Shown: in pieces, positions 1 to 64,000 of the stretch | How positions within the stretch are numbered: the first letter of the stretch is position 1 | Layout of the letters: every line of letters starts with the position of its first letter | Assembly (NCBI GenBank): GCA_016193335.1 | Contig: JACPSK010000001.1 | Span: 422,962 to 486,961 of the forward strand | Direction of reading: 5' to 3' | Source: Candidatus Magasanikiibacteriota bacterium | GTDB lineage: Bacteria; Patescibacteriota; Patescibacteriia; Magasanikbacterales; UBA922 | Length of the DNA stretch: 64,000 nt | Translations under genes and position numbers: made by a program | Notes under the pieces: model-generated | Seen by the model: the letters and a program-made list of their open reading frames with translations, nothing else | Told to the model about the DNA's origin: nothing | Database searches by the model: none

Positions 1-1975
1 AAACCGCGGACAGCTCGGACAATATCCAACGATCGGCCAAAGTCCAGGGCTCAGGTTTTGTTAGATTTTGTACCGGTTCTTCCATGTTCAAAAGCATGAA
101 ACGGGAAATATTCCACAATTTATTGGTAAAATTCCGGAATCCGGCAATTTTTTCCTCTGACAGGCGGGAATCCACTCCCGGGCTTGACCCAATAAGCAAA
201 GATAAACGAGTCGCGTCTGTGCCATATCTTTCGCACATATCCAAAGGATCAATGATATTGTCCAAAGATTTGCTCATTTTTCTGCCTTCGGCGTCGCGGA
301 CCAAGCCATGGAGATAGACTGTCTTAAACGGAATTTCTCCCAACAAAAAACCGCTCATAAGAATCATGCGAGCCACCCAGAAAAAAAGAATATCATAGCC
401 TGTTTCAAGTACGCTCGTGGGATGGTAATTCGCCAGATCATTCTGAGGTCCAGGCTCGCCCGCCTTGGGATTCACAAAATCAGGCCAGCCAAGAGGAGAA
501 AAACTAAAAAGTCCGGCGCTAAACCAGGTATCCAAGGTGTCTGGATCTTGCCCTAACTTCGCTGTGCCGCAATGCGGGCAGTTCTTTGGATCTTCAATGG
601 AGACAATCGGCTCTTTGCATTCCGGTTTGCATGCTCCCTCCCCCGCGCAGTACCAAGCCGGCACTTGATGCCCAAACCAAATCTGTCGTGAAATGCACCA
701 GTCTTCTAAATGTTCGATCCAATGAAAATATGTTTTTTCAAATCGCTCGGGCACTATATCCACTTGTTTTGATCGGACAACATGAAGCATCAATTCTTTG
801 AGAGAGGTTTCTTGGCCCGCGGCGATACCATTGATGTGAGAATGAGACATTTTGAATTTTTTATCCACATCCACCCACCATTGTTTCATGATCTGCGGCT
901 CAATTTGGCCGCCGCCGCGGCTGTTCACGGCAAGAGAATGTTCATACGTTTCGTCAACGCGGGTGAGCAGACCTTTGTGTTTTAATTTTTCCACGATCTT
1001 AGGCCTGGCTTCTAAAATATTCATTCCCGCAAATTCACCGGCCACAGACAATAATCTCCCCTCCAAGTCTATAATCTGTTGTTTGTCCAGACCATGGCGT
1101 TCGGCTATAAAAAAATCATTGTTGTCATGCCAAGGAGTAATGGTCATTACGCCACTGCCAAATTCAGGATCCACGGCTTCGTCTTTTATAACTGTAGCAA
1201 TAATAGGCCCGTTGATCCATTCACATTCAAAGGTGTCCCCTTGTTTATATTGTTTATAGCGCTCGTCATCAGGATGCATAACCACGTATTTGTCTCCGAA
1301 TTTCGTTTCCGGGCGCGCTGTTCCAATTTCAAAAGGACCATACTGAAAATAATAAAAGGGCGCTTTTTCTTCTTTTCGAAAAACTTCTATATCCGAAACA
1401 TTGGATTGCATCTTCGGATCCCAATTCACGATACGGTCGCCCCTATAAATGAGCCCCTCATCATACATGCGCTTAAATGCAGTCCTCACCGCCCGGTTTC
1501 GTTTTTCATCCAAAGAATAATACTCCCGGCTCCAATCCATGGACGTGCCCATTCGTTTGGCTTGATTTACGATGGTATCGTGCGAATTCCGCGCGTAATT
1601 TCGAACCCTCTCCAAAAATGCTTCACGACCCAGATCATGGCGGGTGCGCTTCTCTTCGTTCCACATAATTTTTTCCACCTTCTCTTGAGTAGCGATGGCC
1701 GCGTGGTCTGTGCCAGGAACCCAGAGCGTGCGGTCACCCTTCATCCGGTGATAACGTATCATCACATCTTCTATGGCAAGCATCACCGCGTGGCCTATAT
1801 GAAGCGTGCCCGTAACATTCGGCGGAGGCAAAACAATGGAAAAAGCGGGCGCGTCCTCTTTTGAAATGCCCTGCTTTACGCAAAAATCCGGATCAAAAAA
1901 TCCACTGTCTTCCCAGCGTTTGTATATATTATTTTCGTATCTTTCGGCTTCGTAGGCTTTGGGCAATTCCTTCAT
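1..1975 (-). CDS. valS: valyl-tRNA synthetase, partial (N-terminal ~658 aa; C-terminus runs off window start)
   Basis: Minus-strand translation from ATG at 1975 gives MKELPKAYEAERYEN... It contains PPPNVTGTLHIGHA (class I HIGH motif in its ValRS context) and KMSKSLDN (KMSKS) near position 260. No stop lies before position 1, so it is absent from the ORF track. Confidence 0.85.
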   Translation of the reverse strand, partial: MKELPKAYEAERYENNIYKRWEDSGFFDPDFCVKQGISKEDAPAFSIVLPPPNVTGTLHIGHAVMLAIEDVMIRYHRMKGDRTLWVPGTDHAAIATQEKVEKIMWNEEKRTRHDLGREAFLERVRNYARNSHDTIVNQAKRMGTSMDWSREYYSLDEKRNRAVRTAFKRMYDEGLIYRGDRIVNWDPKMQSNVSDIEVFRKEEKAPFYYFQYGPFEIGTARPETKFGDKYVVMHPDDERYKQYKQGDTFECEWINGPIIATVIKDEAVDPEFGSGVMTITPWHDNNDFFIAERHGLDKQQIIDLEGRLLSVAGEFAGMNILEARPKIVEKLKHKGLLTRVDETYEHSLAVNSRGGGQIEPQIMKQWWVDVDKKFKMSHSHINGIAAGQETSLKELMLHVVRSKQVDIVPERFEKTYFHWIEHLEDWCISRQIWFGHQVPAWYCAGEGACKPECKEPIVSIEDPKNCPHCGTAKLGQDPDTLDTWFSAGLFSFSPLGWPDFVNPKAGEPGPQNDLANYHPTSVLETGYDILFFWVARMILMSGFLLGEIPFKTVYLHGLVRDAEGRKMSKSLDNIIDPLDMCERYGTDATRLSLLIGSSPGVDSRLSEEKIAGFRNFTNKLWNISRFMLLNMEEPVQNLTKPEPWTLADRWILSELSAV

Positions 1976-2119
1976 AAAAAAATTCTCTCTCCTGCAAGAA
2001 CCGCAAGATGCTAAAGTTCCTGTATTGTAATTAGAGAAAGACAAAAAATCAAGCGTGGACTAAAAAAATAGGCATTTTTGTCCCCCGGACAAGGCTCCTC
2101 ATCCATAGCTCTTTTTCCT

Positions 2120-2149
2120 GTTGACAAAGCGAAAAAACACTGCTACACT
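2120..2149 (+). promoter_or_regulatory. sigma70-like promoter TTGACA-17-TACACT
   Basis: TTGACA at 2121-2126, a 17-nt spacer, then TACACT at 2144-2149. The TTG start the ORF track lists at 2121 lies inside the -35 box. Confidence 0.5.
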
Positions 2150-2186
2150 GAGCAACTATTTAAAAAATAGCAGACTTGTCTTTTTT

Positions 2187-3341
2187 ATGTCACTCCACAT
2201 ATACGAGCAGATACAAAAACAAATTGAGGGTAAAAAACATATTTTGATATGTTTTGACAAGAACAGCAAAGGCGACGCAATCGGAAGCGCCGCGGCTTTT
2301 GCGTCTTTTCTAAAACAAAAAAGCCAACGCTTTGATATTGTTTCGGCCGACTTTGCCTTGCCCAAAGAATACGAATTTTTAAAAGAGACCAAAAACATAC
2401 AAAACGCCCTAAGCAAAGCCAGAAAATGTATACTTTCCATTGACATAAAAAACACGGGCCTCAAAGAACTGAGCTATGATCTCTTGGAAAATAAACTCCG
2501 CATTTTTATTACTCCAAAGCAAGGCTCCATACATAAAGAACAGATCAGCACCGCGCAATCCGAATATGTATATGATCTCATCATTGTCCTCGACACCCCG
2601 GATCTTCTCTCGCTCGGGACGCTATACACGAACAATACCGATTTGTTTGATCGCACTCCCATCATCAATATAGATCACAAACAGTCCAACGAACATTTCG
2701 GCCACATCAATCTCGTGGACATAACCGCGAGCAGCACTGCCGAAATTGTGTTTGCCCTCCTTGGCCGCGTCAATGGAGAATACATAAACGCGGAAACGGC
2801 CACCGCCCTCCTCACCGGCATGATCGGGGGCACAAACAGTTTTAAGGCAGAAAATGTAAAAACCCAGGCCCTTTCAGCCGCAAGCGAACTGGTGCGTTTG
2901 GGAGCGGACAGAAACTATATCATCAAAAATTTGTACCGAACCAAATCCATAGCCACCTTCAAACTCTGGGGCTCGGTTTTGTCTCACCTGGAATACGACA
3001 AAAATGCAGGCCTTGTCTGGTCTCTCATCACCAGAGAAGACTTCGCGCGTTCCGGAGCTCAAGAATCGGATCTGCACGCCATCATCAAAGAGCTTATTTC
3101 AAACGCCCCTGAAGCAAAAGTAATCCTGCTTCTCCACGAACATCCGGGAAGCGCAGATGCAGGAGCGATACACGGCATCGTGGAAAGCAACGGATCTGCC
3201 GATGCTCTGGAACTTAGCAAACGCTACAAAGGATCAGGCTCTCGCCAAAGCGCTTCTTTCACTATCGAAGAAGGAAAAAACCTCAAAGAAACGGCGGACG
3301 AAGTCCTGGATTATATCCGATCCTTACTGAAAATGAGATAA
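2187..3341 (+). CDS. DHH/DHHA1 family phosphoesterase (NrnA-like); start probably ATG 2187, downstream of the promoter
   Basis: A DHH-like segment (NIDHKQSNEHFGHINLVD), a GGT motif and overall DHH-DHHA1 architecture. This is a family-level call only. Confidence 0.65.
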   Translation: MSLHIYEQIQKQIEGKKHILICFDKNSKGDAIGSAAAFASFLKQKSQRFDIVSADFALPKEYEFLKETKNIQNALSKARKCILSIDIKNTGLKELSYDLLENKLRIFITPKQGSIHKEQISTAQSEYVYDLIIVLDTPDLLSLGTLYTNNTDLFDRTPIINIDHKQSNEHFGHINLVDITASSTAEIVFALLGRVNGEYINAETATALLTGMIGGTNSFKAENVKTQALSAASELVRLGADRNYIIKNLYRTKSIATFKLWGSVLSHLEYDKNAGLVWSLITREDFARSGAQESDLHAIIKELISNAPEAKVILLLHEHPGSADAGAIHGIVESNGSADALELSKRYKGSGSRQSASFTIEEGKNLKETADEVLDYIRSLLKMR

Positions 3342-3404
3342 ACTCATAAGGAATTTTAATTTCTAATTTTTAATTTTTAGTTTTTAAACAATTTTTGATG
3401 GCTT

Positions 3405-3490
3405 ATTTTTAATTATCTAAACGAAATACCGCTATCTGAAAGATACCTTCGCAGACTTGATCATTAGAAATTAAGAGAATAGAAATTCAT
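3405..3490 (-). repeat. intergenic repeat family copy A (core attctcttaatttctaat...ggtatctttcagatagcggtatttcgttt), inverted relative to copies B and C
   Basis: The reverse complement of 3413-3487 aligns at ~85% with 9178-9263. The core is flanked by AT-rich aatttttaattt/aaattgtaaattaaaaatt tracts. Confidence 0.6.
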
Positions 3491-3520
3491 TAAAAATCAT
3501 AAATTTTAAATTAAAAATTG

Positions 3521-5098
3521 TTAAATCAAAGGTCTTCCGGTCATCTCTTTGGGCGCTTTTACTCCCAAAATAGAAAGCACAGTCGGGGCCACATCCGCGA
3601 GCATGCCCACCGGATGAAGCAAACTCAAATCTCCGTTCGGCGGATCTCCGGCAGGGCCGCTCTGTCCATGATAGGCAGAACCGACAATGAGGAGAGGCAC
3701 CGGATTGGTGCTGTGTTCTTTATCTTTCTCACCGGTTTGCAAATTGATTACTTCTTCCGCGTTTCCATGATCGGCCGTAATGATGAGCACACCACCCTTG
3801 GCCAAAATTTGTTCGGCAATCTGTCCCAGGGCCTTGTCAACGGCCTCGCATCCTTTAATGGTCGCGGCGAGATTTCCTGTATGGCCCACCATATCCGCGT
3901 TCGCGAAATTAAGCATAATCAGATCATAAGAATCTGAATCTATGGCTTTGAGTACCTGCTTGGCGATTTTCAAAGCCGACATTTCCGGTTCTTTGTCATA
4001 AGAAGATACTTTCGGAGAAGGAATAATTTTACGATCCTCACCTGGGAAAGGATCCTCAATCGTGCCATTTATGAAAAAGGTAATGTGCGCGTACTTTTCT
4101 GTTTCAGCTATATGAAATTGTTTCAAACCTTTTTTACTTATCACTTCGGCGAGACAATTCGTTACCACCACTGGCGGATATGCCACCAAAACCGGTATGT
4201 CTTTTTCGTATTCTGCCATGGTCACAAACAAAAAATCTTTTATGGTTTCCCTGTGAAATTTGGCAAAGCTCGGCAGGGCGAATGCCTCAGTAAGCTGGCG
4301 GGCTCGGTCTGGTCTGAAATTAAAAAAAATCGCCGCGTCGCCTTTTTCAATCCTCGCCACCGGCTCATCCGCTTTGCCCATGACAACCGGCACGAACTCT
4401 TCATCAAAAATTCCCTTGTCATAAGAAGCCTTTACCGCGTCTTCAGGGTCTTTGTAATATTCGTCAGAGATTCCTTCGGCCATGGCCCGATAGGCCTTTT
4501 CAATTCTATCCCAACGGTTATCTCTGTCCATGGCCCAGTATCTTCCTGAGACAGAAGCAATCTCGCCTACTTTTATTTTTTTCATTACTTTTTGAAGAGC
4601 TTTCACAAAATCAATTGCGCTCTTTTCTTGAGTGTCGCGACCGTCGAGTATGGCGTGGACAAAAACTTTTTTTATTTTCTGTTTTTTGGCAAATTCCAAA
4701 AGAGCGTATAGGTGATCTTGGGCAGCGTGCACATTCCCCGGACTCAGCAAACCTATAAAGTGTAACCGCGTTTTTTGTTCTCTTACATGTTCAGCAGCTC
4801 TTAAAAAATTTTCATTTGAAAAAAAAGATTTATCCGCGATGCTCTTATTTATTCTGGGAAAAGTTTGATAATACACGCGACCCGCGCCAATGTTCAGATG
4901 TCCGACTTCCGAGTTGCCCATTTCACCGAAAGAAAGCCCTACTTCATTTCCAGACGCGTAAAGAGTCATGGCCGGATATTCTGCCATAAATTTATCCACG
5001 TTGGGCGTGTTGGCTCTCGCGATTGCGTTGCCTTCATGATCAGGCGCTATGCCCCAACCGTCAAGAACCGCGAGAACCACTGGTTTAGGATGGTCCAT
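3521..5098 (-). CDS. gpmI: 2,3-bisphosphoglycerate-independent phosphoglycerate mutase
   Basis: MDHPKPVVLAVLDGWGIAPD..NSEVGHLNIGAGRV; full-length iPGM. The ORF could extend to 5122. Confidence 0.9.
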   Translation of the reverse strand: MDHPKPVVLAVLDGWGIAPDHEGNAIARANTPNVDKFMAEYPAMTLYASGNEVGLSFGEMGNSEVGHLNIGAGRVYYQTFPRINKSIADKSFFSNENFLRAAEHVREQKTRLHFIGLLSPGNVHAAQDHLYALLEFAKKQKIKKVFVHAILDGRDTQEKSAIDFVKALQKVMKKIKVGEIASVSGRYWAMDRDNRWDRIEKAYRAMAEGISDEYYKDPEDAVKASYDKGIFDEEFVPVVMGKADEPVARIEKGDAAIFFNFRPDRARQLTEAFALPSFAKFHRETIKDFLFVTMAEYEKDIPVLVAYPPVVVTNCLAEVISKKGLKQFHIAETEKYAHITFFINGTIEDPFPGEDRKIIPSPKVSSYDKEPEMSALKIAKQVLKAIDSDSYDLIMLNFANADMVGHTGNLAATIKGCEAVDKALGQIAEQILAKGGVLIITADHGNAEEVINLQTGEKDKEHSTNPVPLLIVGSAYHGQSGPAGDPPNGDLSLLHPVGMLADVAPTVLSILGVKAPKEMTGRPLI

Positions 5099-5198
5099 AG
5101 AAAAAACATCTTGAAAAATCAATTCCTTCTCAATAGATTTTTGAAATTTTAACTTTCAATTTATAAATTTTTAAACAATCTTAGAGAATGATCCTCGC

Positions 5199-6797
5199 TC
5201 AATATCTGCCCAAGAGAGAGGCGCCGGTCATTTCTTTCGGCTTTTTTATGTTCATCAATTGTAGCAATGTAGGAGCCACATCGGCAAGCCTCCCGGTCCT
5301 TTTGCGGCAGCGCCTGCCTTTGAGATCCTGCCTAACCACTACAAAAGGTACCATATTGGCGGTATGCTCAGTTAAAGCTTCCCCGCTTTTTTCGTCAAGC
5401 ATGGTTTCCGCGTTTCCATGATCCGCCGTGATTATCACCTGTCCATATCTTTTCAAAACCGCCTGTACCAACCGATGGACTTGTTTATCAAGAAGCCGTA
5501 TGGCTCTCTGAGCCGCCTGGATATTCCCCGTATGACCAAGCATATCGGCATTAGGAAAATTTACAGCCACAAAATCATATTCCTTTTTTCGTATGTGCTC
5601 AAGTATTCGGGACGCCACAGCGCTCGAACGCATGCCCGGATTCTGTATATACGAATATTCATCCCCGGAACGAATGAGCTCCCGTTTTTCTCCATTGATT
5701 GGCTGAGGATAGCCACCATTGATAAAATAAGTAACATGAGCGTATTTTTCTGTCTCAGATATGTACAATTGTCTATAGCTTGAACCTATGGCCTTGGCCA
5801 GGCACTCTGATATATCCGGGCTTGGAAAAGCGGTAAGCATATTGGGAAGATCCGGACCAAAATCCGTCATAGCTACAAAACGTATATCTTTGGGCCAACG
5901 TTTTCTTTTGAATGATCCTGGATTTTTTTTTGCGAAATCAGGCTGGACAAAAGCCTTGGCCAATTGCCGAGCTCTGTCGCTCCTGGCATTGAAAAAAAAC
6001 ACAGCGTCATTGTCTCCTACCGTGGCTATGGGACGCCCGGCTTTGCATATGATACTCGGCTGTATATATTCATCATTTTCACCTCGGTTGTAAGCTTCGG
6101 CTATAGCGTCTTCCGCGCTTCCGTCTTTGAGACCAGAACCCAAAACCATGGCATGGTAAGCCTTCTCGGTCCTCTCCCATAATTTATTCCGATCCATGGC
6201 GTAGAAACGTCCGATGACAGTGGCGATTTTCTCGCCATTCTTCATGCGCGCTCTCAGGTTGCTGAGATATCTAACCGAAGAATGGGGAGAAGAATCTCGT
6301 CCATCAGTAAATAAATGCAAAAAAACTTTTCTATGTTTATTCCTTCTGAAATAATCCAAAAGGGCGTAAAGATGATCTGGATGAGCATGGGCGCTCTGCC
6401 CATCAGTGAGCAAACCCATAATATGGGCGGCTGTATTGTGTTTTTGTATGTGACACAGAGCTTGGTGAAAAGCTTCATTTTTAAAAAAAGTGCCGTTTTT
6501 GATCGCTTCGGAAATCATCAGCAAATCTTGTTTAAGCACCCGACCGGCGCCGATGTTTAGATGCCCTGCTTCGGAATTTCCGGCTTGCCCGGGAAACAAA
6601 CCGACATCAACTCCGTGCGCCTTAAGACGGGCGCTGGGATAAGAACGCAGATATTCAAATATATGAGGAGCCTGCGCCGGAGTTATGGCGTTTCCTTTAC
6701 GAGTGAAATCGGCCAAGCCGAAGCCATCCAAAATAATAAAAAGAGTGAGCCGCTTTTTATTATCATCACTTATCTTTTTTTTAGTTTTTATTACCAT
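5199..6797 (-). CDS. second, divergent iPGM-family paralogue (phosphoglycerate mutase-like, alkaline-phosphatase superfamily)
   Basis: LFIILDGFGLAD..GNSEAGHLNIGAGRV and a C-terminal ADHGNAE motif. It lies in tandem with gpmI. Confidence 0.8.
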   Translation of the reverse strand: MVIKTKKKISDDNKKRLTLFIILDGFGLADFTRKGNAITPAQAPHIFEYLRSYPSARLKAHGVDVGLFPGQAGNSEAGHLNIGAGRVLKQDLLMISEAIKNGTFFKNEAFHQALCHIQKHNTAAHIMGLLTDGQSAHAHPDHLYALLDYFRRNKHRKVFLHLFTDGRDSSPHSSVRYLSNLRARMKNGEKIATVIGRFYAMDRNKLWERTEKAYHAMVLGSGLKDGSAEDAIAEAYNRGENDEYIQPSIICKAGRPIATVGDNDAVFFFNARSDRARQLAKAFVQPDFAKKNPGSFKRKRWPKDIRFVAMTDFGPDLPNMLTAFPSPDISECLAKAIGSSYRQLYISETEKYAHVTYFINGGYPQPINGEKRELIRSGDEYSYIQNPGMRSSAVASRILEHIRKKEYDFVAVNFPNADMLGHTGNIQAAQRAIRLLDKQVHRLVQAVLKRYGQVIITADHGNAETMLDEKSGEALTEHTANMVPFVVVRQDLKGRRCRKRTGRLADVAPTLLQLMNIKKPKEMTGASLLGRY

Positions 6798-6855
6798 ACA
6801 GACTATACAAGCGGGTTGCCCCGCTTTATATTATATCTTTTCCCGAATAGAATTT

Positions 6856-8112
6856 CTAAAATCCCAATTCATCCTCTATTTCCATCAGCCTATTATACTT
6901 TTCCACCCGCTCTGATCTCGAGAGCGAACCTGTTTTGATGAATTCGGCGTTCACGGCAACGGAAAGATCTGATATAAAGGTATCTGAAGTTTCTCCCGAA
7001 CGATGAGAGACTGAAATCGCGTATTTATGTTTCTGCGCCAGAGAAATCGCGTCAATCGTTTCGCTGAGTGAGCCTATTTGATTTACTTTTATAAGCACCG
7101 CGGTCGCCACATTCATTTCTATCGCTTTTTTGATGCGCTCGGTATTGGTAACGAGGAGGTCGTCACCAACGATGTGAATTTTCCCTTTAACCTGCTTGGT
7201 ACATTTCTGCCAAGCTTCCCAATCGTCTTCATCGAGCGGATCCTCGACAGAAATAATCGGATATTTTTTTATCCAAGTTTCTAGTATTGAAATGATATGG
7301 TCTGAATCGATAGCGGATTTCGCGTCGGCAAAATAATATTTCCCTTTGCGATGAAATTCACTCGCGGCCCAATCCATGGCTATCATTACTTGTTTCCCCG
7401 GCGCGTAGTCCGCTTTTCTTATCGCTTGGACAATATAACGCAGAGCTTGTTCATTATTTGTCAATTCAGGCGCAAATCCTCCCTCATCCCCCACGCCGGT
7501 CGCGAATCCTTTTGAGCGCAAAATACGGTGGAGAGCTTGGAACACCTCGGCCCCCATACGCACACGCTCAGAAAACCGGCGATTGATCGGCACAATCATG
7601 AATTCCTGAATCGAAAGCCCATTGTCCGCGTGCCGTCCGCCGTTCAAAATGTTCATGGTCGGGACCGGCATACGCCAACTCTTATACGAAAGGCCGAATG
7701 TTTGGCGAATGTGTTTGTACAAAGGCTGGCCTTTGCTCTCTGCGGCCGCTCTCGCGCAAGCAAGTGAAACGGACAAAATGGCGTTAGCGCCAAGTTTGCT
7801 TTTGTTTGGCGTTCCATCGAGCGCAAGCATGACCTTATCTATATCGCGCTGTTTTGAAGCGTCCACCCCCGCGAGCGCTTTCCTTATAAGGGTGTTTACA
7901 TTTTTTACGGCTTTCAAAACTCCCTTGCCATTGTAACGTCTCGCGCCGTCTCTCAGTTCTAAAGCTTCGTGCGTACCCGTAGAAGCTCCGCTCGGCACCG
8001 CCGCCTCCGCTTTACTGCCGTCCTGAAGGATAACCCATGTCCTCAGGCTGGGGTTGCCTCGTGAATCCAAAATTTCTCTGGCTATTATCTGTTTTATGCT
8101 TTGTGCAACCAT
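6856..8112 (-). CDS. eno: enolase
   Basis: MVAQSIKQIIAREILDSRGNPSLRT..SHRSGETSDTFISDLSVA; canonical enolase motifs. Confidence 0.95.
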   Translation of the reverse strand: MVAQSIKQIIAREILDSRGNPSLRTWVILQDGSKAEAAVPSGASTGTHEALELRDGARRYNGKGVLKAVKNVNTLIRKALAGVDASKQRDIDKVMLALDGTPNKSKLGANAILSVSLACARAAAESKGQPLYKHIRQTFGLSYKSWRMPVPTMNILNGGRHADNGLSIQEFMIVPINRRFSERVRMGAEVFQALHRILRSKGFATGVGDEGGFAPELTNNEQALRYIVQAIRKADYAPGKQVMIAMDWAASEFHRKGKYYFADAKSAIDSDHIISILETWIKKYPIISVEDPLDEDDWEAWQKCTKQVKGKIHIVGDDLLVTNTERIKKAIEMNVATAVLIKVNQIGSLSETIDAISLAQKHKYAISVSHRSGETSDTFISDLSVAVNAEFIKTGSLSRSERVEKYNRLMEIEDELGF

Positions 8113-8132
8113 AGCTTCGAAAGTTCAAACAT

Positions 8133-8981
8133 TTACTGTATTTCCAACACCACGTTCACGTTCATGCGAATTTCCATACTTCCGGAAGACACCTCCGGCG
8201 CGGCTCCTCCGCCCATTCCGGATTCCATTGAGTACAGTCTCCCATCAAGGTTTCCGGGAGACACTTCAAATTCGCTATAAGAAGCAAGGCCCAAAACTCT
8301 TACTCCAAGAGATTGAGTAAGGCCGAGCGTTTTTTCTTTTATGCGCTCCAGAGCTTTTCTACGCGCTTCTGCCACATACACTTCTTTATCATCTATAGTA
8401 AAATTCAATCCGCTTACACTGTTTGCCCCCACTTCGCCTGCCAAATTCAAAACAGCGCTTGCGTTTTCAAGATTACGAATTTTAATTTCCAATTGTTGAT
8501 TCACTTCATAACCTTTCAAAACTCTACCTTCCTTTTCCGTATAATCGTACATGGGATAAATATTATAAGCCACGGTCCTCATGTCTTTGGATTCCACCCC
8601 AAAGGCCTGCAATCTTTCTGTCAGCTTGTTCATCACCTCTGTGTTTTTTTGTTGTGATTCCGCCACTGTCTTCCCCTCTGAAATCATGCCTATAGTTGTG
8701 ACAGCGATATCCGGCCTGGCTGTAGCCGCTCCTTCGGCTTCTATGTTTATAGTCCGTTGAAGATGCTCGGCTTCCCCGATGGCCTCGTAGGTTTTGAGAT
8801 TATTTCTAATGATAGTGGCAACCCAAACGATAATATACACAAGGAGAATTCCGAGAAGTGTTACAAGCATCTTTTGAACAAAATGATTTGACCAGCAAGA
8901 AGAGGATGTCGCGCTTGGATGGCAGAGTCCACTGTTTCCACAGCAGTCTCCTTTTTTGTTTGAACTTTTTTTGACAGGCAT
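8133..8981 (-). CDS. SIMPL/DUF541 domain protein, N-terminal membrane anchor
   Basis: One TM helix (LVTLLGILLVYIIVWVATII) followed by a SIMPL-like fold (…NIEAEGAATARPDIAV…LEIKIRNLE…). It sits between eno and pgk. Confidence 0.6.
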   Translation of the reverse strand: MPVKKSSNKKGDCCGNSGLCHPSATSSSCWSNHFVQKMLVTLLGILLVYIIVWVATIIRNNLKTYEAIGEAEHLQRTINIEAEGAATARPDIAVTTIGMISEGKTVAESQQKNTEVMNKLTERLQAFGVESKDMRTVAYNIYPMYDYTEKEGRVLKGYEVNQQLEIKIRNLENASAVLNLAGEVGANSVSGLNFTIDDKEVYVAEARRKALERIKEKTLGLTQSLGVRVLGLASYSEFEVSPGNLDGRLYSMESGMGGGAAPEVSSGSMEIRMNVNVVLEIQ

Positions 8982-9177
8982 ACAGTGAAAATTTATAATT
9001 TGTAATTTGTAATTTTTAATTTAAATGATAATTTGAAAATCTTTACAGTGGCATTATACCATACAAGAAAAAAACAAGAAATCCATCATTTGTCTCAAAC
9101 ATAATCATACCAATGCGAGAGGAACTAACATTTTAATTTTTAATTTATAATTTTTATCCAATTTTCAATCTTTAAAC

Positions 9178-9263
9178 AATTTCTATTCTCTTAATTTCTA
9201 ATAGCTGAGTCTGCTATAAGGTATCTTTCAGATAGCGGTATTTCGTTTGGATCATTAGAAATT
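9178..9263 (+). repeat. intergenic repeat family copy B
   Basis: aatttctattctcttaatttctaat…aaggtatctttcagatagcggtatttcgtttggatcattagaaatt, flanked by AT-rich tracts. Confidence 0.6.
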
Positions 9264-9294
9264 ATGTCATTACAAATTGTTTAAAAATTATAAA

Positions 9295-10491
9295 TTAACG
9301 CAAAGCTTCAATCCCCGGCAGTTTTTCGCCGGACAAAAACTCAAGCATCGCTCCTCCGCCCGTTGACACCAAATCAATATATTCTGTCATGCCCGCCATA
9401 TCCATACTTTGTAAAGTTTCACCACCGCCTATCACGCCATAGGCTTTACCTTTTGAACGGGAGGCAACGAGACGAGCTACGGCCAAAGTAGCCACATCAT
9501 AAGGCTTTTGTTCAAATACTCCCATGGCGCCGTTCCATACGAGAGTCTTGGCTTGTTTTATATAAGACGCGAAAAGACGAACGGTTTTCGGCCCCATATC
9601 AAAAATCGCTTCATTTTTTTTGCAGATCAGATGCGGCTTTTTCTCAATATCCACCACTCTAAAAGAACTGCCTCGCGGATTTCCCACCACCAGGTCCAGC
9701 GGCTTAATGACTTTTTTATTTTTGCCGTAAAGCATCGCCTTCCGCGCAAGGTCTTTCTGGACCAAAGAAGCTCCCACACCATAGCCGCGGGCGTATAAAT
9801 AGGTGTTTACCAAAGCTCCTCCGAGCAATATATTTGTTACCTGAGGCAAAAGATGTTTGATAACCGGAATTTTGGTCTCAAGTTTGGCTCCGCCCAACAC
9901 AAGCACAAAAGGTCTTTTTGGCCTTTTCATCACTTTTTCCAAGCCTCTTATTTCTTTTTCCAAAAGCAAACCGGCGTAAGACGGGAGAAAACGCGTGATT
10001 CCAAGCACCGAGGCCGCGGGACGATGAGCCACCGCAAAGCCGTCGAGCACAAATATGTCGGCCAGGCTTGCGAACAGCTCTGCCAATGACTTGTCATTTT
10101 TTTCTTCTCCAGAAGAAAAACGCGTATTTTCAAGCATGGCGATTTGAGAATCTTCCAGATGATTTATTTCAAAACGCACTTTATCCGCTCGCTTCTCAGA
10201 CCAGCTCCAATTTCCCGTATTTATATATTTCACGCCCTTGCCGAGCATAATGCCAAAATGTTCGGCCACCGGAGCAGTAGAAAATGATGGCACTATTTTG
10301 CCCCCCGGCCTGCCAATATGAGTAAGCAAAATAATCTTAGCTCCTTTTTCCATTAAATACTGAACTGTGGGTAAAGATGCTTGCAAACGAGAATGATCAA
10401 GCACTCGGTTCTTCAATAGAGGTACGTTAAAATCCACTCTCAGCAAAACGCGCTTTCCCTTCAATTTTTTTAAACTTTTGATGGATTTCAT
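9295..10491 (-). CDS. pgk: phosphoglycerate kinase
   Basis: VLLRVDFNVP…; full length. Confidence 0.95.
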   Translation of the reverse strand: MKSIKSLKKLKGKRVLLRVDFNVPLLKNRVLDHSRLQASLPTVQYLMEKGAKIILLTHIGRPGGKIVPSFSTAPVAEHFGIMLGKGVKYINTGNWSWSEKRADKVRFEINHLEDSQIAMLENTRFSSGEEKNDKSLAELFASLADIFVLDGFAVAHRPAASVLGITRFLPSYAGLLLEKEIRGLEKVMKRPKRPFVLVLGGAKLETKIPVIKHLLPQVTNILLGGALVNTYLYARGYGVGASLVQKDLARKAMLYGKNKKVIKPLDLVVGNPRGSSFRVVDIEKKPHLICKKNEAIFDMGPKTVRLFASYIKQAKTLVWNGAMGVFEQKPYDVATLAVARLVASRSKGKAYGVIGGGETLQSMDMAGMTEYIDLVSTGGGAMLEFLSGEKLPGIEALR

Positions 10492-10507
10492 AGCAGGAGT
10501 CTTTTCT

Positions 10508-11536
10508 TCACTTCTTTTTTAAAGTCTTCCCTACCTTTTCAGCCATCTCCACCAGACGGTTGGCATAGCCCCATTCATTGTCATACCAAGCCAATACTTT
10601 GACCAAATTTCCTCCGACTACAAGGGTAAATTCAGCGTCTACAATGGAAGAATGGGTGTTGCCGATAAAGTCGCTGGACACCAAAGGCTCGTTTGTAACA
10701 TCAAGTATGCCTTTTAAATATGTCCGAGACGCTTTATCCAGAACCATGTTAACTTGTTCTTTGGTCACCGTTTTCTTCAAGACAAACGTGAAATCAGTAA
10801 GAGAAACCGTAATGGTGGGAACTCGAACAGACAAGCCGTCGAATTTACCAACCAAACTGGGAATCACTTTCGCAGTGGCTTTTGCCGCTCCAGTGCTGGT
10901 CGGGACCATATTTTGTGCCGCGGCGCGAGCTCTTCTCAAATCTTTGTGTGGACCGTCTTGCAAGTTTTGGTCCGCGGTATAAGAATGAATCGTGGTCAGC
11001 ATTCCCTTTTCAATGCCGAAAGAACGCTCCATGACTTCGGCCACCGGAGCAGCCGAATTGGTGGTGCAGGAAGCATTGTCTATGATCAGTTCGTCTTTAT
11101 AAGATTCGCAATTTACTCCGCGCACGTAGGTCTTTACTCCTTCGCCTTTTGCCGGAGCGGAAATGATAACCCGCTTCGCGCCTGCCGCGAGGTGAGCGGC
11201 GGCTTTTTCTTTGCTGGTAAAAACTCCGGTTGATTCTACCACCACGTCAATGCCCAATTTCCCCCATGGTAATTTTGACGGCTCTTTTTCGGCCGATGTT
11301 TTGATTTTTTTACCATCAATAATGAGATGCTCTTCATCATACTCCACACGATGAGCAAAATCTTGATACGCGGTGTCATATTTCAAGAGGTGAGCCAAGG
11401 TACGAGTATCGGTCAAATCATTTATAGCCACCACTTGGATGCCCTTTTTCTCCCAAGCCACTTTGCAAGCATGCCGCCCGATCCTTCCGAATCCATTGAT
11501 TGCGATTTTAATCATAGAATTGTTTAAAAATGTCAA
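10508..11536 (-). CDS. gap: glyceraldehyde-3-phosphate dehydrogenase
   Basis: IKIAINGFGRIGR, SCTTN (catalytic Cys) and WYDNEWGY. The start may be the internal Met at 11515. Confidence 0.95.
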   Translation of the reverse strand: MTFLNNSMIKIAINGFGRIGRHACKVAWEKKGIQVVAINDLTDTRTLAHLLKYDTAYQDFAHRVEYDEEHLIIDGKKIKTSAEKEPSKLPWGKLGIDVVVESTGVFTSKEKAAAHLAAGAKRVIISAPAKGEGVKTYVRGVNCESYKDELIIDNASCTTNSAAPVAEVMERSFGIEKGMLTTIHSYTADQNLQDGPHKDLRRARAAAQNMVPTSTGAAKATAKVIPSLVGKFDGLSVRVPTITVSLTDFTFVLKKTVTKEQVNMVLDKASRTYLKGILDVTNEPLVSSDFIGNTHSSIVDAEFTLVVGGNLVKVLAWYDNEWGYANRLVEMAEKVGKTLKKK

Positions 11537-11626
11537 AACCAGTATACCAAATCATGAATATATAATTCAACAACAGACAGACCGGGCGCAATAGATATTA
11601 CAATTTTTAATTTATGATTTTTAATC

Positions 11627-11702
11627 AATTTTTATTCTCTTAATTTCTAATGACTAAATCCGCACGGTATCTTTCGGACAAGGATATTTTGTTTAGAGGA
11701 TC
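11627..11702 (+). repeat. intergenic repeat family copy C (more diverged)
   Basis: aatttttattctcttaatttctaatgac…ggtatctttcgg…gatattttgttt, followed by aaaattgtaaattaaaaatt. Confidence 0.5.
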
Positions 11703-11750
11703 AAAATTGTAAATTAAAAATTAAAAAAGAACGGGTTTACCCGTTCTTTT

Positions 11751-12398
11751 TTATTTCAGTTGTTCGGCGACTTCGGAGACAAAATCGCATGCCTGTTTTT
11801 CTATACCCTCGCCCAGCTCATAACGCACAAAGCGACGAATACTTATTTTCTCCCCTATTTCGACCGTTTTTTCTTGCAACAATTGTTCTATGGTTTTGTC
11901 TTCATCTTTTACGAATTTTTGTTCCAGAAGACAAATCTCCTGATACCATTTTGCCAGTTTTCCTTCAAGAATTTTTTCCAACATTTCCGCCGGTTTGCCT
12001 TCATTTTTGAGTTGTTCGCGATACACGTCTTTTTCTTTTTCGATTTCTTCGGCAGATACTTCTTCTCGAGAAAGATATTTTGGAGAAGACGCGGCTATAT
12101 GCATGGCAATGTCCTGAACCAAGGCGCTGAATTGTTCATTGCGGGCCACAAAATCCGTTTCGCTATTTACTTCCACGAGCACGCCTATTTTGCCGCCGGC
12201 ATGAATATAACTCGCCACTTTGCCTTCGGCCGCTATTTTGCCCGCGCGCTTGGCAGCTTTGGCTATGCCCTTTTTCCTAAGGATTTCTACCGCCTTTTCA
12301 AAATGGCCGTTTGCCTCGTCCAAAGCCTTTTTGCAATCGAGCATCCCTGCTCCGGTTTGAGTTCTAAGTCTGGAAATATCTGAAACCTGTGTAGACAT
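11751..12398 (-). CDS. tsf: elongation factor Ts
   Basis: SRLRTQTGAGMLDCKKAL…; the start is taken at MSTQVSDISRL. Confidence 0.9.
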   Translation of the reverse strand: MSTQVSDISRLRTQTGAGMLDCKKALDEANGHFEKAVEILRKKGIAKAAKRAGKIAAEGKVASYIHAGGKIGVLVEVNSETDFVARNEQFSALVQDIAMHIAASSPKYLSREEVSAEEIEKEKDVYREQLKNEGKPAEMLEKILEGKLAKWYQEICLLEQKFVKDEDKTIEQLLQEKTVEIGEKISIRRFVRYELGEGIEKQACDFVSEVAEQLK

Positions 12399-12569
12399 AA
12401 TAGAAATACGTATTAACCACTCCACGACAATCTGCGGCAGACTGGGGAGAGCCAAATTGAAAATTGTAATTTTTGAGAAAATTAAAGTCGCGATAAGCTA
12501 CAAAATCAGAAGCATGCGAAAACTCTATTTTCTCTCCCAAAAGACGAGACGAGGAAACGGGATTGAAAT

Positions 12570-13352
12570 TTATTGATCCGAAGCCACGGCAGCTTCAGAC
12601 GGCACGGGTTCGGCGATCTTCTTCTCTTCGACTTTAGAAGACTTGCCGCTTTGCTGTTGTTTCTTTTCCCATTCTTCTTTTCCGCGCTTCACCGCTCCGG
12701 CAACCAAATTCACCAACAAAGTAATGGATTTCACCGCGTCGTCATTGGCAGGAATGACATATTCCACTTTGTCCGGATTCGCGTTGCTGTCGCAGATACC
12801 TATAATGGGTACGCCCACGCGCCGCGCTTCTGCCAAGGTTGTTTTTTCTTTCTGAACCGCGGGGAGAAACAAAGCGTCCGGCATGCGTTCCAAAGTGGAA
12901 AGACCTTCCAAGTAGGAACTCATTTTCTCAACTTGACGCGCGATCTCCAACTGTTCTTTTTTTGTGTAGAGTTCAAAAGCTCCCTGAGCCTGCTTTTCTT
13001 TGAGATCATTGTATTTTCTGATCAGTTTTCTGATTTCAGAAAAATTGGTAAGCATGCCGCCCAGCCAACGATCCACGAGGTACGGCATGCCCACTTCAAT
13101 AGCCGCTTTTTTTACGATTTCTCGAGCCTGAGCTTTGGTGGAAACAAAAAGTATCTGTTTGCCTTCGGCAGCCATTTTTTCCACGACCGCGAGCACCTCT
13201 TTGAGCTGTTCCAAAGTTTTCTCTAAATTAATAATATGGACGCCGTTACGCTCCATATATATGTATGGTTTCATTTTCGGATGCCAACGAGATACCTGAT
13301 GCCCAAAATGGGCTCCGGCCTCGAGCATGTCCACGAGACTGGGAAGATTCAT
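12570..13352 (-). CDS. rpsB: 30S ribosomal protein S2 with a charged C-terminal tail
   Basis: MLEAGAHFGHQVSRW, then a C-terminal tail EEWEKKQQQSGKSSKVEEKK. Confidence 0.9.
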   Translation of the reverse strand: MNLPSLVDMLEAGAHFGHQVSRWHPKMKPYIYMERNGVHIINLEKTLEQLKEVLAVVEKMAAEGKQILFVSTKAQAREIVKKAAIEVGMPYLVDRWLGGMLTNFSEIRKLIRKYNDLKEKQAQGAFELYTKKEQLEIARQVEKMSSYLEGLSTLERMPDALFLPAVQKEKTTLAEARRVGVPIIGICDSNANPDKVEYVIPANDDAVKSITLLVNLVAGAVKRGKEEWEKKQQQSGKSSKVEEKKIAEPVPSEAAVASDQ

Positions 13353-13520
13353 AGAAAATATTTCCTTTATCCTCCTCCATCCTGCCCGCGCGCGTCTTGG
13401 CGCTTTGGGAGGAAATAAAATGGATAGAGTGAGGGATATAAATTAAGTATGCGCAAAGTGTATAGGATACTTAAAATTTTGTCAATGCTAATGTATCAAA
13501 ACTTGAATCTTAAAATTTCA

Positions 13521-13613
13521 CAAAAGAACTGTTTCAGGAGACTGCGGAGCGCGATCTGGCGCGAGCCTGAGCGAAAATTCAGCAGAATTTTACGCGTGCT
13601 CCTGAAACAGTTA
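13521..13613. repeat. perfect 14-bp inverted repeat (aactgtttcaggag / ctcctgaaacagtt) enclosing a 65-nt GC-rich loop
   Basis: Read directly from the sequence. It lies upstream of rpsB on the minus strand, adjacent to the GC island. Confidence 0.5.
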
Positions 13614-13662
13614 TTTTGTGAAATAAAATTTTAAAATAAATAAAAACACTTAGAAATGAAGA

Positions 13663-13700
13663 AGGACGGCCACGCATCTGCGCAACCGTCCTTCCAAGGG
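13663..13700 (-). terminator. candidate intrinsic terminator for the GC-rich gene
   Basis: On the minus strand: gaaggacgg…ccgtccttc (9-bp GC stem) followed by a U-rich tract. Confidence 0.35.
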
Positions 13701-13726
13701 TAGCTTCTGCCACCCTACTCCTTACT

Positions 13727-15322
13727 TCACTTCTTTTTGTTCTTACCACCACCCTTCTTCGGGTGGTCCTCCTTGGCCGGCGCCTCGGGCGCGGGGACCT
13801 GGTCCGAGGCCGTGGGCACCTCGACCTGATCGGCCGCGGCCTCCGCCACCTCGTCGGGGACGGACGGCATGGTCTCCGCGGCATCGGCCTCGGCCGTGGG
13901 CTCCGTGGCCAGGACGACCTCGGTGGCCGGCTCCGGCGCGACGGCCATGCCCTGGTCGGCCTTGGCCACCGCCTCGTCCTCGACGACCGACGTGGGCTCC
14001 GCCACAAGGTCAGCAGACGCGACCGGCACCGCCTTCGGCTCCCGCTTGGGCTCGGGGAGGCCGAGCTTCCGGCGGACCATGCGGTCCAGCTCGGTCGAGC
14101 TCATACCCCCCGCGGCCTTACGGAAGGCCTCGGCCACCGGTTCGACCCGATCATCCGCGGGGTTCTCCTGGTGGTGCTTGGCCTGGCGCTCGGCCGCGGC
14201 CTCCTTGAGGAGGCGCGTGACATCGAGGTTCCCGAGATCCGCGTCCTCGGGGAGAGCATCGACGATGCGCCTCGCCGACTTGTTGGCGGACTTGACGGTG
14301 GGCACGCCGCCCATCCTCACCAGCCGCTCCCCGATCTCATCCACGAGTCGCTTCTTCGCCATGCGACGCGTGCGCTTGGCCTCGTCGGCCTCGGCCAGCG
14401 CCAGGAGCTCGGCACGCTCGGCCTCGATCTCCTCGCGGCTCCGCGGCCGGGGCATGCTGAAGAGCATGGCCAGCTCGGGGAGCTTGCGGGCCTCCCGAGC
14501 GATATTCATCTTCTGCGGGTCATCGGCGCTGATCTCTCGGATCTGTTCCTTGGTCATCACGCCGTGAGCCCGGAAGACCCTCTCCAGCTTGTCGAGCAGA
14601 TTCTGGAGCGTCCGAACCCGCTCCCGGTAGAGGCCGACGGCCTCGCCGGTGAGGTTCGGCTGGTCCTTCCGGAGCATGCCCTGGAGCTTGCGCATGTGCA
14701 TCTCCGTGAGGATGACGAAACGCATACCCGCGGACCACTTGGCGTTCCGCCAGACCAAGTCCGGGAAGATCCCGGCCAGCTCGGTCCGCAGGGGGTGCCC
14801 CACCTCGATGGGCCCGCGCTCCGGCGGCGGGGCGACCACGCGGGCCGTCTGTCCGCCCTCGTCCGCCAGCATGGCCGTGCCGGCCTTCGAGTGGCCGTTG
14901 CCACCGACCTTGCCCTTGGGGGTCTCGACGGCGGGCGGCGGGGCCACGGGCGCGGGCTCGGCGGGCTCCTCGTCGTCCTCGAACAGGAAGGCCATGGCCG
15001 CGGCCTGGGCCGCCTTGGCCTCGGCGATCTGCGCCTCGACGCCGCGCTTCCACTTCGTGACCATGAGGCCGCGACCCTCGGGGGTCGCGAGGAGATCCTC
15101 GGCCTTCATCGCAGCCAGACCGCGGAGGATCCGCTCGGACTTGGCCTTCGCCGCCTCGTCCTTGGCCACGGCCTGTTCGGCCTTGGCCTTCGTCGTCTTC
15201 TCCTCGATCAGCTGGACCGCGGTGGCCAGCAGCTCCTCGTTCGTGGGCTCACGGACGGTCGTGCCGTCCGACGTGAAGAAACCCGACTCGGATGCCACAA
15301 CCGCCTGCGTCTCATCGCTCAT
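13727..15322 (-). CDS. hypothetical acidic Ala/Glu/Lys/Pro-rich protein (~533 aa) in a high-GC island; no family recognised
   Basis: Continuous minus-strand ORF with G/C at nearly every third codon position. The start is taken at MSDETQAVV, and the tail ends KKGGGKNKKK. The flanks are AT-rich. Confidence 0.55.
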   Translation of the reverse strand: MSDETQAVVASESGFFTSDGTTVREPTNEELLATAVQLIEEKTTKAKAEQAVAKDEAAKAKSERILRGLAAMKAEDLLATPEGRGLMVTKWKRGVEAQIAEAKAAQAAAMAFLFEDDEEPAEPAPVAPPPAVETPKGKVGGNGHSKAGTAMLADEGGQTARVVAPPPERGPIEVGHPLRTELAGIFPDLVWRNAKWSAGMRFVILTEMHMRKLQGMLRKDQPNLTGEAVGLYRERVRTLQNLLDKLERVFRAHGVMTKEQIREISADDPQKMNIAREARKLPELAMLFSMPRPRSREEIEAERAELLALAEADEAKRTRRMAKKRLVDEIGERLVRMGGVPTVKSANKSARRIVDALPEDADLGNLDVTRLLKEAAAERQAKHHQENPADDRVEPVAEAFRKAAGGMSSTELDRMVRRKLGLPEPKREPKAVPVASADLVAEPTSVVEDEAVAKADQGMAVAPEPATEVVLATEPTAEADAAETMPSVPDEVAEAAADQVEVPTASDQVPAPEAPAKEDHPKKGGGKNKKK

Positions 15323-15497
15323 GGTCGCAATCTCCAATCGAACGCCGATGCGTTCGATATCAAAAAAATTAAGAACACACTCAAAAGCCTCGCAAACCCA
15401 AGGTACGACCCCAAGAAAGCGTGACTCGAGCCAGAGACTATAGCGAATGATAATGAATTTGTCAAGTATAGGCCTCAACAGAGCGAAAAAATCGCCC

Positions 15498-15526
15498 TTG
15501 ACAGCGAAAAAGCCGAGTGTTATACT
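15498..15526 (+). promoter_or_regulatory. consensus sigma70 promoter TTGACA-17-TATACT
   Basis: TTGACA at 15498-15503, a 17-nt spacer, then TATACT at 15521-15526, ~40 nt upstream of the rpmE ATG. Confidence 0.6.
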
Positions 15527-15564
15527 GTTTTAACTTTACTTATCTAGAATTTTGCGAGCAAAGT

Positions 15565-15933
15565 ATGAAGCAAAATATCCATCCGAAATCTCACCCCGTG
15601 GTTTTTGTGGACAGCTCTTCTCATACGGAATTTATCACCACTTCCACTTTAAGTTCAGAAAAAACCAGAGACATAGACGGCCTCACTCATTTTGTAATCC
15701 CCATAGAAATTTCTTCTGCCTCTCATCCCTTTTTCACGGGCAAACAAATCTTGGTGGACACTGCCCGGCGCGTGGAAAAATTCAAAGAAAAAATGGAAAA
15801 AGCAGTAAAGGCTTCCGGCGAGCGCAAAGGCAAAAAAGTAAAACGAGTAGCCCGCGCCAAAAAACAAGGGGATAATGAAAATGAAATTGAAAAAAAGAAA
15901 ATAGAAGAAGTAAAAGCCAAAGAAACAAAATAG
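15565..15933 (+). CDS. rpmE: 50S ribosomal protein L31 (type B-like, no Cys motif) with a Lys-rich C-terminal extension
   Basis: MKQNIHPKSHPVVF…SHPFFTGKQ, then a KK-rich tail. The track ORF from 15517 starts inside the promoter. Confidence 0.8.
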   Translation: MKQNIHPKSHPVVFVDSSSHTEFITTSTLSSEKTRDIDGLTHFVIPIEISSASHPFFTGKQILVDTARRVEKFKEKMEKAVKASGERKGKKVKRVARAKKQGDNENEIEKKKIEEVKAKETK

Positions 15934-15946
15934 CTAAGCGCAATGA

Positions 15947-15976
15947 TAAAACAGGCTTCTTTGGCCTGTTTTTGAT
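15947..15976 (+). terminator. intrinsic terminator after rpmE
   Basis: aaaacaggc-ttctttg-gcctgttttt. Confidence 0.6.
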
Positions 15977-16113
15977 TTGAGAAATGAGCCACGCCTCTTG
16001 GACTTATTTTAAAAAATGGAATCTACAAAAATACAGAACAGAATCATAATCCTTGAGCCTCTCAAAGCTTTAGACGCGAGCGAGGTCTTCTCATTCACTT
16101 TAATGGATATCCT

Positions 16114-17184
16114 ATGAACCAAAAATATCAAGAATTAAAAAATAAATTCAAGGCACTCGAAACAGAGCTGCAAAATCCGGCTCTTGTTCGGGACGGCCAA
16201 AAAATGAAAGAACTGTCTCAAGAATTCAATGAATTAAAAATAATAATGGGAAAAATACAGGCCCTCGAAAAAACCGAGAATGACCTTTCTCAAACCGCAG
16301 AACTGCTGGAGCATGAAAGCGACGCTTCTCTCAAAGAACTGGCAGAACAAGAATTAAAAACACTCGAGGAAACACAAAATATCTTGGAACAAGAGCTCTC
16401 TGAACTCTGCCGCCCCAAAGATCCTCTGGACAAAAAAAATGTAATCATGGAAATCCGGGCCGGAGCCGGAGGAGACGAAGCGGCTCTCTTTGCCGGCGAT
16501 CTTCTGCGCATGTACCTGCGCTATGCTGAAAACAAAAAATGGAAAACAGCGCTTCTGAGTGAAAATCAAATCGGCATAGGAGGCTACAAAGAAGTGATTT
16601 TTTCCATGGAAGGAAGCAATGTATTCAAAGACATGAAGTATGAAATGGGCGTCCACCGCGTGCAACGCATACCGGAAACCGAAAAATCCGGACGCGTCCA
16701 CACCTCCACGGCGAGCGTGGCCGTGCTTCCTGAAATAGAGGAAACCGAATTTGAAATCAATCCCGGCGATCTGCGCATAGACACTTTTTGCGCGGGCGGG
16801 CATGGAGGCCAGAGCGTAAACACCACTCATAGCGCAGTGCGCATTACCCATATCCCCACAAACACAGTCGTGCAATGCCAGGATGAGCGATCTCAAACTC
16901 AAAACAAATTGAAGGCTATGAATGTTCTTAGAGCCCGTCTCTACGAAATGGAAAGAGAAAAACAAAAAACAGAGCTTGATCAAAAACGAAAAAGCCAAAT
17001 CGGAAACGGAGACCGAAGCGAAAAAATACGAACTTACAATATACCCCAAGACCGCATTACCGATCACCGGATCAAAGAGAGCTGGAATAATATTCAGACT
17101 ATTTTGAACGGGAATCTGGAAAATCTCATTGAAACTTTGAGGGCGGCGGATTATAAAGATCAAAGCGATTCAGTAGACGCATAA
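16114..17184 (+). CDS. prfA: peptide chain release factor 1
   Basis: A PET (PxT) tripeptide and GGQ in [22 protein letters not shown]. Confidence 0.9.
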
Positions 17185-17205
17185 GTATTCCATTGCTCCG
17201 TATTT

Positions 17206-18135
17206 ATGCAGACAATTCAAAAACTCTTAAACCGGACAGCGAAGCGCCAGACCGAAAGGCTGGACGCGGAATTGATACTTGCTCACAGTCTCGGCAAAAC
17301 AAGAGAATGGATTATCGCTCATCCTGAGCACGCGCCACCACTTCTGGAACGCTGGCGCTTCAAGAGAAATGTTTCAAAACGAATGCACGGCCTTCCTCTC
17401 GCGTATATCACCGGGTACAAAACATTTTTCGGGCTGAATTTCGTGGTAAACAAATACACACTCATCCCAAGGCCGGAAACAGAACTCCTCGTAGAAGAGA
17501 CCCTGAATATTATAAAAACTGAATCCAAAAACATTCCAAAAAAAAACACGCTTCTTATCGATATAGGCACAGGTTCAGGCTGTATTCCCATTTCTATACT
17601 AGAGTCCATCTCAAAAACCCTTGGCAATTCAGAAAACAATCAGCGCATAGCAACGATAGCCACCGATATTTCCGGAAAAGCGCTCAAAATCGCCAAAAAA
17701 AATCAAAAAAAACATGCAACAAAGATAAAATTCATAAAACAGAATCTCCTTCCACCCGCTTCCGTGCTGGTCTCTTATCTCAAAAAAACCGATCTGATCC
17801 TCATCACAGCCAATCTCCCCTACCTCAGCGAAGAACAATGGAACTCTGAATCTTCCATAAAATATGAACCGAAAGCCGCGCTCGTGGCTCCGGACCAAGG
17901 CTTGGGATTATACAAAAATTTGTTCCGGCAGATTGTCGATGTCATCCAAAAGGATGAAACAGAATTGAAACAAAAAAAAATCTATATACTCTGTGAAATT
18001 GGTCCCTGTCAATCGGCAAGACTCACGACATATATCAAAAAAATAATCAAAAACGCGGACATTAAGATAAAAAAAGATCTCTCCGGACTCGAGCGCTGCT
18101 TCATAATTCGGATTGACAAAAAGCTTTGTTTGTGA
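17206..18135 (+). CDS. prmC: release factor glutamine N5-methyltransferase (HemK/PrmC)
   Basis: DIGTGSGCI (SAM-binding) and NLPY (NPPY-type); immediately downstream of prfA. Confidence 0.85.
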   Translation: MQTIQKLLNRTAKRQTERLDAELILAHSLGKTREWIIAHPEHAPPLLERWRFKRNVSKRMHGLPLAYITGYKTFFGLNFVVNKYTLIPRPETELLVEETLNIIKTESKNIPKKNTLLIDIGTGSGCIPISILESISKTLGNSENNQRIATIATDISGKALKIAKKNQKKHATKIKFIKQNLLPPASVLVSYLKKTDLILITANLPYLSEEQWNSESSIKYEPKAALVAPDQGLGLYKNLFRQIVDVIQKDETELKQKKIYILCEIGPCQSARLTTYIKKIIKNADIKIKKDLSGLERCFIIRIDKKLCL

Positions 18136-18173
18136 TGAGATACCCCCATTCTTTTAAAACGTGAAAGAGTGGC

Positions 18174-18560
18174 GTGAACAAGTCAAGGAGTATATTAATG
18201 AAAGCGGACAAAAAAGGCGTTATGAGTCCCTTCGTGGACGAAGGACGCATAGAGACTTGGCTGGCCCAGGAAAATCCCTCCGACGGGTTGGCGCTAAAGC
18301 TGGCGAGAATTATTTCTCGCTGGCACATGGAAGAAGGAAGACCGCTCGAGGTGGTCCTCCAAGCCATGCGCGACTATGGCGCAAAACGTCTGAGCTGGGA
18401 CAGCCTGAAACTTCGCGAGAGTCTTGAGCTTCTCGCGAATACGGGGACGCTCCGGCTTTCGGTTGCTCAAATCGAGGCCTTGGTCCGGAATGCGGCCCGC
18501 CTTCAGTCCAAACATTTGACTCAGAGGTACTCCTCTGAACCGCGTCGTCCTCGATGCTAG
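18174..18560 (+). CDS. hypothetical small protein (moderately GC-enriched)
   Basis: ORF only. It is followed by an intrinsic terminator. Confidence 0.35.
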   Translation: MNKSRSILMKADKKGVMSPFVDEGRIETWLAQENPSDGLALKLARIISRWHMEEGRPLEVVLQAMRDYGAKRLSWDSLKLRESLELLANTGTLRLSVAQIEALVRNAARLQSKHLTQRYSSEPRRPRC

Positions 18561-18618
18561 CCCGCCGGACCGCAGTAGTCAGCTCCAACGCCACTACACT
18601 CTTTCGCGTTTTACAAAA

Positions 18619-18648
18619 AATCAAGGGTTTATAAGCCCTTGATTTTAA
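18619..18648 (+). terminator. intrinsic terminator
   Basis: atcaaggg-tttataa-gcccttgat followed by tttt. Confidence 0.55.
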
Positions 18649-18796
18649 AAATCCAAAAAAAATTCTGCTACAAGACCGCCAAAAAAGTATTATAAAAACT
18701 AAAACCTTTCCAAGAGATCCCCCACCGGGGAGAATACCACAGAACTGATTAATAAAAAGTAAAACGGTTAGAGAACAAGACAAATGTCAATAAAAT

Positions 18797-19900
18797 TCAA
18801 TTCCAGACACCGGAGTCTGAGCTATAATCAAGAACAGAAATCTGGTTGAGCACCTCGATCCAAATCTTCCCGGCTTTCAAAGCAATATCTTGTCCATCTG
18901 CGTCAACCCAGCTTGTTTTAGACTCCAGAGATTCTTTGATCCATCTGCCTTCCACAACATAGCCATCCCTAAAAATCATTGCCGACCCAGCGCCTATCGT
19001 GTCCATTTCTTTGCGCCCTATGGCGTCTATGGTTTTTGTATTTACTCTTTGCACAATGACCGTGTCCGCGCTCATCACTGAGCCATCTTGATTCAAGTGG
19101 GGCTCTTTCATTTGGAAACGTTCGTATTTGCCTGTGGACGTATTATATTTCCACTCCACCGTGTATACAGGACTCCCAAAATTAATTTCAATGGAGCCGG
19201 CGCAATTCACTGCACAGGATTCTGTTTCAGAATAATGCCAGGAACTGCTGGTAAATTCTTTCTGGTCTTTGGCATATTGGTCAAAAGCTTTTTTCCAAAG
19301 CTTGCTCGAAGTATAAGTATTGTGCGGCGCCAATCTGTCCGAACTCCGCCAAAAATACCAGCCATGATAAAATTCGTTTATATCAAAAATGTCAGTTTCT
19401 GAAATACGAGAAAGAGCTTGGGGCGAACCTCCCACATGCATATACAATGGACGGCCATACTCAAGGAGCCAATCCAGATAATAGGGCCGAGCACTGCGCA
19501 CTGGCCCAACTTTATGTACCTCATCATCCAATAAATACAAAGCCATAAAACGCGGGATATTCCCTTCCACCGGCGCTTCATATACAATGCGCGCTTTATC
19601 AAGTCCGGATTGGGGCCAAGATTCAAAATGGTTTTCCACCATTATAGCCAAAACCTCCCGCTCTGTTTCATAAGCGGTAGCAACACAGACTCCGTCCAAA
19701 ACTCTCCGATGAACGCAGTCCTGAACTTCCAACGTGTCTGAAAGCGGCGCGGTATCATTATGATCTTGCGGAAAAAATCTTGCGTTTCCGTAAAATTGAT
19801 ACAAAAAATAGGCAAGCAGACACAGAGAAACAGAAACTATCAGCAGCCCAAGAGCATATACATAAGAAAGCTCGTCTTTCACTTTTTTTTCTTTCAACAC
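18797..19900 (-). CDS. DUF3048-like membrane-anchored protein (YerB-like), GTG start
   Basis: An N-terminal TM helix and a large extracytoplasmic domain. The DUF3048 assignment is from recall, at moderate confidence. Confidence 0.55.
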   Translation of the reverse strand: MLKEKKVKDELSYVYALGLLIVSVSLCLLAYFLYQFYGNARFFPQDHNDTAPLSDTLEVQDCVHRRVLDGVCVATAYETEREVLAIMVENHFESWPQSGLDKARIVYEAPVEGNIPRFMALYLLDDEVHKVGPVRSARPYYLDWLLEYGRPLYMHVGGSPQALSRISETDIFDINEFYHGWYFWRSSDRLAPHNTYTSSKLWKKAFDQYAKDQKEFTSSSWHYSETESCAVNCAGSIEINFGSPVYTVEWKYNTSTGKYERFQMKEPHLNQDGSVMSADTVIVQRVNTKTIDAIGRKEMDTIGAGSAMIFRDGYVVEGRWIKESLESKTSWVDADGQDIALKAGKIWIEVLNQISVLDYSSDSGVWN

Positions 19901-20014
19901 AGTGTGATTTTTATCCCCTCCTTTACTAAGGAGGGGGTGTAGGGTGTGGTTGTATGGAGCTTAGAGGGATATTTGTATGATGAAATCATGGGATTCTGTC
20001 TATACTAACAAATT

Positions 20015-20046
20015 ATAAGCCAAACATAAAGGCGCCGGACAAGCGG
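20015..20046 (-). terminator. intrinsic terminator downstream of rplY (bidirectional shape)
   Basis: aaaggcgccg-gacaa-gcggcgccttt. Confidence 0.5.
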
Positions 20047-20068
20047 CGCCTTTATGTTTTGTATGTAT

Positions 20069-20755
20069 TTATTTCTTTGTTTCTTTATTTGCTTCTGCTT
20101 CAGCGGGGGCTCCTTCTTCTTCAGCTTTCTTTTCTTTGCCAGCCACTTCTATCTGATCAAGACTCGCCGGTTTCACTTCTTCCATAGCCTTCAGTTGCTC
20201 TTCACTGAGCGGAGCTTCCACAGCCACAACCATGGTTTCCAAATCACCCATAATAGTGATAGTGGACGGAATCCTCAAATCTTTTACTTTAATCACATCA
20301 TTAAAAGTTTTCAAAACCGATACATCAACATCTATATGACTCACCAGATCCTTGGGCAGACATTTTATATCCACATGAGTGAGATTTTCCACCAAAGTCC
20401 CTCCAAGCTCCTTTACCGCGAGCGACTCACCCAAAATTTTAAGCTCTACCGTCGCCGTCATGGCTTCTCCCATTTTAATTTGCTTAAAATCAGCATGCAA
20501 AACTTTTCCTTTGGCAGGATCATATTGCACGTCTTGGATAAGAACTTTTACCGGCTCTTTTTCTCCCTCCACCTGAAAATCGATAAGAGTAGCTTCTCCC
20601 ATCTGATCGTAGAGTTTTTCAAATACAGAAGTCTCAATGCTTATATGCGCGGAACCCTGTCTATCTCCCCCGTATACCACCGCCGGAATAAAACCACTGG
20701 CCCGCAGTTCCGTGGGCTTTACGTCTTCCCGTCTTTTTACCGTGACTAATGCCAT
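20069..20755 (-). CDS. rplY: 50S ribosomal protein L25 / general stress protein Ctc
   Basis: An L25 N-terminal domain (RASGFIPAVVYG) plus a Ctc-type C-terminal extension ending in a charged tail. Confidence 0.85.
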   Translation of the reverse strand: MALVTVKRREDVKPTELRASGFIPAVVYGGDRQGSAHISIETSVFEKLYDQMGEATLIDFQVEGEKEPVKVLIQDVQYDPAKGKVLHADFKQIKMGEAMTATVELKILGESLAVKELGGTLVENLTHVDIKCLPKDLVSHIDVDVSVLKTFNDVIKVKDLRIPSTITIMGDLETMVVAVEAPLSEEQLKAMEEVKPASLDQIEVAGKEKKAEEEGAPAEAEANKETKK

Positions 20756-20761
20756 ATCTCT

Positions 20762-21115
20762 TTATTTATTGATAAAAAATTTAGCTAAGCTCTGGTTATG
20801 GATAACGTTATAAAATTCGAGTAATTCATCTTCACTGAGAGACCCCCTGCTCCGAGCTCGGAGCATATCTTGCCTGCTCAAATCAGTTATCATGCCCACC
20901 AAGCCCATCCCAACGAGCGTAGGACCGAGCCAGGCAAGCATAGAGTGTTTGCAATGAGGACACTGTATATGCAATAAGCTCACTTCATCTTGCCTATCAA
21001 TGAGAGTGATATCTTTATCGTGATACTCTTTCGCGCATACTCCGCAAGTCCGGAGAATCTTTGGCTGCTGAGCCGAAGACCCGAGGACGCCAACATTTGA
21101 TATGTCTTCTATCAT
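20762..21115 (-). CDS. hypothetical zinc-ribbon protein (CxxC…CxxC)
   Basis: CGVCAKEY … CPHCKHS. Confidence 0.4.
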   Translation of the reverse strand: MIEDISNVGVLGSSAQQPKILRTCGVCAKEYHDKDITLIDRQDEVSLLHIQCPHCKHSMLAWLGPTLVGMGLVGMITDLSRQDMLRARSRGSLSEDELLEFYNVIHNQSLAKFFINK

Positions 21116-21237
21116 ATATCTTGCAAAGAGTGAATAACACTATAGGCAATACGGCAAAAAATGTCAATAGGACAATCCTTCAATCCGATACCGAAACCTT
21201 ATATATTTTTAGTATACCTCAAACGTATAAAATAATC

Positions 21238-22341
21238 CTAAAATTGTGTGGACGAACGAAGCGCGCTTTGCGCTATACCAATCAACAAGCAGTTAATAAG
21301 TAAAGACGAACCCCCATAACTGACAAAAGGCAAGGTAACTCCTGTAACAGGCAGCATACCTATGGCAGCGCCTATATTTACCAAGAGCTGGAGCAAAAAC
21401 ATGAGAGCTATCCCCAAAACCGTGTAGGCGCCAAAATCACTCCGGCAGATCCGGGCGCTATGCACAAGACGCCAAAGAAGCACGGAATACACCAGCAAAA
21501 GAAGCAAAGCGCCCATAAAACCAAGTTCTTCTCCAATCACAGAAAAAATAAAGTCAGTCTGAGCCTCAGGCAAAAAATGCAATTGGCTTTGAGAACCAAA
21601 ACCAAGACCCCGGCCAAGCCATTTTCCAGACCCCACCGCGATAATTGATTGGCTTACATTATAGCCGGCGCCCAAAGGATCGCGTTCAGGATTCAAAAAT
21701 GTCAACAAACGTTCCTTCTGATAATCCTGGAAGAAAAAAAACCATCCCAATACCATGGCCAACACTACAAAACCGACCAAGGAAACAATATAGCGTTTCT
21801 TTGTTCTCGAAACCAAGAGCAAAGAAAACCAAATACCGGCGAGAATTGCCGCTGAACCGAGATCCGGCTGAGCAATGATAAGCCCAACCAAGAGAAAAGT
21901 CATAAAACCCGTGGCAAGGACAAACTGCCACCGGTCAAACCTCCGCCCCTGTCTTTCTATGCGCCAGCCCAAAAACAATATCAAAGCGAGTTTAGCAAAC
22001 TCAGCCGGCTGAAAGGAAAAGCCGGCGACACGAAACCAACCTGTTGTGCCGCGTATCGTCTGCCCAAAAAACAAAACAAGCACCAGGAGAAAAAACGCAG
22101 ACAGGTAAGCCAAAAGGGCTTGTGATTCAAAAAAGGAAATATGAACAAAACCAAGAACCAAAATAGCCAAAAAACCCAAAGACAGAGCCAAAAGCTGAGT
22201 CGGAAAAAAAATAAGATCCTCTCCCCGAGACAGATCCACGCTGTATATGGCGGCCATACCCACCATGCTCAGAATCAAGACAGCGGCCACCAATATCCAG
22301 TCGAAGCTTCGCAAACCCAATCCAATGTGTGTAGAGCGGGA
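21238..22341 (-). CDS. SEDS family peptidoglycan glycosyltransferase (RodA/FtsW)
   Basis: Polytopic; the start is taken at MSRSTHIG. Confidence 0.8.
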   Translation of the reverse strand, partial: SRSTHIGLGLRSFDWILVAAVLILSMVGMAAIYSVDLSRGEDLIFFPTQLLALSLGFLAILVLGFVHISFFESQALLAYLSAFFLLVLVLFFGQTIRGTTGWFRVAGFSFQPAEFAKLALILFLGWRIERQGRRFDRWQFVLATGFMTFLLVGLIIAQPDLGSAAILAGIWFSLLLVSRTKKRYIVSLVGFVVLAMVLGWFFFFQDYQKERLLTFLNPERDPLGAGYNVSQSIIAVGSGKWLGRGLGFGSQSQLHFLPEAQTDFIFSVIGEELGFMGALLLLLVYSVLLWRLVHSARICRSDFGAYTVLGIALMFLLQLLVNIGAAIGMLPVTGVTLPFVSYGGSSLLINCLLIGIAQSALRSSTQF

Positions 22342-22387
22342 CATGAAAAAAAGACAAATGTCGTGTTGTTGTAACCGCGTCACTCCG

Positions 22388-23320
22388 CTACAAGCCGGGC
22401 GGTATGTAAACGTTTGTATCAAATATATCGAGTTCAGGCAATACTTCAAGCTCGGTTACTCGCAAAGATTCGGCCAAAGATTTAATTTCCACTTTACGCG
22501 TTTCTCCGCTTTTAAAGCGATCTATCTCCACGCGGGCAATCCCCACCGGTGTTCTGTTATCTTTATACATAACATAAAAATAGGGCTGCCAATAACCGTA
22601 CACGCTATTATTCTTGATATCGAAACTGACCGTATGGACAAAAATGCCTTCGCTCTTCCGAGCGGGAAGAAACTCAAAGCTGTTGACTTCAAAATTGACG
22701 CGTTCTTGGATGTATGCCACAGGATTTGAAACCGCATGAGGGTCTATCCTTTGCCATTTTATGTCCAAAATTTCAACTCGAAGTCCGCTCGGATAACTGG
22801 CGGCTGTTTCTCCCAAACGAGTCATCACCAGTTCGCTGAGCGGCAGTACGAGAATATTTCCAGTCCCCGTCTTCCCTCCGCTGTAAAAAAATTGATAGCT
22901 CACCAGGGCTTTCCATATTCTGTTTGGGTTGCTCACCCGAGCGGCGAAATCATATTTTCCGGGACCGTCATCAAAAACCGCCACACTCTTAATCTCCAAA
23001 TCTCTGGGCGCGCTACGAGCCAGATAGCGCTGTGTCTCGGCGTTTGGACGGGTTAAATCGTAGAGGAGCTGTTCGGTGCGAGTGTAATCGAAAAAAAAAT
23101 ATTTGCCCCATCCATATATATTAAAAGTAACCAAAAAAACGTTGAGAGTCACCAAAAACCAAACCAGGGTTTTTCCAAGCCTTGTTTGGTGTTTTAGATA
23201 CCATTCTGCCAGGGTCAAGCTTCTATTGCTAAAAGTGCCGCTCGTGTCGAGGTATTCTTTCAAATTCGGTTTTTTACGCGCCCCTTCTTCTTTTTTCTTA
23301 AACAAAAAATTCTCAAGCAT
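22388..23320 (-). CDS. hypothetical membrane-anchored protein
   Basis: ORF with one N-terminal TM helix (LVWFLVTLNVFLVTF). No family recognised. Confidence 0.4.
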   Translation of the reverse strand: MLENFLFKKKEEGARKKPNLKEYLDTSGTFSNRSLTLAEWYLKHQTRLGKTLVWFLVTLNVFLVTFNIYGWGKYFFFDYTRTEQLLYDLTRPNAETQRYLARSAPRDLEIKSVAVFDDGPGKYDFAARVSNPNRIWKALVSYQFFYSGGKTGTGNILVLPLSELVMTRLGETAASYPSGLRVEILDIKWQRIDPHAVSNPVAYIQERVNFEVNSFEFLPARKSEGIFVHTVSFDIKNNSVYGYWQPYFYVMYKDNRTPVGIARVEIDRFKSGETRKVEIKSLAESLRVTELEVLPELDIFDTNVYIPPGL

Positions 23321-23361
23321 ATGCGTACAGTATACCAGAAAGGCAAGGAAGCATTAAGACC

Positions 23362-25577
<2,216 letters not shown>

Positions 25578-25656
25578 AATATTTCCATTCCATTGCATGG
25601 AAGCCTTTGCTTAACATTCAATGGAATGGAAGAGTTCGTATTGGCGAACTCTTTAA

Positions 25657-25992
25657 TCAAGGGCTTGCGGCCGCGGTCTCCTCGAGAGGGGGCCCGCAGA
25701 CCAACACCTGCGTGCCGTAGCTCATGCGGCGCGCGGAGCCCTCATCGAGACCATTGCAGGCCAAGGTGTGAGGCAAGGTAGCCCCCCGGGACCGGTACTG
25801 GTCCACTCGGGTGGCAACCCGCTCCCCGTCGGTCAGACGGACATTCTCCTCGATCACTCGCCAGGAGTTGGGGATCTCTTGGCGAGGAGCCTCAACGGGC
25901 TCTGCGATGGCCCCCCTCCAGGCGAGGACCGCCCAAACCCAAACACCTACAATACAAAGTCCGAAAACGAACCAGCCAATCAATCTCTTCAT
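25657..25992 (-). CDS. hypothetical small protein with an N-terminal signal/anchor, in a GC-rich island
   Basis: MKRLIGWFVFGLCIVGVWVWAVLA…. There is a GGAGAG RBS 4 nt before the ATG, and third codon positions are G/C-rich. The 3' end runs through a NotI-SacII-XhoI-ApaI site cluster. Confidence 0.45.
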   Translation of the reverse strand: MKRLIGWFVFGLCIVGVWVWAVLAWRGAIAEPVEAPRQEIPNSWRVIEENVRLTDGERVATRVDQYRSRGATLPHTLACNGLDEGSARRMSYGTQVLVCGPPLEETAAASP

Positions 25993-26087
25993 GTGCCTCT
26001 CCTATGTTGCCCTCATACATTCTCGCAAGAATACATAAAGGCCACATAGGATACAAAAACAACTCAACATAGCATATTTATCCACTT

Positions 26088-26103
26088 TTGTCAAGCTTGA
26101 CAA
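26088..26103. promoter_or_regulatory. perfect 16-bp palindrome TTGTCAAGCTTGACAA overlapping the -35 of the secE-nusG promoter; candidate operator
   Basis: Read directly. TATAAT lies at 26109-26114 and TATAGT at 26120-26125. A DnaA-box-like tttatccac lies at 26077-26085. Confidence 0.4.
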
Positions 26104-26167
26104 TATCATATAATGAAGCTATAGTGTAAGCATCAATCGGCCACAGGCCGTTTTTAAATACAAAAAT

Positions 26168-26359
26168 ATGGCTTTATTCGGCAAAATTTCTCTTTATCTT
26201 AAAGAATCGATCTTAGAGCTCAAAAAAGTGGTCTGGCCGAGCAGAACACAGACCATCAACCTTTCTATAGTGGTAATCGCCATGAGCATAGGCGTGGCTG
26301 TATTTTTTGCGGTTCTCGACAATGTATTTAATCTGGGAGTTGAATATCTGATCAAATAA
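26168..26359 (+). CDS. secE: preprotein translocase subunit SecE
   Basis: 63 aa with a single TM helix; immediately upstream of nusG-rplK. Confidence 0.8.
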   Translation: MALFGKISLYLKESILELKKVVWPSRTQTINLSIVVIAMSIGVAVFFAVLDNVFNLGVEYLIK

Positions 26360-26410
26360 GACCAGCCTCTGGACGCTTGGCGCGGCCCGGCTTCCGAATC
26401 CTATAAAACT

Positions 26411-26956
26411 ATGGCAAAACAAAACCCAAACTTAGGCAAACGCTGGTACGTGATTCACACGTATAGCGGTTACGAAGAAAACGTAAAACAAAACCTGGAA
26501 CAGCGCATCGAATCTTTTGATATGCAGCACAAAATTTTCAGTGTTTTGGTTCCCAAAGAAAAAAAGATAAAGATAAAAAACGGGAAACGGACTTCTGTGG
26601 AAGAAAAAATATTCCCCGGCTACGTGCTGGTGGAAATGATTGTAACCGACGACTCTTGGTACGTGGTCCGAAACACTCCCAATGTAACTGGTTTCGTGGG
26701 CGCCGGCACGGTTCCAACTCCCATTGACTTAAAAGAAGTTCAATCTCTGATGGAAAGAATGACTGCGGAAGAACCCACGCACAAGATAGATGTGGAAGTG
26801 AATTCCCCTGTCCGTATCAGTGACGGCCCTTTCAAAAATTTTGAAGGCAAAGTGAGCGCTGTTGATGAAAATAGAGGCAAAATAAAAGTGATGGTAAACA
26901 TGTTCGGACGAGAAACACCGGTGGAGCTTGATGCTTTGCAAGTAAAAAAAATATAA
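26411..26956 (+). CDS. nusG: transcription termination/antitermination factor NusG
   Basis: RWYVIHTYSGYEENV (NGN) and a KOW-type C-terminus. Confidence 0.9.
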   Translation: MAKQNPNLGKRWYVIHTYSGYEENVKQNLEQRIESFDMQHKIFSVLVPKEKKIKIKNGKRTSVEEKIFPGYVLVEMIVTDDSWYVVRNTPNVTGFVGAGTVPTPIDLKEVQSLMERMTAEEPTHKIDVEVNSPVRISDGPFKNFEGKVSAVDENRGKIKVMVNMFGRETPVELDALQVKKI

Positions 26957-27085
26957 GATGGGTTCAAACTAAATGAGGCGGATGGATCCCCTGGGGATCG
27001 CTTCTCTTCCGCTCTCAACAAAAGCTACCCTTAATTATCATAATAGTGACTATTAACACCGATCAAATATCGCTACACAAAAAAT

Positions 27086-27511
27086 ATGGCAAAAAAACTG
27101 ACAACTCAAATTAAATTGCAAATTACCGGCGGAGCGGCCAACCCGGCGCCTCCGGTAGGACCGGCTTTGGGCCAGCATGGGCTCAACATTCAAGATTTCT
27201 GCGGCAAGTTCAACAGCGCGACCGCCGACCGCAAGGGCGAGATCGTTCCCGTGGTTATCAATGTCTATGATGATAGAACTTTTGATTTCATCACCAAAGT
27301 CGCGCCGGCCAGCGAACTTATAAAACAAGCCGCTGGAATAAAAAAAGGCGCGGGGAATCCGCTCAAAGATAAAGTGGGATCGATCAACAAAAAACAATTG
27401 CGCGAAATCGCGGAGAAAAAAATGTCCGACCTCAACGCCCATGATGTGGAAGCGGCTATGAAAAGTATCGCCGGAACAGCGCGTCAGATGGGCGTAAAAG
27501 TGGAAGAATAA
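27086..27511 (+). CDS. rplK: 50S ribosomal protein L11
   Basis: [32 protein letters not shown]. Confidence 0.95.
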
Positions 27512-27678
27512 ACAGGGCCTTGTGGGTCATGGATTCATCACCAAGCAGATCTTGCATGAGCAGGGCCTTAAAAAGGTCCTGTTTTTTGTACAAGTCTATC
27601 CCCCGGCTTGGCTTTCCGCCTTTTGCCCTTTTTGATATAATCCAGCCGCTCTCGCACCCATATTTTAACAATTTTTAT

Positions 27679-28695
27679 ATGCTCAAAAACAAACCGATCT
27701 GCGCGATGTACAACAGCCTGACTCCGGATCTTTCGGGATATATCAAAAAAAAACTTCCCGCCGTGTCTTTCCAGGTTTTTAGCGAGGCCATAAACAAAAA
27801 AAACATTTTGAGACGAACCGAAATTTTGGGCATTTTCGTAGACTCCAAAATAGACAAAGCGGTATTTTCACAAATGCCGTCTCTGCGTTTTATCGCAACT
27901 TTTTCTACCGGTTTTGACCACATAGACCTCAAAGAAGCCCAAAAACGCGGTGTGATTGTCTCCAATGTGCCCAAGTACGGCGAACAAACCGTGGCCCAAC
28001 ATGCCCTGGCTCTCATGCTTGCACTTTCGAGAAAACTTTTTCAATCCGTAAAGAGGGTGAAAGAAGGAGTTTATGATTTCCACGGTCTGAGAGGTTTTGA
28101 CATGGAGGGAAAAACAATAGGCATTATAGGCACGGGAAATATAGGCATTCAACTCATCAAGATGCTCCGAGGGTTTGACCTGCGCGTGCTTGCTTATGAT
28201 GTAAAAAAAAACATGAAAGCCGCGAAAGAATACAAATTCGCTTATACGTCTTTTGAAAAACTCTTATCCGAATCCGACATCATCTCTTTTCATGCTCCCT
28301 TGCTTGAATCAACATATCATTTGATACACAAACAAAATATCAAAAAACTTAAAAAGGGGGTCATTATCATAAACACGGCTCGAGGCGGGCTTATAGACCC
28401 GGAAGCTCTGCTATTGGGATTGGAGCAAGGGAAAATCGCGGGAGCGGGCCTTGATGTTTTGGAAGAAGAAGACGCTTTGCGCGATGCCGAACGACTTATA
28501 TACAGCGAGCATAAAGACAGACTCATCCGCACCAGTCTTATGAACAATCTACTTATAGACCATCCGAACACTATTGTAACGCCTCACAATGCTTTCAACA
28601 GCCATGAGTCTGTGAAACGTATTCTCGATACCTCGGCAGAAAATATATGCGCCTTTATGAAAGGCAAGCCCCAGAATCAAGTTTTGGTGTCTTAG
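27679..28695 (+). CDS. D-isomer-specific 2-hydroxyacid dehydrogenase (D-lactate dehydrogenase-like)
   Basis: GIIGTGNIG (NAD-binding) and a catalytic His (TPHNAF). The start is uncertain (27679 or 27706). It is inserted between rplK and rplA. Confidence 0.8.
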   Translation: MLKNKPICAMYNSLTPDLSGYIKKKLPAVSFQVFSEAINKKNILRRTEILGIFVDSKIDKAVFSQMPSLRFIATFSTGFDHIDLKEAQKRGVIVSNVPKYGEQTVAQHALALMLALSRKLFQSVKRVKEGVYDFHGLRGFDMEGKTIGIIGTGNIGIQLIKMLRGFDLRVLAYDVKKNMKAAKEYKFAYTSFEKLLSESDIISFHAPLLESTYHLIHKQNIKKLKKGVIIINTARGGLIDPEALLLGLEQGKIAGAGLDVLEEEDALRDAERLIYSEHKDRLIRTSLMNNLLIDHPNTIVTPHNAFNSHESVKRILDTSAENICAFMKGKPQNQVLVS

Positions 28696-28719
28696 GCAGT
28701 GCGCTCTCTAAAATGCGCC

Positions 28720-28748
28720 TTGACAGGGGCCGACATATCGGGTATAAA
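28720..28748 (+). promoter_or_regulatory. promoter TTGACA-17-TATAAA for rplA; the structured leader that follows (28757-28837) may be an L1 autoregulatory site
   Basis: Motif read from the sequence. The leader contains agtgggacctcgaccactcgagggttatcaccact with nested inverted repeats. Confidence 0.45.
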
Positions 28749-28837
28749 TATAGCTGTTTTATCTTAGTGGGACCTCGACCACTCGAGGGTTATCACCACT
28801 CAAGGCGTCCCAAAAAAAGACGTCTGAAAATACAGAT

Positions 28838-29518
28838 ATGTCAAAACGGATGAAAGACCTAAGGACCAAGGTCGACAAAACAAAGGTCTATACGCTCGAT
28901 GAAGCCCTGCGATTGGTTAAAGAAACCAGCAATGTGAAATTCGACGCCAGTGTGGAAGTACACGTACGTCTGGGCATCAACACCAAAAAAAGCGACCAAC
29001 AAATTCGATCCACCGTAAGTCTGCCCAGTGGCAGCGGCAAAACGAAACGCGTCGCCGCCTTTGTGGGCCCAAACGACGAAAAAATGGCCAAAGAAGCCGG
29101 AGCGGATAGAGTGCTTGGAGAAGAGGATATAAAGACCCTAAAAGACGGAGCGAAAATCGATTTCGACGTAGCGGTGGCCACTCCTGAAATGATGCCAAAA
29201 CTGGCGATGGCGGCCAAAATACTCGGCCCCAAAGGTCTGATGCCGAACCCAAAAACAGAGACCGTAGGGACAGACATAAAAAAAATGGTAGAAAGCCTTA
29301 AAAAAGGGAAACTCGCTTTCAAAAATGATGAGGGCGGCAATGTGCATGTGGCTATAGGTAAAGTAAGTTTTAATGAAAACGCCCTGAAAGAAAACTACAC
29401 CGCCTTCATGGATGTATTGAAAAAAATAAAACCAAGTTCAAGCAAAGGAATCTATATCAAACAGGTGTATCTGACCACTTCAATGGGGCCGAGCATAAAA
29501 ATGGAAAAACCCGAATAA
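28838..29518 (+). CDS. rplA: 50S ribosomal protein L1
   Basis: Full-length L1. There is no rplJ/rplL/rpoB downstream. Confidence 0.95.
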   Translation: MSKRMKDLRTKVDKTKVYTLDEALRLVKETSNVKFDASVEVHVRLGINTKKSDQQIRSTVSLPSGSGKTKRVAAFVGPNDEKMAKEAGADRVLGEEDIKTLKDGAKIDFDVAVATPEMMPKLAMAAKILGPKGLMPNPKTETVGTDIKKMVESLKKGKLAFKNDEGGNVHVAIGKVSFNENALKENYTAFMDVLKKIKPSSSKGIYIKQVYLTTSMGPSIKMEKPE

Positions 29519-29523
29519 ACCAC

Positions 29524-29556
29524 AAAAAATCCTCTTAAATAAGAGGATTTTTTAAT
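29524..29556 (+). terminator. intrinsic terminator after rplA
   Basis: atcctctta-aa-taagaggat followed by tttttt. Confidence 0.6.
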
Positions 29557-29600
29557 TTGCCTCGCTTGTTCTTTTTTGATATACTTTTTTTATAATTTCT

Positions 29601-30068
29601 ATGGTCCAACATCGCACAAACTATATATCTTGGGATGAATGTTTCATGCGCATGGCGCATGTGATTGCCGAACGTTCCAAAGACCCATCCACTCAGGCGG
29701 GGGCCGTAGTAGCCAATCAAAGAAACGTGGTATTGGGGCTGGGATACAACGGCTTCCCGAGAGGCATACCGGAAGATCAATTTCCATGGGAACGAGAAGG
29801 AAGTCTGGTAAACACAAAATACGCCTATGTCTGTCACGCCGAAGAAAACGCGATATACAATTCAAACAATACCACGGCAGACTGTAAAATCTATTGTACC
29901 TTGTTCCCCTGCAACGAATGCGCCAAAACCATAATCCAAAACGGCATACGAGAAGTTATCTACGAAAGCGACAAATACCATGATATCGAAGCTTTTGTGG
30001 CCTCCCGCCGTTTATTCGACGCGGCCGGTATCAACTACAGACAATATCAATCCGAGTGGACACCATAA
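29601..30068 (+). CDS. dCMP deaminase (cytidine/deoxycytidylate deaminase family)
   Basis: HAEENAI and PCNECAK (zinc-binding). Confidence 0.85.
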   Translation: MVQHRTNYISWDECFMRMAHVIAERSKDPSTQAGAVVANQRNVVLGLGYNGFPRGIPEDQFPWEREGSLVNTKYAYVCHAEENAIYNSNNTTADCKIYCTLFPCNECAKTIIQNGIREVIYESDKYHDIEAFVASRRLFDAAGINYRQYQSEWTP

Positions 30069-30166
30069 ACAGGGTCAAGCTCGGCACGAAACATAATCAG
30101 TACAAACACCCGGGCATCTTTGATTAGAGCCCATCTCAAAAATCCGACACGATAAGACAAACATAC

Positions 30167-30721
30167 ATGCAAAAAATAATCATAGGCATTGCTGGTGAAA
30201 TGGCATCGGGCAAAACAACCATAACCGAGTATTTAAAAAAAAAATACAACGCGAGCACGTTTAGATTTTCAGATATTTTAAGAGACGTTCTCAAAAGAAT
30301 CTGGGTAGAACCGAACCGGAGCAATCTTCAAGATCTTTCCACCTTTTTACGCGGTCGTTTTGGAGAAGATCTCTTGTCAAAAGTGCTGGCCAAGGACGTC
30401 CGCGAATCCAAGGCAGCTTTCATTATCACCGAAGGCATCAGACGCCCGAGCGACATTGTATATTTGAAAAAAAACAAACATTTTTATCTTATAGCTCTCG
30501 AAGCCGATGAACGCACGCGCTTTGAACGCATCAGCGCGCGTTCGGAAAATCCGGACGATCAAAACAAGACATGGAAAGCTTTCAAAAAAGAGGGCGAACA
30601 AGAATCCGAACAAAAAATCAGAAGAGTTATGAAAGAAGCGGACTTCACTATAGACAACAACGGAAATCTGAAATCTTTATACGAGCAAACCAAAAAAATC
30701 GTCTCAAGCATAATGCGCTAA
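30167..30721 (+). CDS. P-loop nucleoside/nucleotide kinase (dNK/CoaE-like); specific substrate not assignable
   Basis: Walker A motif GEMASGKTT; lies between the dCMP deaminase and dut. Confidence 0.55.
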   Translation: MQKIIIGIAGEMASGKTTITEYLKKKYNASTFRFSDILRDVLKRIWVEPNRSNLQDLSTFLRGRFGEDLLSKVLAKDVRESKAAFIITEGIRRPSDIVYLKKNKHFYLIALEADERTRFERISARSENPDDQNKTWKAFKKEGEQESEQKIRRVMKEADFTIDNNGNLKSLYEQTKKIVSSIMR

Positions 30722-30750
30722 GCAAAAATCAAAAACATAATGGAAATCGT

Positions 30751-31182
30751 ATGCGAGTAAAAATTAAACGAGTCGATTCGAGTTTGCCCTTACCCGAATA
30801 TCATACCGAAGGATCGGTGGCATTTGACATCTATACCAGAGAAGAAACCACTATAGAGCCCCATTCATTTGCCGTTGTACCCGGCAACTTTATCTTAGAA
30901 ACTCCGCCCGGCCATATGCTGGTGATAGCCGCCCGATCAAGTTCAGCGAAGAAAAAGGGGCTCAGCATGAGAAACGGCATAGGAATAATAGACCAGGATT
31001 ATTGCGGCAATGAGGACGAGATACATATCATGCTCCAAAATTTAACGTCTGATCCTGTAAGCGTAAGCCGGGGAGAACGCCTGGCACAGGGCGTATTCGT
31101 GAAGATAGAAAAAGCCGATTGGCAAGAAGTGGATAGTATGGCAAAAACCAACAGAGGCGGTTTTGGAAGCACCGGTTCATAA
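30751..31182 (+). CDS. dut: dUTP diphosphatase
   Basis: ARSSSA, GIIDQDYCG and RGGFGSTG. The start is taken at MRVKIKR, not the upstream in-frame ORF. Confidence 0.9.
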   Translation: MRVKIKRVDSSLPLPEYHTEGSVAFDIYTREETTIEPHSFAVVPGNFILETPPGHMLVIAARSSSAKKKGLSMRNGIGIIDQDYCGNEDEIHIMLQNLTSDPVSVSRGERLAQGVFVKIEKADWQEVDSMAKTNRGGFGSTGS

Positions 31183-31188
31183 CTTTGT

Positions 31189-31362
31189 ATGACAAAATAT
31201 ATCACAAACATTATGCGGATTTTTGCCAAGGCCTTTGATCGTTTTCAAAAAAAAGACCTGGAAATCAAACGCGAAGCTCGCGCCATTTATGAACAAGAGA
31301 TACAAAATACTGAAAAACAAAATCTCGAACATATTAGAAAAAAAATAGACTCTTTATCTTAA
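31189..31362 (+). CDS. possible 57-aa small protein (below the track threshold)
   Basis: ATG…TAA ORF read by hand (MTKYITNIMRIFAKAFDRFQKKDLEIKREARAIYEQEIQNTEKQNLEHIRKKIDSLS). Confidence 0.25.
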   Translation: MTKYITNIMRIFAKAFDRFQKKDLEIKREARAIYEQEIQNTEKQNLEHIRKKIDSLS

Positions 31363-31372
31363 CCAAACATGT

Positions 31373-33991
31373 ATGGCAGCACTTTTCAGAAGAAGGGAAT
31401 CTGTACCAGAACCGCATACTGAACCAGCCGAGAACGATGGCGGAGATTTCGACGCGGACACAAAAAAATGGTTCGCGGAATTTGAGGGTGATAATCCGTA
31501 TGCCAAACCGGGCATGATGGCCAAAGTAGCCGCGTCGGACAGAGCAGACGCAGAATACAGGGCAAGAATGAAGGCTCCTGAACCAAAAAAAATGCGCGAG
31601 CCAAACAGACTGGCCAAATTTTTGGGCCTGGGAGTCTTGAGAAATTGGGAAAAAGAAGCTGCGTGGCTTGAAGAGCAGGAAAAGATGAACAGAGAAACAG
31701 CGGAACGCATAGCCGCTGAGCATACGGTGGAACAAAATCTTAAAAGGGCCGGCGAAGAGGCCGAAGAGACTCAAGCGGCCCTAAGACAAGCTCAAGGTAA
31801 GGCTGGTGAAGGAACCCCCGGGGCTCTGCGCCTCCGTGTATTATCTGGGGAAGCAAGACAAAATAAAAGAGCTCTAACATTTGCGGCCAGGAATGCCAGG
31901 GCAGAGCTTAGAATGGTAAGACCGGTAGACCCCAAAAGCGTCCCCGAGAAACGTATTCAAGAGCTTCTCGACGAGGCTGAAGACGAAGATACACTTTCCT
32001 ACGGCCAAGACGGGCATATGCCTTTTGAGTCTTCAGGACAAAAACCAAAAGCAGAAGATACTCAACAAGCCAACGCAGAAAACGCCGAAGACCCAGCTCT
32101 GGAAACTGTAAAAGCAGAGCTCTTGGCCATGTTTAAGGCGGAAGAAAACGAAGGTGTGCATCCTGAAGTCTTGGCAGACGATATAGTAAAGAGTGATTTT
32201 GTGCTTGGGGATCCTGAGCAGGCTCTCAAAGCTCTCTCTGATACCATTAGTGGACTCAAAAAAGGATTGCTAAAAAGAGGCATACGCGTAAGTGAGGAAG
32301 GCACCGTACTTCTTGATAAAGGATCCACGCGAGAAAAGCATCGGGAATATGAAAAACACAGAAAAACAGTGGATTGGCTGCAGGCTCTGATACTTGCGAA
32401 GGAGAAACTGGAGGCTAAGCAAGATACAGATGTGGCGGCTGGTGAAGATGACGATGACCAGCAAGAAAATCAAAATGCAGAATCAGATAATGCAAGAACA
32501 AGCGACAGAAAAAGTGAGGAAACTGAAGAGGGCGAAGGCGCGGAAAAAACTCTAACAGCAGAAGATCTCCTCGCGCAGATTGACATGGACGGAGAGCTCG
32601 TGGATGTGGTGCACCAACTGGCAAAGTTCGACGCATTGGACACTTCCAACACCGCAGGCCGACACCATGTTGATGATCTAATTGCCGAATTAAAAATAGA
32701 TCTTGAAGACCAAGGATATGAATTCGATGAAACAGGAGCAATAAAGCTTGATGATGAATCGAACCCAGTAACCGGAATAAAATACAAAAATCCCGATGAT
32801 AAAGGAAAAATAAAACTTCTACAAGGCTTATACGAAATGAGAGAACTCGAATCTTCTTCTCGCAAACAAAACGACGCCGTGGGATACGGCGAAGGCCAAG
32901 AATTTCCTTTTGATTCTTCCACTCCGGAAGAATATATAGGAAAAGAAGCGGACGAAGACGTTAAAAGACTCGCCTTGCGGATAAAAAACATGAAAAAAAT
33001 ATCAAATCCGCATGAAGGTCTTAAACGCAGGATCGCGGAGTTGCAGGGAGAACTGAGAGATTTAAAAAAAGGCAAAAAGAAAAAAACAGACCCGGAAAAA
33101 CCTCAAGCTACCCTTCACGAACAAACAGATATAGCAAGAGATGGAGAAGATGGAAACAGACCTTCAGAACTTGCGCCAGACCTGTCTGTTGAAAACGCTC
33201 AAGGAGACCATACGGAAGAAGACCCGAAAGAAATTGCTCTACGAAAGGTAAAAGCAGAGCTCTTGGCCATGTTTAAGGATGGGGATAATGAAGGCGTGCA
33301 TCCTGAAGTATTGGCAGGCGATATATTGGACAGTGATTTTATGCTAGAGGATCCCAAACTCGCGCTTGAGGCAGTGTCTGACTCAATTAGTGGTCTGAAA
33401 GATGGTCTCTTGAAAAGAGGCATACGAGTAAGTGACGAAGGAGCTGTCCTGCTTGATAAAGGATCTACCCGCGAACAAAACCCGAAGCACGAAAAACACA
33501 GAAAAACAATAGATTGGTTACAGGCTTTTATTAAGGTAAAAGAAAAACTAGAAAGACAATTGCAAAATCAAAACGACAAAGCCACAGCCTACGGCGAAGA
33601 CGGAGAAATGCCTTTCGAATCTCCAAAACTAAGCTTAGACGAGCGGATAAAACGGCTTACTCTGCGCGTAGAAACCATGAAAAAAATAACAAAGAAACCA
33701 CATGAAGGTCTTAAACGCAGGATCGCGGAATTGGAAGAGAGATTGGAAGCACTCAAAATGAAAAAAACAAAAGAAAAAGAAACCCAAGAACCTAAATCAG
33801 AACTTGCAGGCCGCCAAAAACCCCGAAGTACAAAGAAAGACGATATCCGAGCTCTTGGAGAAGAAATACAAAAATTGGATATCGAAGAGTTGGCCGAACG
33901 GCATAGAAACCCGCGGCGTGCCTTAGTCAGACAAAGCGGACCAAAAAGAGGGGCAGATGGAGACAAGGATACGCTTAAAAAAGCGGCCTGA
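31373..33991 (+). CDS. hypothetical 872-aa acidic, charge-rich protein with internal ~107-aa and ~60-aa repeats
   Basis: Two ~320-bp DNA repeats (32095-32415 and 33235-33555, ~80% identical), plus PHEGLKRRIAEL-containing repeats. No signal peptide and no family recognised. Confidence 0.6.
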   Translation: MAALFRRRESVPEPHTEPAENDGGDFDADTKKWFAEFEGDNPYAKPGMMAKVAASDRADAEYRARMKAPEPKKMREPNRLAKFLGLGVLRNWEKEAAWLEEQEKMNRETAERIAAEHTVEQNLKRAGEEAEETQAALRQAQGKAGEGTPGALRLRVLSGEARQNKRALTFAARNARAELRMVRPVDPKSVPEKRIQELLDEAEDEDTLSYGQDGHMPFESSGQKPKAEDTQQANAENAEDPALETVKAELLAMFKAEENEGVHPEVLADDIVKSDFVLGDPEQALKALSDTISGLKKGLLKRGIRVSEEGTVLLDKGSTREKHREYEKHRKTVDWLQALILAKEKLEAKQDTDVAAGEDDDDQQENQNAESDNARTSDRKSEETEEGEGAEKTLTAEDLLAQIDMDGELVDVVHQLAKFDALDTSNTAGRHHVDDLIAELKIDLEDQGYEFDETGAIKLDDESNPVTGIKYKNPDDKGKIKLLQGLYEMRELESSSRKQNDAVGYGEGQEFPFDSSTPEEYIGKEADEDVKRLALRIKNMKKISNPHEGLKRRIAELQGELRDLKKGKKKKTDPEKPQATLHEQTDIARDGEDGNRPSELAPDLSVENAQGDHTEEDPKEIALRKVKAELLAMFKDGDNEGVHPEVLAGDILDSDFMLEDPKLALEAVSDSISGLKDGLLKRGIRVSDEGAVLLDKGSTREQNPKHEKHRKTIDWLQAFIKVKEKLERQLQNQNDKATAYGEDGEMPFESPKLSLDERIKRLTLRVETMKKITKKPHEGLKRRIAELEERLEALKMKKTKEKETQEPKSELAGRQKPRSTKKDDIRALGEEIQKLDIEELAERHRNPRRALVRQSGPKRGADGDKDTLKKAA

Positions 33992-34002
33992 AATTTTATA
34001 TT

Positions 34003-34875
34003 ATGAGAGCGTATCTCGATATAGTCGACAAAATTTTAAAAGAAGGAAAAGAAAAAAAAGACAGAACAGGCGTGGGCACCCTGGCCGTGGCCGGAGCCAT
34101 GTTTGAGCATGACATGGCAAAAGGTTTTCCTCTTCTCAGCACCAAAAAAATGCCTTTTAAAATCATAGCCACTGAACTTGAATTTTTCATAAAAGGCATC
34201 ACAGACAAACAGTGGCTGCAAGAGCGGGGCAACCATATTTGGGACGAATGGGCGCATCCCAAAAAAGCTCCTTATGGACATGACGAAGCATCAAGAAAAC
34301 GGATGGCCGAAGAAAGAGATTTGGGAGCGGTGTATGGTTTTCAATGGCGGCATTACAATGCTCTATACCAAAATTATGATTCCGATTACTCGGGCCAGGG
34401 AGTGGACCAGCTCAGATACGTAACAGACACGCTCAAAAAAAATCCAAACGACAGACGCATGATCGTATGCGCATGGAATCCTTCCATGCTCAATGAGATG
34501 GCTTTGCCGCCTTGCCACTTTGTGTTTCAGGTGACCGTAATAGAAAACCGATTGAATCTTATGTGGAACCAACGTTCGGTGGATCTTATGCTCGGTCTGC
34601 CCTTTAACATAGCAAGCTATGCTTTATTACTACATCTTCTGGCAAAAGACGCTGGCCTAAAAGAAGGCAGACTCGTTGGCTTCTTGGGCGATGTACATAT
34701 ATATCTCAATCACATTGAGGGAGCCAAAGAACAACTTTCAAGGGACCCTGGGACACATCCCCTCTGTTCAATTGAAACCCAGCCTTTTACTTCGATATTC
34801 GACTGGCAAGCAGAGCATACAAAACAAATCGGGTACACCAGCTATCCAAAAATCAGCTTTGAAATAGCGATATAA
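34003..34875 (+). CDS. thyA: thymidylate synthase
   Basis: RTGVGTLAVAG, a catalytic Cys (PPCH) and DLMLGLPFNIASYALL. Confidence 0.95.
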   Translation: MRAYLDIVDKILKEGKEKKDRTGVGTLAVAGAMFEHDMAKGFPLLSTKKMPFKIIATELEFFIKGITDKQWLQERGNHIWDEWAHPKKAPYGHDEASRKRMAEERDLGAVYGFQWRHYNALYQNYDSDYSGQGVDQLRYVTDTLKKNPNDRRMIVCAWNPSMLNEMALPPCHFVFQVTVIENRLNLMWNQRSVDLMLGLPFNIASYALLLHLLAKDAGLKEGRLVGFLGDVHIYLNHIEGAKEQLSRDPGTHPLCSIETQPFTSIFDWQAEHTKQIGYTSYPKISFEIAI

Positions 34876-34877
34876 AT

Positions 34878-35351
34878 ATGTCCATATCTCTCATCGCGGC
34901 TGTGTCCAAAAATAATTGCATCGGAAAAAATGGCGAGCTCCCTTGGCATATTCCCGAAGATATGAAGCATTTTAAAGAAAAAACAATGGACACTGTGGTT
35001 ATAATGGGTAGAAAAACCTGGGAATCCATACCCGAAAAATTCAGGCCTCTCAAAGGACGCAAAAATGTTGTTATTACCAGACAAGATCAATATCCTGCTC
35101 CGCTTGGAGTGGAGATACACCATAGTCTGGACAAGGCTTTGGAAGCTCACCGAAATGAAAAAATTGCCATTATCGGCGGCGGCCAAATGTATGATCTGAG
35201 TATTGATAAAGCAAATCTGCTCTATATCACTCATGTGGACCGTGTAGTGGAAGGAGACACCTTTTTCCCTGATATTGACAAGAATGCGTGGAGAGAGACA
35301 GAGCGAGAAAACAGAGAAGGATTTTCCTTTGTAACATATGAAAGAATATGA
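34878..35351 (+). CDS. folA: dihydrofolate reductase
   Basis: ISLIAAVSKNNCIGKNGELPW, VIMGRKTW and IIGGGQMY. Confidence 0.9.
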   Translation: MSISLIAAVSKNNCIGKNGELPWHIPEDMKHFKEKTMDTVVIMGRKTWESIPEKFRPLKGRKNVVITRQDQYPAPLGVEIHHSLDKALEAHRNEKIAIIGGGQMYDLSIDKANLLYITHVDRVVEGDTFFPDIDKNAWRETERENREGFSFVTYERI

Positions 35352-36025
35352 AAGGATTGTTCATCATGATAGAAGGGACGGACGGCTCAGGAAAAACCGT
35401 TCAGACCGAACTTCTCAGCGAACGCATCAAAAAAAACGGCCGCCGCGTTGAATTGATCAGTTTCCCTCAATACGGAAAACGCAGCGCCGCTCTTGTGGAA
35501 GATTATTTAACCGGTAAATTCGGCAAAGCCGAAGAAGTGGGGCCTTACCGCGCCTCTATTTTTTATGCTTGCGACCGCTACGCCGCGAGCGAACAGATAC
35601 GACAATGGATCAGAGAAGGATCAATTGTCATAGCAAACCGTTATGTGGCCTCAAATTTAGGCCACCAAGGCGGGAAAATTAAAGATAAAAAAGAGCGGAG
35701 GCGTTATTACGAATGGGATTATCATATAGAATATGATATTTTCAAAATCCCTAAGCCTGACGTCAATATCATATTGCATGTCACGCCCGAAATATCTCAG
35801 TCGCTCGTGGATAAAAAAGAAGCCCGCGCCTATCTGAAAGGAAAAAAGAGAGACATCCACGAAGAAGATCTCGAACACCTGGAAGACGCGGAACAAGCGT
35901 ATTTGGAGATAGCAAAATTGTTCCCTGAATTCAAACTCATTGAATGCGTGGAGTCCGGCTCCATACTTCCCGTTGAGCGCGTACAAGAACATATTTGGGA
36001 TTACGTACGCCCATATATCGAGTAA
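35348..36025 (+). CDS. tmk: thymidylate kinase
   Basis: FIMIEGTDGSGKTVQ. It overlaps folA by 4 nt. Confidence 0.9.
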   Translation: MKGLFIMIEGTDGSGKTVQTELLSERIKKNGRRVELISFPQYGKRSAALVEDYLTGKFGKAEEVGPYRASIFYACDRYAASEQIRQWIREGSIVIANRYVASNLGHQGGKIKDKKERRRYYEWDYHIEYDIFKIPKPDVNIILHVTPEISQSLVDKKEARAYLKGKKRDIHEEDLEHLEDAEQAYLEIAKLFPEFKLIECVESGSILPVERVQEHIWDYVRPYIE

Positions 36026-36096
36026 AAATACCGTCGTTTTATTGTTGGAGCAGACCATCTGTGCTATACTAAGAATACTTATATTTATAAAATCCT

Positions 36097-36873
36097 ATGC
36101 TTATAACAGCACGCGATTTGGTGATACAGAGTTTCCTCCTGTACAAAAAACATTGGAAACTCATGTTTCAATTTTTGGGGCTTCTCTTTATCCCCTACTC
36201 CGTACTCGGAGTTTTGGGAAGCATTATCAAGCCGGTTGTAAGCCAAAGTTCAAGCTCTCTAGTATCAGCCGGTTTCGGAGTTGGGTACACGGTGCTCGTG
36301 GTCATTGCTTCAATTATCGGTTTTTGGATTTCAATAGCTTTGACAAAAGCAATAGCTGAAATCTACAGAAATGAAAAAGAGCAGCCCAAAACAAGCGAAG
36401 AACTCGCCGATGCCAAACCTTTTGTATGGCCGGCTATATTGGCCATTGTTCTTGGAGCTCTGGCCATAATAGGTGGCTTTTTATTATTAATAATACCAGG
36501 GGTTATATTGGCGCTTTGGTTCATCTTCTCCATCGAAGCAGTCATTCTAGACGGAAGAAAATCTCCGAAAGAAGCTCTCAAAGCAAGCCGGGAACTCTCT
36601 AGGGGCCGCTTTTGGGCGGTGCTTTGGAGATTGGTGGCGCCTTGGATCGTTTTTGGACTCATAGCTTTTATACCACAGCAATTATTAAAAATAATGCTTG
36701 TCCTTATAAAACAAAATATCGCGCTCGGGTCTTTCGAATATTTCATCAGTATGAACGCTCTGCAGATATTGCTTATCATCGTAAGCCTCTTGCTTACTCC
36801 GCTTACGGTATGCGCCAAAACCATTTTGTATCTCGAACTCCGAGATACTCAGCTTCCAAAATTAAAAAAATGA
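36097..36873 (+). CDS. hypothetical polytopic membrane protein
   Basis: Multiple hydrophobic helices. Similar in architecture to the protein encoded at 58887..59879. Confidence 0.45.
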   Translation: MLITARDLVIQSFLLYKKHWKLMFQFLGLLFIPYSVLGVLGSIIKPVVSQSSSSLVSAGFGVGYTVLVVIASIIGFWISIALTKAIAEIYRNEKEQPKTSEELADAKPFVWPAILAIVLGALAIIGGFLLLIIPGVILALWFIFSIEAVILDGRKSPKEALKASRELSRGRFWAVLWRLVAPWIVFGLIAFIPQQLLKIMLVLIKQNIALGSFEYFISMNALQILLIIVSLLLTPLTVCAKTILYLELRDTQLPKLKK

Positions 36874-36913
36874 AAAAAGAATGGTAACCATGCAACGCGC
36901 AAAAAATACCATA

Positions 36914-36939
36914 CAAAAAACCGCTCAGGCGGTTTTTTA
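36914..36939 (+). terminator. intrinsic terminator
   Basis: aaaaaaccgc-tcag-gcggtttttt. Confidence 0.6.
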
Positions 36940-37052
36940 CATATCTGAGGATCTCTTGCAATTCCGCTCTTTTCATCCAAAAGTCTTCGTGTTACCATAC
37001 ATACGCCTTTTGTCCGAATTTGATCTGAATTCAGGGGGAATTTACTTTTGAA

Positions 37053-38639
37053 ATGAGCCCTAATATGAAAACTATGGAAACACAATACACTACTATTATA
37101 GGCATGGAGGTCCATGTTGAGCTCAAAACTGAAAGCAAAATGTTTTGTTCCTGCAAAAACACTCCTGACTCGGGAGAACCCAATAGCTCTATTTGCGAAA
37201 TCTGCACGGCTCAGCCCGGCAGTCTTCCGGTCCCGAACCGAAAAGCAGTGGAATGGACTGTCCTTATTGGCCGAAGCCTTGGCTGTACTATTCGCGAAAT
37301 TTCCAAATTCGACCGGAAGCATTATTTTTATCCTGATCTGCCAAAAGGCTATCAAATATCACAGTACGACGAACCGATCGCCGAACAAGGAAAGATCGAA
37401 CTCTCATTTCCTGTTGAAGAAAACATACGGCCGAACGCCAAGATAGGCATCCACAGGGTTCATCTCGAAGAAGACACAGCGAAATTACTGCACAACAATA
37501 AGAAAGAAACTCTCGTGGATTTCAATAGAGCGGGAACGCCTCTCGTGGAAATCGTTACTGATCCTGATTTCAAAACAGCCGTAGAAGCCAAAACCTATTG
37601 TCAGGAATTACAAATGATCATGCGCTACTTAAAAGTGAGCGACGCTGACATGGAAAAAGGGCATATGCGCTGTGAAGCCAATGTTTCAGTCCAAAAAGCC
37701 GGAACATTCGAGATTGTAGACGGAATAGTGAGAGCTCTGGGAGACCATAAACTCAACAATAAAGTGGAATTGAAAAACATAAATTCATTCAGAGCCGTGG
37801 AGCGCGCGATTGATTATGAGATAGCTCGACAAATCTCCCTGCTAGAACAAAAAAAAACCTGGGAACAGCAGACGCGAGGCTGGGACGAAGACAAACAAGA
37901 AACCGTATTGCAACGCGTTAAAGAAAATGCCGAGGATTATAGATATTTCCCCGAACCGGACATCCCGCCTTTTCACCCGGCCACCATGGGTGCAGAGAAT
38001 CCTTTGCCAGAACTCCCCCAAGCCCGCAGAGCTCGTTTTCATGAAGAATTCGGTTTTTCTTACGCGAATTCCAAACTCCTGAGTGCAGATCCTCGTTGGG
38101 CCGATTTTACCGAACAAGTCATGACAGAAATGGTAGACTGGCTCTACTCTCTCCCTGAAATGAAAAAAGAAACCAGCGACGAAATCCGAGAAAATAAAAA
38201 AAATAAAATCGCCCGTCTGGCCGGCGGATGGCTAACCAGCAAATTGATGGGTTTCATGAATGAACGCAAAATTGATATTAAAATACTAAAAATAAAACCT
38301 GAAAACTTCGCCGAATTGATAGCCTTGATATACGCCGAACGGGTCAATTCCACCAATGCCCAAAAAATCCTCATCGAAATGCTGGACTCCGGGGTTGATT
38401 CAGATCCTTCTCACATTATGGAAGAAAAAGGCTACGGACAAGTCTCAGACGAGGTGACGATTGAAAATCTGGTCAAAGAAGTGATACAAAACTATCCAAA
38501 ACAAGTTGAAGAATTCAAATCCGGGAAAGAGCCTGTGTTGAAATTCCTTGTGGGCATGGCAATGAAGGCCACGGAAGGCAGCGCTGATCCGAAAATAGTG
38601 GAAAAAAAACTCAGAGAGAAGCTACAAGATCTTATATAA
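37053..38639 (+). CDS. gatB: aspartyl/glutamyl-tRNA amidotransferase subunit B
   Basis: IGMEVHVEL and VDFNRAGTPLVEIV; a C-terminal GatB/YqeY domain. The start may be 37074. Confidence 0.9.
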   Translation: MSPNMKTMETQYTTIIGMEVHVELKTESKMFCSCKNTPDSGEPNSSICEICTAQPGSLPVPNRKAVEWTVLIGRSLGCTIREISKFDRKHYFYPDLPKGYQISQYDEPIAEQGKIELSFPVEENIRPNAKIGIHRVHLEEDTAKLLHNNKKETLVDFNRAGTPLVEIVTDPDFKTAVEAKTYCQELQMIMRYLKVSDADMEKGHMRCEANVSVQKAGTFEIVDGIVRALGDHKLNNKVELKNINSFRAVERAIDYEIARQISLLEQKKTWEQQTRGWDEDKQETVLQRVKENAEDYRYFPEPDIPPFHPATMGAENPLPELPQARRARFHEEFGFSYANSKLLSADPRWADFTEQVMTEMVDWLYSLPEMKKETSDEIRENKKNKIARLAGGWLTSKLMGFMNERKIDIKILKIKPENFAELIALIYAERVNSTNAQKILIEMLDSGVDSDPSHIMEEKGYGQVSDEVTIENLVKEVIQNYPKQVEEFKSGKEPVLKFLVGMAMKATEGSADPKIVEKKLREKLQDLI

Positions 38640-38663
38640 ATAAATTTCGACAAATAATATCTT

Positions 38664-40103
38664 ATGAGACGTCGTGAATTCTTAAAAGGATTAGGGGCCG
38701 GAGCAGCTACTCTATTTTTTACTGGTGACAAAGATAACAAACCAACTCCAGCGCCAATGGAGTCCGAAACCGAGAATGAGAGAGAAAGACCTTTTAGTTA
38801 CAGTGACTTTCTGGAAGGACGCCCTGAATTTTCAAAAAACGCGGCATTGTCTGAACGCGTAGAACAAGCATGGGGAGACGGCACGGCCCTGCTCGATTAT
38901 GTGGCTGATCGCATTCCAGCTGTCATGTCCATTGATTTCCCAAAATCCAAACCTATCAACGAGCTCCTACGCAAAAATTATCCGAAAGTCGTCCCTAACA
39001 TTTTTCTGCAAGACCAGGCTGAAAATGAACTAAGACAAATAGGCCAATGGCTCAGTCTCCTCGCACATATTGCTGGCGCAGAAAGACCATACACGCCAAA
39101 GCTTGTGGACCAGGTGCTTGATTATCTCTACCAAAATAGGGGAACGGGCTTGGCTGATAGAAGTGAAAGTCACATCATGTCGCTCGAAGGCGAACTCGCT
39201 GAACATGCGCCGCAAGACTCTCGCCTACTGTCTCTCATCGAGCAAAGATACAAACAAGGAATTTCAAGCTCTTCGGGTAGTAATGACGACAGTGTTTGGC
39301 ACACAGAGGACGCCAGATTTCCAAGCACACCAGAATTAAGCTGGCTTATGGCCACAGCCGCTCGTTTGCATATGGGGTATGATGAAAAAAAATTTCGTTT
39401 AGTAGAAGAACTCGCTTACGACTTTGATACTGAAGGCAGACAAATATTCAATAACCGAATACCCGAAGTACAGGCATCACCACGAGATTTGGCTGAAGTG
39501 GCATTATACTATATGACTCCTCCAAAAAGTGAGTCAGATCGGCGACGTATTACCATGTCCGGAAATTGGGGCTTTATTGAACATGGCGCCCACGTTGTCC
39601 ATGGAGGACTGCTTCTTTTAGGAACTTACCAAAAAGAAATGGCTGATCGTGATCCTGAACTGCTCAAAAATTTACGCGCTCAGACTTACGAATCGATAAA
39701 AGAGATACTTTTCTATCGTCATTCAGACTCTATTAAAGACAAAAATAAACCTAACCAACAACGAGCGCACGAAGATTACCTCTACGGCGGCCACTTACTG
39801 CAAGCCGTGCTTGATGAACAAGCTGGCGCTATTTTTGAGATACAGGGTGAATTTTTCACCGCTCAGCAAGTCTATACCAAATACGGATCAGAGATTGCAG
39901 AACATGCGGAAAAAATAACAAAAAGTGAAAAACCTGTCACAGACTATGACGCGCTTGATGTATTAGCCACCATCGCAGATCTAGCCGCAAGCGACCTCAG
40001 ACCTGTCGTAGAACACAGCACAGCATCAAAAAGTTCGGTACCTTTTTATGTCGGCCACACCATAGCCGGGCTCAATAGATTAAGGGAAATTATAAAAAAA
40101 TAA
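38664..40103 (+). CDS. hypothetical secreted protein with a twin-arginine signal
   Basis: MRRREFLKGLGAGAATLFF (an RRxFLK Tat motif). No domain recognised. Confidence 0.5.
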   Translation: MRRREFLKGLGAGAATLFFTGDKDNKPTPAPMESETENERERPFSYSDFLEGRPEFSKNAALSERVEQAWGDGTALLDYVADRIPAVMSIDFPKSKPINELLRKNYPKVVPNIFLQDQAENELRQIGQWLSLLAHIAGAERPYTPKLVDQVLDYLYQNRGTGLADRSESHIMSLEGELAEHAPQDSRLLSLIEQRYKQGISSSSGSNDDSVWHTEDARFPSTPELSWLMATAARLHMGYDEKKFRLVEELAYDFDTEGRQIFNNRIPEVQASPRDLAEVALYYMTPPKSESDRRRITMSGNWGFIEHGAHVVHGGLLLLGTYQKEMADRDPELLKNLRAQTYESIKEILFYRHSDSIKDKNKPNQQRAHEDYLYGGHLLQAVLDEQAGAIFEIQGEFFTAQQVYTKYGSEIAEHAEKITKSEKPVTDYDALDVLATIADLAASDLRPVVEHSTASKSSVPFYVGHTIAGLNRLREIIKK

Positions 40104-40166
40104 ATTCAATATTTTATTTTATATGACGAAGCGACCCTGCGCAAGGATCGCTTTCTGTTTGCCCCC

Positions 40167-41105
40167 CTATTTTCGGCCGGCTTCAAAATCCAAGATCCAC
40201 TCGTTCGCCTCGGTGAACCTCTCGTAGAGCCAGGTCTTGATGGCCAGCTGATCTTCCGCCTCATCCGGCAGAACGCCAGGCGGCTCCACCAGCTCAAAAC
40301 GCACGAGAGCGCGAGTGCCCCCGTCTTGTGCTTTTCGAGCCAGCATATCCCAAGATTCGGTTTCACCATCCGGCTCAAGGCCGGGAGAAAACGCGGTGCT
40401 CATAAAGACCACCTGGGCTCCCGGAACCCCGCGGATCAAGGCCTGCGTCCCCCGGTAAGAAGGCGCGAGAGTCCGAAGGCTTTTTAGACTCAACAAAGGA
40501 TACCCCATGCCATGAAAGAAACGCAGGGCATCGGCGCGGCGGCCTCGGAAAGGCCTGCTCCTATCCGGAAAGAGCATAAAGAGCGGCGCCCGCTCACCAT
40601 TCAGGTTCGCAAGCCCTGCTTTGATAGCCGAGACCGCGGAGTCGCCCTTGCGCTTGCGGATAAACATGCCGCGAGCCAGCTTGACTCCAATGGCGAGCGG
40701 TATTGCTTGCCAGCGGTGCTTGGCGTCCGCCACCACGCGGGGCACCTTGCCACCGAACAAGTCAAGGATGTGTTCCACCATCCCCGGGATCACAGAGGTA
40801 AAGGGATGCGGGCCAATAAGCAGAATAGGTCGTTCATGGTCTATTCCCTCAAGACCCTGTGTCTCCCTTTCAACTTTCAAACCAAGGGATGGATAGCACT
40901 CCTTCATGGTCTCGACAATCCAGGACCGTACATAGGGCGCCATTTCCTTGCCCCTGATCCAAACCGCCCACAAAGCCCGCGCAAAAACCCAGCGGGTCAA
41001 AATCACCAACGCGCGCCACAAAATGCGTTTGCCGGAAACAAAATCAGGCGTTTTGCTCATCTCAGCCATGTTGCGTCCCTCCGTGTTTCCTATTTCTTCT
41101 ACCAT
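40167..41105 (-). CDS. hypothetical protein in a GC-rich island; weak acyltransferase-like resemblance (…LFPDRSRPF…)
   Basis: G/C-rich third codon positions. The family call is tentative only. Confidence 0.4.
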   Translation of the reverse strand: MVEEIGNTEGRNMAEMSKTPDFVSGKRILWRALVILTRWVFARALWAVWIRGKEMAPYVRSWIVETMKECYPSLGLKVERETQGLEGIDHERPILLIGPHPFTSVIPGMVEHILDLFGGKVPRVVADAKHRWQAIPLAIGVKLARGMFIRKRKGDSAVSAIKAGLANLNGERAPLFMLFPDRSRPFRGRRADALRFFHGMGYPLLSLKSLRTLAPSYRGTQALIRGVPGAQVVFMSTAFSPGLEPDGETESWDMLARKAQDGGTRALVRFELVEPPGVLPDEAEDQLAIKTWLYERFTEANEWILDFEAGRK

Positions 41106-41169
41106 TTTCAGAGTTCTGTGTCAATCGCTCTTGCTTATTTGTTTGTATTTGTTCGATTCATTTATAAAA

Positions 41170-41245
41170 CAAAAACCACCCTCGTCCGATCTACATAATT
41201 ATTATTATGAATATCGGACGTTTGAGGGTGGTTTTGATTTCTCCT
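41170..41245 (-). terminator. long hairpin terminator (aaccaccctcgtccgat…atcggacg…gagggtggtt) followed by tttttgtttt on the minus strand
   Basis: ~17-bp stem with a 22-nt loop, read directly. Confidence 0.5.
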
Positions 41246-41313
41246 GAGACAGCAGGACTCGAGCGTCGCGCAATTGCGCTTCGCGAGTTCTGCCGCCTAG
41301 TCAGGAAGCCTCT

Positions 41314-41694
41314 CTAGACCAGGTAGAGCACAGTGATCACCACCATGGCCACACCGATGAGAATGAGAACCAGGCCTTCGATGGCCTGGAGCCAGCGATC
41401 CTCCGCGGAACGCTCGATACTCCCGATGTCGTCGTCGATGTACTGGGACCGCTCGGTCACGGCCCTTTCGATCTCAAAAACTCCCAGGAAGAAAATCAGG
41501 CCTCCGGGGAGGCCAAGGAACATACTCGCCACCTGGCGAGCAATCCCCCAGTAACTCTCAGGAGGGGTGTACCGCGCGGCCAGGTACATCAGGCCGCTTA
41601 CAATGAAGGTCAGCAGGGTACCGAAGAACAGGAAGGCGAAGGCCGCCTCCCAAAGGGCCGCGGCCCTCTTCTTCAATTCGTCCAAAAAAAACAT
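41314..41694 (-). CDS. hypothetical small membrane protein in a GC-rich island
   Basis: Three predicted TM helices, and an AGGAAA RBS 6 nt before the ATG. Confidence 0.45.
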   Translation of the reverse strand: MFFLDELKKRAAALWEAAFAFLFFGTLLTFIVSGLMYLAARYTPPESYWGIARQVASMFLGLPGGLIFFLGVFEIERAVTERSQYIDDDIGSIERSAEDRWLQAIEGLVLILIGVAMVVITVLYLV

Positions 41695-41975
41695 GGTGGC
41701 TTTCCTTTCACAGTTTCACACGGGGGACACCTCTCTTTTTAGAAATTTTCCTAAAAAAGGAGCTGGCCCCTTCACAAGGTGTGAAGGAAAAAGTAAAAAA
41801 TGATCCTACTTTCTAATAAGTTAACGAATGAGTATAGCACAAAAATGGGCTTTTGTCAATCTTCTGTACCAAAAAACCCTTATTTAAGAGCTTTTTTATT
41901 CATTTGAAAAATCATCGGCTATACACACCAAAACACTTGAAAGCCAAAACCAAACCATGCTACAATAAACTAAAT

Positions 41976-43046
41976 ATGCGTGAAAAATCAGACATAACCG
42001 ATACAAAAAAATGGGGATCCGAAACCACCCGAAATGGGTGGTTTTTTATTGAACAGGGTTCAAAATTAAAAAATACAGAGTCTTGGAATCTAAGACAGCA
42101 ATTTCTTGAAACGATAAAACAAAAAGGCGGCTGGGTAAACTGCCACGCGCACATGGACAAGGCTTTTTATATTTCCAGACAAAGACTGCAAAAAGCGGGT
42201 TTGGATATGGCACAAAAATGGAGAATGAGTGATGATACAAAAAAGAAAGATACTCAGGAAGACGTTGAACATAGAATTAGAAAAGTCCTGGATATTATGA
42301 TAGCCCAAGGTGCGCGGCATGCGGCAACCTTTATAGACGCCTACGAGGCGATGGGGCACAGAGCTATAGACGCGGCTCTGAAGGTGCGGAAACTCTACAA
42401 AGATAAAATAACACTGACTCTGATCTCGCATCCGCTCGGCGGCCTCTTGGACAAAAAATCACAACGCCTGTACATGGAAATTACCGAGAAAGCCGACATC
42501 GCCGGGGGTCTGCCATCTTATGATAGGCCTTATGACGCAAAAAATTTTGATATCCTGTTCAGCATCGCACGGCATTTAAATAAGCCTCTGCACATTCATA
42601 TAGATCAAGAAAATAATCCCCATGAGCGGGACTCTGAAAAACTCGTGTATTACACAAAAAAGTACAAATACGAACATAGAGTAACTGCAATCCACGTCAT
42701 TTCCCTCTCATCCCAGAGTGAATCGTATCGAAAAAAAATCTATAGACAATTCGCCAAGCTTGGCATTTCGGTGATCGTCTGCCCTTCCGCGGCCATCAAT
42801 ATGCGCCAACTTGAGAACTATGAAGCGCCGGTACATAATTCAATAGCCAATGTACCTGAGATGCTCGAAGCCGGAGTGTTGGTAGGTCTGGGAGTGGACA
42901 ATATATGCGATTTCTACAATCCCTTCGGAGACGCGGATCTCTGGTTTGAAAGCCGCTTGCTCATGGATGCCTGCCGTTATTATGACTTTGATCGAATGAT
43001 AGATATATGCACTGAAAATGGAAAAAAAATTCTTGAAATAAAATAA
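41976..43046 (+). CDS. amidohydrolase-superfamily metal-dependent hydrolase (cytosine-deaminase-like)
   Basis: VNCHAHMDKAF (an HxHxD metal motif). A promoter TTGAAA-18-TACAAT ends 9 nt before the ATG. Confidence 0.65.
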   Translation: MREKSDITDTKKWGSETTRNGWFFIEQGSKLKNTESWNLRQQFLETIKQKGGWVNCHAHMDKAFYISRQRLQKAGLDMAQKWRMSDDTKKKDTQEDVEHRIRKVLDIMIAQGARHAATFIDAYEAMGHRAIDAALKVRKLYKDKITLTLISHPLGGLLDKKSQRLYMEITEKADIAGGLPSYDRPYDAKNFDILFSIARHLNKPLHIHIDQENNPHERDSEKLVYYTKKYKYEHRVTAIHVISLSSQSESYRKKIYRQFAKLGISVIVCPSAAINMRQLENYEAPVHNSIANVPEMLEAGVLVGLGVDNICDFYNPFGDADLWFESRLLMDACRYYDFDRMIDICTENGKKILEIK

Positions 43047-43130
43047 ACCAGGCCGGCTTGTCCAGCCATCACATCGGACTTAATTAAAAATTGTAAATTA
43101 AAAATTAAAAATTATTAATCATTATCTTCT

Positions 43131-44747
43131 ATGAAAGAACAAAGTACCTACACGCATATCGCCTCTTACGAGCCCAAGGATCCGAGCGAAGTAAAACGAG
43201 TGGTGCTCCTCTACTCCGGCGGACTCGATACTTCGGTAATGCTCAAATGGATTCAAGACAGATACCACGCGGAAGTGATAGCTCTTTGCTTGGACATTGG
43301 CCAGCTTGCCGATGACCTGGAATTTATAAAACAAAAGGCGCTTAAACTTGGCGCGATCAAAGCCATTGTGCTCGATTGCAAAGACGAATTCGCTGACAAA
43401 TATATTTCCCGGGCTATAAAAGCCAACGCCTGCTACCAGGGAGACTACCACCTCAGCACGCCCATCGGCAGACCTCTTCTCGCCAAAAAAGCGGTGCAAA
43501 TCGCTTTTGAAGAAAAAGCCGACACGATAGCCCACGGCTGTACGGGCAAAGGCAATGATCAGGTCCGCTTGGAAGGCACCGCCGTTACGCTCAATCCGGA
43601 CATCAAAATTATCGCCCCTGTCCGCGAATGGGGCATGGGGAGAGACGAAGAAATAGCTTACGCGGAAAAACACGGTATTCCCATAAGCCATAGCGCAAGC
43701 AAGCCCTACAGCCATGATGACAATATGTGGGGCGTAACCAGCGAAGGCGGAGAAATAGAAAATCCGGAACTCATCCCGCCCCTCGAAAATATTCTTGAAA
43801 TAAGCACTCCGCCCAAAAAAGCTCCGGATCAGGAAGAATTGGTACATCTCGAATTTGTAAAGGGCCTACCAGTTTCTCTCAATGGAGAACAAATGAAACT
43901 GAGCGAATTGGTCATACGGCTCAATCGCTTGGCCGGCAAACATGGGGTGGGAATCGTGCACCATCTGGAAGACAGGGTGGTGGGTTTGAAAGTTCGAGGC
44001 TTGTACGAACAGCCCGCGGCTCATGTCATTATCAAAGCACATAAAGAACTGGAAAAATACGTCTGTACCCGGCATGAAAACAAATTCAAAGAATTGGTAG
44101 ACCAAGAATGGGCATACCTGTGCTACGGAGCGCTTTGGTACGAACCGCTCATGAAAAATCTTTCCGGTTTTATAGACACGGTGAATGAAAAAGTAAATGG
44201 CACGGTAACCCTAAGACTGTACAAAGGAAATTGCGACGTGGTGGCTCTCAAAACTCCTGATGCCCTGTTTGACGAAAAACTGGCCACCTTCAATAAAAAC
44301 GATTTGTTCAATCAAAATGCCTCACCCGGTTTCATTGAGCTGTGGACTTTGCAAATGAAGATGGCTCGACAGACCAAAAAAAATATCCTGTTTACGGTGA
44401 GCGGAGCAAAAAAACAAGAATTACTTCAAAGTATGCGAGACTTGCAAAAATTAAATTGCATATTGTACGCCACCAAACATACCAGCGAATTTATGGAACA
44501 GCATGACATCGTCAACAAACTGGTGCACAAAATTTCAACCCAAGAAAGGCCGAACATTGAAACGCTCATGCGAGAACGCCGTTTTGACCTTATCATCAAT
44601 ATACCTTCTCCAGAAGGAAACGGAGAACAAAAAACCGATGGGGAAAGAATGCGAGAACTGGCCGTGGAGCACAATGTCCCTCTCGTCACTGACGTGGATG
44701 TGGCCAAAAGCATGGTGGAAAAACTCAAACAAATATACGAACGCTAA
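43131..44747 (+). CDS. argG: argininosuccinate synthase fused to a C-terminal MGS-like (CarB C-terminal type) domain
   Basis: N-terminal part: VLLYSGGLDTSV…AHGCTGKGNDQVR (ArgG). The C-terminal ~130 aa (ILFTVSGAKKQELLQ…LYATKHTSEF…DLIINIPS…) resembles a methylglyoxal-synthase-like domain. Confidence 0.8.
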   Translation: MKEQSTYTHIASYEPKDPSEVKRVVLLYSGGLDTSVMLKWIQDRYHAEVIALCLDIGQLADDLEFIKQKALKLGAIKAIVLDCKDEFADKYISRAIKANACYQGDYHLSTPIGRPLLAKKAVQIAFEEKADTIAHGCTGKGNDQVRLEGTAVTLNPDIKIIAPVREWGMGRDEEIAYAEKHGIPISHSASKPYSHDDNMWGVTSEGGEIENPELIPPLENILEISTPPKKAPDQEELVHLEFVKGLPVSLNGEQMKLSELVIRLNRLAGKHGVGIVHHLEDRVVGLKVRGLYEQPAAHVIIKAHKELEKYVCTRHENKFKELVDQEWAYLCYGALWYEPLMKNLSGFIDTVNEKVNGTVTLRLYKGNCDVVALKTPDALFDEKLATFNKNDLFNQNASPGFIELWTLQMKMARQTKKNILFTVSGAKKQELLQSMRDLQKLNCILYATKHTSEFMEQHDIVNKLVHKISTQERPNIETLMRERRFDLIINIPSPEGNGEQKTDGERMRELAVEHNVPLVTDVDVAKSMVEKLKQIYER

Positions 44748-44765
44748 AAAGACGGCATAATTTTT

Positions 44766-45689
44766 ATGAGTAAACCGAATATTTCGGTATCTTTCGCAGG
44801 CATAACACTAAGGAACCCAACTATCTTGGCTTCCGGCATTTTGGGAGTGACAAAATCTTCCCTAAAGTACGTAATAAAACACGGAGCCGGAGCCTGCGTG
44901 ATCAAATCAATAAGCCTTGAACCGAGAAGCGGCCATAGGGCACCCAATATGCATCCCGTGGAAGGAGGATTTTTGAACGCGGTCGGTTATTCCAATCCCG
45001 GCTTGGAAGAAGCAAAACGAGAATTTTTACATCTATCAGACCTGCGAGCTCCGGTGATAGCGAGCATCATAGGAAAAGACGCTGAAGAATTTGCCAAAAA
45101 TGCTGAACTTTTTTTGAGCGATGAATTCGCAGCCGTGGAAGCTGTACTGTCTTGCCCACACACACCCGGATACGGGACTCTCGCAGGCCAAGGCAGTCCG
45201 GAAGCTACTGAAAAAATTACCAAAGCGATTAGAGCAAAAACCAAACTGCCTTTATTTATAAAATTATCCCCTCAGAGCGAACCAATCTCAGAAGTCGCGA
45301 AAGCGGCGGAAGCCGGCGGAGCGGATGGCATCACGGCGATCAACACCGCGGGCCCGGGAATGTATATAGACATAAAAACACGAGCGTCTGTGTTACATTT
45401 TGGCATGGGAGGACTTTCAGGACCGGCGTTGAGGCCCATTGCCGTGCGATGCGTTTATGATATATACAAGTCAGTAAAAATTCCCATAATAGGAGTAGGC
45501 GGCATCCAATCCGGAAGAGATGCCATAGAAATGATGATGGCAGGGGCGCAGGCCGTACAGATCGGAACCGGAATTTATTACAAAGGCATTGACGTGTTTA
45601 AGCAAGTTACGGACGAGATAAAAATATTTATGGAAGAAGAGGGCATAAAAAAACTTTCAGAAATAGTCGGGGCAGCACATAAAAAATAG
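44766..45689 (+). CDS. pyrD: dihydroorotate dehydrogenase catalytic subunit (class 1B)
   Basis: LRNPTILASG…; an FMN-binding TIM barrel. Confidence 0.9.
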   Translation: MSKPNISVSFAGITLRNPTILASGILGVTKSSLKYVIKHGAGACVIKSISLEPRSGHRAPNMHPVEGGFLNAVGYSNPGLEEAKREFLHLSDLRAPVIASIIGKDAEEFAKNAELFLSDEFAAVEAVLSCPHTPGYGTLAGQGSPEATEKITKAIRAKTKLPLFIKLSPQSEPISEVAKAAEAGGADGITAINTAGPGMYIDIKTRASVLHFGMGGLSGPALRPIAVRCVYDIYKSVKIPIIGVGGIQSGRDAIEMMMAGAQAVQIGTGIYYKGIDVFKQVTDEIKIFMEEEGIKKLSEIVGAAHKK

Positions 45690-45710
45690 AATAGCTTTCT
45701 GACGCGGAGT

Positions 45711-45822
45711 TGCCTACTTATCCCTTTATAACATATTTTTATGAATCCTGCGGAGTCAGCTCGCTTCGCTCTCGCATTCATCCTTAGGCTTTCTAAAATA
45801 TGTTATAAAGGATAGGTTCCCG
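45711..45822. repeat. ~105-bp palindromic element, copy 1 (terminal inverted repeats atccctttataacatatttt / aaaatatgttataaaggat)
   Basis: Homologous to 62121-62232 along its whole length, including the cgcttcgctctcgca core. Confidence 0.6.
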
Positions 45823-45850
45823 GATTTATATAATGCATAATATCCGGACT

Positions 45851-45949
45851 GAAGCTTCGTACATAATGTTTTTTACAATGGCAACTGTTTGAGTCCGGCT
45901 TCGGCCGGGCGAGTTTTGCCATTGTAAAAAACATTATGTACGAAGCTTC
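45851..45949. repeat. perfect 34-bp inverted repeat flanking a 31-nt loop that contains a ccggc-UUCG-gccgg hairpin
   Basis: The arms are 45851-45884 and 45916-45949, exact reverse complements. The right arm contains the first ATG of the pyrK ORF. Confidence 0.6.
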
Positions 45950-45974
45950 TCCAACAAAATCCCCTATAAATTAT

Positions 45975-46805
45975 ATGAAAGACATACTGCCTGATGTGCA
46001 AAAAACCCTGCCCATCAAAAATATCACGAACGAAAATCCGCATGTAAAAACCTTTTGGTTTGAACATACTCTGCACTCCAAACCGGGTCAATTTGTGATG
46101 CTCTGGATTCCCGGCCTGGACCAAAAACCCTTTTCAATTTCTTATGATTATGGAGACAAATTCGGTTTGTCCATATTTTCGGTGGGTCCTCTGAGCTCTG
46201 TATTGTTTAATACCACAAAGGTTGGGGACAAGATTGGAATCACCGGCCCTTATGGAAAATCATTTTCAACCGGAAAGCACAAACACTACATTGCCGTTGG
46301 CGGAGGATACGGGTCGGGGCCTCTCGGATTTCTGGCTGAAATTTTGGAAAACACGGGCGTCACCCTTGACTTCTGCGTAGGGGCCAAAAACAAGGATTTA
46401 CTTCTTTTTGAAGAGCGAGCAGCAAGACTTTCTCATGTTAGCGTGCATGTGGCGACAGACGACGGTTCCAAAGGACACAAAGGATACGTTACAGAATTGC
46501 TTGAAGATATATTAAAAAAAAGAAAAGATAAAAAAGACATCATCGTTTCGGCTTGCGGCCCTGAGCTTATGGAAAAAACGGTTCTTGATCTTGCGAACGC
46601 GTATGACGTCAACTGTGAGCTGAGCATCGAACGTTATATGAAATGCGGTTTCGGAATCTGTGGACAATGCTCGGTGGATCCACTTGGTATTCCTTTATGC
46701 ACAGAAGGCCCGGTGCTTTCAAAAGATACGGCGAACAAGCTGACTGAATTCGGAGCTTATCACCGGAATAAATGCGGGGGAAAAGAATATTACAAACCAT
46801 CATAA
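45975..46805 (+). CDS. pyrK: dihydroorotate dehydrogenase electron-transfer subunit
   Basis: An FAD/NAD-binding domain and a C-terminal 2Fe-2S cluster motif (CGFGICGQCSVD). The start is taken at MKDILPD, outside the hairpin. Confidence 0.85.
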   Translation: MKDILPDVQKTLPIKNITNENPHVKTFWFEHTLHSKPGQFVMLWIPGLDQKPFSISYDYGDKFGLSIFSVGPLSSVLFNTTKVGDKIGITGPYGKSFSTGKHKHYIAVGGGYGSGPLGFLAEILENTGVTLDFCVGAKNKDLLLFEERAARLSHVSVHVATDDGSKGHKGYVTELLEDILKKRKDKKDIIVSACGPELMEKTVLDLANAYDVNCELSIERYMKCGFGICGQCSVDPLGIPLCTEGPVLSKDTANKLTEFGAYHRNKCGGKEYYKPS

Positions 46806-46822
46806 ATTTTGTTCTACTATCT

Positions 46823-47443
46823 ATGAATAATGTAATACAAATTCTCATTTCTGTGGGCGCCATTATGCCTAATGATCATTTTGTGGGTACTTCCGGCAGG
46901 CATCTTGAAGCTTACATAAACAAAGACGCTTTGTATCCTCATACCAAAGAGACTTCCCTTATCGGAGCTTATTTCGCCGAGGCACACAAAGGACTGGACA
47001 TACACCTGGTAGCAGGCCCCGCCATGGGTGGGATTATTCTTTCACAATGGACTGCCCGACATCTTTCTGAACTAAAAGAAAAAGAAATTCTTAGCGTCTA
47101 TGCTGAAAAAAAAGAAGGAGTCTTAACCTTAACCCGAGGTTATGACGCGCTGGTAAAAGGTAAAAATGTGCTTGTGGTTGAAGATCTCACCACCACGGGA
47201 GGATCGCTTGCCGCCGTGATAGACTTAGTCAAAAAAGCCGGGGGCTCTGTGCTCGCGGCGTCTGTAATGGTAAATAGAGATCCTGAATATGTGTCTGAAT
47301 CCAGTTTCGGAGTGCCATTCACAAGTCTCGCCGAATACAGAACCCCATCCTACACGGCCGAAGAATGCCCCATGTGCAAGCAAAATATGCCCATCAATCT
47401 GTCTCTCGGCCATGGAGCAAAATTCCTCGCGGAAAAAAAATAA
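46823..47443 (+). CDS. pyrE: orotate phosphoribosyltransferase
   Basis: VLVVEDLTTTGGS (PRPP-binding). Confidence 0.8.
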   Translation: MNNVIQILISVGAIMPNDHFVGTSGRHLEAYINKDALYPHTKETSLIGAYFAEAHKGLDIHLVAGPAMGGIILSQWTARHLSELKEKEILSVYAEKKEGVLTLTRGYDALVKGKNVLVVEDLTTTGGSLAAVIDLVKKAGGSVLAASVMVNRDPEYVSESSFGVPFTSLAEYRTPSYTAEECPMCKQNMPINLSLGHGAKFLAEKK

Positions 47444-47458
47444 TCTCATACATCATAT

Positions 47459-48242
47459 GCCCAGTTACTCCGAGCGATCAAAACTTTGTCCCAACCCAAC
47501 CGCCAAAGCTCTCTTGGAACTCATGGAACAAAAGGAGAGCAACCTTTGCGTGGCCGCGGATCTTTTGAACAAACAAGAAATACTAAACCTTACTGACAAC
47601 ATAGGAGCAGAAATTTGTGTGCTCAAAACGCATATAGATATTGTGGAAGATTTTGACAATGAATTTATTATCGAACTCCAACGGCTTTCGGAAAAACATA
47701 ATTTTTTTATTTTTGAGGACAGAAAATTCGCGGACATCGGCAACACGGTCGTTCATCAATACCAAAACGGAATCTATCACATCGCTGACTGGGCCCACAT
47801 CACCAACGCTCACAGCATACCCGGGCCCGGGATCATAGAAGGACTCAAAAAAGTAGGCCTGCCCAAAGGTAGAGCTCTTTTGCTTCTTGCGGAAATGAGT
47901 TCAGAAGGAAATCTTGCACAAGGCGCATATACAGAAAAAACCATCAAGATGGCGGAACAACATAGAGATTTTGTGATTGGTTTCATCAACACCAAAACGA
48001 TTTCCAAAAATTCGTCTTTTATCAATTTTAGTCCCGGTGTCCAGTTCAAAACAAAATCAGACAGTCTGAAACAAAATTATCAGGACCCTGAAGAAGCCAT
48101 TCTGCGGGGATCAGACATTATTATAGTAGGCCGCGGTATCTATGCTTCGGCAGACCCTGTCCAATCCGCGCAAAATTATAGAAAAAAGGCCTGGGGGGCC
48201 TACAAGAAACGCGAATCTTTACAAATCAATCCAAATCCTTGA
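47459..48242 (+). CDS. pyrF: orotidine-5'-phosphate decarboxylase, eukaryote-like (URA3-type)
   Basis: LCVAADL, and IFEDRKFADIGNTV…IADWAHITNAH, which closely matches the yeast URA3 / human UMPS ODCase motif. Confidence 0.9.
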
Positions 48243-48898
48243 TCAATTTTTTGAAATCTTTATAGTCTTCGTAACTTATCTTTCCTTCTTTGTGAGCTTT
48301 GTAAAATTTCCCCCTCATTTTTAACCTATCTTTTCTGTTGATGGCTTCTCCCGTACGTTTGTACTTCAAAGTATTCTCAAGTGTGTCTTGAAACAGTTTT
48401 CTATCAGCCATTGAAACATTTTTGTACGTTGCCCGCTTCGTACGTATCAAATTACCCAATCTCATTCGGTACCCGGTAGGTCCGGTTTTCCTCATACTTC
48501 CGCCCGTGCCAACATGGAATCCTTTTTTTTGGTGTTTGGCCGCTTCTGCGGCAGCCTCTTCTTGGCGTTTTTTTATGAGGCGACGCACAAAACTATAGCG
48601 CCGGTAATCAGCTGCTTCATCAGGTTCATCTACTTGATTGACGCTATGCTGGGGCCTTGTCTCTTGGTCGCCTTGCGACATACTATCACCCAGATGAGAG
48701 GCAGAAGTGCTTGGCCTGCCGCCCGGCAGATTGCCGCTCATAACCCGGCTCATGGACACGGCCGCGCTTTCCCTTTCCTTTCTCTGTTCTAATTTTGAAA
48801 CAGAAAAATCTTGAGCATGCTCCATGCCCAAATTTTGAGGAGCCAAAGGGACTGAAGGCCCGATTTTAGGTAAAACAGGAGGAAGATTGTCAGACATA
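48226..48898 (-). CDS. hypothetical basic protein
   Basis: ORF only. The start is taken at MSDNLPP. Confidence 0.35.
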
Positions 48899-48916
48899 TA
48901 GTACACTTTAAGTATA

Positions 48917-49849
48917 TCAAGTCTCCAAAAACTCCTCAACCAACTTCTCGCAGTCTTCATAAGAATCCACCCAGTGGATCCGCGTGTCCCTTTTGAACCA
49001 AGTCATCTGCCTCCTCGCGAAACGTCTTGTATCCCGCTTCAAAATTTCCACGGCCTCGGCCAAGCCCAGGCCGGTTTCGAAGTAATCTTTGAACTGTCTG
49101 TATCCTATGCCATTCATGCTTGAAAGCTCCCAGCCGTACTTTTGGGAAATCAATTTTTGAATTTCATTCAAAAGACCTTTTTCAATCATGGTATCAACTC
49201 GTTCAGAAATCCGCGCGTGCAAGACTTCTCTCGCTACTTTCGGGGCTATCTGCAAGACATCGAACAGAGCTTCTCCTTTCTGTTTTTGATCTGAAAATGA
49301 AGCTCCGCTTAAAATACAAACTTCAAGAGCACGGACTACGCGGCGCTTATTGCGCTGATCTATGTTCGAAGCAGCCTGAGGATCCATTCTTTTAAGCAAA
49401 TCAATGAGTTCTTCATTGGTTTTTTCTCCCAGACTTTCGCGCAATGTCGTGTTGCCCGGTACCTTTGGTATGCTAAAATTATCAACTATAGAATTGATAT
49501 AAAGACCGGTGCCACCAACCAAAATCGGAACTTTTTTTGACCTCTGAACCGAGCGAATATGTTTTATGGCCTTGTCTTTAAATTCAGCCACGGAAAAATG
49601 TTTTCCAGGATCCAAAAAATCAATCAAATAATGGGGTATACCCTCCACATAATAGGCTCCTTTCAAACCGTTTCGCCTCCATTCACCCTTGGCCTTGGCT
49701 GTGCCGATATCCATTTTTTTGTAAATCTGTCTCGAATCCGCTGAAATAATTCTTCCATCGAATTTTTGAGCAAGCCCAAGGCTCCAGGGGGTTTTGCCAC
49801 TGGCCGTAGGGCCAAGAATAACGATGAGTTTGGGCAATTTTTTCTTCAT
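48917..49849 (-). CDS. miaA: tRNA dimethylallyltransferase
   Basis: IVILGPTASGKT…ISADSRQIY. Confidence 0.9.
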   Translation of the reverse strand: MKKKLPKLIVILGPTASGKTPWSLGLAQKFDGRIISADSRQIYKKMDIGTAKAKGEWRRNGLKGAYYVEGIPHYLIDFLDPGKHFSVAEFKDKAIKHIRSVQRSKKVPILVGGTGLYINSIVDNFSIPKVPGNTTLRESLGEKTNEELIDLLKRMDPQAASNIDQRNKRRVVRALEVCILSGASFSDQKQKGEALFDVLQIAPKVAREVLHARISERVDTMIEKGLLNEIQKLISQKYGWELSSMNGIGYRQFKDYFETGLGLAEAVEILKRDTRRFARRQMTWFKRDTRIHWVDSYEDCEKLVEEFLET

Positions 49850-49915
49850 ACAAGAGTCCCCATTTTTTTAGAAACACGAATCAATCCGCCGATCGTCGAT
49901 TTTATCATGCGTTAA

Positions 49916-51280
49916 TTATGAGAGGGATTTATATTTCTTTCCCCACAAAACCCATTCTTCACAGCGTTCAAGCAGAATCGGAATCATTTTCCCCACATCG
50001 CTTTCATCCCCCTGAAAATGCGCCCGCTTCATCTCCCTTGAATTTCCTTTACACCAGCCATTATCATGCTGGTCTACCAAAACACTCGCCACAGTTCCCT
50101 TGTATGCCTGATTTTTCTCGAGCGCCCGCTTCTCCATGAGATTCTGCAAAATCCACCATCTCCTTTTTTTCTCTTCTTTTGAAACGGTATCTTGAAAGAC
50201 TTTGTATGAAACCGTGCCGCTCCGAGGTGAATATTGGGCATTATACGATATGTCAAAATCACAGCGTTGATACAAACTCACGGTATCTTGAAACATGGCC
50301 TCGGTCTCTCCGCAAAATCCCACTATAATATCAGTCCCTATGGCCATGGCCGGGTGCTTTTCTCTGATACGATCCACGGTTTGGATATAATATTCTCGGT
50401 CATGGCGCCTGTTCATCTTTTTGAGTATTTCATCATTGCCGGATTGCACCGGCAAATGAATATAATTTACTTGTTTCGGAAGCCCGAGCGCGTCTACGGC
50501 TTCCTCGTCCATGTACAAGGGATGAGGCGCGGTAAAATGAACCCGGTCTATGCCGGGTATCTGATTTATTTCCCAAAGAAGCTTCGCAAAATCATTTCGC
50601 GAGTATGGATTGGCAGAAGAAAAATGCCGCGGATCAGGAGCGATATAGTGATTTACAATCTGTCCGAGCAGGGTTATTTCCAGACATCCCTTGTCCGCGA
50701 GTTCACGAATTTCATCAAGGATATCTCTCAGACTCCTATTTTGTTCCAGCCCACGAGAAAAGGGAACCACGCAATAGGTACAAAAATGATTGCAGCCTGT
50801 CTGTATAGTGACAAAAGCCTGAAAGGATTTTTGGTAACTTGGACGCAATTGGAGATAATCTTTTTCTATATTCTCCATTGAGCGCAAATTCGGATTCAAC
50901 TCTGAAAGCCATTTGGGGAGATACACCATGTCTTTGGTGGGAAAATACAAATCAACTCCATTTAATTTTGCTTTCATTTTGCCATCTTTATCTCTTCCCG
51001 GCATACAGCCAGTGACGCAGACGATAAGGTCCGGTTTATTTTTTTTATACTCCAAAAATTTCTGACTAAGCCCATATATCCTGTCTTCGGCGCTTTTTCG
51101 GACAGAACAGCTATTCATAACAATCAAATCGGCCATTCCCGGATTTTCTGTTTTATTCATGTCAAGGCCGAGCAAAATAGACTCCAAGCGTTCTGAGTCG
51201 TTTTTGTTCATCTGACAACCCAAAGTGATGATATGATATTGGAGCTCGGGCTTTGTTTCCATTTTTTGATCTGTTGTCAT
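49916..51280 (-). CDS. miaB: tRNA-i6A37 methylthiotransferase (radical SAM)
   Basis: CNHFCTYC (radical SAM) and an N-terminal MTTase domain (ITLGCQMN). The start is taken at MTTDQK. Confidence 0.9.
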   Translation of the reverse strand: MTTDQKMETKPELQYHIITLGCQMNKNDSERLESILLGLDMNKTENPGMADLIVMNSCSVRKSAEDRIYGLSQKFLEYKKNKPDLIVCVTGCMPGRDKDGKMKAKLNGVDLYFPTKDMVYLPKWLSELNPNLRSMENIEKDYLQLRPSYQKSFQAFVTIQTGCNHFCTYCVVPFSRGLEQNRSLRDILDEIRELADKGCLEITLLGQIVNHYIAPDPRHFSSANPYSRNDFAKLLWEINQIPGIDRVHFTAPHPLYMDEEAVDALGLPKQVNYIHLPVQSGNDEILKKMNRRHDREYYIQTVDRIREKHPAMAIGTDIIVGFCGETEAMFQDTVSLYQRCDFDISYNAQYSPRSGTVSYKVFQDTVSKEEKKRRWWILQNLMEKRALEKNQAYKGTVASVLVDQHDNGWCKGNSREMKRAHFQGDESDVGKMIPILLERCEEWVLWGKKYKSLS

Positions 51281-51341
51281 AGACTTAAAAGTCCTCGGAG
51301 TATAGCGAGAGAATAACAAAAAATCAAGGTTCCCGAGCGTA

Positions 51342-51370
51342 TTGACCGAAAAAAAAATTTACCATATACT
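51342..51370 (+). promoter_or_regulatory. orphan strong promoter TTGACC-17-TATACT followed by ~250 nt without a convincing ORF; candidate sRNA or long 5' leader
   Basis: Motif read directly. The track ORF at 51342 starts inside the -35. Confidence 0.35.
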
Positions 51371-51624
51371 TCTACGGCGGTTCTTTAAGAATTTTTGTGA
51401 CTGCGACTTCTGCCCCAGAATCTCAATAATCGGATGCACATGGAGCTATCTTCAAACAAAAACAACTCTTTCGGGGGGAAATTTTAAAATCGAGGAATAC
51501 AGACGTATGGGAACACTATTCGGAAATATCTGCTACTACCGCCTTAACCCAAATAATTTTGAACGATCCTAGAGATTAAAGATTTCAAATTGTTTAAAAA
51601 TTGTAAATTAAAAAAATTTAAATT

Positions 51625-52191
51625 ATGTCTACTTTCCCACACGAAGGACTCCCCGTACAGCCACTACAAAACGAAGACCAAAAACATCCCCAAAGACGTC
51701 ATCTGAGAGCTGTAACCGATCCGGATGAAACAGAAACTCAAAGCAGGGAAGCACTGCTCAGACAGAGGCGAGAGCTTCTCGAGAGAAAAGCGCAAATAGA
51801 ACGCGATTTTGCTAGCCAGATAGCGGCACTGAACGAAGAGTTAAAAACAGTAAACGACTCCATATTGGGCATTTCGGATACGCATAATTCGGGAGTCCGC
51901 AATCGCAAACGCGAAAAGGCACTTGAGGCATACGCAAGAAGCCCTGAATCTCTCATTGAGCATTGTATAATAACAATCACACTGAGACGCACGGACATAG
52001 AACGTTACCAAAGTATGCTCGCTGGAGAACGAAAACGCCAAATAAGCGAAAAAGACAGGCAAGCTTTGACAGATGAAAAAATCGAAGCAAACATCAAGAC
52101 GCTCCAAGAAGATATAGATAGAGCCTGGGACCGAATTAAAGAAATAAGCTCAAACATAAATGAATCCGAAAGAGAACAAAAGGTCGCCTGA
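51625..52191 (+). CDS. hypothetical coiled-coil protein
   Basis: ORF rich in heptad-like E/K/R. It is preceded by an aaattgtaaattaaaaa motif. Confidence 0.4.
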   Translation: MSTFPHEGLPVQPLQNEDQKHPQRRHLRAVTDPDETETQSREALLRQRRELLERKAQIERDFASQIAALNEELKTVNDSILGISDTHNSGVRNRKREKALEAYARSPESLIEHCIITITLRRTDIERYQSMLAGERKRQISEKDRQALTDEKIEANIKTLQEDIDRAWDRIKEISSNINESEREQKVA

Positions 52192-52294
52192 GCGCAGAAC
52201 CCAATTCTTTGTTCGATGATGATAAAATACCTAAAGCCCATAAAAACACAACGCGCTCAGCCGGTTGCTGAGCGCTCATTCCTCCTTCTCGTTG

Positions 52295-52666
52295 TCATCC
52301 TTCCCCCGCCTCGGTGCGAGACAGCCAGGTCTCCGCGTCGTTGCTATGTCTTATCAGCATACCGCCGAGCAAGGATGCTTCCACGGCTTCATCGGCCGAG
52401 AAGACGAGCAAAACCGCTCCCGGCAGAACCGCTTCCTCGGAGGCCACATAGACCTCTAAGTCTTCGGGGGGGAACCCTTTTCCTCTCATATCTTCAAGGA
52501 GCAAATCTATCCAGATAATCTCCGCGGCCCGGAGAATCCAGGCCAGCTCGCCTGACTCCGAACGGCTCTCACAGAGAACCTGGATCTCAAACTTGCCCAC
52601 CTCGGGGCGCTCAATACAACGGACCACCAAAGGCGGCCCCAAAACCACAACTCCTGCGTTCCGCAT
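52295..52666 (-). CDS. hypothetical small acidic protein (GC-rich)
   Basis: ORF with G/C-rich codons. A hairpin gcgctcagc-cggtt-gctgagcgc lies downstream. Confidence 0.35.
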   Translation of the reverse strand: MRNAGVVVLGPPLVVRCIERPEVGKFEIQVLCESRSESGELAWILRAAEIIWIDLLLEDMRGKGFPPEDLEVYVASEEAVLPGAVLLVFSADEAVEASLLGGMLIRHSNDAETWLSRTEAGEG

Positions 52667-52735
52667 TTGCCGTCTCCTTTAGTGTTCCGAATATAGGACT
52701 CTACTGTAATAGGGACGACTTGTCAAGTAGGGGGG

Positions 52736-52939
52736 TACGGATAGCACGGATCTACAGATCAACAGATAATACAAACAGTGCATTATTGTGGGGTGTGATA
52801 CAAAATAGATAACTTTGATCTGGGAATCCGTAGATCAGTAGATCCGTGCTATTTTACAGGTCAACGAGTAATTCAAATGGTGGATTATGTAGAATGTGAT
52901 TTGGAAATCCGTAGATCAGTAGATCCGTACTATCCGTAC
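52736..52939. repeat. three copies of a ~26-32-bp GATC-rich motif (…atccgtagatcagtagatccgtRctat…): one inverted (52736-52761) and two direct (52826-52857, 52905-52939)
   Basis: Read directly, in a 310-bp non-coding region between divergent genes. Confidence 0.55.
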
Positions 52940-52998
52940 TTTACAATAGACAAAAAAACTGCTATACTAAGGGTAATTTATATTTCTTCTTTTCATAT

Positions 52999-53754
52999 AT
53001 GGGTGAAACAAGCAGATTCGCCGCGGAACCCGGGCTGAGAAAGCCAAGCGAACCGAAGCATGATGATCATGCGATTAGTCCTGGCGAAGAAGAGTGGTTC
53101 GAAACGCGCACAGACCTTCCCTATCCCACTGACCCTCAAGAAACACGGACCATGGTAGATTGGGATGGCACCGACATCGGGAGCCCCAAAGAGAGCGGTC
53201 AACTGCGCGACGACAGACCACGATCAAAGCTAGAACGGAGAAAACGATACAGCCAAGAAGAGGCTGATGTTTTGGTTGGCGACTTGGCTTCTGTGGCCGC
53301 GGAGTTAAAACAAGAACCGCAAGCCGCTTCTGACACAAAACCAAGAGCCGGGCAAAATAAGGACGTTTCTTCAACTAGCCTCAAAGAGGTCGGCATTAAA
53401 CTCGAAGTCCTCGGAAACAATCTCAATCTTCTGAAGAGACTCCAATCCATGCCGGATGATAACGCTGAAAAACAATTACACCTGCGGCAGATGGGCTTTC
53501 CCAACAATTTAGAACTTGAGACACGAATTGATCAGGTGCAAAAACAAATCATGGAAGCGCAGGAACACAGAAATTTTCTTGAAATTGCTCCTCCCACTGA
53601 TTACGAAAAGGAACATGGCAATACTGGCTTCGACCAGGCGGCATGGTTCGCCGATGAAGATGAAGCGCCACGAGTAGTCGAACGCATACTGCGTGAAAAA
53701 GGAGAACAACAACTAGAGCCGGAAGACTTTGATGAGATGAATGAAAGACTCTAA
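52999..53754 (+). CDS. hypothetical acidic protein
   Basis: ORF only. Confidence 0.4.
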   Translation: MGETSRFAAEPGLRKPSEPKHDDHAISPGEEEWFETRTDLPYPTDPQETRTMVDWDGTDIGSPKESGQLRDDRPRSKLERRKRYSQEEADVLVGDLASVAAELKQEPQAASDTKPRAGQNKDVSSTSLKEVGIKLEVLGNNLNLLKRLQSMPDDNAEKQLHLRQMGFPNNLELETRIDQVQKQIMEAQEHRNFLEIAPPTDYEKEHGNTGFDQAAWFADEDEAPRVVERILREKGEQQLEPEDFDEMNERL

Positions 53755-53773
53755 AAATTAATCGCAACATTTT

Positions 53774-53800
53774 AAAAACACCCGGAAGACGGGTGTTTTT
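53774..53800. terminator. bidirectional intrinsic terminator (aacacccg-gaaga-cgggtgtt flanked by A and T tracts)
   Basis: Lies between convergent genes. Confidence 0.6.
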
Positions 53801-53835
53801 ATGTAACATTAAAGCTCAAATTCGAAATTCTTTTG

Positions 53836-55584
53836 TCATTTAACTCTATTCTGAATTTCTTTCTGGAGCCTGGCCACAAATTCTTTTTTGGAAATCATTT
53901 CCTGGTCTGCTTGCCCCCGGAACCGTATGTTCCAATCCTTGCCGCTGATTTCGTTTTCCCCCACTACCACAATGTATGGAATTTTTTGTTTCGTGGCTTT
54001 GCGAATTTTTTTGCCCACGGTCTCGTCTGTACTGTCCACTTGAACGCGAATGTTTTGCGCTTTCAATTCATCGGCGAACCGCTTTGCTCCATCCGCATGT
54101 TTGTCATTGGACACGGGAATAAAATGGACTTGCACGGGCGACAGCCACAAAGGAAAATTGCCTGCCGTGTGCTCTATGTACACGGACAAAAACCGCTCTA
54201 TGGAGCCCATCAGCGCGAAATGAACCATAACCGGTGTTTTATCTTCTCCGTCTTTGTCCGTATAGGTCAAGCCAAAACGAGCCGGCTGTACAAAATCAAG
54301 CTGTGGAGTGGCCACCTGCCATTCGCGGCCAATCGCGTCCAAGGCCATGAAATCTATCTTCGGGCCGTAAAAAGCCGCTTCTCCAAAGGCCTCGTAATAA
54401 TCAAGTTCATTTTTCTTTGCTATATCAAGAATGATACTCTCGGCTTTGTCCCATAACGCCGCTTCTCCCAAATATTTTTCCGGCTGAGCTTTATCCCGAT
54501 ACGACAAACGCGCGCGGAGCTTCATACCAATGGTTCCATAAAACTCTTTTACCACTTTTATGAGAGCCCCATATACTTCTTCAATTTGTTCGGGCGTGCA
54601 AAAGGTGTGGCTGTCGTCCTGGGTTATCGAACGCACGCGGGAAAGCCCCAGTAATTCTCCGGCCTTTTCATCGCGGTAAATCGTGGTCGTTTCCATAAAT
54701 TTAAGCGGCAAATCACGGTAACTCCGAGGTTCTGACGCGTATATCTGCTGATGATGCGGACAATTCATGGGTTTCATTACCATTTGATCATCCGTTTCCT
54801 GGCTCTTTACCAAAAATAATTCAGCGCCGAATTTGGCCCAATGTCCGGAGGTTTCGTATAATTCTTTTTTCGTGATATGCGGAATCCAGACTCTCTGATA
54901 TCCGATCCCAACGCGCAAATCTTCCGAATAACGAGTGAGTTCGTCGCGGAGTACGGTTCCTTTTGGAGTAAATAAGGGGAGACCGGAGCCTACCATTTCC
55001 GAAAAAGTAAAAAGTCCCAATTCTTTTCCGAGTTTCCGATGATCGCGCTTTTTAGCTTCTTCGAGCATGTTTATATAAGCATCCAACTCCTCTTTAGTCG
55101 GGAAACAGGTTCCATAAATTCTGGTCAGCATCTGGTTTTTTTCATCCCCGCGCCAGTAGGCCCCCGCGACCGACAAAAGCTTGAAATGCTTCATGTCCTG
55201 ATAAGGTTTCTCGCAATGCCCGCCTTTGCAAAGGTCCACAAAATTTCCCGGATCATTGATCGTTATTTTTTTGCCCTTTTTGGCGAATTCCTCAAGAAGT
55301 TCCAATTTATAAGGATTATCCTGAAAGAGCATCCTTGCTTCATCAAGATCCACCTCTTTATGTTCGAAAAATTTCCAACTCCTTACGATTTCACGCATTT
55401 TTTCTTCAATTTTTGGAAGATCATTTTCTGAAATTTTTACCCTGCCAAAATCAAAATCCTGATAAAATCCATCTTCAATAGAAGGCCCAATAGCGTTATG
55501 GGTCCCCGGCCACAATTCTTTAACAGTCTTGGCGAGCAAATGGGCGCAGGAATGACGGAGATTGTTGAGATGTTCTGAATTCAT
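53836..55584 (-). CDS. thrS: threonyl-tRNA synthetase
   Basis: HSCAHLLA (editing domain), class II motifs, and a C-terminal anticodon-binding domain. Confidence 0.95.
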   Translation of the reverse strand: MNSEHLNNLRHSCAHLLAKTVKELWPGTHNAIGPSIEDGFYQDFDFGRVKISENDLPKIEEKMREIVRSWKFFEHKEVDLDEARMLFQDNPYKLELLEEFAKKGKKITINDPGNFVDLCKGGHCEKPYQDMKHFKLLSVAGAYWRGDEKNQMLTRIYGTCFPTKEELDAYINMLEEAKKRDHRKLGKELGLFTFSEMVGSGLPLFTPKGTVLRDELTRYSEDLRVGIGYQRVWIPHITKKELYETSGHWAKFGAELFLVKSQETDDQMVMKPMNCPHHQQIYASEPRSYRDLPLKFMETTTIYRDEKAGELLGLSRVRSITQDDSHTFCTPEQIEEVYGALIKVVKEFYGTIGMKLRARLSYRDKAQPEKYLGEAALWDKAESIILDIAKKNELDYYEAFGEAAFYGPKIDFMALDAIGREWQVATPQLDFVQPARFGLTYTDKDGEDKTPVMVHFALMGSIERFLSVYIEHTAGNFPLWLSPVQVHFIPVSNDKHADGAKRFADELKAQNIRVQVDSTDETVGKKIRKATKQKIPYIVVVGENEISGKDWNIRFRGQADQEMISKKEFVARLQKEIQNRVK

Positions 55585-55925
55585 ACAAAAAATATATAAA
55601 GGTTTTATACCTGTATTATCTCCTCAGCTCGGAAATGGAAAAACTACCATTTTTCCATTTCGCTCGCCTACGTCGATAATAAAAACCCCGATACGCTTCT
55701 CTGCACGACGCATAGAGACGTATCGGGGCCCTAAATTTTTAGGACGGTTCCACCCGACATTTTACTTATATGGCATGTCCCGACACTCCCGAAGTGGTGC
55801 CTGGCGCTGTCTCTGAAGATGGCTCTCAATGTTGCCATCTCTCCCTGTCAGAGATTGTTACGCTGGACTGGTTTCGGTTCAAACGTGTCAACATAAACAT
55901 TACTCCAGCTCAAAATCCTTGTCAA
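55585..55925 (-). promoter_or_regulatory. thrS promoter (TTGACA-17-TAATGT, 55897-55925) plus a ~310-nt leader with a T-box-like core and terminator; candidate T-box riboswitch
   Basis: The minus-strand leader contains aaaatgtcGGGTGGaACCGtcc (T-box consensus AGGGTGGnACCGCG), followed by a ccccgatacg…cgtatcgggg hairpin and then TTTTT. Confidence 0.45.
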
Positions 55926-55938
55926 GCGCTCTAAAATC

Positions 55939-57090
55939 TTATTCAACTTGGCGTAAAACAATCTGCACATGATCTCCCACATGGGGCACGGTGCGATTCC
56001 ACAAGGGTCTAAAATTCGTATCCACGCTCTGCACATGATCAAGAGAAAGCAAATACCTTCGCACTTCATCTTCTGTTTTTCCAAAAAACATGATTTTTTG
56101 AAGATCTTTGCTGTTTGGATCAAGAGTCGCCAGAGCGCTAAAAGAAACTTCGAGCGTAGCTTCCCATTTTTCTACATTGTAATCACCCAAGGCCGCCGAA
56201 GGTTCGAGATCACTTGATTGTATCATTTCATTGGAATCCACGATTTGTTTTCCAAGCATGGTAAGAGCTTGGGACTTCAGTTCGGCCTCATCGTACAGTA
56301 CGCCAAGGGCAGTGGCTCTGCCCTTCAATGTAAAGGAATCTGTTTCAGTTCCCACTTCGACATCTGATTCCACAAGCTTTTGAATCAATGAAACGAGTAC
56401 CTTCTTGTCTGGAAACTTTTCTTTGAAAAGTGTTTCCGCCTTTTTCTTTAACTCTTCTTCTACCAGTACAGACGCGGAATCTATGTCCTCTTTACTGACT
56501 ATGCCCACCTGTTTGATCCCACCGGACATGGATTCCAAACTTTTGGCGTATATAACTTTTTGCAAAGTCTGATTAAGACCAGGAATAATAAAATCACCAG
56601 GGGGGATATCACCGCTTGGTCCCGACTGATCCGCGTATACTTCCGCCTCAATGGAGGAAGCGGCCGGAACCAAAACGCGCTGTTTTAGTCTAAATAAAAC
56701 TTGATCTTTATTCAAAAGACGGGTGGTGGCGACGAGGGGCTGGTCCGCGGATCCATCATTATACAAGGTTACCCGTCCGGATGCTATGCCGTTTTCTTCG
56801 CGAACACCTTTTGGTTTAGCCGTTTGCTCGTCGGTCACCACGGTACTGGTAACAAACCCGGATACAGGGCTTGCTTTTACTTCTTCCAACCTTCCCAGAC
56901 TGACGGAAAAATGAGTTTCCACTGGCTCCGGCTTAGTCGTTACCGTGATAGTAGCCCGTTTTGATGACATAAAAACAATCAGAGCGAGTAAAATTATGGT
57001 AAGCACCAAAAAAGATAAGGCAACGAATTTATAAAATCGAACAGGCTGTCCCAGGGGATCATTTATCTGGCCTCTTTTCTTATGAACCAT
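55939..57090 (-). CDS. hypothetical membrane-anchored protein, possibly pilus-associated
   Basis: An N-terminal TM helix; immediately downstream of the pilB-like gene on the same strand. Confidence 0.4.
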   Translation of the reverse strand: MVHKKRGQINDPLGQPVRFYKFVALSFLVLTIILLALIVFMSSKRATITVTTKPEPVETHFSVSLGRLEEVKASPVSGFVTSTVVTDEQTAKPKGVREENGIASGRVTLYNDGSADQPLVATTRLLNKDQVLFRLKQRVLVPAASSIEAEVYADQSGPSGDIPPGDFIIPGLNQTLQKVIYAKSLESMSGGIKQVGIVSKEDIDSASVLVEEELKKKAETLFKEKFPDKKVLVSLIQKLVESDVEVGTETDSFTLKGRATALGVLYDEAELKSQALTMLGKQIVDSNEMIQSSDLEPSAALGDYNVEKWEATLEVSFSALATLDPNSKDLQKIMFFGKTEDEVRRYLLSLDHVQSVDTNFRPLWNRTVPHVGDHVQIVLRQVE

Positions 57091-57107
57091 ACGAAAAAGG
57101 AAAAAAA

Positions 57108-58856
57108 TCATTCAATAACCCTAAATATTTCTTCAAGACTCGTTACTCCGGCGAGCGCTTTCAATATTCCGTCTTGAACCATGCTCAACATGCCATTTTC
57201 CTTGGCAATGGCCGCAACTTCAAATTCGGTTACCACGCCGGATGAAAAAGCGGCTTCTATTTTTTCATCCACTTTAAGCAATTCAAATATTCCTATTCGT
57301 CCTTTGTACCCCAAACCACTGCACTCTTTGCAAGCTTGAGGAAGATAGAAAAACAAATTTTCAAGAGACGGAATCTTGTCCCTTTCAGGCAATTGCGATA
57401 GATGATGCATTACTTTTTCTCGGAGACCAGATTCAAACGACTCTAATGATACCTTTTTTTTGCAAGTTTTACAAATTTTCCGCACCAAGCGCTGGCCTAT
57501 AAGGAGATTAAGTGCGGCACTCAGCAAAAAAGGCTTGGCGCCGATGGATAATAACCTCGGTATGGCCCCTGCCGCTGTGTTGGTGTGAACGGTTGAAAGC
57601 AAGAGATGCCCGGTCAGCGCGGCCTGCACAGCGATATCCGCAGTTTCGAGATCTCGTATTTCACCAACCATTACGATATCCGGATCTTGTCTCAAAAGAG
57701 CGCGGAGTCCTTTGGCAAAGGTATAATCTTTGTCCCGATCTATTTGACTCTGGTTAACACCGGCCAAGCGATATTCCACCGGATCTTCCAAAGTAATTAT
57801 TTTGACATCCGGCTTATTCAAAATACGCAAAATCGCGTACAAACTGGTGCTCTTCCCGCTCCCAGTAGGGCCGGTGGCGATTATCATCCCGTTTGGGCGC
57901 GCTATTTCCTGTTTGATAATATCAAGCCTATAGCCAACCAGACCGAGCTCATCCAAAGTAATCCCCTTTTCACTTTGTCTCAAAAGACGCATCACTACGC
58001 TCTCTCCGTGCATGGTGGGAATAATGGATACACGAACATCCACTTCCCCTCCCTCGGCCTTTATGGTAAATCTTCCGTCCTGCGGCTTGTCCGTTATATT
58101 TATTTTTAAGGAAGCAATCAATTTGATGCGAGAAAGTAATTTCTTGGGAGCTTCTTTAGGCAATTCTGCCACATCATGCAGGATGCCGTCTATCCTAAGA
58201 CGAACCATTACTCTGTTCTCTTCATTTTCAATGTGAAGGTCAGAAGCGTCTAATTTTAAACCCGCCGCCAAAATAATAGTGAGGATGTCAGTAGTCTGTT
58301 TAAGATGCAAAGCTTCCTCAACGCCCTCAAAATTGTGTATATCGGCTTTTACGGATTCGATATCAGTGGCTTCAATTTCAAGATTCTTGCTGATAGGTTT
58401 GATGATGGGCAAGGTATTGTACAAATTCAAAACATGAGCAAAGCTCGCTTCTGAAATAATATACAGAGCTCCTTGAGCATGATTGCGCTCTTCTATTTCA
58501 TGAACGAGTTCGTCCACTTCATCATTGTCAGGATCCAAGGTTCCTATTCTAAACTCATCCGGCGTTATAAAAAAACAAATACTTCGCAAACGCTTCGCTC
58601 TTTCAAGATCTATTTGGCGCAAAGCTTCCTGGCTGATCGGAAATTTTTCCAAATTAATATAAGGATACGCCCCGCCCAAATCTTCGGCTGTCCGTTTTGT
58701 CTCCACTTCAAGCTCATGTCTCTTTATTTGAGCCATCTTTTTGGTGAAACGTTCTTCAGTGTCTTTGGAAGCCACCGAAAGGCCGGAATGACTTTGAGCA
58801 GGATTCTTTCCTTTCTTGCCAGACAACAAATCATCAATAGAAGGGAGAACACTCAT
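57108..58856 (-). CDS. type IV pilus / type II secretion assembly ATPase (PilB/GspE family)
   Basis: Walker A motif GPTGSGKST; Asp box, Walker B and His box (…VGEIRDLETA…TGHLLLSTVHTN…); a C-terminal tetracysteine (CKTCKK…CKEC). Confidence 0.85.
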   Translation of the reverse strand: MSVLPSIDDLLSGKKGKNPAQSHSGLSVASKDTEERFTKKMAQIKRHELEVETKRTAEDLGGAYPYINLEKFPISQEALRQIDLERAKRLRSICFFITPDEFRIGTLDPDNDEVDELVHEIEERNHAQGALYIISEASFAHVLNLYNTLPIIKPISKNLEIEATDIESVKADIHNFEGVEEALHLKQTTDILTIILAAGLKLDASDLHIENEENRVMVRLRIDGILHDVAELPKEAPKKLLSRIKLIASLKINITDKPQDGRFTIKAEGGEVDVRVSIIPTMHGESVVMRLLRQSEKGITLDELGLVGYRLDIIKQEIARPNGMIIATGPTGSGKSTSLYAILRILNKPDVKIITLEDPVEYRLAGVNQSQIDRDKDYTFAKGLRALLRQDPDIVMVGEIRDLETADIAVQAALTGHLLLSTVHTNTAAGAIPRLLSIGAKPFLLSAALNLLIGQRLVRKICKTCKKKVSLESFESGLREKVMHHLSQLPERDKIPSLENLFFYLPQACKECSGLGYKGRIGIFELLKVDEKIEAAFSSGVVTEFEVAAIAKENGMLSMVQDGILKALAGVTSLEEIFRVIE

Positions 58857-58886
58857 AACTATAAACAAATTAAGCCAGACAAAAAT

Positions 58887-59879
58887 CTAAGCCGAAAGAC
58901 GCATCCAGTGCAATACACGACTTTTTATTCCGTTTTTGTGCATCTTCACGAACAAAAAAGTCCAGACATTTATGACAAACACAGTAAAAATGCTCCATAA
59001 TAAAATGACAGAGAAAAGGAAAAGCCCATACCCCACGAACACTCCTATTTTGAACACCGCGAGACTGGCAAAAGCCTGAGCGAAAAAAGTGCCGAGCAAA
59101 ACCGGAAGCAAAAATAAATACACCAAAGCACCCATAGCAAGCACTAGCATCGCTACGTTGGCCGCAAGAAGCAAAAAACCCACTTCAAAAGAAACCACCC
59201 AGTGGCTAATAAATAATTTCCATGCCGAAGACAGAGCTCGCCAGAACGGATATTCTTCCACCACCACATAGGACGCCGCATACACAAGCAAAAAAGAAAC
59301 GACCAAGCCCACCAGAGAAGACAAAATAAAAATCATGAAAAATAACACAATATCAAATCCCGAAGGTTCTACCAAGGCATTCACGGTGGACCACAATACG
59401 GCCAAGGCCATGAGAATAAAAACGAATTTTCTCGCGAGATTTAATGAAAGAAGACGCCAGAAATGACTCACTCCTTTGTGCCAGGCTTCTGCATCGTCTG
59501 GAAAGGATGATTGCCGTTTGGCATACTGAGCCGCGCTATACACTATTGCACCCTGGGACACCACAGCAGCGAAGAGCAAAGCAAAAGCCAAACCAAAAAC
59601 AATAAGCAACATCCATACAAACCACAGCCAACCGTCTGCACCCCAATGCGAAGAATTAAAAAATTGGCTCCAGGCATCAGGACTTAAAAAAAATACAATA
59701 TATGACCACAGGCCTCCCGCACGGACGCTGCTCGAGGCCAGGGCTACTTTCGCAAGCAATTCAACCACGCCGAGCTGCCCGAGCAGCATAGCAAAAAGAC
59801 CAAAAGCCCAGAGGCCCTTGTGTTGCCAGGCGAGTTTGGAGCTCGATCGCAGAGCATCACGGTAAAGGGGTGTTTTCAT
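58887..59879 (-). CDS. hypothetical polytopic membrane protein
   Basis: Eight or more hydrophobic segments. Confidence 0.45.
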   Translation of the reverse strand: MKTPLYRDALRSSSKLAWQHKGLWAFGLFAMLLGQLGVVELLAKVALASSSVRAGGLWSYIVFFLSPDAWSQFFNSSHWGADGWLWFVWMLLIVFGLAFALLFAAVVSQGAIVYSAAQYAKRQSSFPDDAEAWHKGVSHFWRLLSLNLARKFVFILMALAVLWSTVNALVEPSGFDIVLFFMIFILSSLVGLVVSFLLVYAASYVVVEEYPFWRALSSAWKLFISHWVVSFEVGFLLLAANVAMLVLAMGALVYLFLLPVLLGTFFAQAFASLAVFKIGVFVGYGLFLFSVILLWSIFTVFVINVWTFLFVKMHKNGIKSRVLHWMRLSA

Positions 59880-60013
59880 AGATATTTAATTTAAAAATAG
59901 TCAACTCAAAATAAATTAATATTTAATAAATAGTAGTATACCATACTTTTCTTCGTATTACATGAAAAATGATACCAGGCTTTGTATCTAGAGGCCATGC
60001 TCTCTGCTCAAAA

Positions 60014-60040
60014 CAAAAACCCTGGTTAGGGGTTTTTGTC
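60014..60040 (-). terminator. intrinsic terminator downstream of ftsH
   Basis: aaaaaccc-tggtta-gggttttt. Confidence 0.55.
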
Positions 60041-60063
60041 ATAACTGCATTTTTATTTTTGTC

Positions 60064-61968
60064 TCAGGCTTGTTTTCCTGTTTCTGGCAAAGAAGACAGG
60101 GTCTTGGCTGAATCTGGTAAAGCAGGTTTTGTTTCAATCGCTTCTCCGTTCATAACTTTCAAGAATTCACTGCGTTCCACGGTTTCTTTCTCAAGCAAAA
60201 CTTTTACAAGACGTTCAAGCTCGGAAGCACGTTCACGCAAAACTTTTTCCGCGCGGTTTTTCGCTTCTTCTAGAAAATGATCAATTTCCATGTCTATAAG
60301 TTCAGCGGTTTTTTCGCTGTAATTTTTCTTTTGATGGATTTCTTCTGCCAAAAAAATCAATCCTTCATTTTCTCCATACAAGCGGGGGCCCAATTTTTCG
60401 CTCATGGCATAGCGCATCACCATGCTGGTGGCGGTTTCCGTGGCGTTTTTCAAATCGCTCGAAGGCCCGGTGCTTAAAAATTCATCCCCATACTGCTTCT
60501 TTTCTATCACATAACCGCCCAACATCATGGCAAGATCATCCTTGAACTTTGCCAAAGTCCTATATCTGATATCTTCGTCCGGGACACTCAAGGTATAACC
60601 TCCTGCCATTCCTCTCCCGATAATGGATACTTTTCTCACCGGGTCGCAGTGCTCAAGAAAATGCCCCACCACTGCATGACCAGCCTCGTGATAAGCGGTC
60701 ATTTCTCTATCTTTTTGCGTCATGACTCTTGATTTCTTTTCAGGACCGAGCATGACCTTTTCTATGCTTTCCAAGATAAGATCATTATGAATTTCTTTCA
60801 CTTCTTTTCTCACCGCCAGAATGGCGGCCTCGTTGAGCAAATTGGCCAAGTCTGCTCCTGCGAAACCCGGAGTACGCTCGGCTATTTCTCGAAGTGAGAC
60901 ATCGGACCCAAGGGGCTTATTTCCCGCGTGCACCTGCAAAATCTTTTCTCTGTCGTCTATGTCTGGCAAGTCTATCACCACTCTTCTGTCAAAACGGCCC
61001 GGTCTCAGCAAGGCCTTATCAAGAACATCAGGGCGGTTCGTGGCGGCCATCACAATGACTCCGATATTCGGATCAAAGCCATCCATTTCAACGAGGATCT
61101 GATTCAAAGTCTGTTCCCGCTCGTCATGAGAACCTCCCAGTCCTGATCCGCGTTTTCTTCCCACCGCGTCTATTTCATCTATAAAAACAATGGCCGGCGC
61201 CGCTTTTTTTGCCTTGTTAAAAAGATCTCTGACTCTGCTCGCGCCCACCCCAACGAACATTTCCACAAATTCCGATCCGCTGATATGAAAAAAAGGCACG
61301 TTCGCTTCTCCTGCAACCGCTTTGGCGAGCAAAGTCTTGCCTGTGCCAGGCGAGCCCATCAATAGAACACCTTTGGGAATTTTTGCCCCCATGTCAGTGA
61401 ACTTTTTCGGATGTTTCAAAAATTCGACTATTTCTTCCAATTCTTCCTTCGCTTCTTTGGCGCCAGCCACATCCGCAAAGGTCTTTTTATTTTTGTCATC
61501 TTGTTCGGCTTCTCTTGCTTTGCTTTGACCAAATCCCATTGCTCTGTTGTTTACACCCTGTACTTGTCTGCTCATAAAAAATATAAGGCCCAAAATGAGC
61601 AAGACCGGCAGAAGATACGGCGCTATGACGCTCACCCAAAAAGCAAAACCACTTTCCTGTTTTACCATTACTCCCACTTGCTGCAATTTCTCCGGATTCA
61701 CCCCATAATTATCCATCAGTTCGGAAAACGATTGCCCCGGTTCTTTTTTTACTTTCTGTTTAGGCGCTTCTTCATCATTAAGAGTAATCTGAAGTGTATC
61801 TCCCCGCACCTCCACATTCTTAACTTTTCCTTGGTCTATTTCACTTATCAATACATTGATGCCTATTTCCGTTGGCTCTTCGGTGCTGAATTTCGAAAAA
61901 CTCAGCAGAGCGGCTATAAGCAAAAGAGATAGCACGATAACTCCGAATTTTTTGATAAAATCTTTCAT
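60064..61968 (-). CDS. ftsH: ATP-dependent zinc metalloprotease FtsH
   Basis: Two N-terminal TM helices, an AAA domain ([13 protein letters not shown]) and a zinc motif (HEAGHAVV). Confidence 0.95.
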
Positions 61969-62073
61969 AATATAAATATGATTACAGACAAATATAGATG
62001 GGTCCCCATAATAACTGTGCGTCTATAATGTTGACCAAGTATAGGGAATGAAACGATACTTGTCAATCTTGAA

Positions 62074-62105
62074 GAGAAAAACCGGCTTTCTGGCCGGTTT
62101 TTCTC
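62074..62105 (-). terminator. intrinsic terminator downstream of rpsA
   Basis: gagaaaaaccgg-ctttct-ggccggtttttctc. Confidence 0.55.
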
Positions 62106-62120
62106 TAGTGATTGTGGAAA

Positions 62121-62232
62121 TGTGAAAGCCTATCCCTTCATAACATATTTTAAAAATCCTACGGAAGTCATCCCGCTTCGCTCTCGCACTCGTCCTCCGG
62201 CTTTTTAAAATATGTTATGAAGGGATAGGCGT
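62121..62232. repeat. ~105-bp palindromic element, copy 2 (perfect 24-bp terminal inverted repeat gcctatcccttcataacatatttt / aaaatatgttatgaagggataggc)
   Basis: Aligned by eye to copy 1; the core cgcttcgctctcgca is conserved. Confidence 0.6.
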
Positions 62233-62269
62233 CGAAATGTGTTGTTCCCATCCTCTATTTTTTCAGTTT

Positions 62270-63538
62270 TCAGACTGCGGCTTCTACACCATCCTCTGCT
62301 GTCTTCTCCATAGAAGGAAGAATTTCATCTGGAGGGTTCAGAGACTCTCCGACCGTTTCTGTCCGCTGTTTCTTTGAAACTTCCGCGTCTGGAGTCTCTC
62401 CTATGGATTCGTCTTTCCTCCGAGCTCTTCCTTTAACACCTTCTAACTTCAAACCCAAACGATGTTCAGCAGGCTCTATGGACAAAATCTCAAATTTTCT
62501 CTTTTCACCTACAGAAAATTGGCTCAAAAAACCTTGGCTATCTCCAATCGGTTTATCCGAGAGATCTGATATATGAGCCAGCCCATGTATCTCTTCGTCA
62601 AGACGCACCATAAGACCAAAGGCTTCCACTTTGTGAATTTCACCCTCTATAATCTGTCCGACCTTGTATCGCTCTTTCGCCTGTTTCCACGGATCGTCTA
62701 TCAGACGCTTCAAAGACAAATAAATTTTTGACTTGTTCAAATCTATGATCTGGGCTTTTACTTTATCTCCTATTTTCAAAATATCTTTGGGGTGATCTAT
62801 GCGCTGCCAAACGATCTCAGAGATATGAATCAAGCCTTCCAAACCATCGCCAAACTTCATAAACGCACCGAAAGGAGTAAGGGCCCCTATGGCGCCTTCT
62901 ACCACATCCCCGATTTTGTAAGATTCAAGGATACTCTTTTGTTCATCCTCCCACACGGCCTTTTCCGAGAGGATCAATTTTCCTTCTTCCGGGTTGGCGT
63001 CTAGGATTTTTACTTTGATGGCCGTATCGACAAATTGTTTGAGATGATCCAAAATTCTGTTCTTGTCTCCTCCCGGGACTCTTGGATAATGTTCAGGGCT
63101 GAGCTGAGAAACAGGCAAAAAACCGTTTACCGCATCCACCTGCAAGAGTAAGCCGCCTTTATTGGCTTGAATCACGCGCGCGGAAACAATTTTGGATTCT
63201 TTTTTGGATTCAAGCATCCTATCCCATACCAGTTTGTGTCCTGCTATGCGGAAAGACAGCTCCATTTCTCCGTTTTCGTTTTCTTCTTCTACAACGGTTG
63301 CTTCCACTTGATCCCCCACTTTAACCTCGGAAAACTCTTTAGACTCATTAAACAACTCTTCTCCCCGCACGACACCTATAATCATGCCATTTATATCCAC
63401 TCGAACCTCGCCCTTATCTATGGAAATAACCACGCCTTTTACCAAGTCACCTACCAGGGGAATCTTGGAAAAATAATCTTTAAGTAGTTCCCCAAAATCT
63501 TGAGGATTGGGGACTTTGGCGGCTGAATCGTCTGACAT
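62270..63538 (-). CDS. rpsA: 30S ribosomal protein S1 (four S1 domains, short form)
   Basis: Repeated S1 OB-fold motifs (GxVxG…). The start is taken at MSDDSAAK. Confidence 0.8.
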   Translation of the reverse strand: MSDDSAAKVPNPQDFGELLKDYFSKIPLVGDLVKGVVISIDKGEVRVDINGMIIGVVRGEELFNESKEFSEVKVGDQVEATVVEEENENGEMELSFRIAGHKLVWDRMLESKKESKIVSARVIQANKGGLLLQVDAVNGFLPVSQLSPEHYPRVPGGDKNRILDHLKQFVDTAIKVKILDANPEEGKLILSEKAVWEDEQKSILESYKIGDVVEGAIGALTPFGAFMKFGDGLEGLIHISEIVWQRIDHPKDILKIGDKVKAQIIDLNKSKIYLSLKRLIDDPWKQAKERYKVGQIIEGEIHKVEAFGLMVRLDEEIHGLAHISDLSDKPIGDSQGFLSQFSVGEKRKFEILSIEPAEHRLGLKLEGVKGRARRKDESIGETPDAEVSKKQRTETVGESLNPPDEILPSMEKTAEDGVEAAV

Positions 63539-63882
63539 ATATATCTTTATTCTGAGACAGACACATAAGCTATCTGTCTTTCTTAACCGAGTATAAAACC
63601 CAGTTACCCGATTAGGGGCTAAATTAAAGTCCAACTACTATAGCAAAGCGAGGGCGCAAATGCAAGACCTCCAACCAAGCTCCGCCACTCATCTCCACTC
63701 TTGCGCCAAGGCGAAGTTTGGGCTATAATAGGCTGGTATAATGAGTTTTATTTTGCTTTTGTCTTCCTCCTCTAAAGAAACCAAAGGGCAACGAAAAGCA
63801 GTGTCTTTGGGCTCTCTTGACCGAACAAAAAAATAAAGACGTAAAATACTTCATAAATCATTTCTTTGAAAGGAACTAAGCT

Positions 63883-64000
63883 ATGCATATATCGTGGCTC
63901 GGAAGGACCGCCTTTAAAATACAGGCAAAAACAAATGAAGGAGACATCAATATCCTCATAGACCCTTATAAAATGGAAATCGGCTCCTGCCCAAGAAATC
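63883..64000 (+). CDS. possible MBL-fold metal-dependent hydrolase, N-terminal fragment (runs off the window)
   Basis: MHISWLGRTAFKIQAK…ILIDPY resembles the N-terminus of UPF0173/MBL-fold proteins. Confidence 0.35.
   Translation, partial: MHISWLGRTAFKIQAKTNEGDINILIDPYKMEIGSCPRN

Follow-up and report, generated by a model that had tools for sequence, protein, structure and literature searches.

Composition and coding status of the island

The window, by which we mean the whole 64-kb stretch of DNA analysed here, carries between rpmE and rpsB a minus-strand reading frame of markedly high GC content, referred to below as the island (Table 1). It lies 242 bp from rpmE and 374 bp from rpsB, distances that the first-pass annotation had given as 250 and 300 bp, and encodes 531 residues plus the stop codon, where 533 residues had been stated. 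The flanking genes are all housekeeping genes. The organism is a small AT-rich groundwater bacterium of the Candidatus Magasanikbacteria (CPR).

Measured in 300-bp windows, the GC content rises from 0.40–0.45 to 0.64–0.76 across positions 13750–15250 and returns to 0.41–0.48. The reading frame has an overall GC content of 0.702 and a period-3 pattern over its codon positions (0.73/0.46/0.915, the last rounding to 0.92), with the first and second positions raised as well and not GC3 alone. The neighbouring genes gap, tsf, rpsB, rpmE, prfA and prmC show GC3 values of 0.39–0.52, and the 50 other open reading frames of the window average 0.463 (s.d. 0.052, maximum 0.65), placing the island 8.8 standard deviations above them. 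Recoding its protein with host codon usage yields a GC3 of 0.48. GAG accounts for 95% of the glutamate codons in the island versus 21% in the host, and AAG for 97% of the lysine codons versus 19%. The proposed step in GC and GC3 at the island boundaries is thus sharp when computed (300-bp windows and per-ORF GC3), and the island is indeed compositionally foreign to its neighbours (GC3 0.915 versus 0.463 ± 0.052). This dialect begins at the ATG (15322) and fades just within the last ~10 codons; GC3 is lower at the ends of the coding sequence, with 0.81 for the first ~26 codons and 0.58 for the last 12.

Comparison of the window copy with an orthologous copy from a second aquifer, Hainich, yielded a 95% confidence interval of 0.27–0.61 for omega. 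The sense frame stayed open in just 0.7% of shuffles preserving codon position, whereas the 553-residue plus-strand frame at 13763–15424 stayed open in 48%, in line with the earlier description of this frame as a by-product of high-GC DNA. Amino-acid identity between the two copies was highest for the sense frame (0.66) and lowest for the long antisense frame (0.51). The sense frame is therefore longer than expected by chance and codes for a real protein that evolves under purifying selection; the antisense frame, which chance alone keeps open in 48% of shuffles and which is the least conserved, was rejected as a real gene.

Table 1. Positions of the features at the rpmE–rpsB locus, in coordinates of the window.
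Feature	Position	Strand	Evidence
Promoter of the island, sigma-70 type (TTGACA, 17-nt spacer, TATAGT)	15437..15465	-	11/12 consensus matches
AT-rich 5' leader of the island, ~105 nt	15323..15436	-	Intergenic region 84% identical to Hainich
Coding sequence of the island, 531 aa plus stop	13727..15322	-	GC3 0.915; omega CI 0.27–0.61; sense frame open in 0.7% of shuffles
Intrinsic-terminator-like hairpin, 16-bp stem followed by T-rich tail	13660..13695	-	3' flank folds with z = -8.6
Haplotype breakpoint	13603..13604		Comparison of L011 with the window; Logan contig ends
Inverted repeat, 26-nt arms (13515–13540 and 13599–13624), 96% complementary, 58-nt spacer	13515..13624		
Ancestral rpsB promoter (TTGACA, 17-nt spacer, TACACT)	13457..13485	-	Relatives L041 and L034 align significantly

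Assembly support, module anatomy and insertion site

The first-pass annotation had left open that the island is an assembly chimera. An identical island sequence with both junctions is present in the independently assembled NCBI MAG GCA_964404105.1, so that two MAG assemblies span both junctions. The rpmE-side (5') junction is spanned with identical sequence in at least eight Logan assemblies, and its orthologous counterpart occurs in the Hainich contig (L014). The junctions thus have independent support at the assembly level, and the chimera is not borne out. A co-existing strain (L011) equals the window from tsf to position 13603, with one mismatch and one gap just before this point, and is unrelated beyond it; scans of IMG/VR for the DNA specific to this strain found none. 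Logan contigs arriving from both sides stop at 13603/13604 with a k-1 overlap. At the rpsB-side junction this strain has no island, so that some of the population at least can do without the gene or replace it.

Taken together, it is hardly conceivable that the feature is an artefact or a mis-annotation, be it a chimera or a locus at which the Arg/Gly-rich plus-strand frame or a non-coding GC block is the real feature. Long frames are open on both strands and the 3' junction is close to the ends of many Logan contigs, but a true branch between haplotypes, together with adapter-tipped low-coverage ends, accounts for where these contigs stop, both junctions are spanned in the MAG assemblies and the 5' junction in many more, and the period-3 GC pattern, an omega below 1 and the behaviour of the antisense frame all point to the sense gene.

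The island promoter and the rpmE promoter, at 15498–15526(+), stand back to back, and the island transcript is predicted to start near 15430. The Hainich ortholog has both hexamers unchanged and two differing positions in the spacer; promoter, leader and the exact context of the ATG are conserved between the two copies. Within the leader, a 19-nt block (15371–15389) is fully conserved and pairs with the Shine–Dalgarno sequence in the consensus fold. A leader hairpin at 15337–15358 abuts this Shine–Dalgarno sequence (GGAG, 15332–15335), and its distal stem pairs in both copies despite a change in sequence (ACGC/GCGT in the window, GTC/GAC in Hainich). Rfam searches of the island flanks, at the gathering cut-off and at E <= 1, found no RNA family. 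An origin of the leader as a copy of the rpsB leader was ruled out, as the two share no similarity.

Downstream, the GC-rich hairpin terminator that had been placed at 13663–13700 was recovered at slightly shifted coordinates (Table 1), with 16 pairs and a T-rich tail. A small hairpin at 13697–13716 precedes it. Between the terminator and the rpsB promoter sits an inverted repeat, the arm sequence of which has no further copy in the 64-kb window. Being unique to the locus, it was rejected as a repeat family or as the end of a mobile element; it was likewise rejected as an invertible switch, as the contig breaks fit the haplotype branch at 13603/13604 and not the borders of arms and spacer. The rpsB leader runs from its promoter to 13353. 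The rpsB promoter and leader of the window, but not the island leader, gave significant alignments with two relatives (L041 and L034), and they mark the edge of the inserted module. The feature is thus a self-contained single-gene module of ~2 kb (roughly 15470 to 13500) in which a sigma-70 promoter of AT-rich sequence and a conserved leader precede the GC-rich coding sequence and a terminator follows it, with the foreign dialect limited to the coding sequence, and promoter, leader and terminator in host style.

In seven of the closest GTDB relatives (L030, L032, L033, L035, L037, L039 and L096) rpmE and rpsB are divergent and 184–250 bp apart, and a close, divergent arrangement was also found in Uhr-, Kerfeld-, Niyogi- and Nealsonbacteria and in Saccharibacteria. 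The suggested check for rpsB next to rpmE in related CPR genomes therefore gave a spacing of ~200 bp in the closest Magasanikbacteria and adjacency in many other CPR, and no homolog of the island protein was found in 80 related loci. The site is thus empty in close relatives, and on these comparisons the island is an insertion into an ancestral back-to-back rpmE–rpsB promoter region, as the claim of an insertion into this conserved neighbourhood had held.

The same intergenic interval holds unrelated inserts of 0.6–4.7 kb in other Magasanikbacteria, including frames of 471–790 residues and multi-gene inserts. These frames were ruled out as homologs of the island protein in an AT-rich dialect (phmmer E > 0.5). 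A GC patch in one relative (L026) proved to be a small, unrelated Ala/Pro/Lys-rich secreted ORF. We saw no comparable GC3 in the other inserts of this interval or in ~0.85 Mb of related loci. There was no tRNA in the 64-kb window, and at the island we found no flanking direct repeats, only the local inverted repeat.

The encoded protein and searches for relatives

The protein is predicted to be all-helical with disordered segments at residues 112–169 and 421–531, according to single-sequence AlphaFold models of pTM 0.26 and 0.42. An N-terminal helical hairpin (residues 28–114) is followed by a Pro-rich disordered linker (112–169), a basic helical core (171–425; pI 9.7) and an acidic disordered tail (426–521; net charge -17), and the carboxy-terminus reads KKGGGKNKKK (charge +6). 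Both this tail and the acidic, Ala/Glu/Pro-rich composition reported earlier were confirmed from the sequence. The ratio Lys/(Lys+Arg) is ~0.5. Neither a signal peptide nor a transmembrane segment was seen, and the protein is predicted to be cytoplasmic. It contains no enzymatic motif. Judged from composition and the single-sequence models, the product may, with low confidence, be a non-enzymatic scaffold or adaptor whose basic core and polybasic tail bind nucleic acid or membrane; the acidic disordered regions might modulate this binding, a suggestion of equally low confidence.

Sequence searches against Pfam, PHROGs, NCBIfam, PADLOC and the PDB returned nothing above threshold, and profile matches at E <= 1 were absent from PADLOC, PHROGs and NCBIfam, covering defence, phage and curated bacterial families. 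Membership in Pfam DUF5855 (PF19173) was rejected at 18.3 bits against a gathering threshold of 28 (E = 0.0025; 53/182 profile positions), the weak local match corresponding to a charged helix at residues 301–353. Fold searches gave non-specific results, with no fold match in the PDB. Among 1.84 billion cluster representatives we found the island protein itself and one CPR ortholog only. For the whole protein and for the alignment of the two orthologs, word-index searches returned the self-match only; the central domain as query gave no matches and missed the protein itself, so that the index is incomplete for this query and its negative result uninformative.

Searches of protein sets of 5.8 billion and 1.84 billion entries, including assemblies of the same runs, yielded no homolog beyond CPR contexts. 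A tblastn search of phages and plasmids gave no match, and neither scans of JGI metagenomes (peptide patterns and the conserved 25-mer around Shine–Dalgarno and ATG) nor scans of IMG/VR (peptide patterns and the leader block) gave a further ortholog or a donor; cluster look-ups with Hainich fragments gave no further ortholog. The earlier statement that the protein matches no recognisable family thus stood across profile, sequence and fold searches, and the protein appears to represent a family without detectable relatives. The actinobacterial or phage donor suggested before was not borne out, as no donor surfaced in the protein sets, phages, plasmids, JGI metagenomes or IMG/VR.

Age of the insertion and maintenance of its composition

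The Hainich ortholog, from a second lineage, shares 66% protein identity and lies at the same site, preceded by the same leader. On the sample available (two lineages, 176 aligned codons, a Hainich contig of coverage 1 with a frameshift), dS was 0.50 (CI 0.36–0.67) for the island and 0.72 (0.44–1.18) for the flanking rpmE. The insertion therefore appears to be older than the split of the two aquifer lineages. Beside the chimera, the first-pass annotation had offered a recent horizontal transfer from a high-GC donor, in which case the island would simply have had too little time to ameliorate. Its extreme composition, the empty sites in close relatives and the orphan protein would fit this view, but a 66%-identical ortholog at the same site and with the same leader, in a lineage with an rpmE dS of 0.72, gives the island a dS of the same order as its neighbour, and the regulatory flanks are wholly host-style. 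Recency is thus largely refuted and in our estimate highly improbable.

The window copy has a GC3 of 0.915 and the Hainich ortholog one of 0.93, where a two-state neutral amelioration model predicts about 0.67–0.83, or more narrowly about 0.70–0.82, after such divergence. Synonymous third-position changes were G<->C in 26/35 cases in the island versus 0/29 in rpmE (Fisher p = 2e-11), and S/W differences occurred at just ~13/177 island third positions. The GC-rich codon dialect thus shows no decay since the lineages split, with third positions turning over almost only between G and C. Such differences were found at 41/159 (0.26) of the island third positions, about twice the level in host non-coding DNA (11/86) and about eight times that in rpmE. 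Because of this excess over host non-coding DNA, pure filtering of host mutations is insufficient as a full explanation, and the excess better fits divergence under a high-GC mutational regime. Selection in situ could keep GC3 high, and so could recurrent gene conversion by an unseen copy of high GC content.

The reading we favour, and hold to be probable by a little, is that a module was inserted into the rpmE–rpsB region with a coding sequence of foreign source, and that some force, exerted on the coding sequence or on its mRNA, now keeps the composition in place. The coding sequence would derive from a high-GC source and would have been placed under local regulatory signals. The force would most likely be selection that disfavours A/T in synonymous positions, perhaps because it keeps the mRNA strongly structured or protected from nucleases, although we know of no mechanism that selects for a GC3 of 0.92 in a single gene. 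Besides the small sample, the G<->C excess, the raised first and second codon positions and the haplotype without the island speak against this reading.

As a less probable but serious alternative, which we rate as unlikely, an unseen homolog in a high-GC organism or phage, e.g. in the host of the episymbiont, may repeatedly overwrite the CPR copy by homologous recombination, so that synonymous sites in the island evolve under the high-GC regime of the donor. This would be consistent with a substitution spectrum that is high-GC-like both ways (too few S->W changes together with the G<->C excess), with a locus that varies between strains, and with a dialect that ends at the ends of the coding sequence, where the lowered GC3 (0.81 and 0.58) is as expected for recombination anchors inside it. 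Against it, the searches described above gave no homolog outside CPR contexts in protein sets, phages, plasmids, JGI metagenomes or IMG/VR, the match of island dS and flank dS would be a coincidence, and the Lys/(Lys+Arg) ratio of the protein is unusual for proteins encoded at 70% GC.

A local bias at the DNA level, such as GC-biased gene conversion, acting where recombination is frequent, might instead have raised the GC content of a native gene in situ and might still hold it, with no foreign origin. The rpmE–rpsB interval is such a variable hot spot, given the unrelated inserts in relatives and the strain breakpoint, but such a bias would need to end precisely with the start codon, sparing leader, terminator, rpmE and rpsB, while leaving the other inserts and the related loci without comparable GC3. 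It would also need to shift GC3 from 0.46 to 0.92, to our knowledge far beyond reported bacterial effects of this kind, and we regard this origin as decidedly improbable.

A more far-reaching reading, which we doubt more than the favoured one, is that the nucleotide composition may itself be the maintained trait, with GC3 staying above 0.9 over ~0.5 substitutions per synonymous site. Two routes to this are possible, namely selection on the coding sequence or mRNA, such as for a message of extreme structure or proof against nucleases, and continual conversion from scavenged DNA of a high-GC partner. Since acquired DNA should converge on its host in composition, a foreign composition is routinely interpreted as evidence of recent transfer, and here an extreme foreign dialect is kept in a minimal CPR genome while synonymous turnover is about that of the neighbouring gene. 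If confirmed in more orthologs, this would point to selection of unusual strength, acting on synonymous sites or the composition of the mRNA in a gene-poor genome, or alternatively to an episymbiont that is still linked through DNA to a high-GC partner; if the conversion route is true, the gene would be a molecular tag for the host of the Magasanikbacterium. The island further adds a protein family without detectable relatives, and marks the gap between the two promoters as a cargo slot in Magasanikbacteria.

Comparison with known systems

PopZ-, DivIVA- and Scy-like scaffolds of high-GC bacteria are Ala/Glu/Pro-rich proteins combining coiled-coil and disordered parts. The island protein would resemble them in being acidic and Ala/Glu/Pro-rich with a helical hairpin or coiled-coil, long disordered linkers and no enzymatic motif, but has no sequence or fold match to them, and its basic core and KKGGGKNKKK tail are foreign to those families.

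The island also resembles horizontally acquired orphan genes ('genomic islets') in its strongly deviating composition and codon usage (z 8.8; GAG/AAG bias), the empty site in close relatives and its orphan status. It differs from these in lacking an integrase or transposase, a flanking tRNA and direct repeats, in a foreign dialect that stays within the coding sequence, in the deficit of S->W changes where amelioration towards the host would be expected over time, and in the lack of an identifiable donor or of homologs elsewhere. The classic model of amelioration reportedly goes back to Lawrence and Ochman in 1997. It has been restated since (bioRxiv 10.64898/2026.07.20.739530; PMC12455944), and contrary to it the composition of the island has not converged on that of the host over a dS of ~0.5.

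Hot spots at which DNA integrates into the chromosome between conserved core genes are a general concept of comparative genomics. The slot described here is unlike these in lying between two divergent ribosomal-protein promoters and in carrying single-gene cargo without mobility functions, but resembles them in that the rpmE–rpsB interval holds varied unrelated inserts in Magasanikbacteria and differs between co-existing strains.

Composition and coding status of the island gene

The island gene, the high-GC ORF between rpsB-tsf and rpmE-prfA, encodes MBI2989927.1, a protein of a Candidatus Magasanikbacteria MAG located on a 686-kb contig. In 300-bp windows the GC content was 0.64–0.76 across ~13750–15250 and dropped to 0.40–0.48 within ~150 bp on either side, the overall GC of the window being 45.2%. 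Codon positions 1, 2 and 3 had GC contents of 0.73, 0.46 and 0.915, respectively. GC3 was 0.39–0.52 in the neighbours gap, tsf, rpsB, rpmE, prfA and prmC and 0.463±0.052 (maximum 0.65) for the 50 other ORFs of the window, placing the island gene 8.8 SD out. These values confirm the sharp compositional step described in the first-pass annotation, which was otherwise correct except for small numbers, as the protein has 531 rather than 533 residues and rpsB lies 374 bp off. The amino-acid content is not the source of this GC-ending codon usage (the dialect); recoding the protein in host codon usage yielded a GC3 of 0.48, and GAG and AAG make up 95% and 97% of the island Glu and Lys codons, compared with 21% and 19% in the host. 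Followed codon by codon, the dialect sets in at the ATG (15322) and does not weaken until the last ~10 codons; GC3 is lower towards the two ends, at 0.81 for the first ~26 codons and 0.58 for the final 12. GC-biased conversion of a native gene is improbable, since the change in composition falls right at the start codon. A second, far milder compositional outlier in the window is a 312-aa ORF at 40167–41105 (−) with GC 0.57 and GC3 0.65, without a match in Pfam and overlapped by a plus-strand ORF at 40512–41198.

The island ORF is a real protein-coding gene. Compared with its ortholog from the Hainich aquifer, a second lineage (contig L014), it showed a dN of 0.205 and a dS of 0.50 (CI 0.36–0.67) over 176 alignable codons, with a 95% CI for omega of 0.27–0.61. 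Amino-acid identity was best in the sense frame (0.66) and worst in the long antisense frame (0.51), and in codon-position-preserving shuffles the two ORFs survived in 0.7% and 48% of cases, respectively. The open antisense frame is thus an expected by-product of G or C at every third base, in agreement with its earlier description as a high-GC artefact, and antisense coding was rejected on shuffle survival and conservation.

Assembly continuity and the rpmE-rpsB gap

An assembly chimera, one of the origins considered in the first-pass annotation, does not account for the island. The independently assembled MAG GCA_964404105.1 carries identical island DNA including both junctions on a 32-kb contig, Logan assemblies from eight or more additional runs contain the rpmE-side junction with 100% identity, and a contig from Hainich well H51 (ENA ERZ1292634) leads from rpmE through a homologous AT-rich intergenic region into the high-GC ortholog, oriented as in the window. 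Many Logan contigs end at 13574 and rpsB-side contigs at 13603, an overlap of 30 nt that equals k−1 and therefore marks a de Bruijn graph branch. The alternative path is a co-existing strain haplotype (L011, 1–134; SRR12113384), whose sequence follows that of the window between tsf and 13603, apart from a single mismatch and a single gap shortly ahead of the breakpoint. There its distal inverted-repeat arm is degenerate, and it continues into unrelated, AT-rich sequence carrying the end of another ORF (...DLMEALHDWNGGNVAEGRKAVLVLE, stop). The breakpoint (13603/13604) falls within the distal arm of the inverted repeat that follows the island terminator, and other contig ends are Nextera adapter sequence. 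Graph branch, haplotype path and adapter ends together indicate that the breaks reflect real strain polymorphism, and with the junctions recurring independently an assembly artefact was rejected. The ends of two contigs (L010 and L002) suggest a second branch near 13585/13586.

Among 80 GTDB loci fetched through RpsB, none held an island-protein homolog or a comparable GC step. In the closest Magasanikbacteria (L030, L032, L033, L035, L037, L039, L096) rpmE and rpsB are divergent and 184–250 bp apart, and Uhr-, Kerfeld-, Niyogi- and Nealsonbacteria as well as Saccharibacteria share this direct adjacency, corroborating the proposed insertion into a conserved ribosomal neighbourhood. Other Magasanikbacteria carry unrelated inserts of 0.6–4.7 kb in the gap, including single ORFs of 471–790 aa and, in L043 and L048, multi-gene inserts of 3.9–4.7 kb, characterizing the gap as a recurrent cargo slot. 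Two relatives, L041 and L034, gave significant alignments with the window rpsB promoter and leader (13487–13353) and not with the island leader, which delimits the inserted module to ~15470–13500. A small ORF directly upstream of rpsB in L026 (3126–3653, +) has a signal peptide, an Ala/Pro/Lys-rich tail (...KKRPPKKPAPPPDKK) and a local GC of 0.70 vs 0.51 in the background; lacking homology to the island protein, it was rejected as a relative of it.

Age of the insertion and persistence of the dialect

The Hainich rpmE has 87% protein identity to the window rpmE with a dS of 0.72 (CI 0.44–1.18), and the two island loci have promoter, leader, SD and ATG context in common. This is most simply read as a single insertion that preceded the split of the two lineages. 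GC3 is 0.92–0.93 in both island copies. Synonymous third-position changes were G<->C in 26 of 35 cases for the island and in none of 29 for rpmE, where 27 exchanged S (G/C) and W (A/T) (Fisher p = 2e-11); S/W differences affected ~13 of 177 island third positions. These positions thus turn over, barred from A/T. A two-state amelioration model with a host equilibrium GC3 of 0.40–0.50 and an S<->W divergence of 0.3–0.67 predicted a present GC3 of 0.67–0.83. The earlier proposal of a recent, not yet ameliorated insertion is contradicted by a dS of 0.50 combined with retained GC3 and scarce S->W changes. In the classic amelioration model acquired DNA drifts to host composition and persistence is not predicted (10.64898/2026.07.20.739530), and old transfers turn invisible as GC and tetranucleotide composition change (PMC12455944). 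The persistence of a foreign dialect is unusual, although seen in one additional lineage only; the comparison comprises two lineages, 176 codons and a frameshifted contig of coverage 1.

Our tentatively favoured explanation for the high GC is selection in situ, or a bias that acts on the CDS or mRNA only, fitting the shared junctions and the matching dS. We rank it ahead of recurrent conversion by an unseen homolog of high GC because databases covering assemblies of these same samples contain no such donor. Repeated conversion remains a competing explanation, as it fits the substitution spectrum better and explains the lower GC3 at both CDS ends. G<->C differences per S-S site were most frequent at third positions of the island (0.26), followed by the host leader (0.13) and rpmE (0.03), so that filtering of host mutations accounts for the shortage of S->W changes but perhaps not for all of the G<->C supply.

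Module anatomy and properties of the island protein

The regulatory parts of the module are all AT-rich and of host style, with GC-richness confined to the CDS. The distal stem of the leader hairpin differs in sequence between the lineages with pairing kept in both by compensatory changes, and in the consensus fold of the two sequences the 19-nt block pairs with the SD. The leader could be a translational control element, the two sequences being a hint and no demonstration. The GC-rich terminator hairpin, previously placed at 13663–13700, was recovered, the 3' flank had a fold z of −8.6, and neither island flank matched an Rfam family.

Features of the island module, its predicted product and ORFs in the rpmE-rpsB gap of other Magasanikbacteria
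Feature	Position	Strand	Description
Island ORF	13727–15322	−	531 aa + stop
Island promoter	15465–15437	−	near-consensus TTGACA-17-nt spacer-TATAGT; back to back with rpmE promoter
Island 5' leader	15323–15436	−	~105 nt; L014 counterpart 553–662
Conserved leader block	15371–15389	−	19 nt, identical in both lineages
Leader hairpin	15337–15358	−	adjoins SD GGAG
Terminator hairpin	13695–13660	−	16 bp, downstream of island CDS
Inverted repeat	13515–13624		26-nt arms, 58-nt spacer; between island terminator and rpsB promoter
N-terminal hairpin	residues 28–114		helical (AlphaFold)
Linker	residues 112–169		disordered, Pro-rich (AlphaFold)
Core	residues 177–420		helical; pLDDT 82–92 over 296–390 (AlphaFold)
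C-terminal region	residues 421–531		disordered (AlphaFold)
Gap ORF, 790 aa	L021 3449–5821	rpmE orientation	polar, low-complexity, ordinary GC, unrelated to island protein
Gap ORF, 597 aa	L025 4035–5828	rpmE orientation	polar, low-complexity, ordinary GC, unrelated to island protein
Gap ORF, 471 aa	L036 4415–5830	rpmE orientation	polar, low-complexity, ordinary GC, unrelated to island protein

Neither tRNAs nor Rfam families at gathering score were found in the whole 64 kb. Secondary BLAST hits of L001 and L009 revealed a ~130-nt sequence with two copies of ~85% identity, inverted relative to each other (3370–3494 and 9168–9298), at gene ends in a glycolytic cluster near pgk and two full-length iPGM (phosphoglycerate mutase) paralogs in tandem. 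The latter (3521–5122 and 5199–6797, −) adjoin enolase, pgk and gap, a tandem pair that is notable in a reduced CPR genome. Further ORFs of 188–872 aa with acidic or polar N-termini (31373–33991, 38664–40103, 51625–52191, 52999–53754) had no Pfam match at E ≤ 0.001.

For the island protein, an exhaustive phmmer search against 1.84 billion cluster representatives returned no match other than the query itself and the Hainich fragment. The Pfam hit to DUF5855 remained below threshold (18 bits vs a cut-off of 28), and no match was obtained in PHROGs, NCBIfam, PADLOC, PDB sequences or phage and plasmid genomes. Judged by these searches, the protein lies outside every family tested and would represent a new gene family. 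Word-index searches failed to return the island protein from an exact 265-aa substring of itself and, using the whole protein, overlooked the Hainich fragment (66% identity), which an exhaustive HMMER search did recover; their negatives on low-complexity, GC-rich proteins should be treated with caution. Single-sequence AlphaFold predicted an all-helical protein, for which fold searches returned generic helical hairpins only, and hydrophobicity over 19-residue windows peaked at KD 0.82, too low for a TM segment. The core has a pI of 9.7, the disordered C-terminal region a net charge of −17 and the last ten residues +6. The protein may be a scaffold or adaptor without enzymatic activity, whose basic core and tail would bind nucleic acid or membrane; this is the weakest step of our interpretation.

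Taken as a whole, the island resembles an orphan islet acquired by horizontal transfer and placed in a hot spot flanked by core genes; unlike such islets, it comes without mobility hallmarks and without a donor, and it departs from the amelioration expectation.

What the first reader, a model, noticed from the sequence alone, without database searches (positions are those of the whole stretch)
25640..25995. Second GC-rich islet: a 111-aa signal/anchor protein after gyrB whose 3' end runs through NotI-SacII-XhoI-ApaI sites
The minus-strand ORF 25657..25992 (MKRLIGWFVFGLCIVGVWVWAVLA…) is again GC-rich in an AT-rich context. It has a plausible RBS (GGAGAG, 4 nt before the ATG). Its last 12 codons read through gggccccctctcgaggagaccgcggccgcaagcccttga. 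That stretch is ApaI (GGGCCC), XhoI (CTCGAG), BsaI (GGTCTC), SacII (CCGCGG) and NotI (GCGGCCGC) within ~35 bp, and it ends in a stop. Such a density of 6-8-bp cutter sites resembles a polylinker or cloning junction. In genuinely GC-rich DNA it could also be chance. Just upstream at 25586-25660 there are nested hairpins (ttccattccattg…caatggaatggaa and gagttcg-tattgg-cgaactc).
Basis: seen in the sequence. Interest (0 to 1): 0.5.

Follow-up and report, generated by a model that had tools for sequence, protein, structure and literature searches.

The report
Small membrane-anchored LysM protein gene
The GC-rich patch after gyrB is a real, conserved gene for a small membrane-anchored cell-wall-binding (LysM-type) protein of an uncultured Magasanikbacteria-like bacterium; its restriction sites come from GC-rich codons, not from cloning.

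Summary
ORF 25657-25992(-), 111 aa, has 63% GC against about 42% around it. ApaI, XhoI, BsaI, SacII and NotI lie within 29 bp at its 3' end, and two hairpins follow it.

The artefact reading fails. The identical sequence in the same gyrB|secE context occurs in 13 contigs, from an NCBI MAG and at least 9 independently assembled sequencing runs. Nothing matches in plasmids or phages. Four palindromic hexamers in 35 nt has P about 0.04, and nine other such clusters exist in this window. The NotI site is simply Ala-Ala-Ala (GCG GCC GCA), and two distant orthologues have the same site at the same tail motif.

It is a bitopic or secreted single-LysM protein, a divergent new member of a known kind.

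One thing is unexplained: its G/C-ending codon usage (GAG:GAA 9:0 against 14:83 in neighbouring genes) persists across orthologues. It lies in a hypervariable slot that often carries GC-rich ORFans in relatives.

The parts
25657..25992 (-). Protein-coding gene, 111 aa: N-terminal hydrophobic anchor or signal, a LysM-like domain and a short Ala-rich tail
   Evidence: ORF. Identical in 13 contigs. Four orthologues at the same site. dN/dS is 0.34-0.47 against orthologues.
25906..25986 (-). Residues 3-29: single N-terminal hydrophobic helix (n-region MKR, 22-residue h-region). It is a signal-anchor or a long signal peptide with a possible AIA|EP cleavage site.
   Evidence: Kyte-Doolittle 19-residue mean is up to 2.29 at residues 5-23. 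The AlphaFold model has a helix at 3-29. Orthologues P0004 and P0006 have a lipobox (LSGC, LPGC) there instead.
25690..25860 (-). Residues 45-101: LysM-like beta-alpha-alpha-beta domain with invariant G56, GAT70-72, H75, T76, C79-N80-G81 and C99-G100
25667..25695 (.). Restriction-site cluster NotI/SacII/BsaI/XhoI/ApaI. In frame it reads G100 P101 (GGGCCC), L103 E104 (CTCGAG) and A107 A108 A109 (GCGGCCGCA).
   Evidence: NotI recurs at the GAAAP tail of orthologues L092 and L094 and is absent from L091 and L093.
26066..26094 (-). Sigma-70-type promoter of the LysM gene: TTGACA, 17 nt, TGcTATGTT (extended -10)
   Evidence: 10 of 12 matches, TG present. The 26-nt motif TTGACARAWGTGGATAAWTATGCTAT is present in all five lineages and in none of 80 related genomes that lack the gene.
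26089..26102 (.). Perfect palindrome TGTCAAGCTTGACA: back-to-back -35 boxes of the divergent LysM and secE-nusG promoters
   Evidence: + strand promoter at 26097-26125, 11 of 12 matches. Conserved in the orthologous loci.
25994..26061 (-). 5'UTR stem-loop (core 26000-26051). In this genome its 3' arm contains the Shine-Dalgarno AGGAGAGG (26003-25996).
   Evidence: dG -30.5 kcal/mol, z -5.6. Comparable hairpins occur in all four orthologous leaders, z -3.3 to -6.3, with different sequence in the L092/L094 subgroup. Rfam gives only sub-threshold miRNA-like hairpin matches.
25631..25652 (.). Hairpin 1 (AGAGTTCG-CCAATA-CGAACTCT), 4 nt after the stop codon: likely terminator of the LysM gene
   Evidence: The stem is conserved and the loop changed in L091 and L093.
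25584..25630 (.). Hairpin 2 (TTCCATTCCATTG...CAATGGAATGGAA), 7 nt after the gyrB stop. With hairpin 1 it forms a likely bidirectional terminator between convergent genes.
   Evidence: L093 keeps it with a compensatory A-T to G-C change in the stem (sequences).

Best explanation
This is a genuine chromosomal gene of an uncultured Candidatus Magasanikbacteria-like (Patescibacteria/CPR) bacterium. It encodes a 111-aa protein with one N-terminal hydrophobic helix, a roughly 15-residue linker and a single divergent LysM-type domain carrying two invariant cysteines.

Shown:
- The gene is transcribed divergently from secE-nusG, from a conserved sigma-70-type promoter.
- It has a structured 5' leader and ends at a pair of hairpins shared with convergent gyrB.

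Inferred:
- The helix targets the protein through Sec and either stays as a membrane anchor or is cleaved. In two orthologues it is replaced by a lipoprotein signal.
- This leaves the LysM domain outside the membrane, where it binds N-acetylglucosamine-containing glycan. That glycan could be the cell's own peptidoglycan or the wall of a host cell.

The restriction-site cluster has no function. It results from GC-rich codons for Gly-Pro, Leu-Glu and Ala-Ala-Ala in the C-terminal tail.

The gene occupies a hypervariable slot between gyrB and secE. Its composition is foreign to the genome (G/C-ending codons, Arg in place of Lys). That points to an old horizontal acquisition by the ancestor of a small clade, followed by vertical descent.
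For: Not an artefact:
- 13 contigs carry it. They come from one NCBI MAG (GCA_964404105.1) and Logan assemblies of at least 9 runs (the SRR12113xxx series and SRR4343435).
- All are 100% identical over the ORF and its flanks. The only two mismatches are at 29236 and 29795.
- No hit in 72,556 plasmids or 50,697 phages.

Real gene:
- Exhaustive phmmer finds P0002 (E 3.9e-23) and P0004 (E 7e-4).
- A profile search adds P0005 and P0006.
- All four lie divergent from secE and carry the same promoter motif.
- dN/dS is 0.17-0.47. dS is similar to that of the adjacent secE: 1.13 against 0.76 for one pair and 0.35 against 0.34 for another. That fits vertical co-inheritance under purifying selection.

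LysM:
- P0004 passes Pfam PF01476 at 29.1 bits, E 9.3e-7.
- The window protein aligns to that region.
- AlphaFold2 gives pLDDT 76.5 and strand-helix-helix-(short helix)-strand over residues 45-100.

Anchor.

Restriction sites by chance. NotI equals the AAA codons and recurs in L092 and L094.

Variable slot: the gyrB-secE gap is 63-5212 bp in 60 relatives and none carries this gene.
Against: - The window protein itself gets no Pfam or NCBIfam hit, even at E 10. Foldseek against PDB is not significant (best E 2.5, although the first two hits are LysM proteins). The 5-sequence profile finds no LysM chain in PDB by sequence.
- The usual GD[ST] motif of the first LysM loop is DGE[RK] in the window subgroup. 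Glycan binding may therefore be altered or lost.
- The model rests on only 5 sequences.
- No signal-peptide predictor could be run, so anchor versus cleaved signal is undecided.
- Expression is not shown.
- No donor lineage was found for the proposed horizontal origin.
Confidence: 0.8

Rival explanations
1. Cloning-vector polylinker, synthetic junction or assembly chimera that was joined to a genomic contig.
For: Five commonly used restriction sites lie within 29 bp, directly before a stop codon. There is a 16-of-17 match to the ApaI-XhoI stretch of the pBluescript polylinker, which I wrote from memory; P is about 0.05 against shuffles.
Against: - Identical sequence and flanks occur in 13 contigs from independent read sets.
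- Diverged orthologues with the same promoter, leader and terminator exist in three other metagenome series.
- NotI lies at the homologous AAA motif in L092 and L094.
- No plasmid match.
- The site density is matched at 9 other places in the window.
- The sites lie in frame within a gene under purifying selection.
Confidence: 0.01
2. A YneA-like regulator: a small bitopic TM-LysM protein whose helix docks on a SEDS glycan polymerase (FtsW/RodA), while the LysM domain binds nascent peptidoglycan. This would inhibit or modulate wall synthesis or division rather than merely bind the wall.
For: [quoted passage not shown]
- The best NCBIfam hit of orthologue P0004 is the YneA model NF010723 (E 3.5e-5, 23.7 bits).
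- An FtsW/RodA-family gene lies 3.3 kb away, at 21238-22344.
- The gene has a strong promoter and a structured leader, consistent with regulated expression.
Against: - The YneA score is far below the curated cut-off of 60 bits and covers only the LysM part. The window protein gets no hit.
- There is no LexA (Cheo) box GAAC-N4-GTTC near the promoter.
- Two orthologues are lipoproteins that would lose the helix on processing. That argues against a conserved TM-TM contact.
- The gene is confined to a very small clade.
Confidence: 0.12
3. A recently imported foreign islet: a gene just acquired from a GC-rich donor (host bacterium or phage) and not a stable part of this lineage.
For: - GC is 0.63 against 0.42 for the surroundings.
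- GAG:GAA is 9:0 against 14:83, and Arg:Lys is 11:1 against 56:147.
- It sits in a slot that carries unrelated and often GC-rich cargo in relatives.
- Other GC-rich ORFans are scattered through the window.
Against: - Orthologues occupy the same site in lineages whose secE and nusG synonymous sites are at or near saturation relative to the window. They share promoter and terminators. The acquisition therefore predates their divergence.
- No homologue was found outside this clade among 1.8 billion representative proteins, nor in IMG/VR or JGI contigs.
- There are no flanking repeats, tRNA or integrase.
Confidence: 0.07
4. The ORF is spurious and the GC-rich segment is a non-coding element, either a structured RNA or a DNA signal.
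For: GC-rich DNA gives long ORFs in several frames, here also 93 aa and 75 aa on the + strand. The window protein itself has no Pfam hit.
Against: - dN/dS is below 0.5 in the proposed frame.
- Orthologues conserve the protein motifs, not the DNA.
- The RBS and start are conserved.
- There is a LysM hit and a confident fold.
- No Rfam family reaches threshold.
Confidence: 0.02

Closest known systems
LysM domain proteins (Pfam PF01476), the peptidoglycan- and chitin-binding beta-alpha-alpha-beta module
   Same: Orthologue P0004 passes the Pfam threshold. The window protein is homologous to it over the domain. Its model superposes on solved LysM domains such as EPR3, CEBiP, SleL, NlpC/P60 LysMs, AtlA and MltD. 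The Asn at the end of helix 2 (N80) is invariant.
   Different: The window subgroup is too diverged for any curated model. It has DGE[RK] in place of GD[ST]. It has an extra short helix at residues 84-88. It carries two invariant cysteines (C79, C99) that ordinary bacterial LysM domains lack. Whether they form a disulphide was not tested.
YneA of Bacillus subtilis, the SOS-induced division inhibitor (NCBIfam NF010723)
   Same: It is a small protein (~105 aa, from memory) made of one N-terminal transmembrane helix and one extracellular LysM domain (PMC13396833). It is the top NCBIfam match of orthologues P0004 and P0006.
   Different: The score is well below the family cut-off (23.7 against 60 bits). 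No LexA box is present. Two orthologues have a lipoprotein signal instead of a TM anchor. Nothing links this gene to DNA damage. It is not a member.
Small LysM lipoproteins and LysM-anchored envelope proteins of bacteria, such as the LysM regions of intimin and of NlpC/P60 endopeptidases
   Same: They combine an extracytoplasmic LysM with a lipid or membrane tether. Structural hits include 2mpw, 4uz2 and 4xcm.
   Different: Those proteins carry the LysM as an accessory to a catalytic or adhesin domain. Here the LysM is the only domain.

Membership tests
LysM domain (PF01476) | Sequence match to the Pfam LysM model at or above the gathering score (20.9 bits) | tested here: inconclusive
   The window protein has no hit even at E 10. 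Its syntenic orthologue P0004 scores 29.1 bits, E 9.3e-7, residues 49-94 on model positions 2-42 of 43. The window protein aligns to that same stretch at 42% identity, E 1e-13 pairwise, and E 7e-4 against 1.8 billion proteins.
LysM domain (PF01476) | Beta-alpha-alpha-beta fold of about 45-60 residues | tested here: met
LysM domain (PF01476) | Conserved ligand-groove residues (GD[ST] after strand 1; Asn at the end of helix 2) | tested here: inconclusive
   N80 and G56 are invariant. GDS is present in P0004 and P0006 but is DGE[RK] in the window protein, P0002 and P0005.
LysM domain (PF01476) | Binding of GlcNAc-containing glycans (peptidoglycan, chitin) | not testable with these tools
   Needs a pull-down or ITC with the purified ectodomain.
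YneA cell-division suppressor (NF010723) | Match to the equivalog model at or above 60 bits | tested here: not met
   P0004 scores 23.7 bits and P0006 17.5 bits. The window protein has no hit.
YneA cell-division suppressor (NF010723) | Single TM helix followed by an extracellular LysM domain, about 100 aa | tested here: met
   Helix 3-29 plus LysM-like 45-101 in 111 aa. The YneA architecture is taken from PMC13396833.
YneA cell-division suppressor (NF010723) | SOS control through a LexA operator in the promoter | tested here: not met
   No GAAC-N4-GTTC site with at most 1 mismatch between 25993 and 26170. Other operator types were not tested.
Cloning-vector polylinker or synthetic junction | Sequence found in vectors or plasmids, or absent from independent assemblies of the organism | tested here: not met
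   No plasmid match. The sequence is identical in 13 independent contigs. Orthologues exist. UniVec itself was not available.
Bacterial lipoprotein (SPase II substrate) | Lipobox [LVI][ASTVI][GAS]C at the end of the signal peptide | tested here: not met
   The window protein has FGLC at 10-13, which does not fit, and no Cys after the h-region. Orthologues P0004 (LSGC) and P0006 (LPGC) do have lipobox-like motifs. This was judged by eye; no predictor was run.

The most novel reading that the evidence does not exclude
The islet may be one example of a class of compositionally foreign accessory genes in Magasanikbacteria-like genomes. These genes have G/C-ending codons, Arg in place of Lys, and mostly secreted or ORFan products.

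Under this reading their non-host codon usage is actively maintained rather than decaying. Possible causes are selection for rare codons in exported proteins, or GC-biased gene conversion at recombination-prone slots such as gyrB|secE.

The LysM protein itself would then act at the symbiont-host interface, or act like YneA on the nearby FtsW/RodA synthase.
Probability: 0.15. Interest if true: 0.5.

Novelty: new member of a known kind. Interest (0 to 1): 0.22.

Why it matters
The main value is that a suspected contamination is cleared. The segment is authentic, and the contig needs no trimming.

Biologically it adds a very divergent single-LysM surface protein to the small repertoire of envelope proteins of a CPR lineage with no cultured member. 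Wall-binding proteins are candidates for attachment to a host cell or for control of the symbiont's own wall synthesis.

Two side observations could be followed up across CPR genomes:
- The gyrB|secE junction is a hypervariable cargo slot.
- The cargo keeps a codon usage opposite to the host's.

Both bear on how these reduced genomes acquire and keep accessory genes. On present evidence they are descriptive.

Tried and rejected
- Rfam on 25000-26600 gave only sub-threshold miRNA-like hairpin matches. These reflect the 5'UTR stem-loop, not an RNA family.
- P0003, a 1126-aa repeat protein, matched residues 78-104 ten times. I judged this spurious, as summed weak repeat matches of the type '...CCGPEKE'.
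- A profile of the five proteins against PDB sequences hit the designed TIM barrels sTIM11 and HalluTIM. Per-repeat E-values were only 0.3-7 and were summed over 4 repeats. I rejected this as a chance similarity to a de novo design.
- Scans of JGI metagenome contigs and IMG/VR with family patterns found no relatives.
- tblastn against phages and blastn against plasmids found nothing.
- tblastn of the protein against 80 related genomes found no homologue. The 111-aa GC-rich ORF in the same slot of L036 has the same length but is unrelated.
- The pBluescript, pET and pUC polylinkers, written from memory, gave a best match of 16 of 17 with P about 0.05. This is not meaningful after three tries, and the independent assemblies outweigh it.
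- A LexA-box search found none near the promoter.
- No tRNA gene occurs in the window, so tRNA-targeted integration is not indicated.
- My first impression was that GC3 excess proves maintenance by selection. I tempered this: 4-fold sites do not differ from the flanks. The excess lies at 2-fold sites, mainly purine-ending, and in amino-acid choice. Incomplete amelioration cannot be excluded for the deeper split.
- The 531-aa protein of the first GC-rich islet was searched to look for a GC-rich donor. It has no homologue but itself.
- Literature searches for LysM in Patescibacteria, and for GC-rich transfer in Magasanikbacteria, gave nothing relevant.

Full report
**1. What is in the sequence**

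The minus-strand ORF 25657..25992 encodes 111 aa. In 60-nt windows GC rises from 0.33-0.43 at 25530-25650 to 0.60-0.73 across 25650-25950. It falls back to 0.28-0.45 beyond 25980. The window average is about 0.44.

ORF GC is 0.63, with GC1/2/3 of 0.63/0.54/0.73. gyrB and nusG next door have GC3 of 0.49 and 0.46.

The restriction sites are present as described: NotI 25667, SacII 25671, BsaI 25675, XhoI 25681 and ApaI 25690. A Shine-Dalgarno AGGAGAGG ends 4 nt before the ATG.

Downstream there are two tandem hairpins, not nested ones: 25631-25652 and 25584-25630. Their joint dG is -33.8 kcal/mol with z -6.3. They fill the 79-nt spacer to the stop codon of convergent gyrB (23427..25577).

**2. 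Is the site cluster more than chance?**

Barely.
- Four palindromic hexamers within 35 nt occur in 4.3% of dinucleotide-preserving shuffles of the ORF. They occur in 4.5% of versions that keep the protein and its codon usage.
- The same density is reached at nine other places in this window.
- Palindromic hexamers per kb (23.8) match the other GC-rich ORFs of the window (23.4 and 23.6).

Read in frame, the sites are ordinary codons:
- GGG CCC is Gly100-Pro101.
- CTC GAG is Leu103-Glu104.
- GCG GCC GCA is Ala107-Ala108-Ala109.

NotI appears in 11% of codon-permuted versions of this protein. A 16-of-17 match to the ApaI-XhoI part of the pBluescript polylinker (written from memory) has P about 0.05. 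It was one of three vectors tried.

**3. Artefact test**

The exact protein is encoded on 13 contigs. These are the NCBI MAG GCA_964404105.1 (contig CAYOIR010000001.1, from which the window comes) and Logan assemblies of single runs: SRR12113383, -390, -401, -418, -419, -420, -426, -428 and SRR4343435.

All ten fetched loci are collinear with the window across the ORF and both GC boundaries. Nine are 100% identical. The SRR4343435 contig has two mismatches, at 29236 and 29795, far from the ORF.

There is no match in 72,556 plasmids (blastn) or 50,697 phages (tblastn).

**4. Relatives and context**

A word-indexed search of 5.8 billion proteins found only the protein itself. Exhaustive phmmer over 1.84 billion representatives found P0002 (122 aa, 54% identity, E 3.9e-23) and P0004 (110 aa, E 7e-4). 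A profile search then added P0005 and P0006.

All four are encoded divergently from secE-nusG-rplK, at the position the window gene holds:
- L091, Hainich groundwater
- L092, L093 and L094, runs of the SRR22388xxx series

In L092 the whole neighbourhood matches the window: L11, a 2-hydroxyacid dehydrogenase, L1, dCMP deaminase and dUTPase. L094 has a BrnT/BrnA toxin-antitoxin pair downstream of the gene.

The five loci share several features.
- They share the 26-nt promoter motif TTGACARAWGTGGATAAWTATGCTAT (-35, 17-nt spacer, TG-extended -10). It occurs once in the window and in none of 80 related genomes.
- Its -35 box is half of a perfect palindrome, TGTCAAGCTTGACA (26089-26102). The other half is the -35 of the secE promoter.
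- Each leader folds into a stable stem-loop (z -3.3 to -6.3). The sequence differs between the two subgroups, and L093 has an apical insertion that extends the stem. In the window its 3' arm covers the Shine-Dalgarno. In L091 and L093 a second, free SD-like site lies downstream, so occlusion is not a conserved feature.
- The terminator hairpins are conserved in L091 and L093, with one compensatory A-T to G-C change.

**5. Coding and selection**

Against the orthologues dN/dS is 0.17-0.47. For secE the values are 0.06-0.22.

dS of the gene tracks that of secE: 1.13 against 0.76 for window-L091, and 0.35 against 0.34 for L091-L093. Against the L092/L094 subgroup, pS is 0.79-0.87 for secE and nusG, which is saturated, and 0.67-0.71 for the gene, which is close to saturation.

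So the ORF is translated and under purifying selection. It evolves about four times faster than secE at the protein level, and it has been inherited together with its flanks.

**6. What the protein is**

The first 25 residues have a basic n-region (MKR) followed by a 22-residue hydrophobic stretch. The Kyte-Doolittle 19-residue mean reaches 2.29. The AlphaFold model makes a helix of residues 3-29.

P0004 and P0006 have lipobox-like LSGC and LPGC at the corresponding place. Export is therefore the conserved property, and the tether varies.

P0004 passes Pfam LysM: 29.1 bits against a gathering score of 20.9, E 9.3e-7. The window protein aligns to exactly that region at 42% identity over 62 residues. 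It shares the invariant positions G56, G70-A71-T72, H75, T76, C79-N80-G81 and C99-G100.

The window protein alone gets no curated-model hit, and Foldseek is not significant. The assignment therefore rests on three things: homology to a bona fide member, the predicted fold, and synteny. I put it at about 0.8.

Glycan binding is inferred. The GD[ST] loop motif is changed to DGE[RK] in the window subgroup.

**7. How it probably works**

Shown:
- a conserved promoter, leader and terminators
- an export signal
- a LysM fold
- purifying selection

Inferred:
- Sec-dependent insertion places the LysM outside the membrane, tethered by the helix or by a lipid in the other subgroup.
- There it binds peptidoglycan or another GlcNAc polymer.
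- The two invariant cysteines may form a stabilising disulphide, as in eukaryotic LysM proteins. This was not tested.
- The 5' stem-loop may protect the mRNA 5' end or tune translation.

The closest functional analogue by architecture is B. subtilis YneA. It has a single TM domain plus an extracellular LysM, and it blocks septal peptidoglycan synthesis by binding FtsW (PMC13396833). The YneA model is the top NCBIfam hit of P0004, but it lies far below the cut-off. No LexA box is present, and the lipoprotein orthologues argue against a conserved TM contact. I keep this as a rival at about 0.12.

**8. The GC-richness**

It is not only a matter of amino-acid composition. Comparing the gene with gyrB, secE, nusG, rplK and rplA:
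- Glu is GAG:GAA 9:0, against 14:83.
- Purine-ending two-fold sites are 17 G to 2 A. In 22 host genes the fraction of G is 0.33.
- Arg:Lys is 11:1, against 56:147.

Four-fold sites differ little: GC 0.67 against 0.62 in the flanks and 0.56 in the 22 host genes.

Orthologues L091 and L093 keep the bias: GAG:GAA 8:1 and 7:1, AAG:AAA 6:0 and 6:1. This holds despite dS of about 1 to the window gene. L092 and L094 are intermediate: 3:6 and 6:4, against 7:57 in their flanks.

So the gene has had a foreign composition since before these lineages split. There are two possible explanations:
- It has ameliorated slowly after an old acquisition.
- Its composition is maintained, by selection or by biased gene conversion.

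The data do not decide between them.

**9. The slot**

In 60 related Magasanikbacteria, Uhrbacteria and other Patescibacteria genomes the order p310(-), gyrB(+), secE(+), nusG(+) is conserved. The gyrB-secE gap, however, ranges from 63 to 5212 bp. Of these, 25 gaps are 305 bp or less and 35 are 449 bp or more.

The cargo differs from genome to genome and none is this LysM gene. Several cargo ORFs are much more GC-rich than their genome:
- L017, 219 aa, GC3 0.96
- L022, 145 aa with a lipobox, GC3 0.84
- L029, 155 aa with a lipobox and a weak fn3 match, GC3 0.85
- L036, 111 aa, GC 0.64

Most have no Pfam hit.

The window has further GC-rich ORFs without family assignment. They lie at 13727-15322 (GC3 0.92, with no homologue at all), 18198-18560, 40167-41105, 41314-41694 and 52295-52666.

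**10. Verdict**

The segment is authentic. It encodes a divergent, exported single-LysM protein, which is a new member of a known kind. The polylinker resemblance is a coincidence of GC-rich codons. Interest is low to modest. The persistent non-host codon usage and the variable gyrB|secE slot are the only unusual aspects.

Noticed in passing
window 25578-26167; loci L011-L090, between gyrB and secE: The gyrB|secE junction is a hypervariable cargo slot. It measures 63-5212 bp in 60 related Patescibacteria genomes, and cargo differs between genomes. The cargo is often GC-richer than its genome, lacks Pfam hits, and several ORFs have lipoprotein-like signals.
   Followed up: partly
window 13727-15322 (-): This is the first GC-rich islet: a 531-aa Ala/Glu/Pro-rich protein with GC 0.70 and GC3 0.92. 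It has no homologue other than itself among 5.8 billion proteins, and only a weak DUF5855 match.
   Followed up: partly
window 18198-18560 (+), 40167-41105 (-), 41314-41694 (-), 52295-52666 (-): These are further ORFs with GC 0.56-0.58 and GC3 0.62-0.78 in a genome of about 44% GC. The two that were scanned (40167-41105 and 41314-41694) have no significant Pfam hit. 41314-41694 looks like a multi-pass membrane protein.
   Followed up: no
L014, L024, L027, L048 (gyrB of relatives): In these relatives the gyrB match is split after about residue 486 by 0.7-1.3 kb of extra sequence. That is consistent with an intein or another insertion in the Toprim region. The window's gyrB is uninterrupted.
   Followed up: no
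L094 982-1591: One orthologous locus carries a BrnT toxin / CopG-like BrnA antitoxin pair directly downstream of the LysM gene. This is another sign that the slot accepts mobile cargo.
   Followed up: no
window 31373-33991 (+), 872-aa ORF: The ORF contains internal direct repeats of about 290 nt at 77% identity (window ~32096-32386 against ~33236-33526). It has no Pfam family on record.
   Followed up: no
window 26138-26150 (+): A GC-only hairpin, CGGCCACAGGCCG, followed by TTTTTAAATA lies between the secE promoter and the secE start. It is conserved in the orthologous loci as CGGCCTGTGGCCG or CGGCCTGCGGCCG on the other strand. It may be a leader attenuator or a terminator-like element in the secE 5'UTR.
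   Followed up: no
record titles of loci L011-L090: Many MAGs whose NusG is 70-86% identical to this Patescibacteria gene are titled 'uncultured Gammaproteobacteria bacterium' in their TPA records. This appears to be a labelling error in the source records.
   Followed up: no

Follow-up and report, generated by a model that had tools for sequence, protein, structure and literature searches.

A lineage-restricted modular polyampholyte and a conserved micro-ORF, a probable accessory cassette between dut and thyA in Candidatus Magasanikbacteria

This locus raises the question of why a very long, highly charged protein is encoded among the enzymes of thymidylate synthesis, and of what such a protein might do there. 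The gene, hereafter named ORF X, was analysed within a window of 64,000 nt, which is the whole stretch of DNA under study; it is intact and starts with ATG (Table 1). Coordinates and Pfam matches agree with the original prediction that a charged ORF of 872 aa lies between dut and thyA and is co-directional with six enzymes. The genes are tightly packed: dut, a micro-ORF, ORF X and thyA are separated by 6, 10 and 11 nt, respectively, followed by 2 nt between thyA and folA and a 4-nt overlap between folA and tmk. A hairpin and promoter-like sites are located immediately 5' of dcd, and terminator-like sites were found in none of the intergenic gaps from dcd through tmk. Given this close spacing and the lack of internal terminator-like sites, the micro-ORF and ORF X appear to be transcribed through together with their neighbours. 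Searches for Rfam families and tRNAs across the window were negative, so no RNA element accounts for the region.

The ORF X protein is rich in E (13.0%), K (10.4%), A (9.9%), L (9.7%) and D (8.7%). Because 189 D+E residues stand against 151 K+R (net charge -38, pI 5.17), it is a net-negative polyampholyte and not a simple polyanion. With a charged fraction of 0.39 (median 0.27), it ranks first among the 50 non-overlapping ORFs of at least 150 aa present in the whole window. Neither a signal peptide nor a transmembrane segment or sorting motif was detected in the hydropathy scan and at the C-terminus (...DTLKKAA). The top 19-residue Kyte-Doolittle mean was 0.69 and residues 1-30 averaged -1.1, which bears out the earlier claim that a signal peptide is missing. 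Judging from the missing export signal only, the protein is presumably cytoplasmic.

Table 1. Features of the dut-thyA region and of ORF X, with coordinates counted from the first nucleotide of the window.
Feature	Coordinates	Strand	Residues of ORF X	Remarks
dCMP deaminase (dcd)	29601-30068	+		Pfam
P-loop kinase (AAA_18)	30167-30721	+		Pfam
dut (dUTPase)	30748..31182	+		Upstream border of the slot; Pfam PF00692, 79.5 bits
Micro-ORF, 57 aa	31189..31362	+		MTKYITNIMRIFAKAFDRFQKKDLEIKREARAIYEQEIQNTEKQNLEHIRKKIDSLS; starts 6 nt past the dut stop, ends 10 nt before ORF X
ORF X	31373..33991	+	1-872	872 aa; lineage-restricted modular polyampholyte
N-terminal region	31373..31987	+	1-205	Peptide KKWFAEFEGDNPYAKP, conserved block, long helical hairpin
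Motif m1, YGQDGHMPFES	32000..32032	+	210-220	Repeat family; predicted disordered linker
Domain A1	32078..32422	+	236-350	Helices, small beta-hairpin, long helix; missing from P0002
Acidic disordered linker	32423..32557	+	351-395	Composition and AlphaFold2 prediction
Domain B	32558..32881	+	396-503	Diverged A-domain copy
Motif m2, YGEGQEFPFDS	32885..32917	+	505-515	Repeat search and BLASTP
Helical hairpin T1	32924..33079	+	518-569	Contains KRLALRIKNMKKISNPHEGLKRRIAELQGEL; missing from P0002
Domain A2	33218..33562	+	616-730	P0002 has a single A domain, 66% identical
Motif m3, YGEDGEMPFES	33590..33622	+	740-750	Repeat search, BLASTP and AlphaFold2
Helical hairpin T2	33635..33781	+	755-803	Missing from P0002; pLDDT ~70-84
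C-terminal region	33773..33988	+	801-872	Conserved block DIRALGEEIQKLDIEE; basic tail ending KKAA
thyA (thymidylate synthase)	34003..34875	+		Downstream border of the slot; Pfam PF00303, 314 bits
DHFR (folA)	34878-35351	+		Pfam
Thymidylate kinase (tmk)	35348-36025	+		Pfam
251-aa charged protein	52999..53754	+		Adjoins thrS; P0003 orthologue; outside the cassette

It could be asked whether ORF X is a gene at all, and not a spurious ORF due to purine-rich sequence, the remnant of a pseudogene or the result of a repeat-induced misassembly. A family match of any kind is missing, and the short-read contigs of four runs stop within the gene, at position 32137. However, an exact repeat of 31 nt (32108-32138 and 33248-33278) is located at this break, a length at which short-read assemblers may break, and the two repeated domains A1 and A2 have diverged at 26-28% of their bases, so they were neither collapsed nor duplicated by error. 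An identical 872-aa product was obtained from two MAG deposits. The other deposit contains an identical 12,150-nt copy with ORF X intact, for which the same reads were possibly re-used, and the first 765 nt of the gene recur in four other read sets. As for the source groundwater sites, the organism occurs in SRR12113419, -20, -24, -31 and SRR4343435. A frameshifted or pseudogenised version was looked for in relatives, and the single full-length orthologue (P0002; 583 aa, syntenic, lacking whole modules) proved to be intact, with every indel in frame. The dN/dS ratio was 0.15 between ORF X and P0002 (with synonymous sites saturated) and 0.11 between A1 and A2, which upholds the earlier view of diverged repeats in a maintained modular protein, as opposed to slippage copies. 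Purifying selection on ORF X is clear. Between the same two genomes, dN was 0.078 for dut, 0.060 for thyA and 0.28 for ORF X, which evolves 3.5-4.6 times faster than these two genes. ORF X is almost certainly a real protein-coding gene under selection, and its dismissal as a non-gene is close to refuted.

Three ~110-aa helical domains (A1, A2 and B), two helical hairpins (T1 and T2) and three YG peptides (m1 to m3), the latter with the consensus YGx(D/G)Gx(M/F)PF(E/D) and each inside a predicted disordered linker, make up the modules of ORF X. A1 and A2 are 71% identical at the protein level (E 2e-50). The two ~107-aa repeats that had been predicted are therefore present, but the ~80% identity assigned to them was too high: an ungapped comparison of nucleotides 32095-32415 with 33235-33555 gave 74%. 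A repeat search paired 32077-32376 with 33217-33516 at 75% identity, and codon-shuffled controls reached at most 43% over 300 nt. A diversity-generating retroelement (VR/TR pair) was rejected, as the 96 mismatches between A1 and A2 are distributed over the four bases (A 27, G 29, C 25 and T 15 in A1; 58% at codon position 3). A Pfam scan of the neighbouring genes likewise revealed no reverse transcriptase. B matched A2 by BLASTP (E 1e-4) and could also be aligned with the A copies (alignment A4); this third, diverged A copy and the 57-aa micro-ORF upstream had been overlooked in the original prediction. The segment comprising m2 and T1 (aa 504-575) is 49% identical over 72 aa to that comprising m3 and T2 (aa 739-805; E 7e-17). 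Because the first copy of this shorter repeat (aa 209-220) holds the 12-residue YGQDGHMPFES core alone (E 3e-5), the two to three ~60-aa repeats proposed earlier amount to two long copies and a short one.

Conservation islands were defined from two full-length sequences only, those of ORF X and P0002. The best-conserved block spans aa 50-100 (47/51 identical residues), and similar islands are formed by the N-terminal peptide KKWFAEFEGDNPYAKP at aa 31-46 (14/15 over aa 32-46), the surroundings of m2 (13/15 over aa 499-513) and the C-terminal aa 824-839 (15/16). At m1, 9/10 residues are identical, with 8/20 and 4/21 in the flanks (12/41 together). The B domains of the two proteins are 67% identical. 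The acidic linker (aa 351-395; net charge of -15 over aa 351-400) is weakly conserved and partly deleted in P0002. Even close relatives differ by the gain or loss of whole ORF X modules.

AlphaFold2 predicted confident helical segments that alternate with segments of pLDDT <50, the latter containing the three YG peptides and the acidic linker (pLDDT <50 for aa 202-240, around m1, and aa 499-523, around m2). In the N-terminal region, two helices (aa 80-143 and 149-181, of 64 and 33 residues) were modelled as a long hairpin, with a pLDDT of ~75-83 for aa 91-180. The full-length model was built on a 2-sequence alignment and is poor (mean pLDDT 57.8), so "disordered" in part means no information, and Foldseek searches with it gave, as expected, matches without meaning. 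In Pfam, the full ORF X matched no family at E<=0.01, and its modules and motif regions gave sub-threshold noise only at E<=10. NCBIfam gave no match; the best PHROG match had an E of 0.02 (none <0.01), and no viral fold matched below E 0.4. A profile search of PDB sequences gave nothing below E 0.05, and PDB chains showed no significant sequence or fold similarity to ORF X. The five-module alignment A4 found zero matches in a database of 5.8e9 proteins and failed to recover even the query proteins, so this result carries no weight in either direction. A winged-helix (wHTH) identity for modules A and B found no support in the fold search. The family, PHROG and NCBIfam searches are in line with the earlier statement that nothing in the protein resembles an enzyme of nucleotide metabolism, and they left no known repeat-protein family to which it could be assigned.

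The 190-nt "gap" between dut and ORF X contains the conserved 57-aa micro-ORF. Its orthologue in the related locus L001 is 70% identical, with a dN/dS of 0.16, and homologues occupy the same position in three more distant Magasanikbacteria (L013, L030 and L018). Smith-Waterman z values of 5.4-8.2 were obtained in 7/9 cross-lineage pairs, and none of 5000 shuffles reached the score; the weakest pairs, window-L018 and L030-L018, gave a z of only 3.3-3.4. A profile search retrieved 7 proteins of 49-70 aa (E 1e-15 to 6e-18), and no Pfam, NCBIfam or PDB match was observed at cut-off. As far as sequence comparison indicates, the micro-ORF is the only part of the cassette recognisable across genera.

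The cassette was defined as a homologous ORF of 56-58 aa immediately 3' of dut, followed within 20 nt (or with overlap) by an ORF of at least 340 aa and at least 31% charged residues, which ends just upstream of thyA. Cassettes of this kind were found in the window, L001, L013, L018 and L030, and the Hainich fragments L083-L087 carry truncated copies. In L013, L018 and L030 the micro-ORF precedes a long charged ORF of 341-854 aa; across genera the long cassette partner keeps its bulk character (31-39% charged residues, net negative, devoid of known domains) but no detectable similarity. No homology between these long ORFs and ORF X could be demonstrated. The best BLASTP match of ORF X to the slot ORFs of L013, L018, L019, L030 and L015 had an E of 0.3, hhalign paired X+P0002 with L013 and L018 at a probability of 0.1%, and the 4-sequence N-terminal profiles A6 and A7 aligned with a probability of 0.2%. 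The look-alike termini (MAALFRRRE/LSKLFRRE and ..KKAA/..KKAAA) were matched by 35/2000 and 405/2000 shuffles, respectively, which is within expectation for ten tests. The long ORFs of L013, L018 and L030 may be unrelated genes that follow the micro-ORF by chance.

The slot was surveyed in 80 loci. In most relatives with the order L1-dcd-kinase-dut-thyA-folA-tmk, dut directly adjoins thyA (L004, L010, L011, L017, L020, L023, L026, L033, L034 and L038 have no insert). Some two dozen related loci have dut and, downstream on the same strand, thyA; in most of them the two genes are 3-500 nt apart, and tblastn (E 1e-5) detected no relative of ORF X in these gaps. In other relatives the slot is occupied by unrelated genes, encoding an HD/YfbR-like protein, a WipA-like phosphatase or an AAA ATPase; the WipA-like phosphatase domain, of a Pfam family named for a Legionella effector, lies in a protein of 1313 aa. 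A search for inserts in the dut...thyA clusters of relatives, which had been put forward as a check, thus gave a divided answer: some have one, among them that of the syntenic orthologue P0002, and most have none. The cassette is also absent from L002 and L005-L008, whose thyA (73-75% identical) is closer to that of the window than the thyA of cassette carriers (70-71%), so its function is dispensable. ORF X is missing from most loci with the dcd-kinase-dut-thyA-folA-tmk array and is not a core member of the dTMP operon. Being embedded in this operon, as had been emphasised, does not make it a member of the pathway; a role in dTMP synthesis, to which position is the sole tie, is unsupported. 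The micro-ORF and ORF X very probably constitute a two-gene accessory cassette in a variable dut|thyA slot.

Within Candidatus Magasanikbacteria (Patescibacteria/CPR), ORF X is confined to a single narrow lineage. Protein searches gave 2 matches in 5.8e9 clustered proteins and 3 in 1.84e9 representatives. Apart from P0002, one further protein (P0003) was found, the N-terminal motif being the common feature. No relatives came to light when the X+P0002 alignment was used to scan metagenome and viral contigs, or in contig scans with the back-translated YG[EQ]DG.MPF[ED] DNA pattern. In the literature, no paper connecting Magasanikbacteria with thymidylate synthase was found.

The reading to which we lean, although we stop just short of calling it probable, is that of an accessory, fast-evolving cassette in which ORF X serves as a cytoplasmic multivalent adaptor. 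That ORF X is a protein-protein adaptor of this type is a tentative proposal, drawn from its architecture alone. The three helical domains and two helical hairpins would be strung along disordered acidic linkers, which would display the three aromatic-acidic peptides, and the N-terminus would add the KWFAEFEG peptide. The peptides may act as docking sites, at which a partner would bind repeatedly or be clustered by ORF X, and the product of the micro-ORF would be its likely constant partner. Both the docking and the partners are what we infer.

The company kept by ORF X might suggest a different function, namely a thymidylate-synthesis scaffold that tethers dCMP deaminase, dUTPase, ThyA, DHFR and Tmk and channels dUMP to dTMP and dTDP, with a possible replisome link via SSB-tip-like peptides. 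The phage T4 dNTP-synthetase complex and the eukaryotic SHMT-TYMS-DHFR complex would be its models. This is consistent with the tight packing of ORF X within the dcd-kinase-dut-X-thyA-folA-tmk array, with its multivalent build (three domains and three peptides) and with the location of all cassettes found, which occupy dut|thyA across lineages with a thyA identity of only ~70%. The peptide ends (E/H/E-M/F-P-F) also resemble the C-terminal tip of SSB, DDDIPF (PMC10573954, PMC7145534). Shared features are the acidic residue(s), hydrophobic residue and Pro-Phe (DGEMPF, DGHMPF and QEFPF in ORF X), the disordered acidic context and the several copies per unit (the SSB tetramer; three copies in ORF X). 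However, the resemblance is limited to a four-residue core, ORF X has no OB fold, and its peptides are internal (aa 210-220, 505-515 and 740-750 of 872) with E/D-S after them, whereas the SSB tip requires a free C-terminal carboxylate, that of the terminal Phe, which contributes to its recognition. In addition, the insert is missing from most relatives with the same enzymes in the same order, unrelated genes fill the slot in others, and ORF X evolves several times faster than the enzymes that it would need to fit. Linkage is no evidence of function, since the conserved order of the array takes in gatB and a membrane protein as well. Such a scaffold is clearly improbable, and the dTMP enzymes are possible, though decidedly unlikely, clients of ORF X. 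A bolder version regards the cassette as an undescribed two-gene system of Magasanikbacteria, tied functionally to dUTPase and ThyA, with ORF X as an SSB-tip-mimicking hub or scaffold. Its internal [acidic]-[M/F]-P-F peptides would bring dTMP-pathway/uracil-avoidance enzymes to replication proteins, ORF X would be the dedicated bacterial scaffold of a dNTP-synthesis complex, and its sequence could drift freely while valency and charge stay. We consider this version very unlikely.

A structural role has also been weighed, in which a coiled-coil or cytoskeleton-like ORF X would act in shape, division or attachment with the micro-ORF product as a small assembly partner. The confident hairpin of 64 and 33 residues, the two further helical hairpins and the richness in E, K, A and L would suit it, and the positional counterpart in L013 matches Filament with 21 bits, below the cut-off of 40. 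ORF X itself, however, has no Pfam match to Filament (PF00038) or a similar coiled-coil profile, and its helices are broken up by globular modules and ~40% of low-confidence linker; the single long hairpin is followed in the AlphaFold2 model by modules and linkers, and no long uninterrupted rod is formed. Such proteins usually keep their length, whereas ORF X changes modules between close relatives. The coiled-coil or cytoskeletal idea of the original prediction loses ground here and is rather unlikely. Fast evolution, module shuffling and patchy distribution are what would be expected of a host-interaction or conflict protein of an episymbiont, exported without a signal or acting in defence or counter-defence from an insertion-tolerant site. 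The differing accessory genes of the slot, the WipA-like phosphatase protein included, point in the same direction, and Patescibacteria are very rich in lineage-specific unknown genes (PMC9132574). Against this, signal peptide, transmembrane segment and sorting motif are all missing from ORF X, its dN/dS of 0.11-0.15 denotes purifying selection with no positive selection seen at the available resolution, PHROG and viral folds gave no match at the thresholds above, and the cassette is fixed at one locus, as vertical inheritance predicts; we regard this role as unlikely. A polyanionic nucleic-acid mimic (a DNA mimic blocking an enzyme) or a winged-helix nucleic-acid binder would accord with the net charge of -38, the strongly acidic aa 351-400 and the superficially winged-helix-like module order (helix-helix-helix-hairpin). 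But K or R make up 17% of the residues, so the protein is a polyampholyte with no DNA-like surface, and the PDB-sequence profile search was empty below E 0.05. The "nucleic-acid-binding polyanion" once suggested is a poor fit to this composition, and both forms of the idea are highly improbable.

Known systems offer analogies to ORF X. CsoS2 of the carboxysome is a repetitive disordered scaffold encoded among its client enzymes; it is basic and is kept wherever the alpha-carboxysome operon occurs. ORF X is likewise large, internally repeated and multivalent, with short conserved peptides on flexible segments and a gene within an operon of metabolic enzymes. The likeness is by analogy only: the two proteins have no sequence or fold relation, ORF X is net acidic, occurs in one lineage and is missing from most genomes with the same operon, and its binding to the neighbouring enzymes is putative only. 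MamJ, PopZ and the Mycoplasma terminal-organelle proteins with aromatic/glycine-rich (EAGR) boxes are acidic repeat or coiled-coil organisers. ORF X shares with them its acidity, its repeats, partial disorder and aromatic-glycine motifs (YGxDGxMPF), but it has no Pfam match, EAGR included (E up to 10), and no taxonomic or context link to them. A parallel in distribution is provided by the lineage-specific genes of Patescibacteria in the AGNOSTOS catalogue, 283,874 in 54,343 clusters, of which 45,788 are species-level (PMC9132574). Like these, ORF X occurs in one genus or species group, has no Pfam domain and is found in MAGs only; unlike them, it is unusually long, its modules are resolved and its selection has been measured, and its micro-ORF is conserved well past the range of ORF X itself.

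If ORF X is a multivalent adaptor, its function would be carried by valency, charge and a few short peptides and not by a conserved fold, and the 57-residue partner alone would be recognisable between genera, which would help to explain the orphans of Patescibacteria. If, on the other hand, the link with dut and thyA is functional, ORF X would be the first candidate for a dedicated thymidylate-synthesis scaffold in a bacterium. If neither is true, it is one more lineage-specific orphan in a phylum that holds hundreds of thousands (PMC9132574).

Part of ORF X is also found outside the cassette. The N-terminus of P0003 matches aa 15-78 of ORF X, and the 251-aa protein encoded near thrS in the window, for which Pfam gave no match, carries the same stretch. 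The N-terminal module is therefore common to two gene families.

The open reading frame between dut and thyA (hereafter X) is intact, and the dTMP-synthesis genes that the original prediction had placed around it were all confirmed by Pfam. Farther upstream lie secE, nusG, rplK, a 2-hydroxyacid dehydrogenase gene and rplA, and downstream of the dTMP genes are a GPDPase_memb-type membrane protein and gatB. The X product has a pI of 5.17 (D+E 21.7%, K+R 17.3%) and its charged fraction (0.39) is the highest of the 50 non-overlapping ORFs of the window (median 0.27), as expected of the long, highly charged protein that had been described. Neither a hydrophobic N-terminus nor a membrane-spanning stretch was found in X, in agreement with the proposed lack of a signal peptide. 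A Candidatus Magasanikbacteria MAG on record already includes an identical protein, annotated as hypothetical. X is a real gene, and the earlier observation of it was correct.

Features of the dut-thyA region, of related loci and of the remaining window (window positions unless a locus, L, is named)
Feature	Location	Strand	Remarks
X	31373-33991	+	intact, 872 codons
dCMP deaminase	29601-30068		Pfam
P-loop kinase	30167-30721		Pfam
dUTPase (dut)	30748-31182		Pfam
Micro-ORF	31189-31362	+	57 aa; inside apparent dut-X intergenic gap; conserved
Thymidylate synthase (thyA)	34003-34875		Pfam
DHFR (folA)	34878-35351		Pfam
Thymidylate kinase (tmk)	35348-36025		Pfam
Micro-ORF homologue	L013 7265-7441		56-58 aa
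Micro-ORF homologue	L030 8112-8282		56-58 aa
Micro-ORF homologue	L018 8773-8949		56-58 aa
Long ORF	L013		854 aa; 34% charged
Long ORF	L030		562 aa; 31% charged
Long ORF	L018		341 aa; 34% charged
HD/YfbR-like putative 5'-deoxynucleotidase	L012 8805-9614		between dut and thyA
HD/YfbR-like putative 5'-deoxynucleotidase	L050 8704-9507		between dut and thyA
AAA_14/DUF4143 ATPase	L050 7560-8690		between dut and thyA
1313-aa protein	L015 5976-9917		between dut and thyA; C-terminal WipA-like phosphatase domain (PF21663, 58.7 bits)
372-aa protein	L019		between dut and thyA; no Pfam family
251-aa ORF	52999-53754	+	highly charged; no Pfam match
thrS	53836-55584	-	adjoins 251-aa ORF
188-aa ORF	51625-52191		37% charged; no Pfam match
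2-Hydroxyacid dehydrogenase	27520-28695	+	D-isomer-specific; between rplK and rplA
G+C-rich island	13727-15478		60% G+C (genome 44%)
479-aa ORF	38664-40103	+	no Pfam match

With X as query, 5.8 billion clustered proteins were screened by a word-seeded search, which retrieved only X itself and a 583-aa protein (P0002); an exhaustive phmmer search over 1.84 billion representatives retrieved only these two and a 191-aa protein (P0003), whose match is confined to aa 15-78 of X. P0002 comes from a contig of 2.8 kb, where its gene is flanked by dut (85% identical) and thyA (90% identical); this position identifies it as the orthologue in a close relative. The two proteins share 61% identity in the aligned parts, and the differences amount to whole modules: the first long repeat (A1) is missing from P0002, as are both hairpins (the first together with its linker, the second together with the third peptide) and a portion of the acidic linker. 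All the indels are in frame, overall dN/dS is 0.15 (with synonymous sites saturated), and the N-terminal fragments from Hainich groundwater (L086 and L087) are also intact; this bears out the idea of a maintained modular protein, and no pseudogenised relative was encountered. For the same pair of genomes dN was 0.28 in X, versus 0.078 in dut and 0.060 in thyA. X is a very narrowly distributed, fast-evolving gene under selection. The 251-aa ORF of the window is the orthologue of P0003 and has a counterpart at L082 782-1357; the P0003 N-terminus (EEKWFAEF..AKVAESDRAHAEY..RMK) is the part that matches X, and a second peptide, AAWFADEDE, is also present in the 251-aa entry. The 188-aa charged ORF is its neighbour.

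The two long repeats (32095-32415 and 33235-33555) are present, but their nucleotide identity is 74% and not the ~80% first claimed; the best 300-nt in-frame self-match of X reached 76%, versus at most 43% in codon-shuffled versions of the gene. The corresponding helical domains, A1 (aa 236-350) and A2 (aa 616-730), have 71% of their residues in common (E 2e-50). Another segment, B (aa 396-503), matches A2 (E 1e-4) and aligns lengthwise with the A copies (alignment A4), and by its sequence it is a third, old copy of this domain. In the shorter repeat, a helical hairpin ('MKKI..PHEGLKRRIAEL') comes after the peptide YGx(D/G)Gx(M/F)PF(E/D)S. Of the "two to three" ~60-aa units proposed, two are complete (aa 504-575 and 739-805; 49% identity, E 7e-17) and the third is a bare peptide lacking the hairpin (aa 210-220). 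Mismatches between A1 and A2 involve all four bases, 58% of them affect the third codon position and the dN/dS is 0.11, a pattern that corresponds to ordinary divergence and excludes slippage (as had been anticipated), a duplication created by assembly and a diversity-generating retroelement as the origin of the repeat. An exact 31-nt stretch is common to A1 and A2 (32108-32138 and 33248-33278), and four independent contigs assembled from short reads of other runs (L089-L092) stop exactly at 32137. We read these ends as an assembly effect of the 31-nt repeat and not as biology, which suggests that X is prone to truncation in short-read assemblies.

No Pfam family matched full-length X at E<=0.01, and its modules and motif regions gave only sub-threshold noise at E<=10. 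NCBIfam provided no family, and the best hits had E 0.02 in PHROGs, 0.26 (full X) and 0.058 (A4 profile) among PDB sequences, and, in Foldseek comparisons, 0.66 for the full-length model with the PDB and 0.44 for a module model with viral structures in BFVD. X could thus be assigned to no known family or fold, including any known repeat-protein family. An AlphaFold2 model built on a two-sequence alignment was poor overall (mean pLDDT 57.8) but showed a clear pattern. Confident helices were predicted at 80-143 and 149-181, together forming a long hairpin; each of the domains A1, B and A2 was modelled as a compact helical module that includes a small beta-hairpin, and both hairpin repeats were confident. 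Segments 1-26, 202-240, 353-393, 499-523, 570-616, 737-752 and 840-872 were of low confidence.

In the 190 nt separating dut from X, the window and a related locus (L001) resemble each other about as much as in the adjoining coding DNA; this stretch contains a micro-ORF that is 70% identical between both (dN/dS 0.16). A lenient tblastn search with its peptide led to the equivalent site of three more distant loci of Magasanikbacteria (L013, L030 and L018), giving homologues at four other loci, and the five peptides align full length (alignment A5). Seven of nine cross-lineage pairs scored above all 5000 composition-preserving shuffles (z 5.4-8.2), the weaker ones being window-L018 and L030-L018 (z 3.3-3.4). 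A profile search recovered seven proteins (E 1e-15 to 6e-18), exclusively these peptides and close relatives, and in all the recovered contigs the micro-ORF has a long ORF on one side and dut, or the end of the contig, on the other. Gene callers start it at an internal Met, yielding 49 aa (P0007). In the three distant loci the long ORF starts within 20 nt of the micro-ORF, or overlaps it, and ends just before thyA. These long ORFs are all net negative; no Pfam or NCBIfam family above cut-off and no internal DNA repeats were found in them, and no similarity to X was detected by BLASTP, profile-profile comparison or tests of the termini. Hence, the micro-ORF is the conserved element, and its long partner, judged by sequence, would have either diverged past recognition or been replaced. 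The insert between dut and thyA is a two-gene cassette formed by the micro-ORF and X.

Scanning one genome per species on the basis of thyA provided 80 loci, in which the order L1-dcd-kinase-dut-thyA-folA-tmk-membrane protein-gatB recurs across Magasanikbacteria and their neighbours. In most loci with conserved order dut and thyA are 3-500 nt apart, including five (L002, L005-L008) with thyA 73-75% identical to that of the window, whereas thyA of the cassette-bearing loci is farther, only 70-71% identical. Other loci carry unrelated genes at this point (see table); the HD/YfbR-like protein plausibly belongs to nucleotide metabolism, and the PF21663 family takes its name from a Legionella effector. 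The dut-thyA slot is therefore variable and the cassette optional. X does lie within the dTMP-synthesis array, as originally reported, but since most relatives have no cassette there or have other genes, it does not belong to the core of the thymidylate pathway. Position says little about function, because the order of the whole array is conserved, including genes unrelated to nucleotides. In this array, dCMP deaminase and the P-loop kinase are encoded by two separate genes (29601-30721) that recall a fused anti-phage dCTP deaminase (NF041025); the kinase covers the first 210 of 437 profile positions (48.6 bits, far under the cut-off of 400), the gene order is reversed with respect to the fusion, and the pair is probably housekeeping. 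The dehydrogenase gene interrupts an otherwise classical secE-nusG-rplK-rplA cluster, which is followed by the dTMP genes and not by rplJ-rplL-rpoB.

Spacing is tight: 6 nt between dut and the micro-ORF, 10 nt to X, 11 nt to thyA and 2 nt to folA, with a 4-nt folA/tmk overlap. A consensus scan, which reports pattern matches only, detected no terminator-like site in the gaps from dcd to tmk; between rplA and dcd it picked up promoter-like sites (29557-29605) and a strong hairpin (29523-29554). This arrangement fits a single predicted dcd-to-tmk transcription unit that includes the cassette. No tRNA genes or Rfam families were found at gathering score in the 64-kb window, nor a ribosomal-protein leader beside rplK/rplA.

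Four stretches of X are conserved in P0002: the aa 210-219 peptide (9/10 identical, versus 8/20 and 4/21 in its flanks), KWFAEFEG.NPYAKP (aa 32-46, 14/15), aa 50-100 (47/51) and DIRALGEEIQKLDIEE (aa 824-839, 15/16). The three YG..G..PF peptides all fall inside low-confidence segments of the model. A multivalent docking protein would be expected to have this architecture, in which folded modules are joined by acidic linkers that display short conserved peptides. At its core the peptide ([acidic]-[M/F]-P-F) is similar to the C-terminal tip of SSB, DDDIPF (PMC10573954, PMC7145534), although the X peptides are internal. A more exciting though improbable reading, that X is a scaffold tying thymidylate synthesis to replication proteins, is argued against by the optional, patchy distribution of the cassette and the fast evolution of X. 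The reading with most support is that of an accessory cassette, fast-evolving and confined to one lineage, whose long product, X, would act as a cytoplasmic multivalent adaptor built of three helical domains, two hairpins and acidic linkers bearing four short conserved peptides; the micro-ORF product would be its likely constant partner. The micro-ORF-anchored cassette is the sole unusual feature of this finding.

Elsewhere in the window, the G+C-rich island contains long ORFs on both strands, one of which, on the minus strand, encodes a charged, A/E/P-rich protein of 583 aa that matches nothing in Pfam. The island may be foreign DNA. Just downstream of gatB, the 479-aa ORF encodes a protein with a twin-arginine-like N-terminus (MRRREFLKGLGAGAATLF).

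Follow-up and report, generated by a model that had tools for sequence, protein, structure and literature searches.

Within the window, a 64-kb stretch that represents the portion seen of a Candidatus Magasanikbacteria (CPR/Patescibacteria) genome, two open reading frames of 312 and 126 aa lie on the minus strand at 40167-41105 and 41314-41694, precisely as given in a preliminary description of this DNA. They are placed between a gene for a 479-aa protein and an amidohydrolase gene, and the locus comprises the following features:

40129-40153, no strand assigned: short GC-rich hairpin, candidate bidirectional terminator where the 479-aa Tat-signal gene and the acyltransferase-like gene converge, between their stop codons
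40167-41069, minus strand: acyltransferase-like coding sequence, PlsC/LPLAT superfamily, 300 aa (longest open reading frame, from ATG 41105, 312 aa)
41096-41124, minus strand: weak promoter-like site of the acyltransferase-like gene, TTGACA-17 nt-TAGAAG, read directly from the sequence
41167-41240, minus strand: long hairpin (inverted repeat I2) followed by a U-run, predicted intrinsic terminator of the 126-aa gene, in a spacer of normal GC
41314-41694, minus strand: orphan coding sequence, 126 aa, predicted three-helix membrane protein (open reading frame; NCBI annotation HYY51_02065, assigned to a Candidatus Magasanikbacteria MAG)
41831-41859, minus strand: predicted consensus sigma-70-type promoter of the 126-aa gene, TTGACA-17 nt-TATACT with extended TG (promoter scan, 11 of 12 matches)
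41937-41966, plus strand: predicted amidohydrolase promoter, divergent from that of the 126-aa gene

Of the two flanking assignments made earlier, that of the amidohydrolase is firm (NCBIfam PRK06886, E 1.5e-105), whereas the Tat signal of the 479-aa protein is matched weakly (E 0.009). The two genes in between are clear compositional outliers. Whole-gene GC amounts to 0.573 for the acyltransferase-like gene and 0.583 for the 126-aa gene, compared to a mean of 0.450 (sd 0.021, maximum 0.502) for the 49 other open reading frames of at least 100 aa in the window, corresponding to z = 5.8 and 6.2, and at third codon positions (GC3) the values are 0.649 and 0.780 versus 0.458 (sd 0.045; z = 4.2 and 7.1). 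The GC-rich island with G/C-biased codons, distinct from its flanks, is thereby borne out, and the pair departs from host composition in the manner of a genomic island, with 57-58% GC in a genome background of 45%. In 200-bp windows, GC is 0.53-0.62 over both coding sequences and 0.42 within the spacer; the spacer as a whole (41070-41313) has 0.44 and the flanks 0.36-0.43, so that only the coding sequences show the excess. An assembly chimera is ruled out: across the region, a second NCBI assembly and 11 contigs assembled from independent runs agree at 99.8-100% identity.

For the larger gene, ATG 41069, yielding 300 aa, is more likely the true start than ATG 41105, since it is preceded by GGAGG at a distance of 8 nt and was picked in several cases by gene callers run on independent assemblies. 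The promoter-like site overlapping ATG 41105 was unreported by the consensus promoter scan and its -10 hexamer ends in a base other than T; if used, it would start transcription downstream of ATG 41105, which would favor the shorter form as well.

The window protein itself matches no Pfam and no NCBIfam family at E <= 1, and a word-indexed homologue search returned self-hits only. A HMMER scan of 1.84 billion representatives recovered the gene's own product and 13 others of 19-32% identity; 12 of these 14 relatives belong to a divergent family, and the remaining two are weak matches with a canonical HX4D motif. Membership of PF01553 is indirect, via relatives and profile, as the window protein does not reach the curated threshold: eight of the ten relatives scanned match at E <= 0.1, and five (P0008, P0011, P0007, P0010 and P0012) exceed the 23-bit cut-off. 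In an alignment that pairs His100 with the catalytic histidine, the family profile matches Thermotoga maritima PlsC (5KYM; PF01553) with E 1.2e-13, and the AF2 model (pLDDT 80.8, pTM 0.83) retrieves 5KYM as top hit in Foldseek (E 1.7e-6), followed by squash GPAT. The predicted model displays the alpha/beta acyltransferase fold common to PlsC, GPAT, tafazzin, PatA and LpxM. Remote homology, the PlsC profile match and the predicted fold hence agree and support the larger protein as an acyltransferase-like member of the PlsC/GPAT/LPLAT superfamily, a kinship that had been suspected from faint sequence resemblance. As an enzyme it is of an ordinary kind, a divergent subfamily of a well-known fold, and the curiosity is its persistent GC excess.

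The likeness to T. maritima PlsC extends to an N-terminal helix pair preceding the alpha/beta core (model helices 20-50 and 56-74, residues 20-38 of the 300-aa form being hydrophobic and serving as predicted membrane anchor) and to counterparts of motifs II, III and IV. However, identity is only 10-17%, and the window protein has an additional C-terminal extension of about 80 residues after the catalytic domain. Motif I reads H100-P-F-T-S-V105, compared to HQSLMD in PlsC; the histidine is kept and the acid is exchanged (Asp to Val), in agreement with the original remark that HX4D is not intact. Motif II (GMFIRKRKG) retains Arg151, present in at least 90% of the sequences, and motif III (FPDRSR, versus FPEGTR in PlsC) retains the invariant Arg184, with the usual Gly replaced by Arg in the window protein. 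Motif IV (APSYRG) holds Pro215, found in at least 90%, and Gly219, which together with His100 and Arg184 is invariant throughout the family alignment.

Beyond PlsC, the YihG-type LPAAT of Escherichia coli (NCBIfam NF058536) has a similar length of about 290-300 aa, and the relative P0011 aligns to this model from residue 8 to 260 (model positions 11-260 of 290, E 2e-7). Its score of 30 bits is however to be set against a curated cut-off of 260, and the window protein yields no match; the YihG-type relation is thus a lead rather than membership. PatA and LpxM share the LPLAT fold and also depart from the canonical acid, but PIM and lipid A, on which they act, would not be expected in CPR bacteria, and no counterpart of the remote Glu of PatA-type enzymes was identified in the window protein.

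Six further Magasanikbacteria-type species (L013, L018, L097, L016, L182 and L183) carry a homologue of the acyltransferase-like gene that converges on gatB, P0011 being the copy of L016. The gatB-adjacent slot is empty in L023, L119, L121, L129 and L180, and among relatives the slot between gatB and the amidohydrolase gene varies, being empty or occupied by a 479-aa gene or by a GC-rich 137-aa membrane open reading frame (L105). In a neighbor-joining tree of GatB, all seven carriers fall on one side, although this grouping is itself weakly supported, and a sister subclade (bootstrap 72-95) is devoid of the gene. All relatives for which contigs were inspected reside among CPR-type genes, and no homologue was detected in a clearly non-CPR genome, apart from the two weak canonical HX4D matches. 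Among species, the acyltransferase-like proteins are about 23-34% identical in pairwise comparison, versus 62-72% for GatB and 53-77% for the amidohydrolase. These data lead us to favor, with a probability of roughly 0.6, that the larger gene belongs to the resident complement, has been inherited vertically and is a very fast-diverging member of the PlsC superfamily, that the 126-aa gene is a separate unit, and that the GC excess does not reflect the recent import of a module.

How would such a resident protein operate? The N-terminal helix pair would anchor it in the membrane, followed by the alpha/beta catalytic domain, the putative active site of which comprises His100 of motif I, Arg151 in FIRKRKG of motif II, Arg184 in FPDRSR of motif III and Pro215/Gly219 of motif IV. 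At the cytoplasmic membrane face, the protein may then acylate a lysolipid-type acceptor at the expense of an activated acyl donor. Such transfer would fit the lipid-scavenging lifestyle proposed for CPR bacteria, the genomes of which keep PlsY and PlsC without fatty-acid synthesis, with lysolipids enriched in CPR-sized cells (PMC7242380). The family would in this manner add a candidate lipid-remodelling activity to organisms unable to make their own fatty acids.

The family also exhibits a natural loss of the HX4D acid within a PlsC-type lineage. Among the gatB-linked homologues, the residue five positions after the histidine is Asp in L018 and Glu in L097, L183 and L016, while the acid is gone in three of seven copies, namely the window (Val), L013 (Phe) and L182 (Val). 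With the acid lost here and in two relatives, catalysis may be altered or weakened, and it is conceivable, if unlikely, that the PlsC-fold membrane protein no longer transfers acyl groups, being a pseudoenzyme or having acquired a new function. The three copies are among the most GC-shifted, the arginine in motif III points in the same direction, the window protein is without a Pfam match whereas GC-normal relatives have one, and release from catalytic constraint would explain the rapid divergence. However, His100, Pro101, Arg151, Arg184, Pro215 and Gly219 are invariant or nearly so even though the sequences compared share only 19-26% identity with the window protein, indicating purifying selection on the active-site framework, and the open reading frame is intact in all species. 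Moreover, a remote Glu can stand in for the HX4D acid in PatA-type enzymes, an arrangement that would be compatible with retained activity.

Returning to the resident gene, its GC excess is recurrent and gene-specific, being present in every species with the gene beside gatB. In each of the seven carriers, the acyltransferase-like gene exceeds gatB in GC (one-sided Wilcoxon p = 0.0078), with differences of +13.5, +15.4, +9.6, +13.1, +7.6, +2.0 and +2.3 points, and GC3 is elevated by +0.01 to +0.30. Set against the genome of its carrier, the gene stands 8-15 points higher in five of the seven (GC3 +0.08 to +0.30) and approximately 2 points higher in the remaining pair. It forms the sole GC peak within 12.8 kb of L097, and family members elsewhere show 61% GC in a 56% background (L100) and, in a different context, a 62% GC island within flanks of 36-38% (L101). 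The low identity of the proteins, as compared to GatB, should rule out leftover donor composition. Translational selection is rejected as a cause, as highly expressed genes use AAA (80%) and GAA (74%), while the acyltransferase-like gene uses AAG (53%) and GAG (62%). Neither does a general rule that fast-evolving genes are GC-rich apply, since the GPDPase_memb gene is 30-35% identical among species and has normal GC.

Three candidate causes are considered: selection acting on the rarity of codons, a process that favors GC locally, and repeated replacement. Synonymous sites between the carrier species should be saturated, and if so, an active gene-specific force must act to keep the excess; we regard such a force, as opposed to leftover donor composition, as a tentative possibility with the odds somewhat against it. 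Candidates for this force are a hotspot of GC-biased conversion or repair, or selection for host-rare G/C-ending codons by which the translation of a membrane enzyme is throttled or paced, and it may also drive the extreme divergence of the protein. The same process could have produced the other GC-rich orphan open reading frames that are scattered amid housekeeping genes, both in the window and in relatives. If the excess is actively maintained, the gene lends itself as a small natural system for testing forces that act on the base composition of single genes in bacteria, and is a caution for composition-based calls of horizontal transfer in metagenome-assembled genomes.

Repeated replacement takes the form of serial xenologous exchange, in which the slot always held an acyltransferase-like gene, replaced in several lineages by divergent alleles from GC-richer CPR bacteria; if true, this renews the GC excess and creates the extreme divergence. 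The 23-34% identity is star-like, applying to all pairs whatever the species distance, and GC-rich family members do exist, as in L100 and L101. Furthermore, the neighbor-joining tree of the acyltransferase family sets the window, L013 and L182 apart from a group with bootstrap 88 that comprises L018, L097, L016 and L183, and L013 and L018, with the most similar amidohydrolases (77%), hence have acyltransferase-like genes in different groups, a discordance that could reflect replacement instead of pure vertical descent. Gene exchange among Patescibacteria is also documented (PMC12455944). On the other hand, replacement at exactly one site and in one orientation in several lineages needs homologous flanks, and the ends of gatB and of the amidohydrolase gene that face the slot are without GC elevation; no donor-like close relatives were found among 15 billion proteins; and long-branch attraction of the most GC-shifted sequences could yield the tree discordance. 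We consequently consider serial exchange rather improbable, and retain a vertically inherited gene as the preferred explanation.

Turning to the smaller gene, the 126-aa protein agrees with the three-helix membrane protein anticipated from its sequence, with hydrophobic segments at residues 18-36, 55-73 and 108-126 and an all-helical AF2 model (pLDDT 79.8). Besides its own NCBI entry, no homologue was found among 5.8 billion clusters, no significant Pfam or NCBIfam family was detected, and a BFVD fold search with the model returned nothing below E = 2. A borderline PHROGs match (minor head protein, E 0.0019) was judged as noise, and homology to the 137-aa open reading frame in the slot of L105 was rejected (E 0.36). 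At the related loci fetched, including all six others with the enzyme gene beside gatB, no homologue is present.

The absence of relatives raises the question of whether the frame is a chance opening in GC-rich DNA, which is stop-poor and harbors overlapping open reading frames in such islands. We consider this quite improbable. GC at the three codon positions is 0.59, 0.38 and 0.78, representing strong coding periodicity, an AGGA-type ribosome-binding site precedes the ATG, and the upstream promoter agrees with consensus at 11 of 12 positions in addition to the extended TG. The three hydrophobic helices are cleanly predicted and the sequence is identical in independent assemblies. Past the stop codon, the long hairpin (arms 41167-41183 and 41224-41240), noted previously as a terminator between the two genes, folds at -42.3 kcal/mol (z = -7.5, none of 200 shuffles folding as well) and is followed by the UUUUUGUUUU tail; Rfam matches in the region and in the whole window were limited to sub-threshold, miRNA-like noise on this hairpin. 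The strong terminator and the own promoter, along with the composition of the spacer, indicate that the two genes are separate transcription units, the 126-aa one being lineage-specific.

This division bears on the proposal that the pair constitutes a transferred module, perhaps a membrane enzyme plus a partner. None of the six other loci with the enzyme gene beside gatB contains the small gene, so the two neither co-occur nor appear to be co-transcribed and do not form a module, and no evidence was found for the 126-aa protein as a functional partner of the enzyme. Homology to an ordinary resident family was obtained for the larger gene only, and its GC anomaly stands. Rather than having distant closest relatives and being absent at the same position in kin, this gene finds its closest relatives in Magasanikbacteria-type species, next to gatB in six of them, and with such synteny its atypical GC is not readable as recent transfer. 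Composition-based detectors would call the island recent HGT, whereas synteny over seven species shows the acyltransferase-like gene to be resident.

Atypical genomic islands and phage 'morons' do resemble the locus in their atypical GC, in a promoter and terminator for each gene, and in a variable slot. In contrast, the window genes are without signs of integrase or transposase at the locus; no tRNA was found in the 64 kb, no border repeats occur at either gene, the GC-rich islands share no sequences beyond chance, and searches for viral contig, plasmid (tblastn) and phage (blastn) matches, as well as PADLOC, returned none. That a GC-rich donor recently supplied the pair, which then landed between the Tat-signal and amidohydrolase genes, is therefore very improbable and for the larger gene largely refuted, as the compositional outliers (z about 6), the shift to G/C-ending codons unlike those of the host's highly expressed genes, the variable slot and a relativeless small gene, as expected from an unsampled donor, are outweighed by the identically placed and oriented homologues of six other species, the near-confinement of the family to CPR genomes, the lack of mobility signatures, a spacer with host-like GC and a host-type terminator, and the small gene missing where relatives carry the enzyme.

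As a check of population variation, all window contigs are 99.8-100% identical, and L124 and L137 equal L018 and L013 exactly. The 479-aa Tat-signal protein was also compared to the 479-aa protein in the slot of L165, and homology was rejected (E 0.42). At its convergent border with the acyltransferase-like gene, the minus-strand fold of 40095-40175 is the weaker (z = -1.3), while the plus-strand fold reaches -15.8 kcal/mol (z = -3.0) and is followed by UUUCUGUUUG.

Two minus-strand genes divided by a long-hairpin terminator had been proposed to form a GC-rich island in the preliminary description, and each of these elements was recovered:

40167-41105, minus strand: larger ORF, acyltransferase-like, 312 aa as the longest ORF
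41167-41183 and 41224-41240: arms of the hairpin in the spacer (-42.3 kcal/mol, z = -7.5), with a U-run after it
41314-41694, minus strand: small ORF, 126 aa
41859-41831, minus strand: near-consensus promoter upstream of the small gene (TTGACA, 17 nt, TATACT, with TG)

The island is indeed distinct from its background. Relative to the 49 other window ORFs with a length of 100 aa or more (GC 0.450, sd 0.021, maximum 0.502; GC3 0.458, sd 0.045), the larger and the small gene reach GC z-scores of 5.8 and 6.2, with GC3 values of 0.649 (z = 4.2) and 0.780 (z = 7.1), respectively. Mean GC of the window is 45%, and in 200-bp windows both coding sequences lie at 0.53-0.62, GC falling to 0.42 in between. 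The excess does not extend beyond the genes: GC is 0.44 in the spacer 41070-41313 and 0.36-0.43 in the outer flanks. An assembly chimera is ruled out, since the region is 99.8-100% identical in 11 contigs from independent sequencing runs and in a second NCBI assembly.

The larger protein itself matched no Pfam or NCBIfam model directly, and among 5.8 billion clusters a word-indexed search returned the protein alone. HMMER, run exhaustively over 1.84 billion representatives, recovered 14 proteins including the product of the larger gene, the 13 relatives being 19-32% identical. PF01553 (Acyltransferase) was found at E <= 0.1 in eight of the ten proteins scanned, five of them over Pfam's cut-off, and the family profile matched Thermotoga maritima PlsC (5KYM; E 1.2e-13) with the family histidine aligned to the catalytic one. 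An AlphaFold2 model built from the family alignment was confident (pLDDT 80.8, pTM 0.83). His100, Arg184 and Gly219 are invariant among sequences just 19-26% identical to the window protein, and Pro101, Arg151 and Pro215 nearly so. The acid of the HX4D motif is absent from the window protein, which reads HPFTSV; among homologues linked to gatB this position holds D in locus L018 and E in L097, L183 and L016, while it is V in the window, F in L013 and V in L182. The initial view of an acyltransferase-like protein without an intact HX4D is thus upheld, as the relatives match PF01553, the profile matches PlsC and the acid is missing. The assignment of the larger gene as an enzyme is supported, and the gene adds a highly divergent new member to a superfamily of enzymes already known. 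Its product would be a membrane-anchored lysolipid acyltransferase, perhaps with modified catalysis. CPR genomes reportedly keep PlsY and PlsC and lack fatty-acid synthesis, and CPR-sized cells are enriched in lysolipids (PMC7242380). Because GGAGG lies 8 nt ahead of a second ATG at 41069, the start chosen by gene callers on several independent assemblies, the protein is probably of 300 aa.

The suggestion that the pair is a transferred two-gene module did not hold. The closest relative of the larger protein (P0003/P0026, PIT86691.1), from another Magasanikbacteria MAG, is encoded in the same slot between amidohydrolase and gatB, convergent with gatB, and the arrangement recurs in five further loci (L018, L097, L016, L182 and L183), of which L097 is a piece of a complete 1.23-Mb genome. 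GatB relatives of 64-70% identity come from Magasanikbacteria/Patescibacteria MAGs, several records being auto-titled as other taxa. A GatB neighbor-joining tree places the seven carriers and one empty-slot species on one side, in a weakly supported grouping, and a sister subclade (bootstrap 72-95) is without any copy of the larger gene. No gene occupies the slot in L023, L119, L121, L129 and L180, and unrelated genes fill it in L165 and L105. No tRNA, border repeats, integrase or similarity to phages, plasmids or defence systems were found, and none of the related loci has the small gene. Transfer as a module is therefore rejected for the larger gene, present in the same slot in six other species, and unsupported for the pair, which is not a conserved module as the small gene is missing from the relatives and a strong terminator divides the two.

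The slot of the window also holds a 479-aa Tat-signal protein (38664-40103), with a weak Tat signal, no other Pfam domain, normal GC and low GC3 (0.38). It is lineage-specific, and no relative has it between gatB and the amidohydrolase; hence the slot gathers novel genes of both compositions. The L105 slot is occupied by an unrelated small ORF of 137 aa, GC-rich and multi-TM (2130-2543; 60-66% GC against a 49% background, GC3 0.71), without similarity to the 126-aa window protein (E 0.36).

The part surprising to a specialist is solely the persistence of the GC excess across species, observed in seven carriers. The larger gene is GC-richer than the adjoining gatB in all seven (one-sided Wilcoxon p = 0.0078, the lowest attainable with n = 7).

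Difference in GC (points) and GC3 between the larger gene and gatB
Window: +13.5; +0.20
L013: +15.4; +0.29
L182: +9.6; +0.30
L097: +13.1; +0.22
L018: +7.6; +0.08
L183: +2.0; +0.04
L016: +2.3; +0.01

In L097 the homologue is the sole GC peak across 12.8 kb. The most extreme jump seen for the acyltransferase family belongs to a member in unrelated context (P0010, L101 717-1601), with 62% GC and GC3 0.74 next to neighbours of 35-36% GC. Pairwise identity is about 23-34% for the larger-gene homologues, 62-72% for GatB and 53-77% for the amidohydrolase. Given a GatB amino-acid identity of about 65%, saturation of synonymous sites is to be expected between carriers. Foreign base composition reportedly decays, following the amelioration argument of Lawrence and Ochman from 1997, and an ancestral foreign composition of the larger gene should consequently have decayed by now.

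Two explanations of the excess remain. One is a maintained bias specific to the gene, caused either by selection favouring codons rare in the host or by a GC-biased process acting locally. The other is repeated replacement by divergent GC-rich alleles, congruent with a family neighbor-joining tree in which the gatB-linked genes form two groups discordant with amidohydrolase similarity, a split that long-branch attraction could however equally yield. Translational selection was rejected, as highly expressed genes use AAA (80%) and GAA (74%) whereas the larger gene uses AAG (53%) and GAG (62%). General weak constraint fails with the neighbouring GPDPase_memb gene, equally divergent (30-35% identity) yet of normal GC. 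A regional effect fails too, since GC is elevated neither in the spacers nor at the near ends of gatB and the amidohydrolase.

For the small protein, which NCBI lists as a hypothetical protein from a Candidatus Magasanikbacteria MAG, no relative was detectable by sequence searches and no viral match by fold search. The ORF nevertheless looks like a real gene, considering its strong codon periodicity (GC1/2/3 = 0.59/0.38/0.78), consensus promoter, ribosome-binding site, strong terminator and three clean predicted hydrophobic helices, the latter congruent with the three-helix membrane protein originally described. We can go no further than to predict a small protein integral to the membrane, expressed independently as a separate unit.

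The window contains five GC-rich ORFs, each of them minus-strand, and only the acyltransferase-like gene received a family assignment; across 650 kb of related contigs, roughly 2% of the ORFs are outliers of this kind. The strongest island (13577-15480, up to 77% GC), flanked by rpsB and an rpmE-like gene as read from translation, holds an Ala/Glu/Pro-rich 583-aa ORF (13727-15478, minus; GC 0.68, GC3 0.88) without significant Pfam or PHROG match; several ORFs that overlap in other frames probably arise as artefacts of the high GC. A second island (25510-26084), reaching 66% GC, lies downstream of gyrB, ahead of a nusG-like gene, and carries a 111-aa ORF (25657-25992, minus) with an N-terminal hydrophobic anchor, with neither a family match for this ORF nor an RNA gene. 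A 123-aa ORF between plus-strand genes, outside the original description (52295-52666, minus; GC 0.58, GC3 0.66), had no family match. L018, a Magasanikbacteria contig of 50% GC, shows a 60-70% GC stretch (327-2148) on the upstream side of a dCMP-deaminase-like domain; no clean reading frame runs through this stretch, which may represent non-coding DNA or a gene in decay. The amidohydrolase (NCBIfam PRK06886, an equivalog titled 'hypothetical protein' and related to cytosine deaminases) lies next to a 538-aa argininosuccinate synthase (43131-44747) with an extra C-terminal MGS-like domain, assigned by PF02142 in L001, where the called gene is identical; the fusion is also found in L097. The whole 64-kb window contains zero tRNA genes and zero Rfam families at gathering threshold, and its cumulative GC skew falls monotonically over 1-64000.
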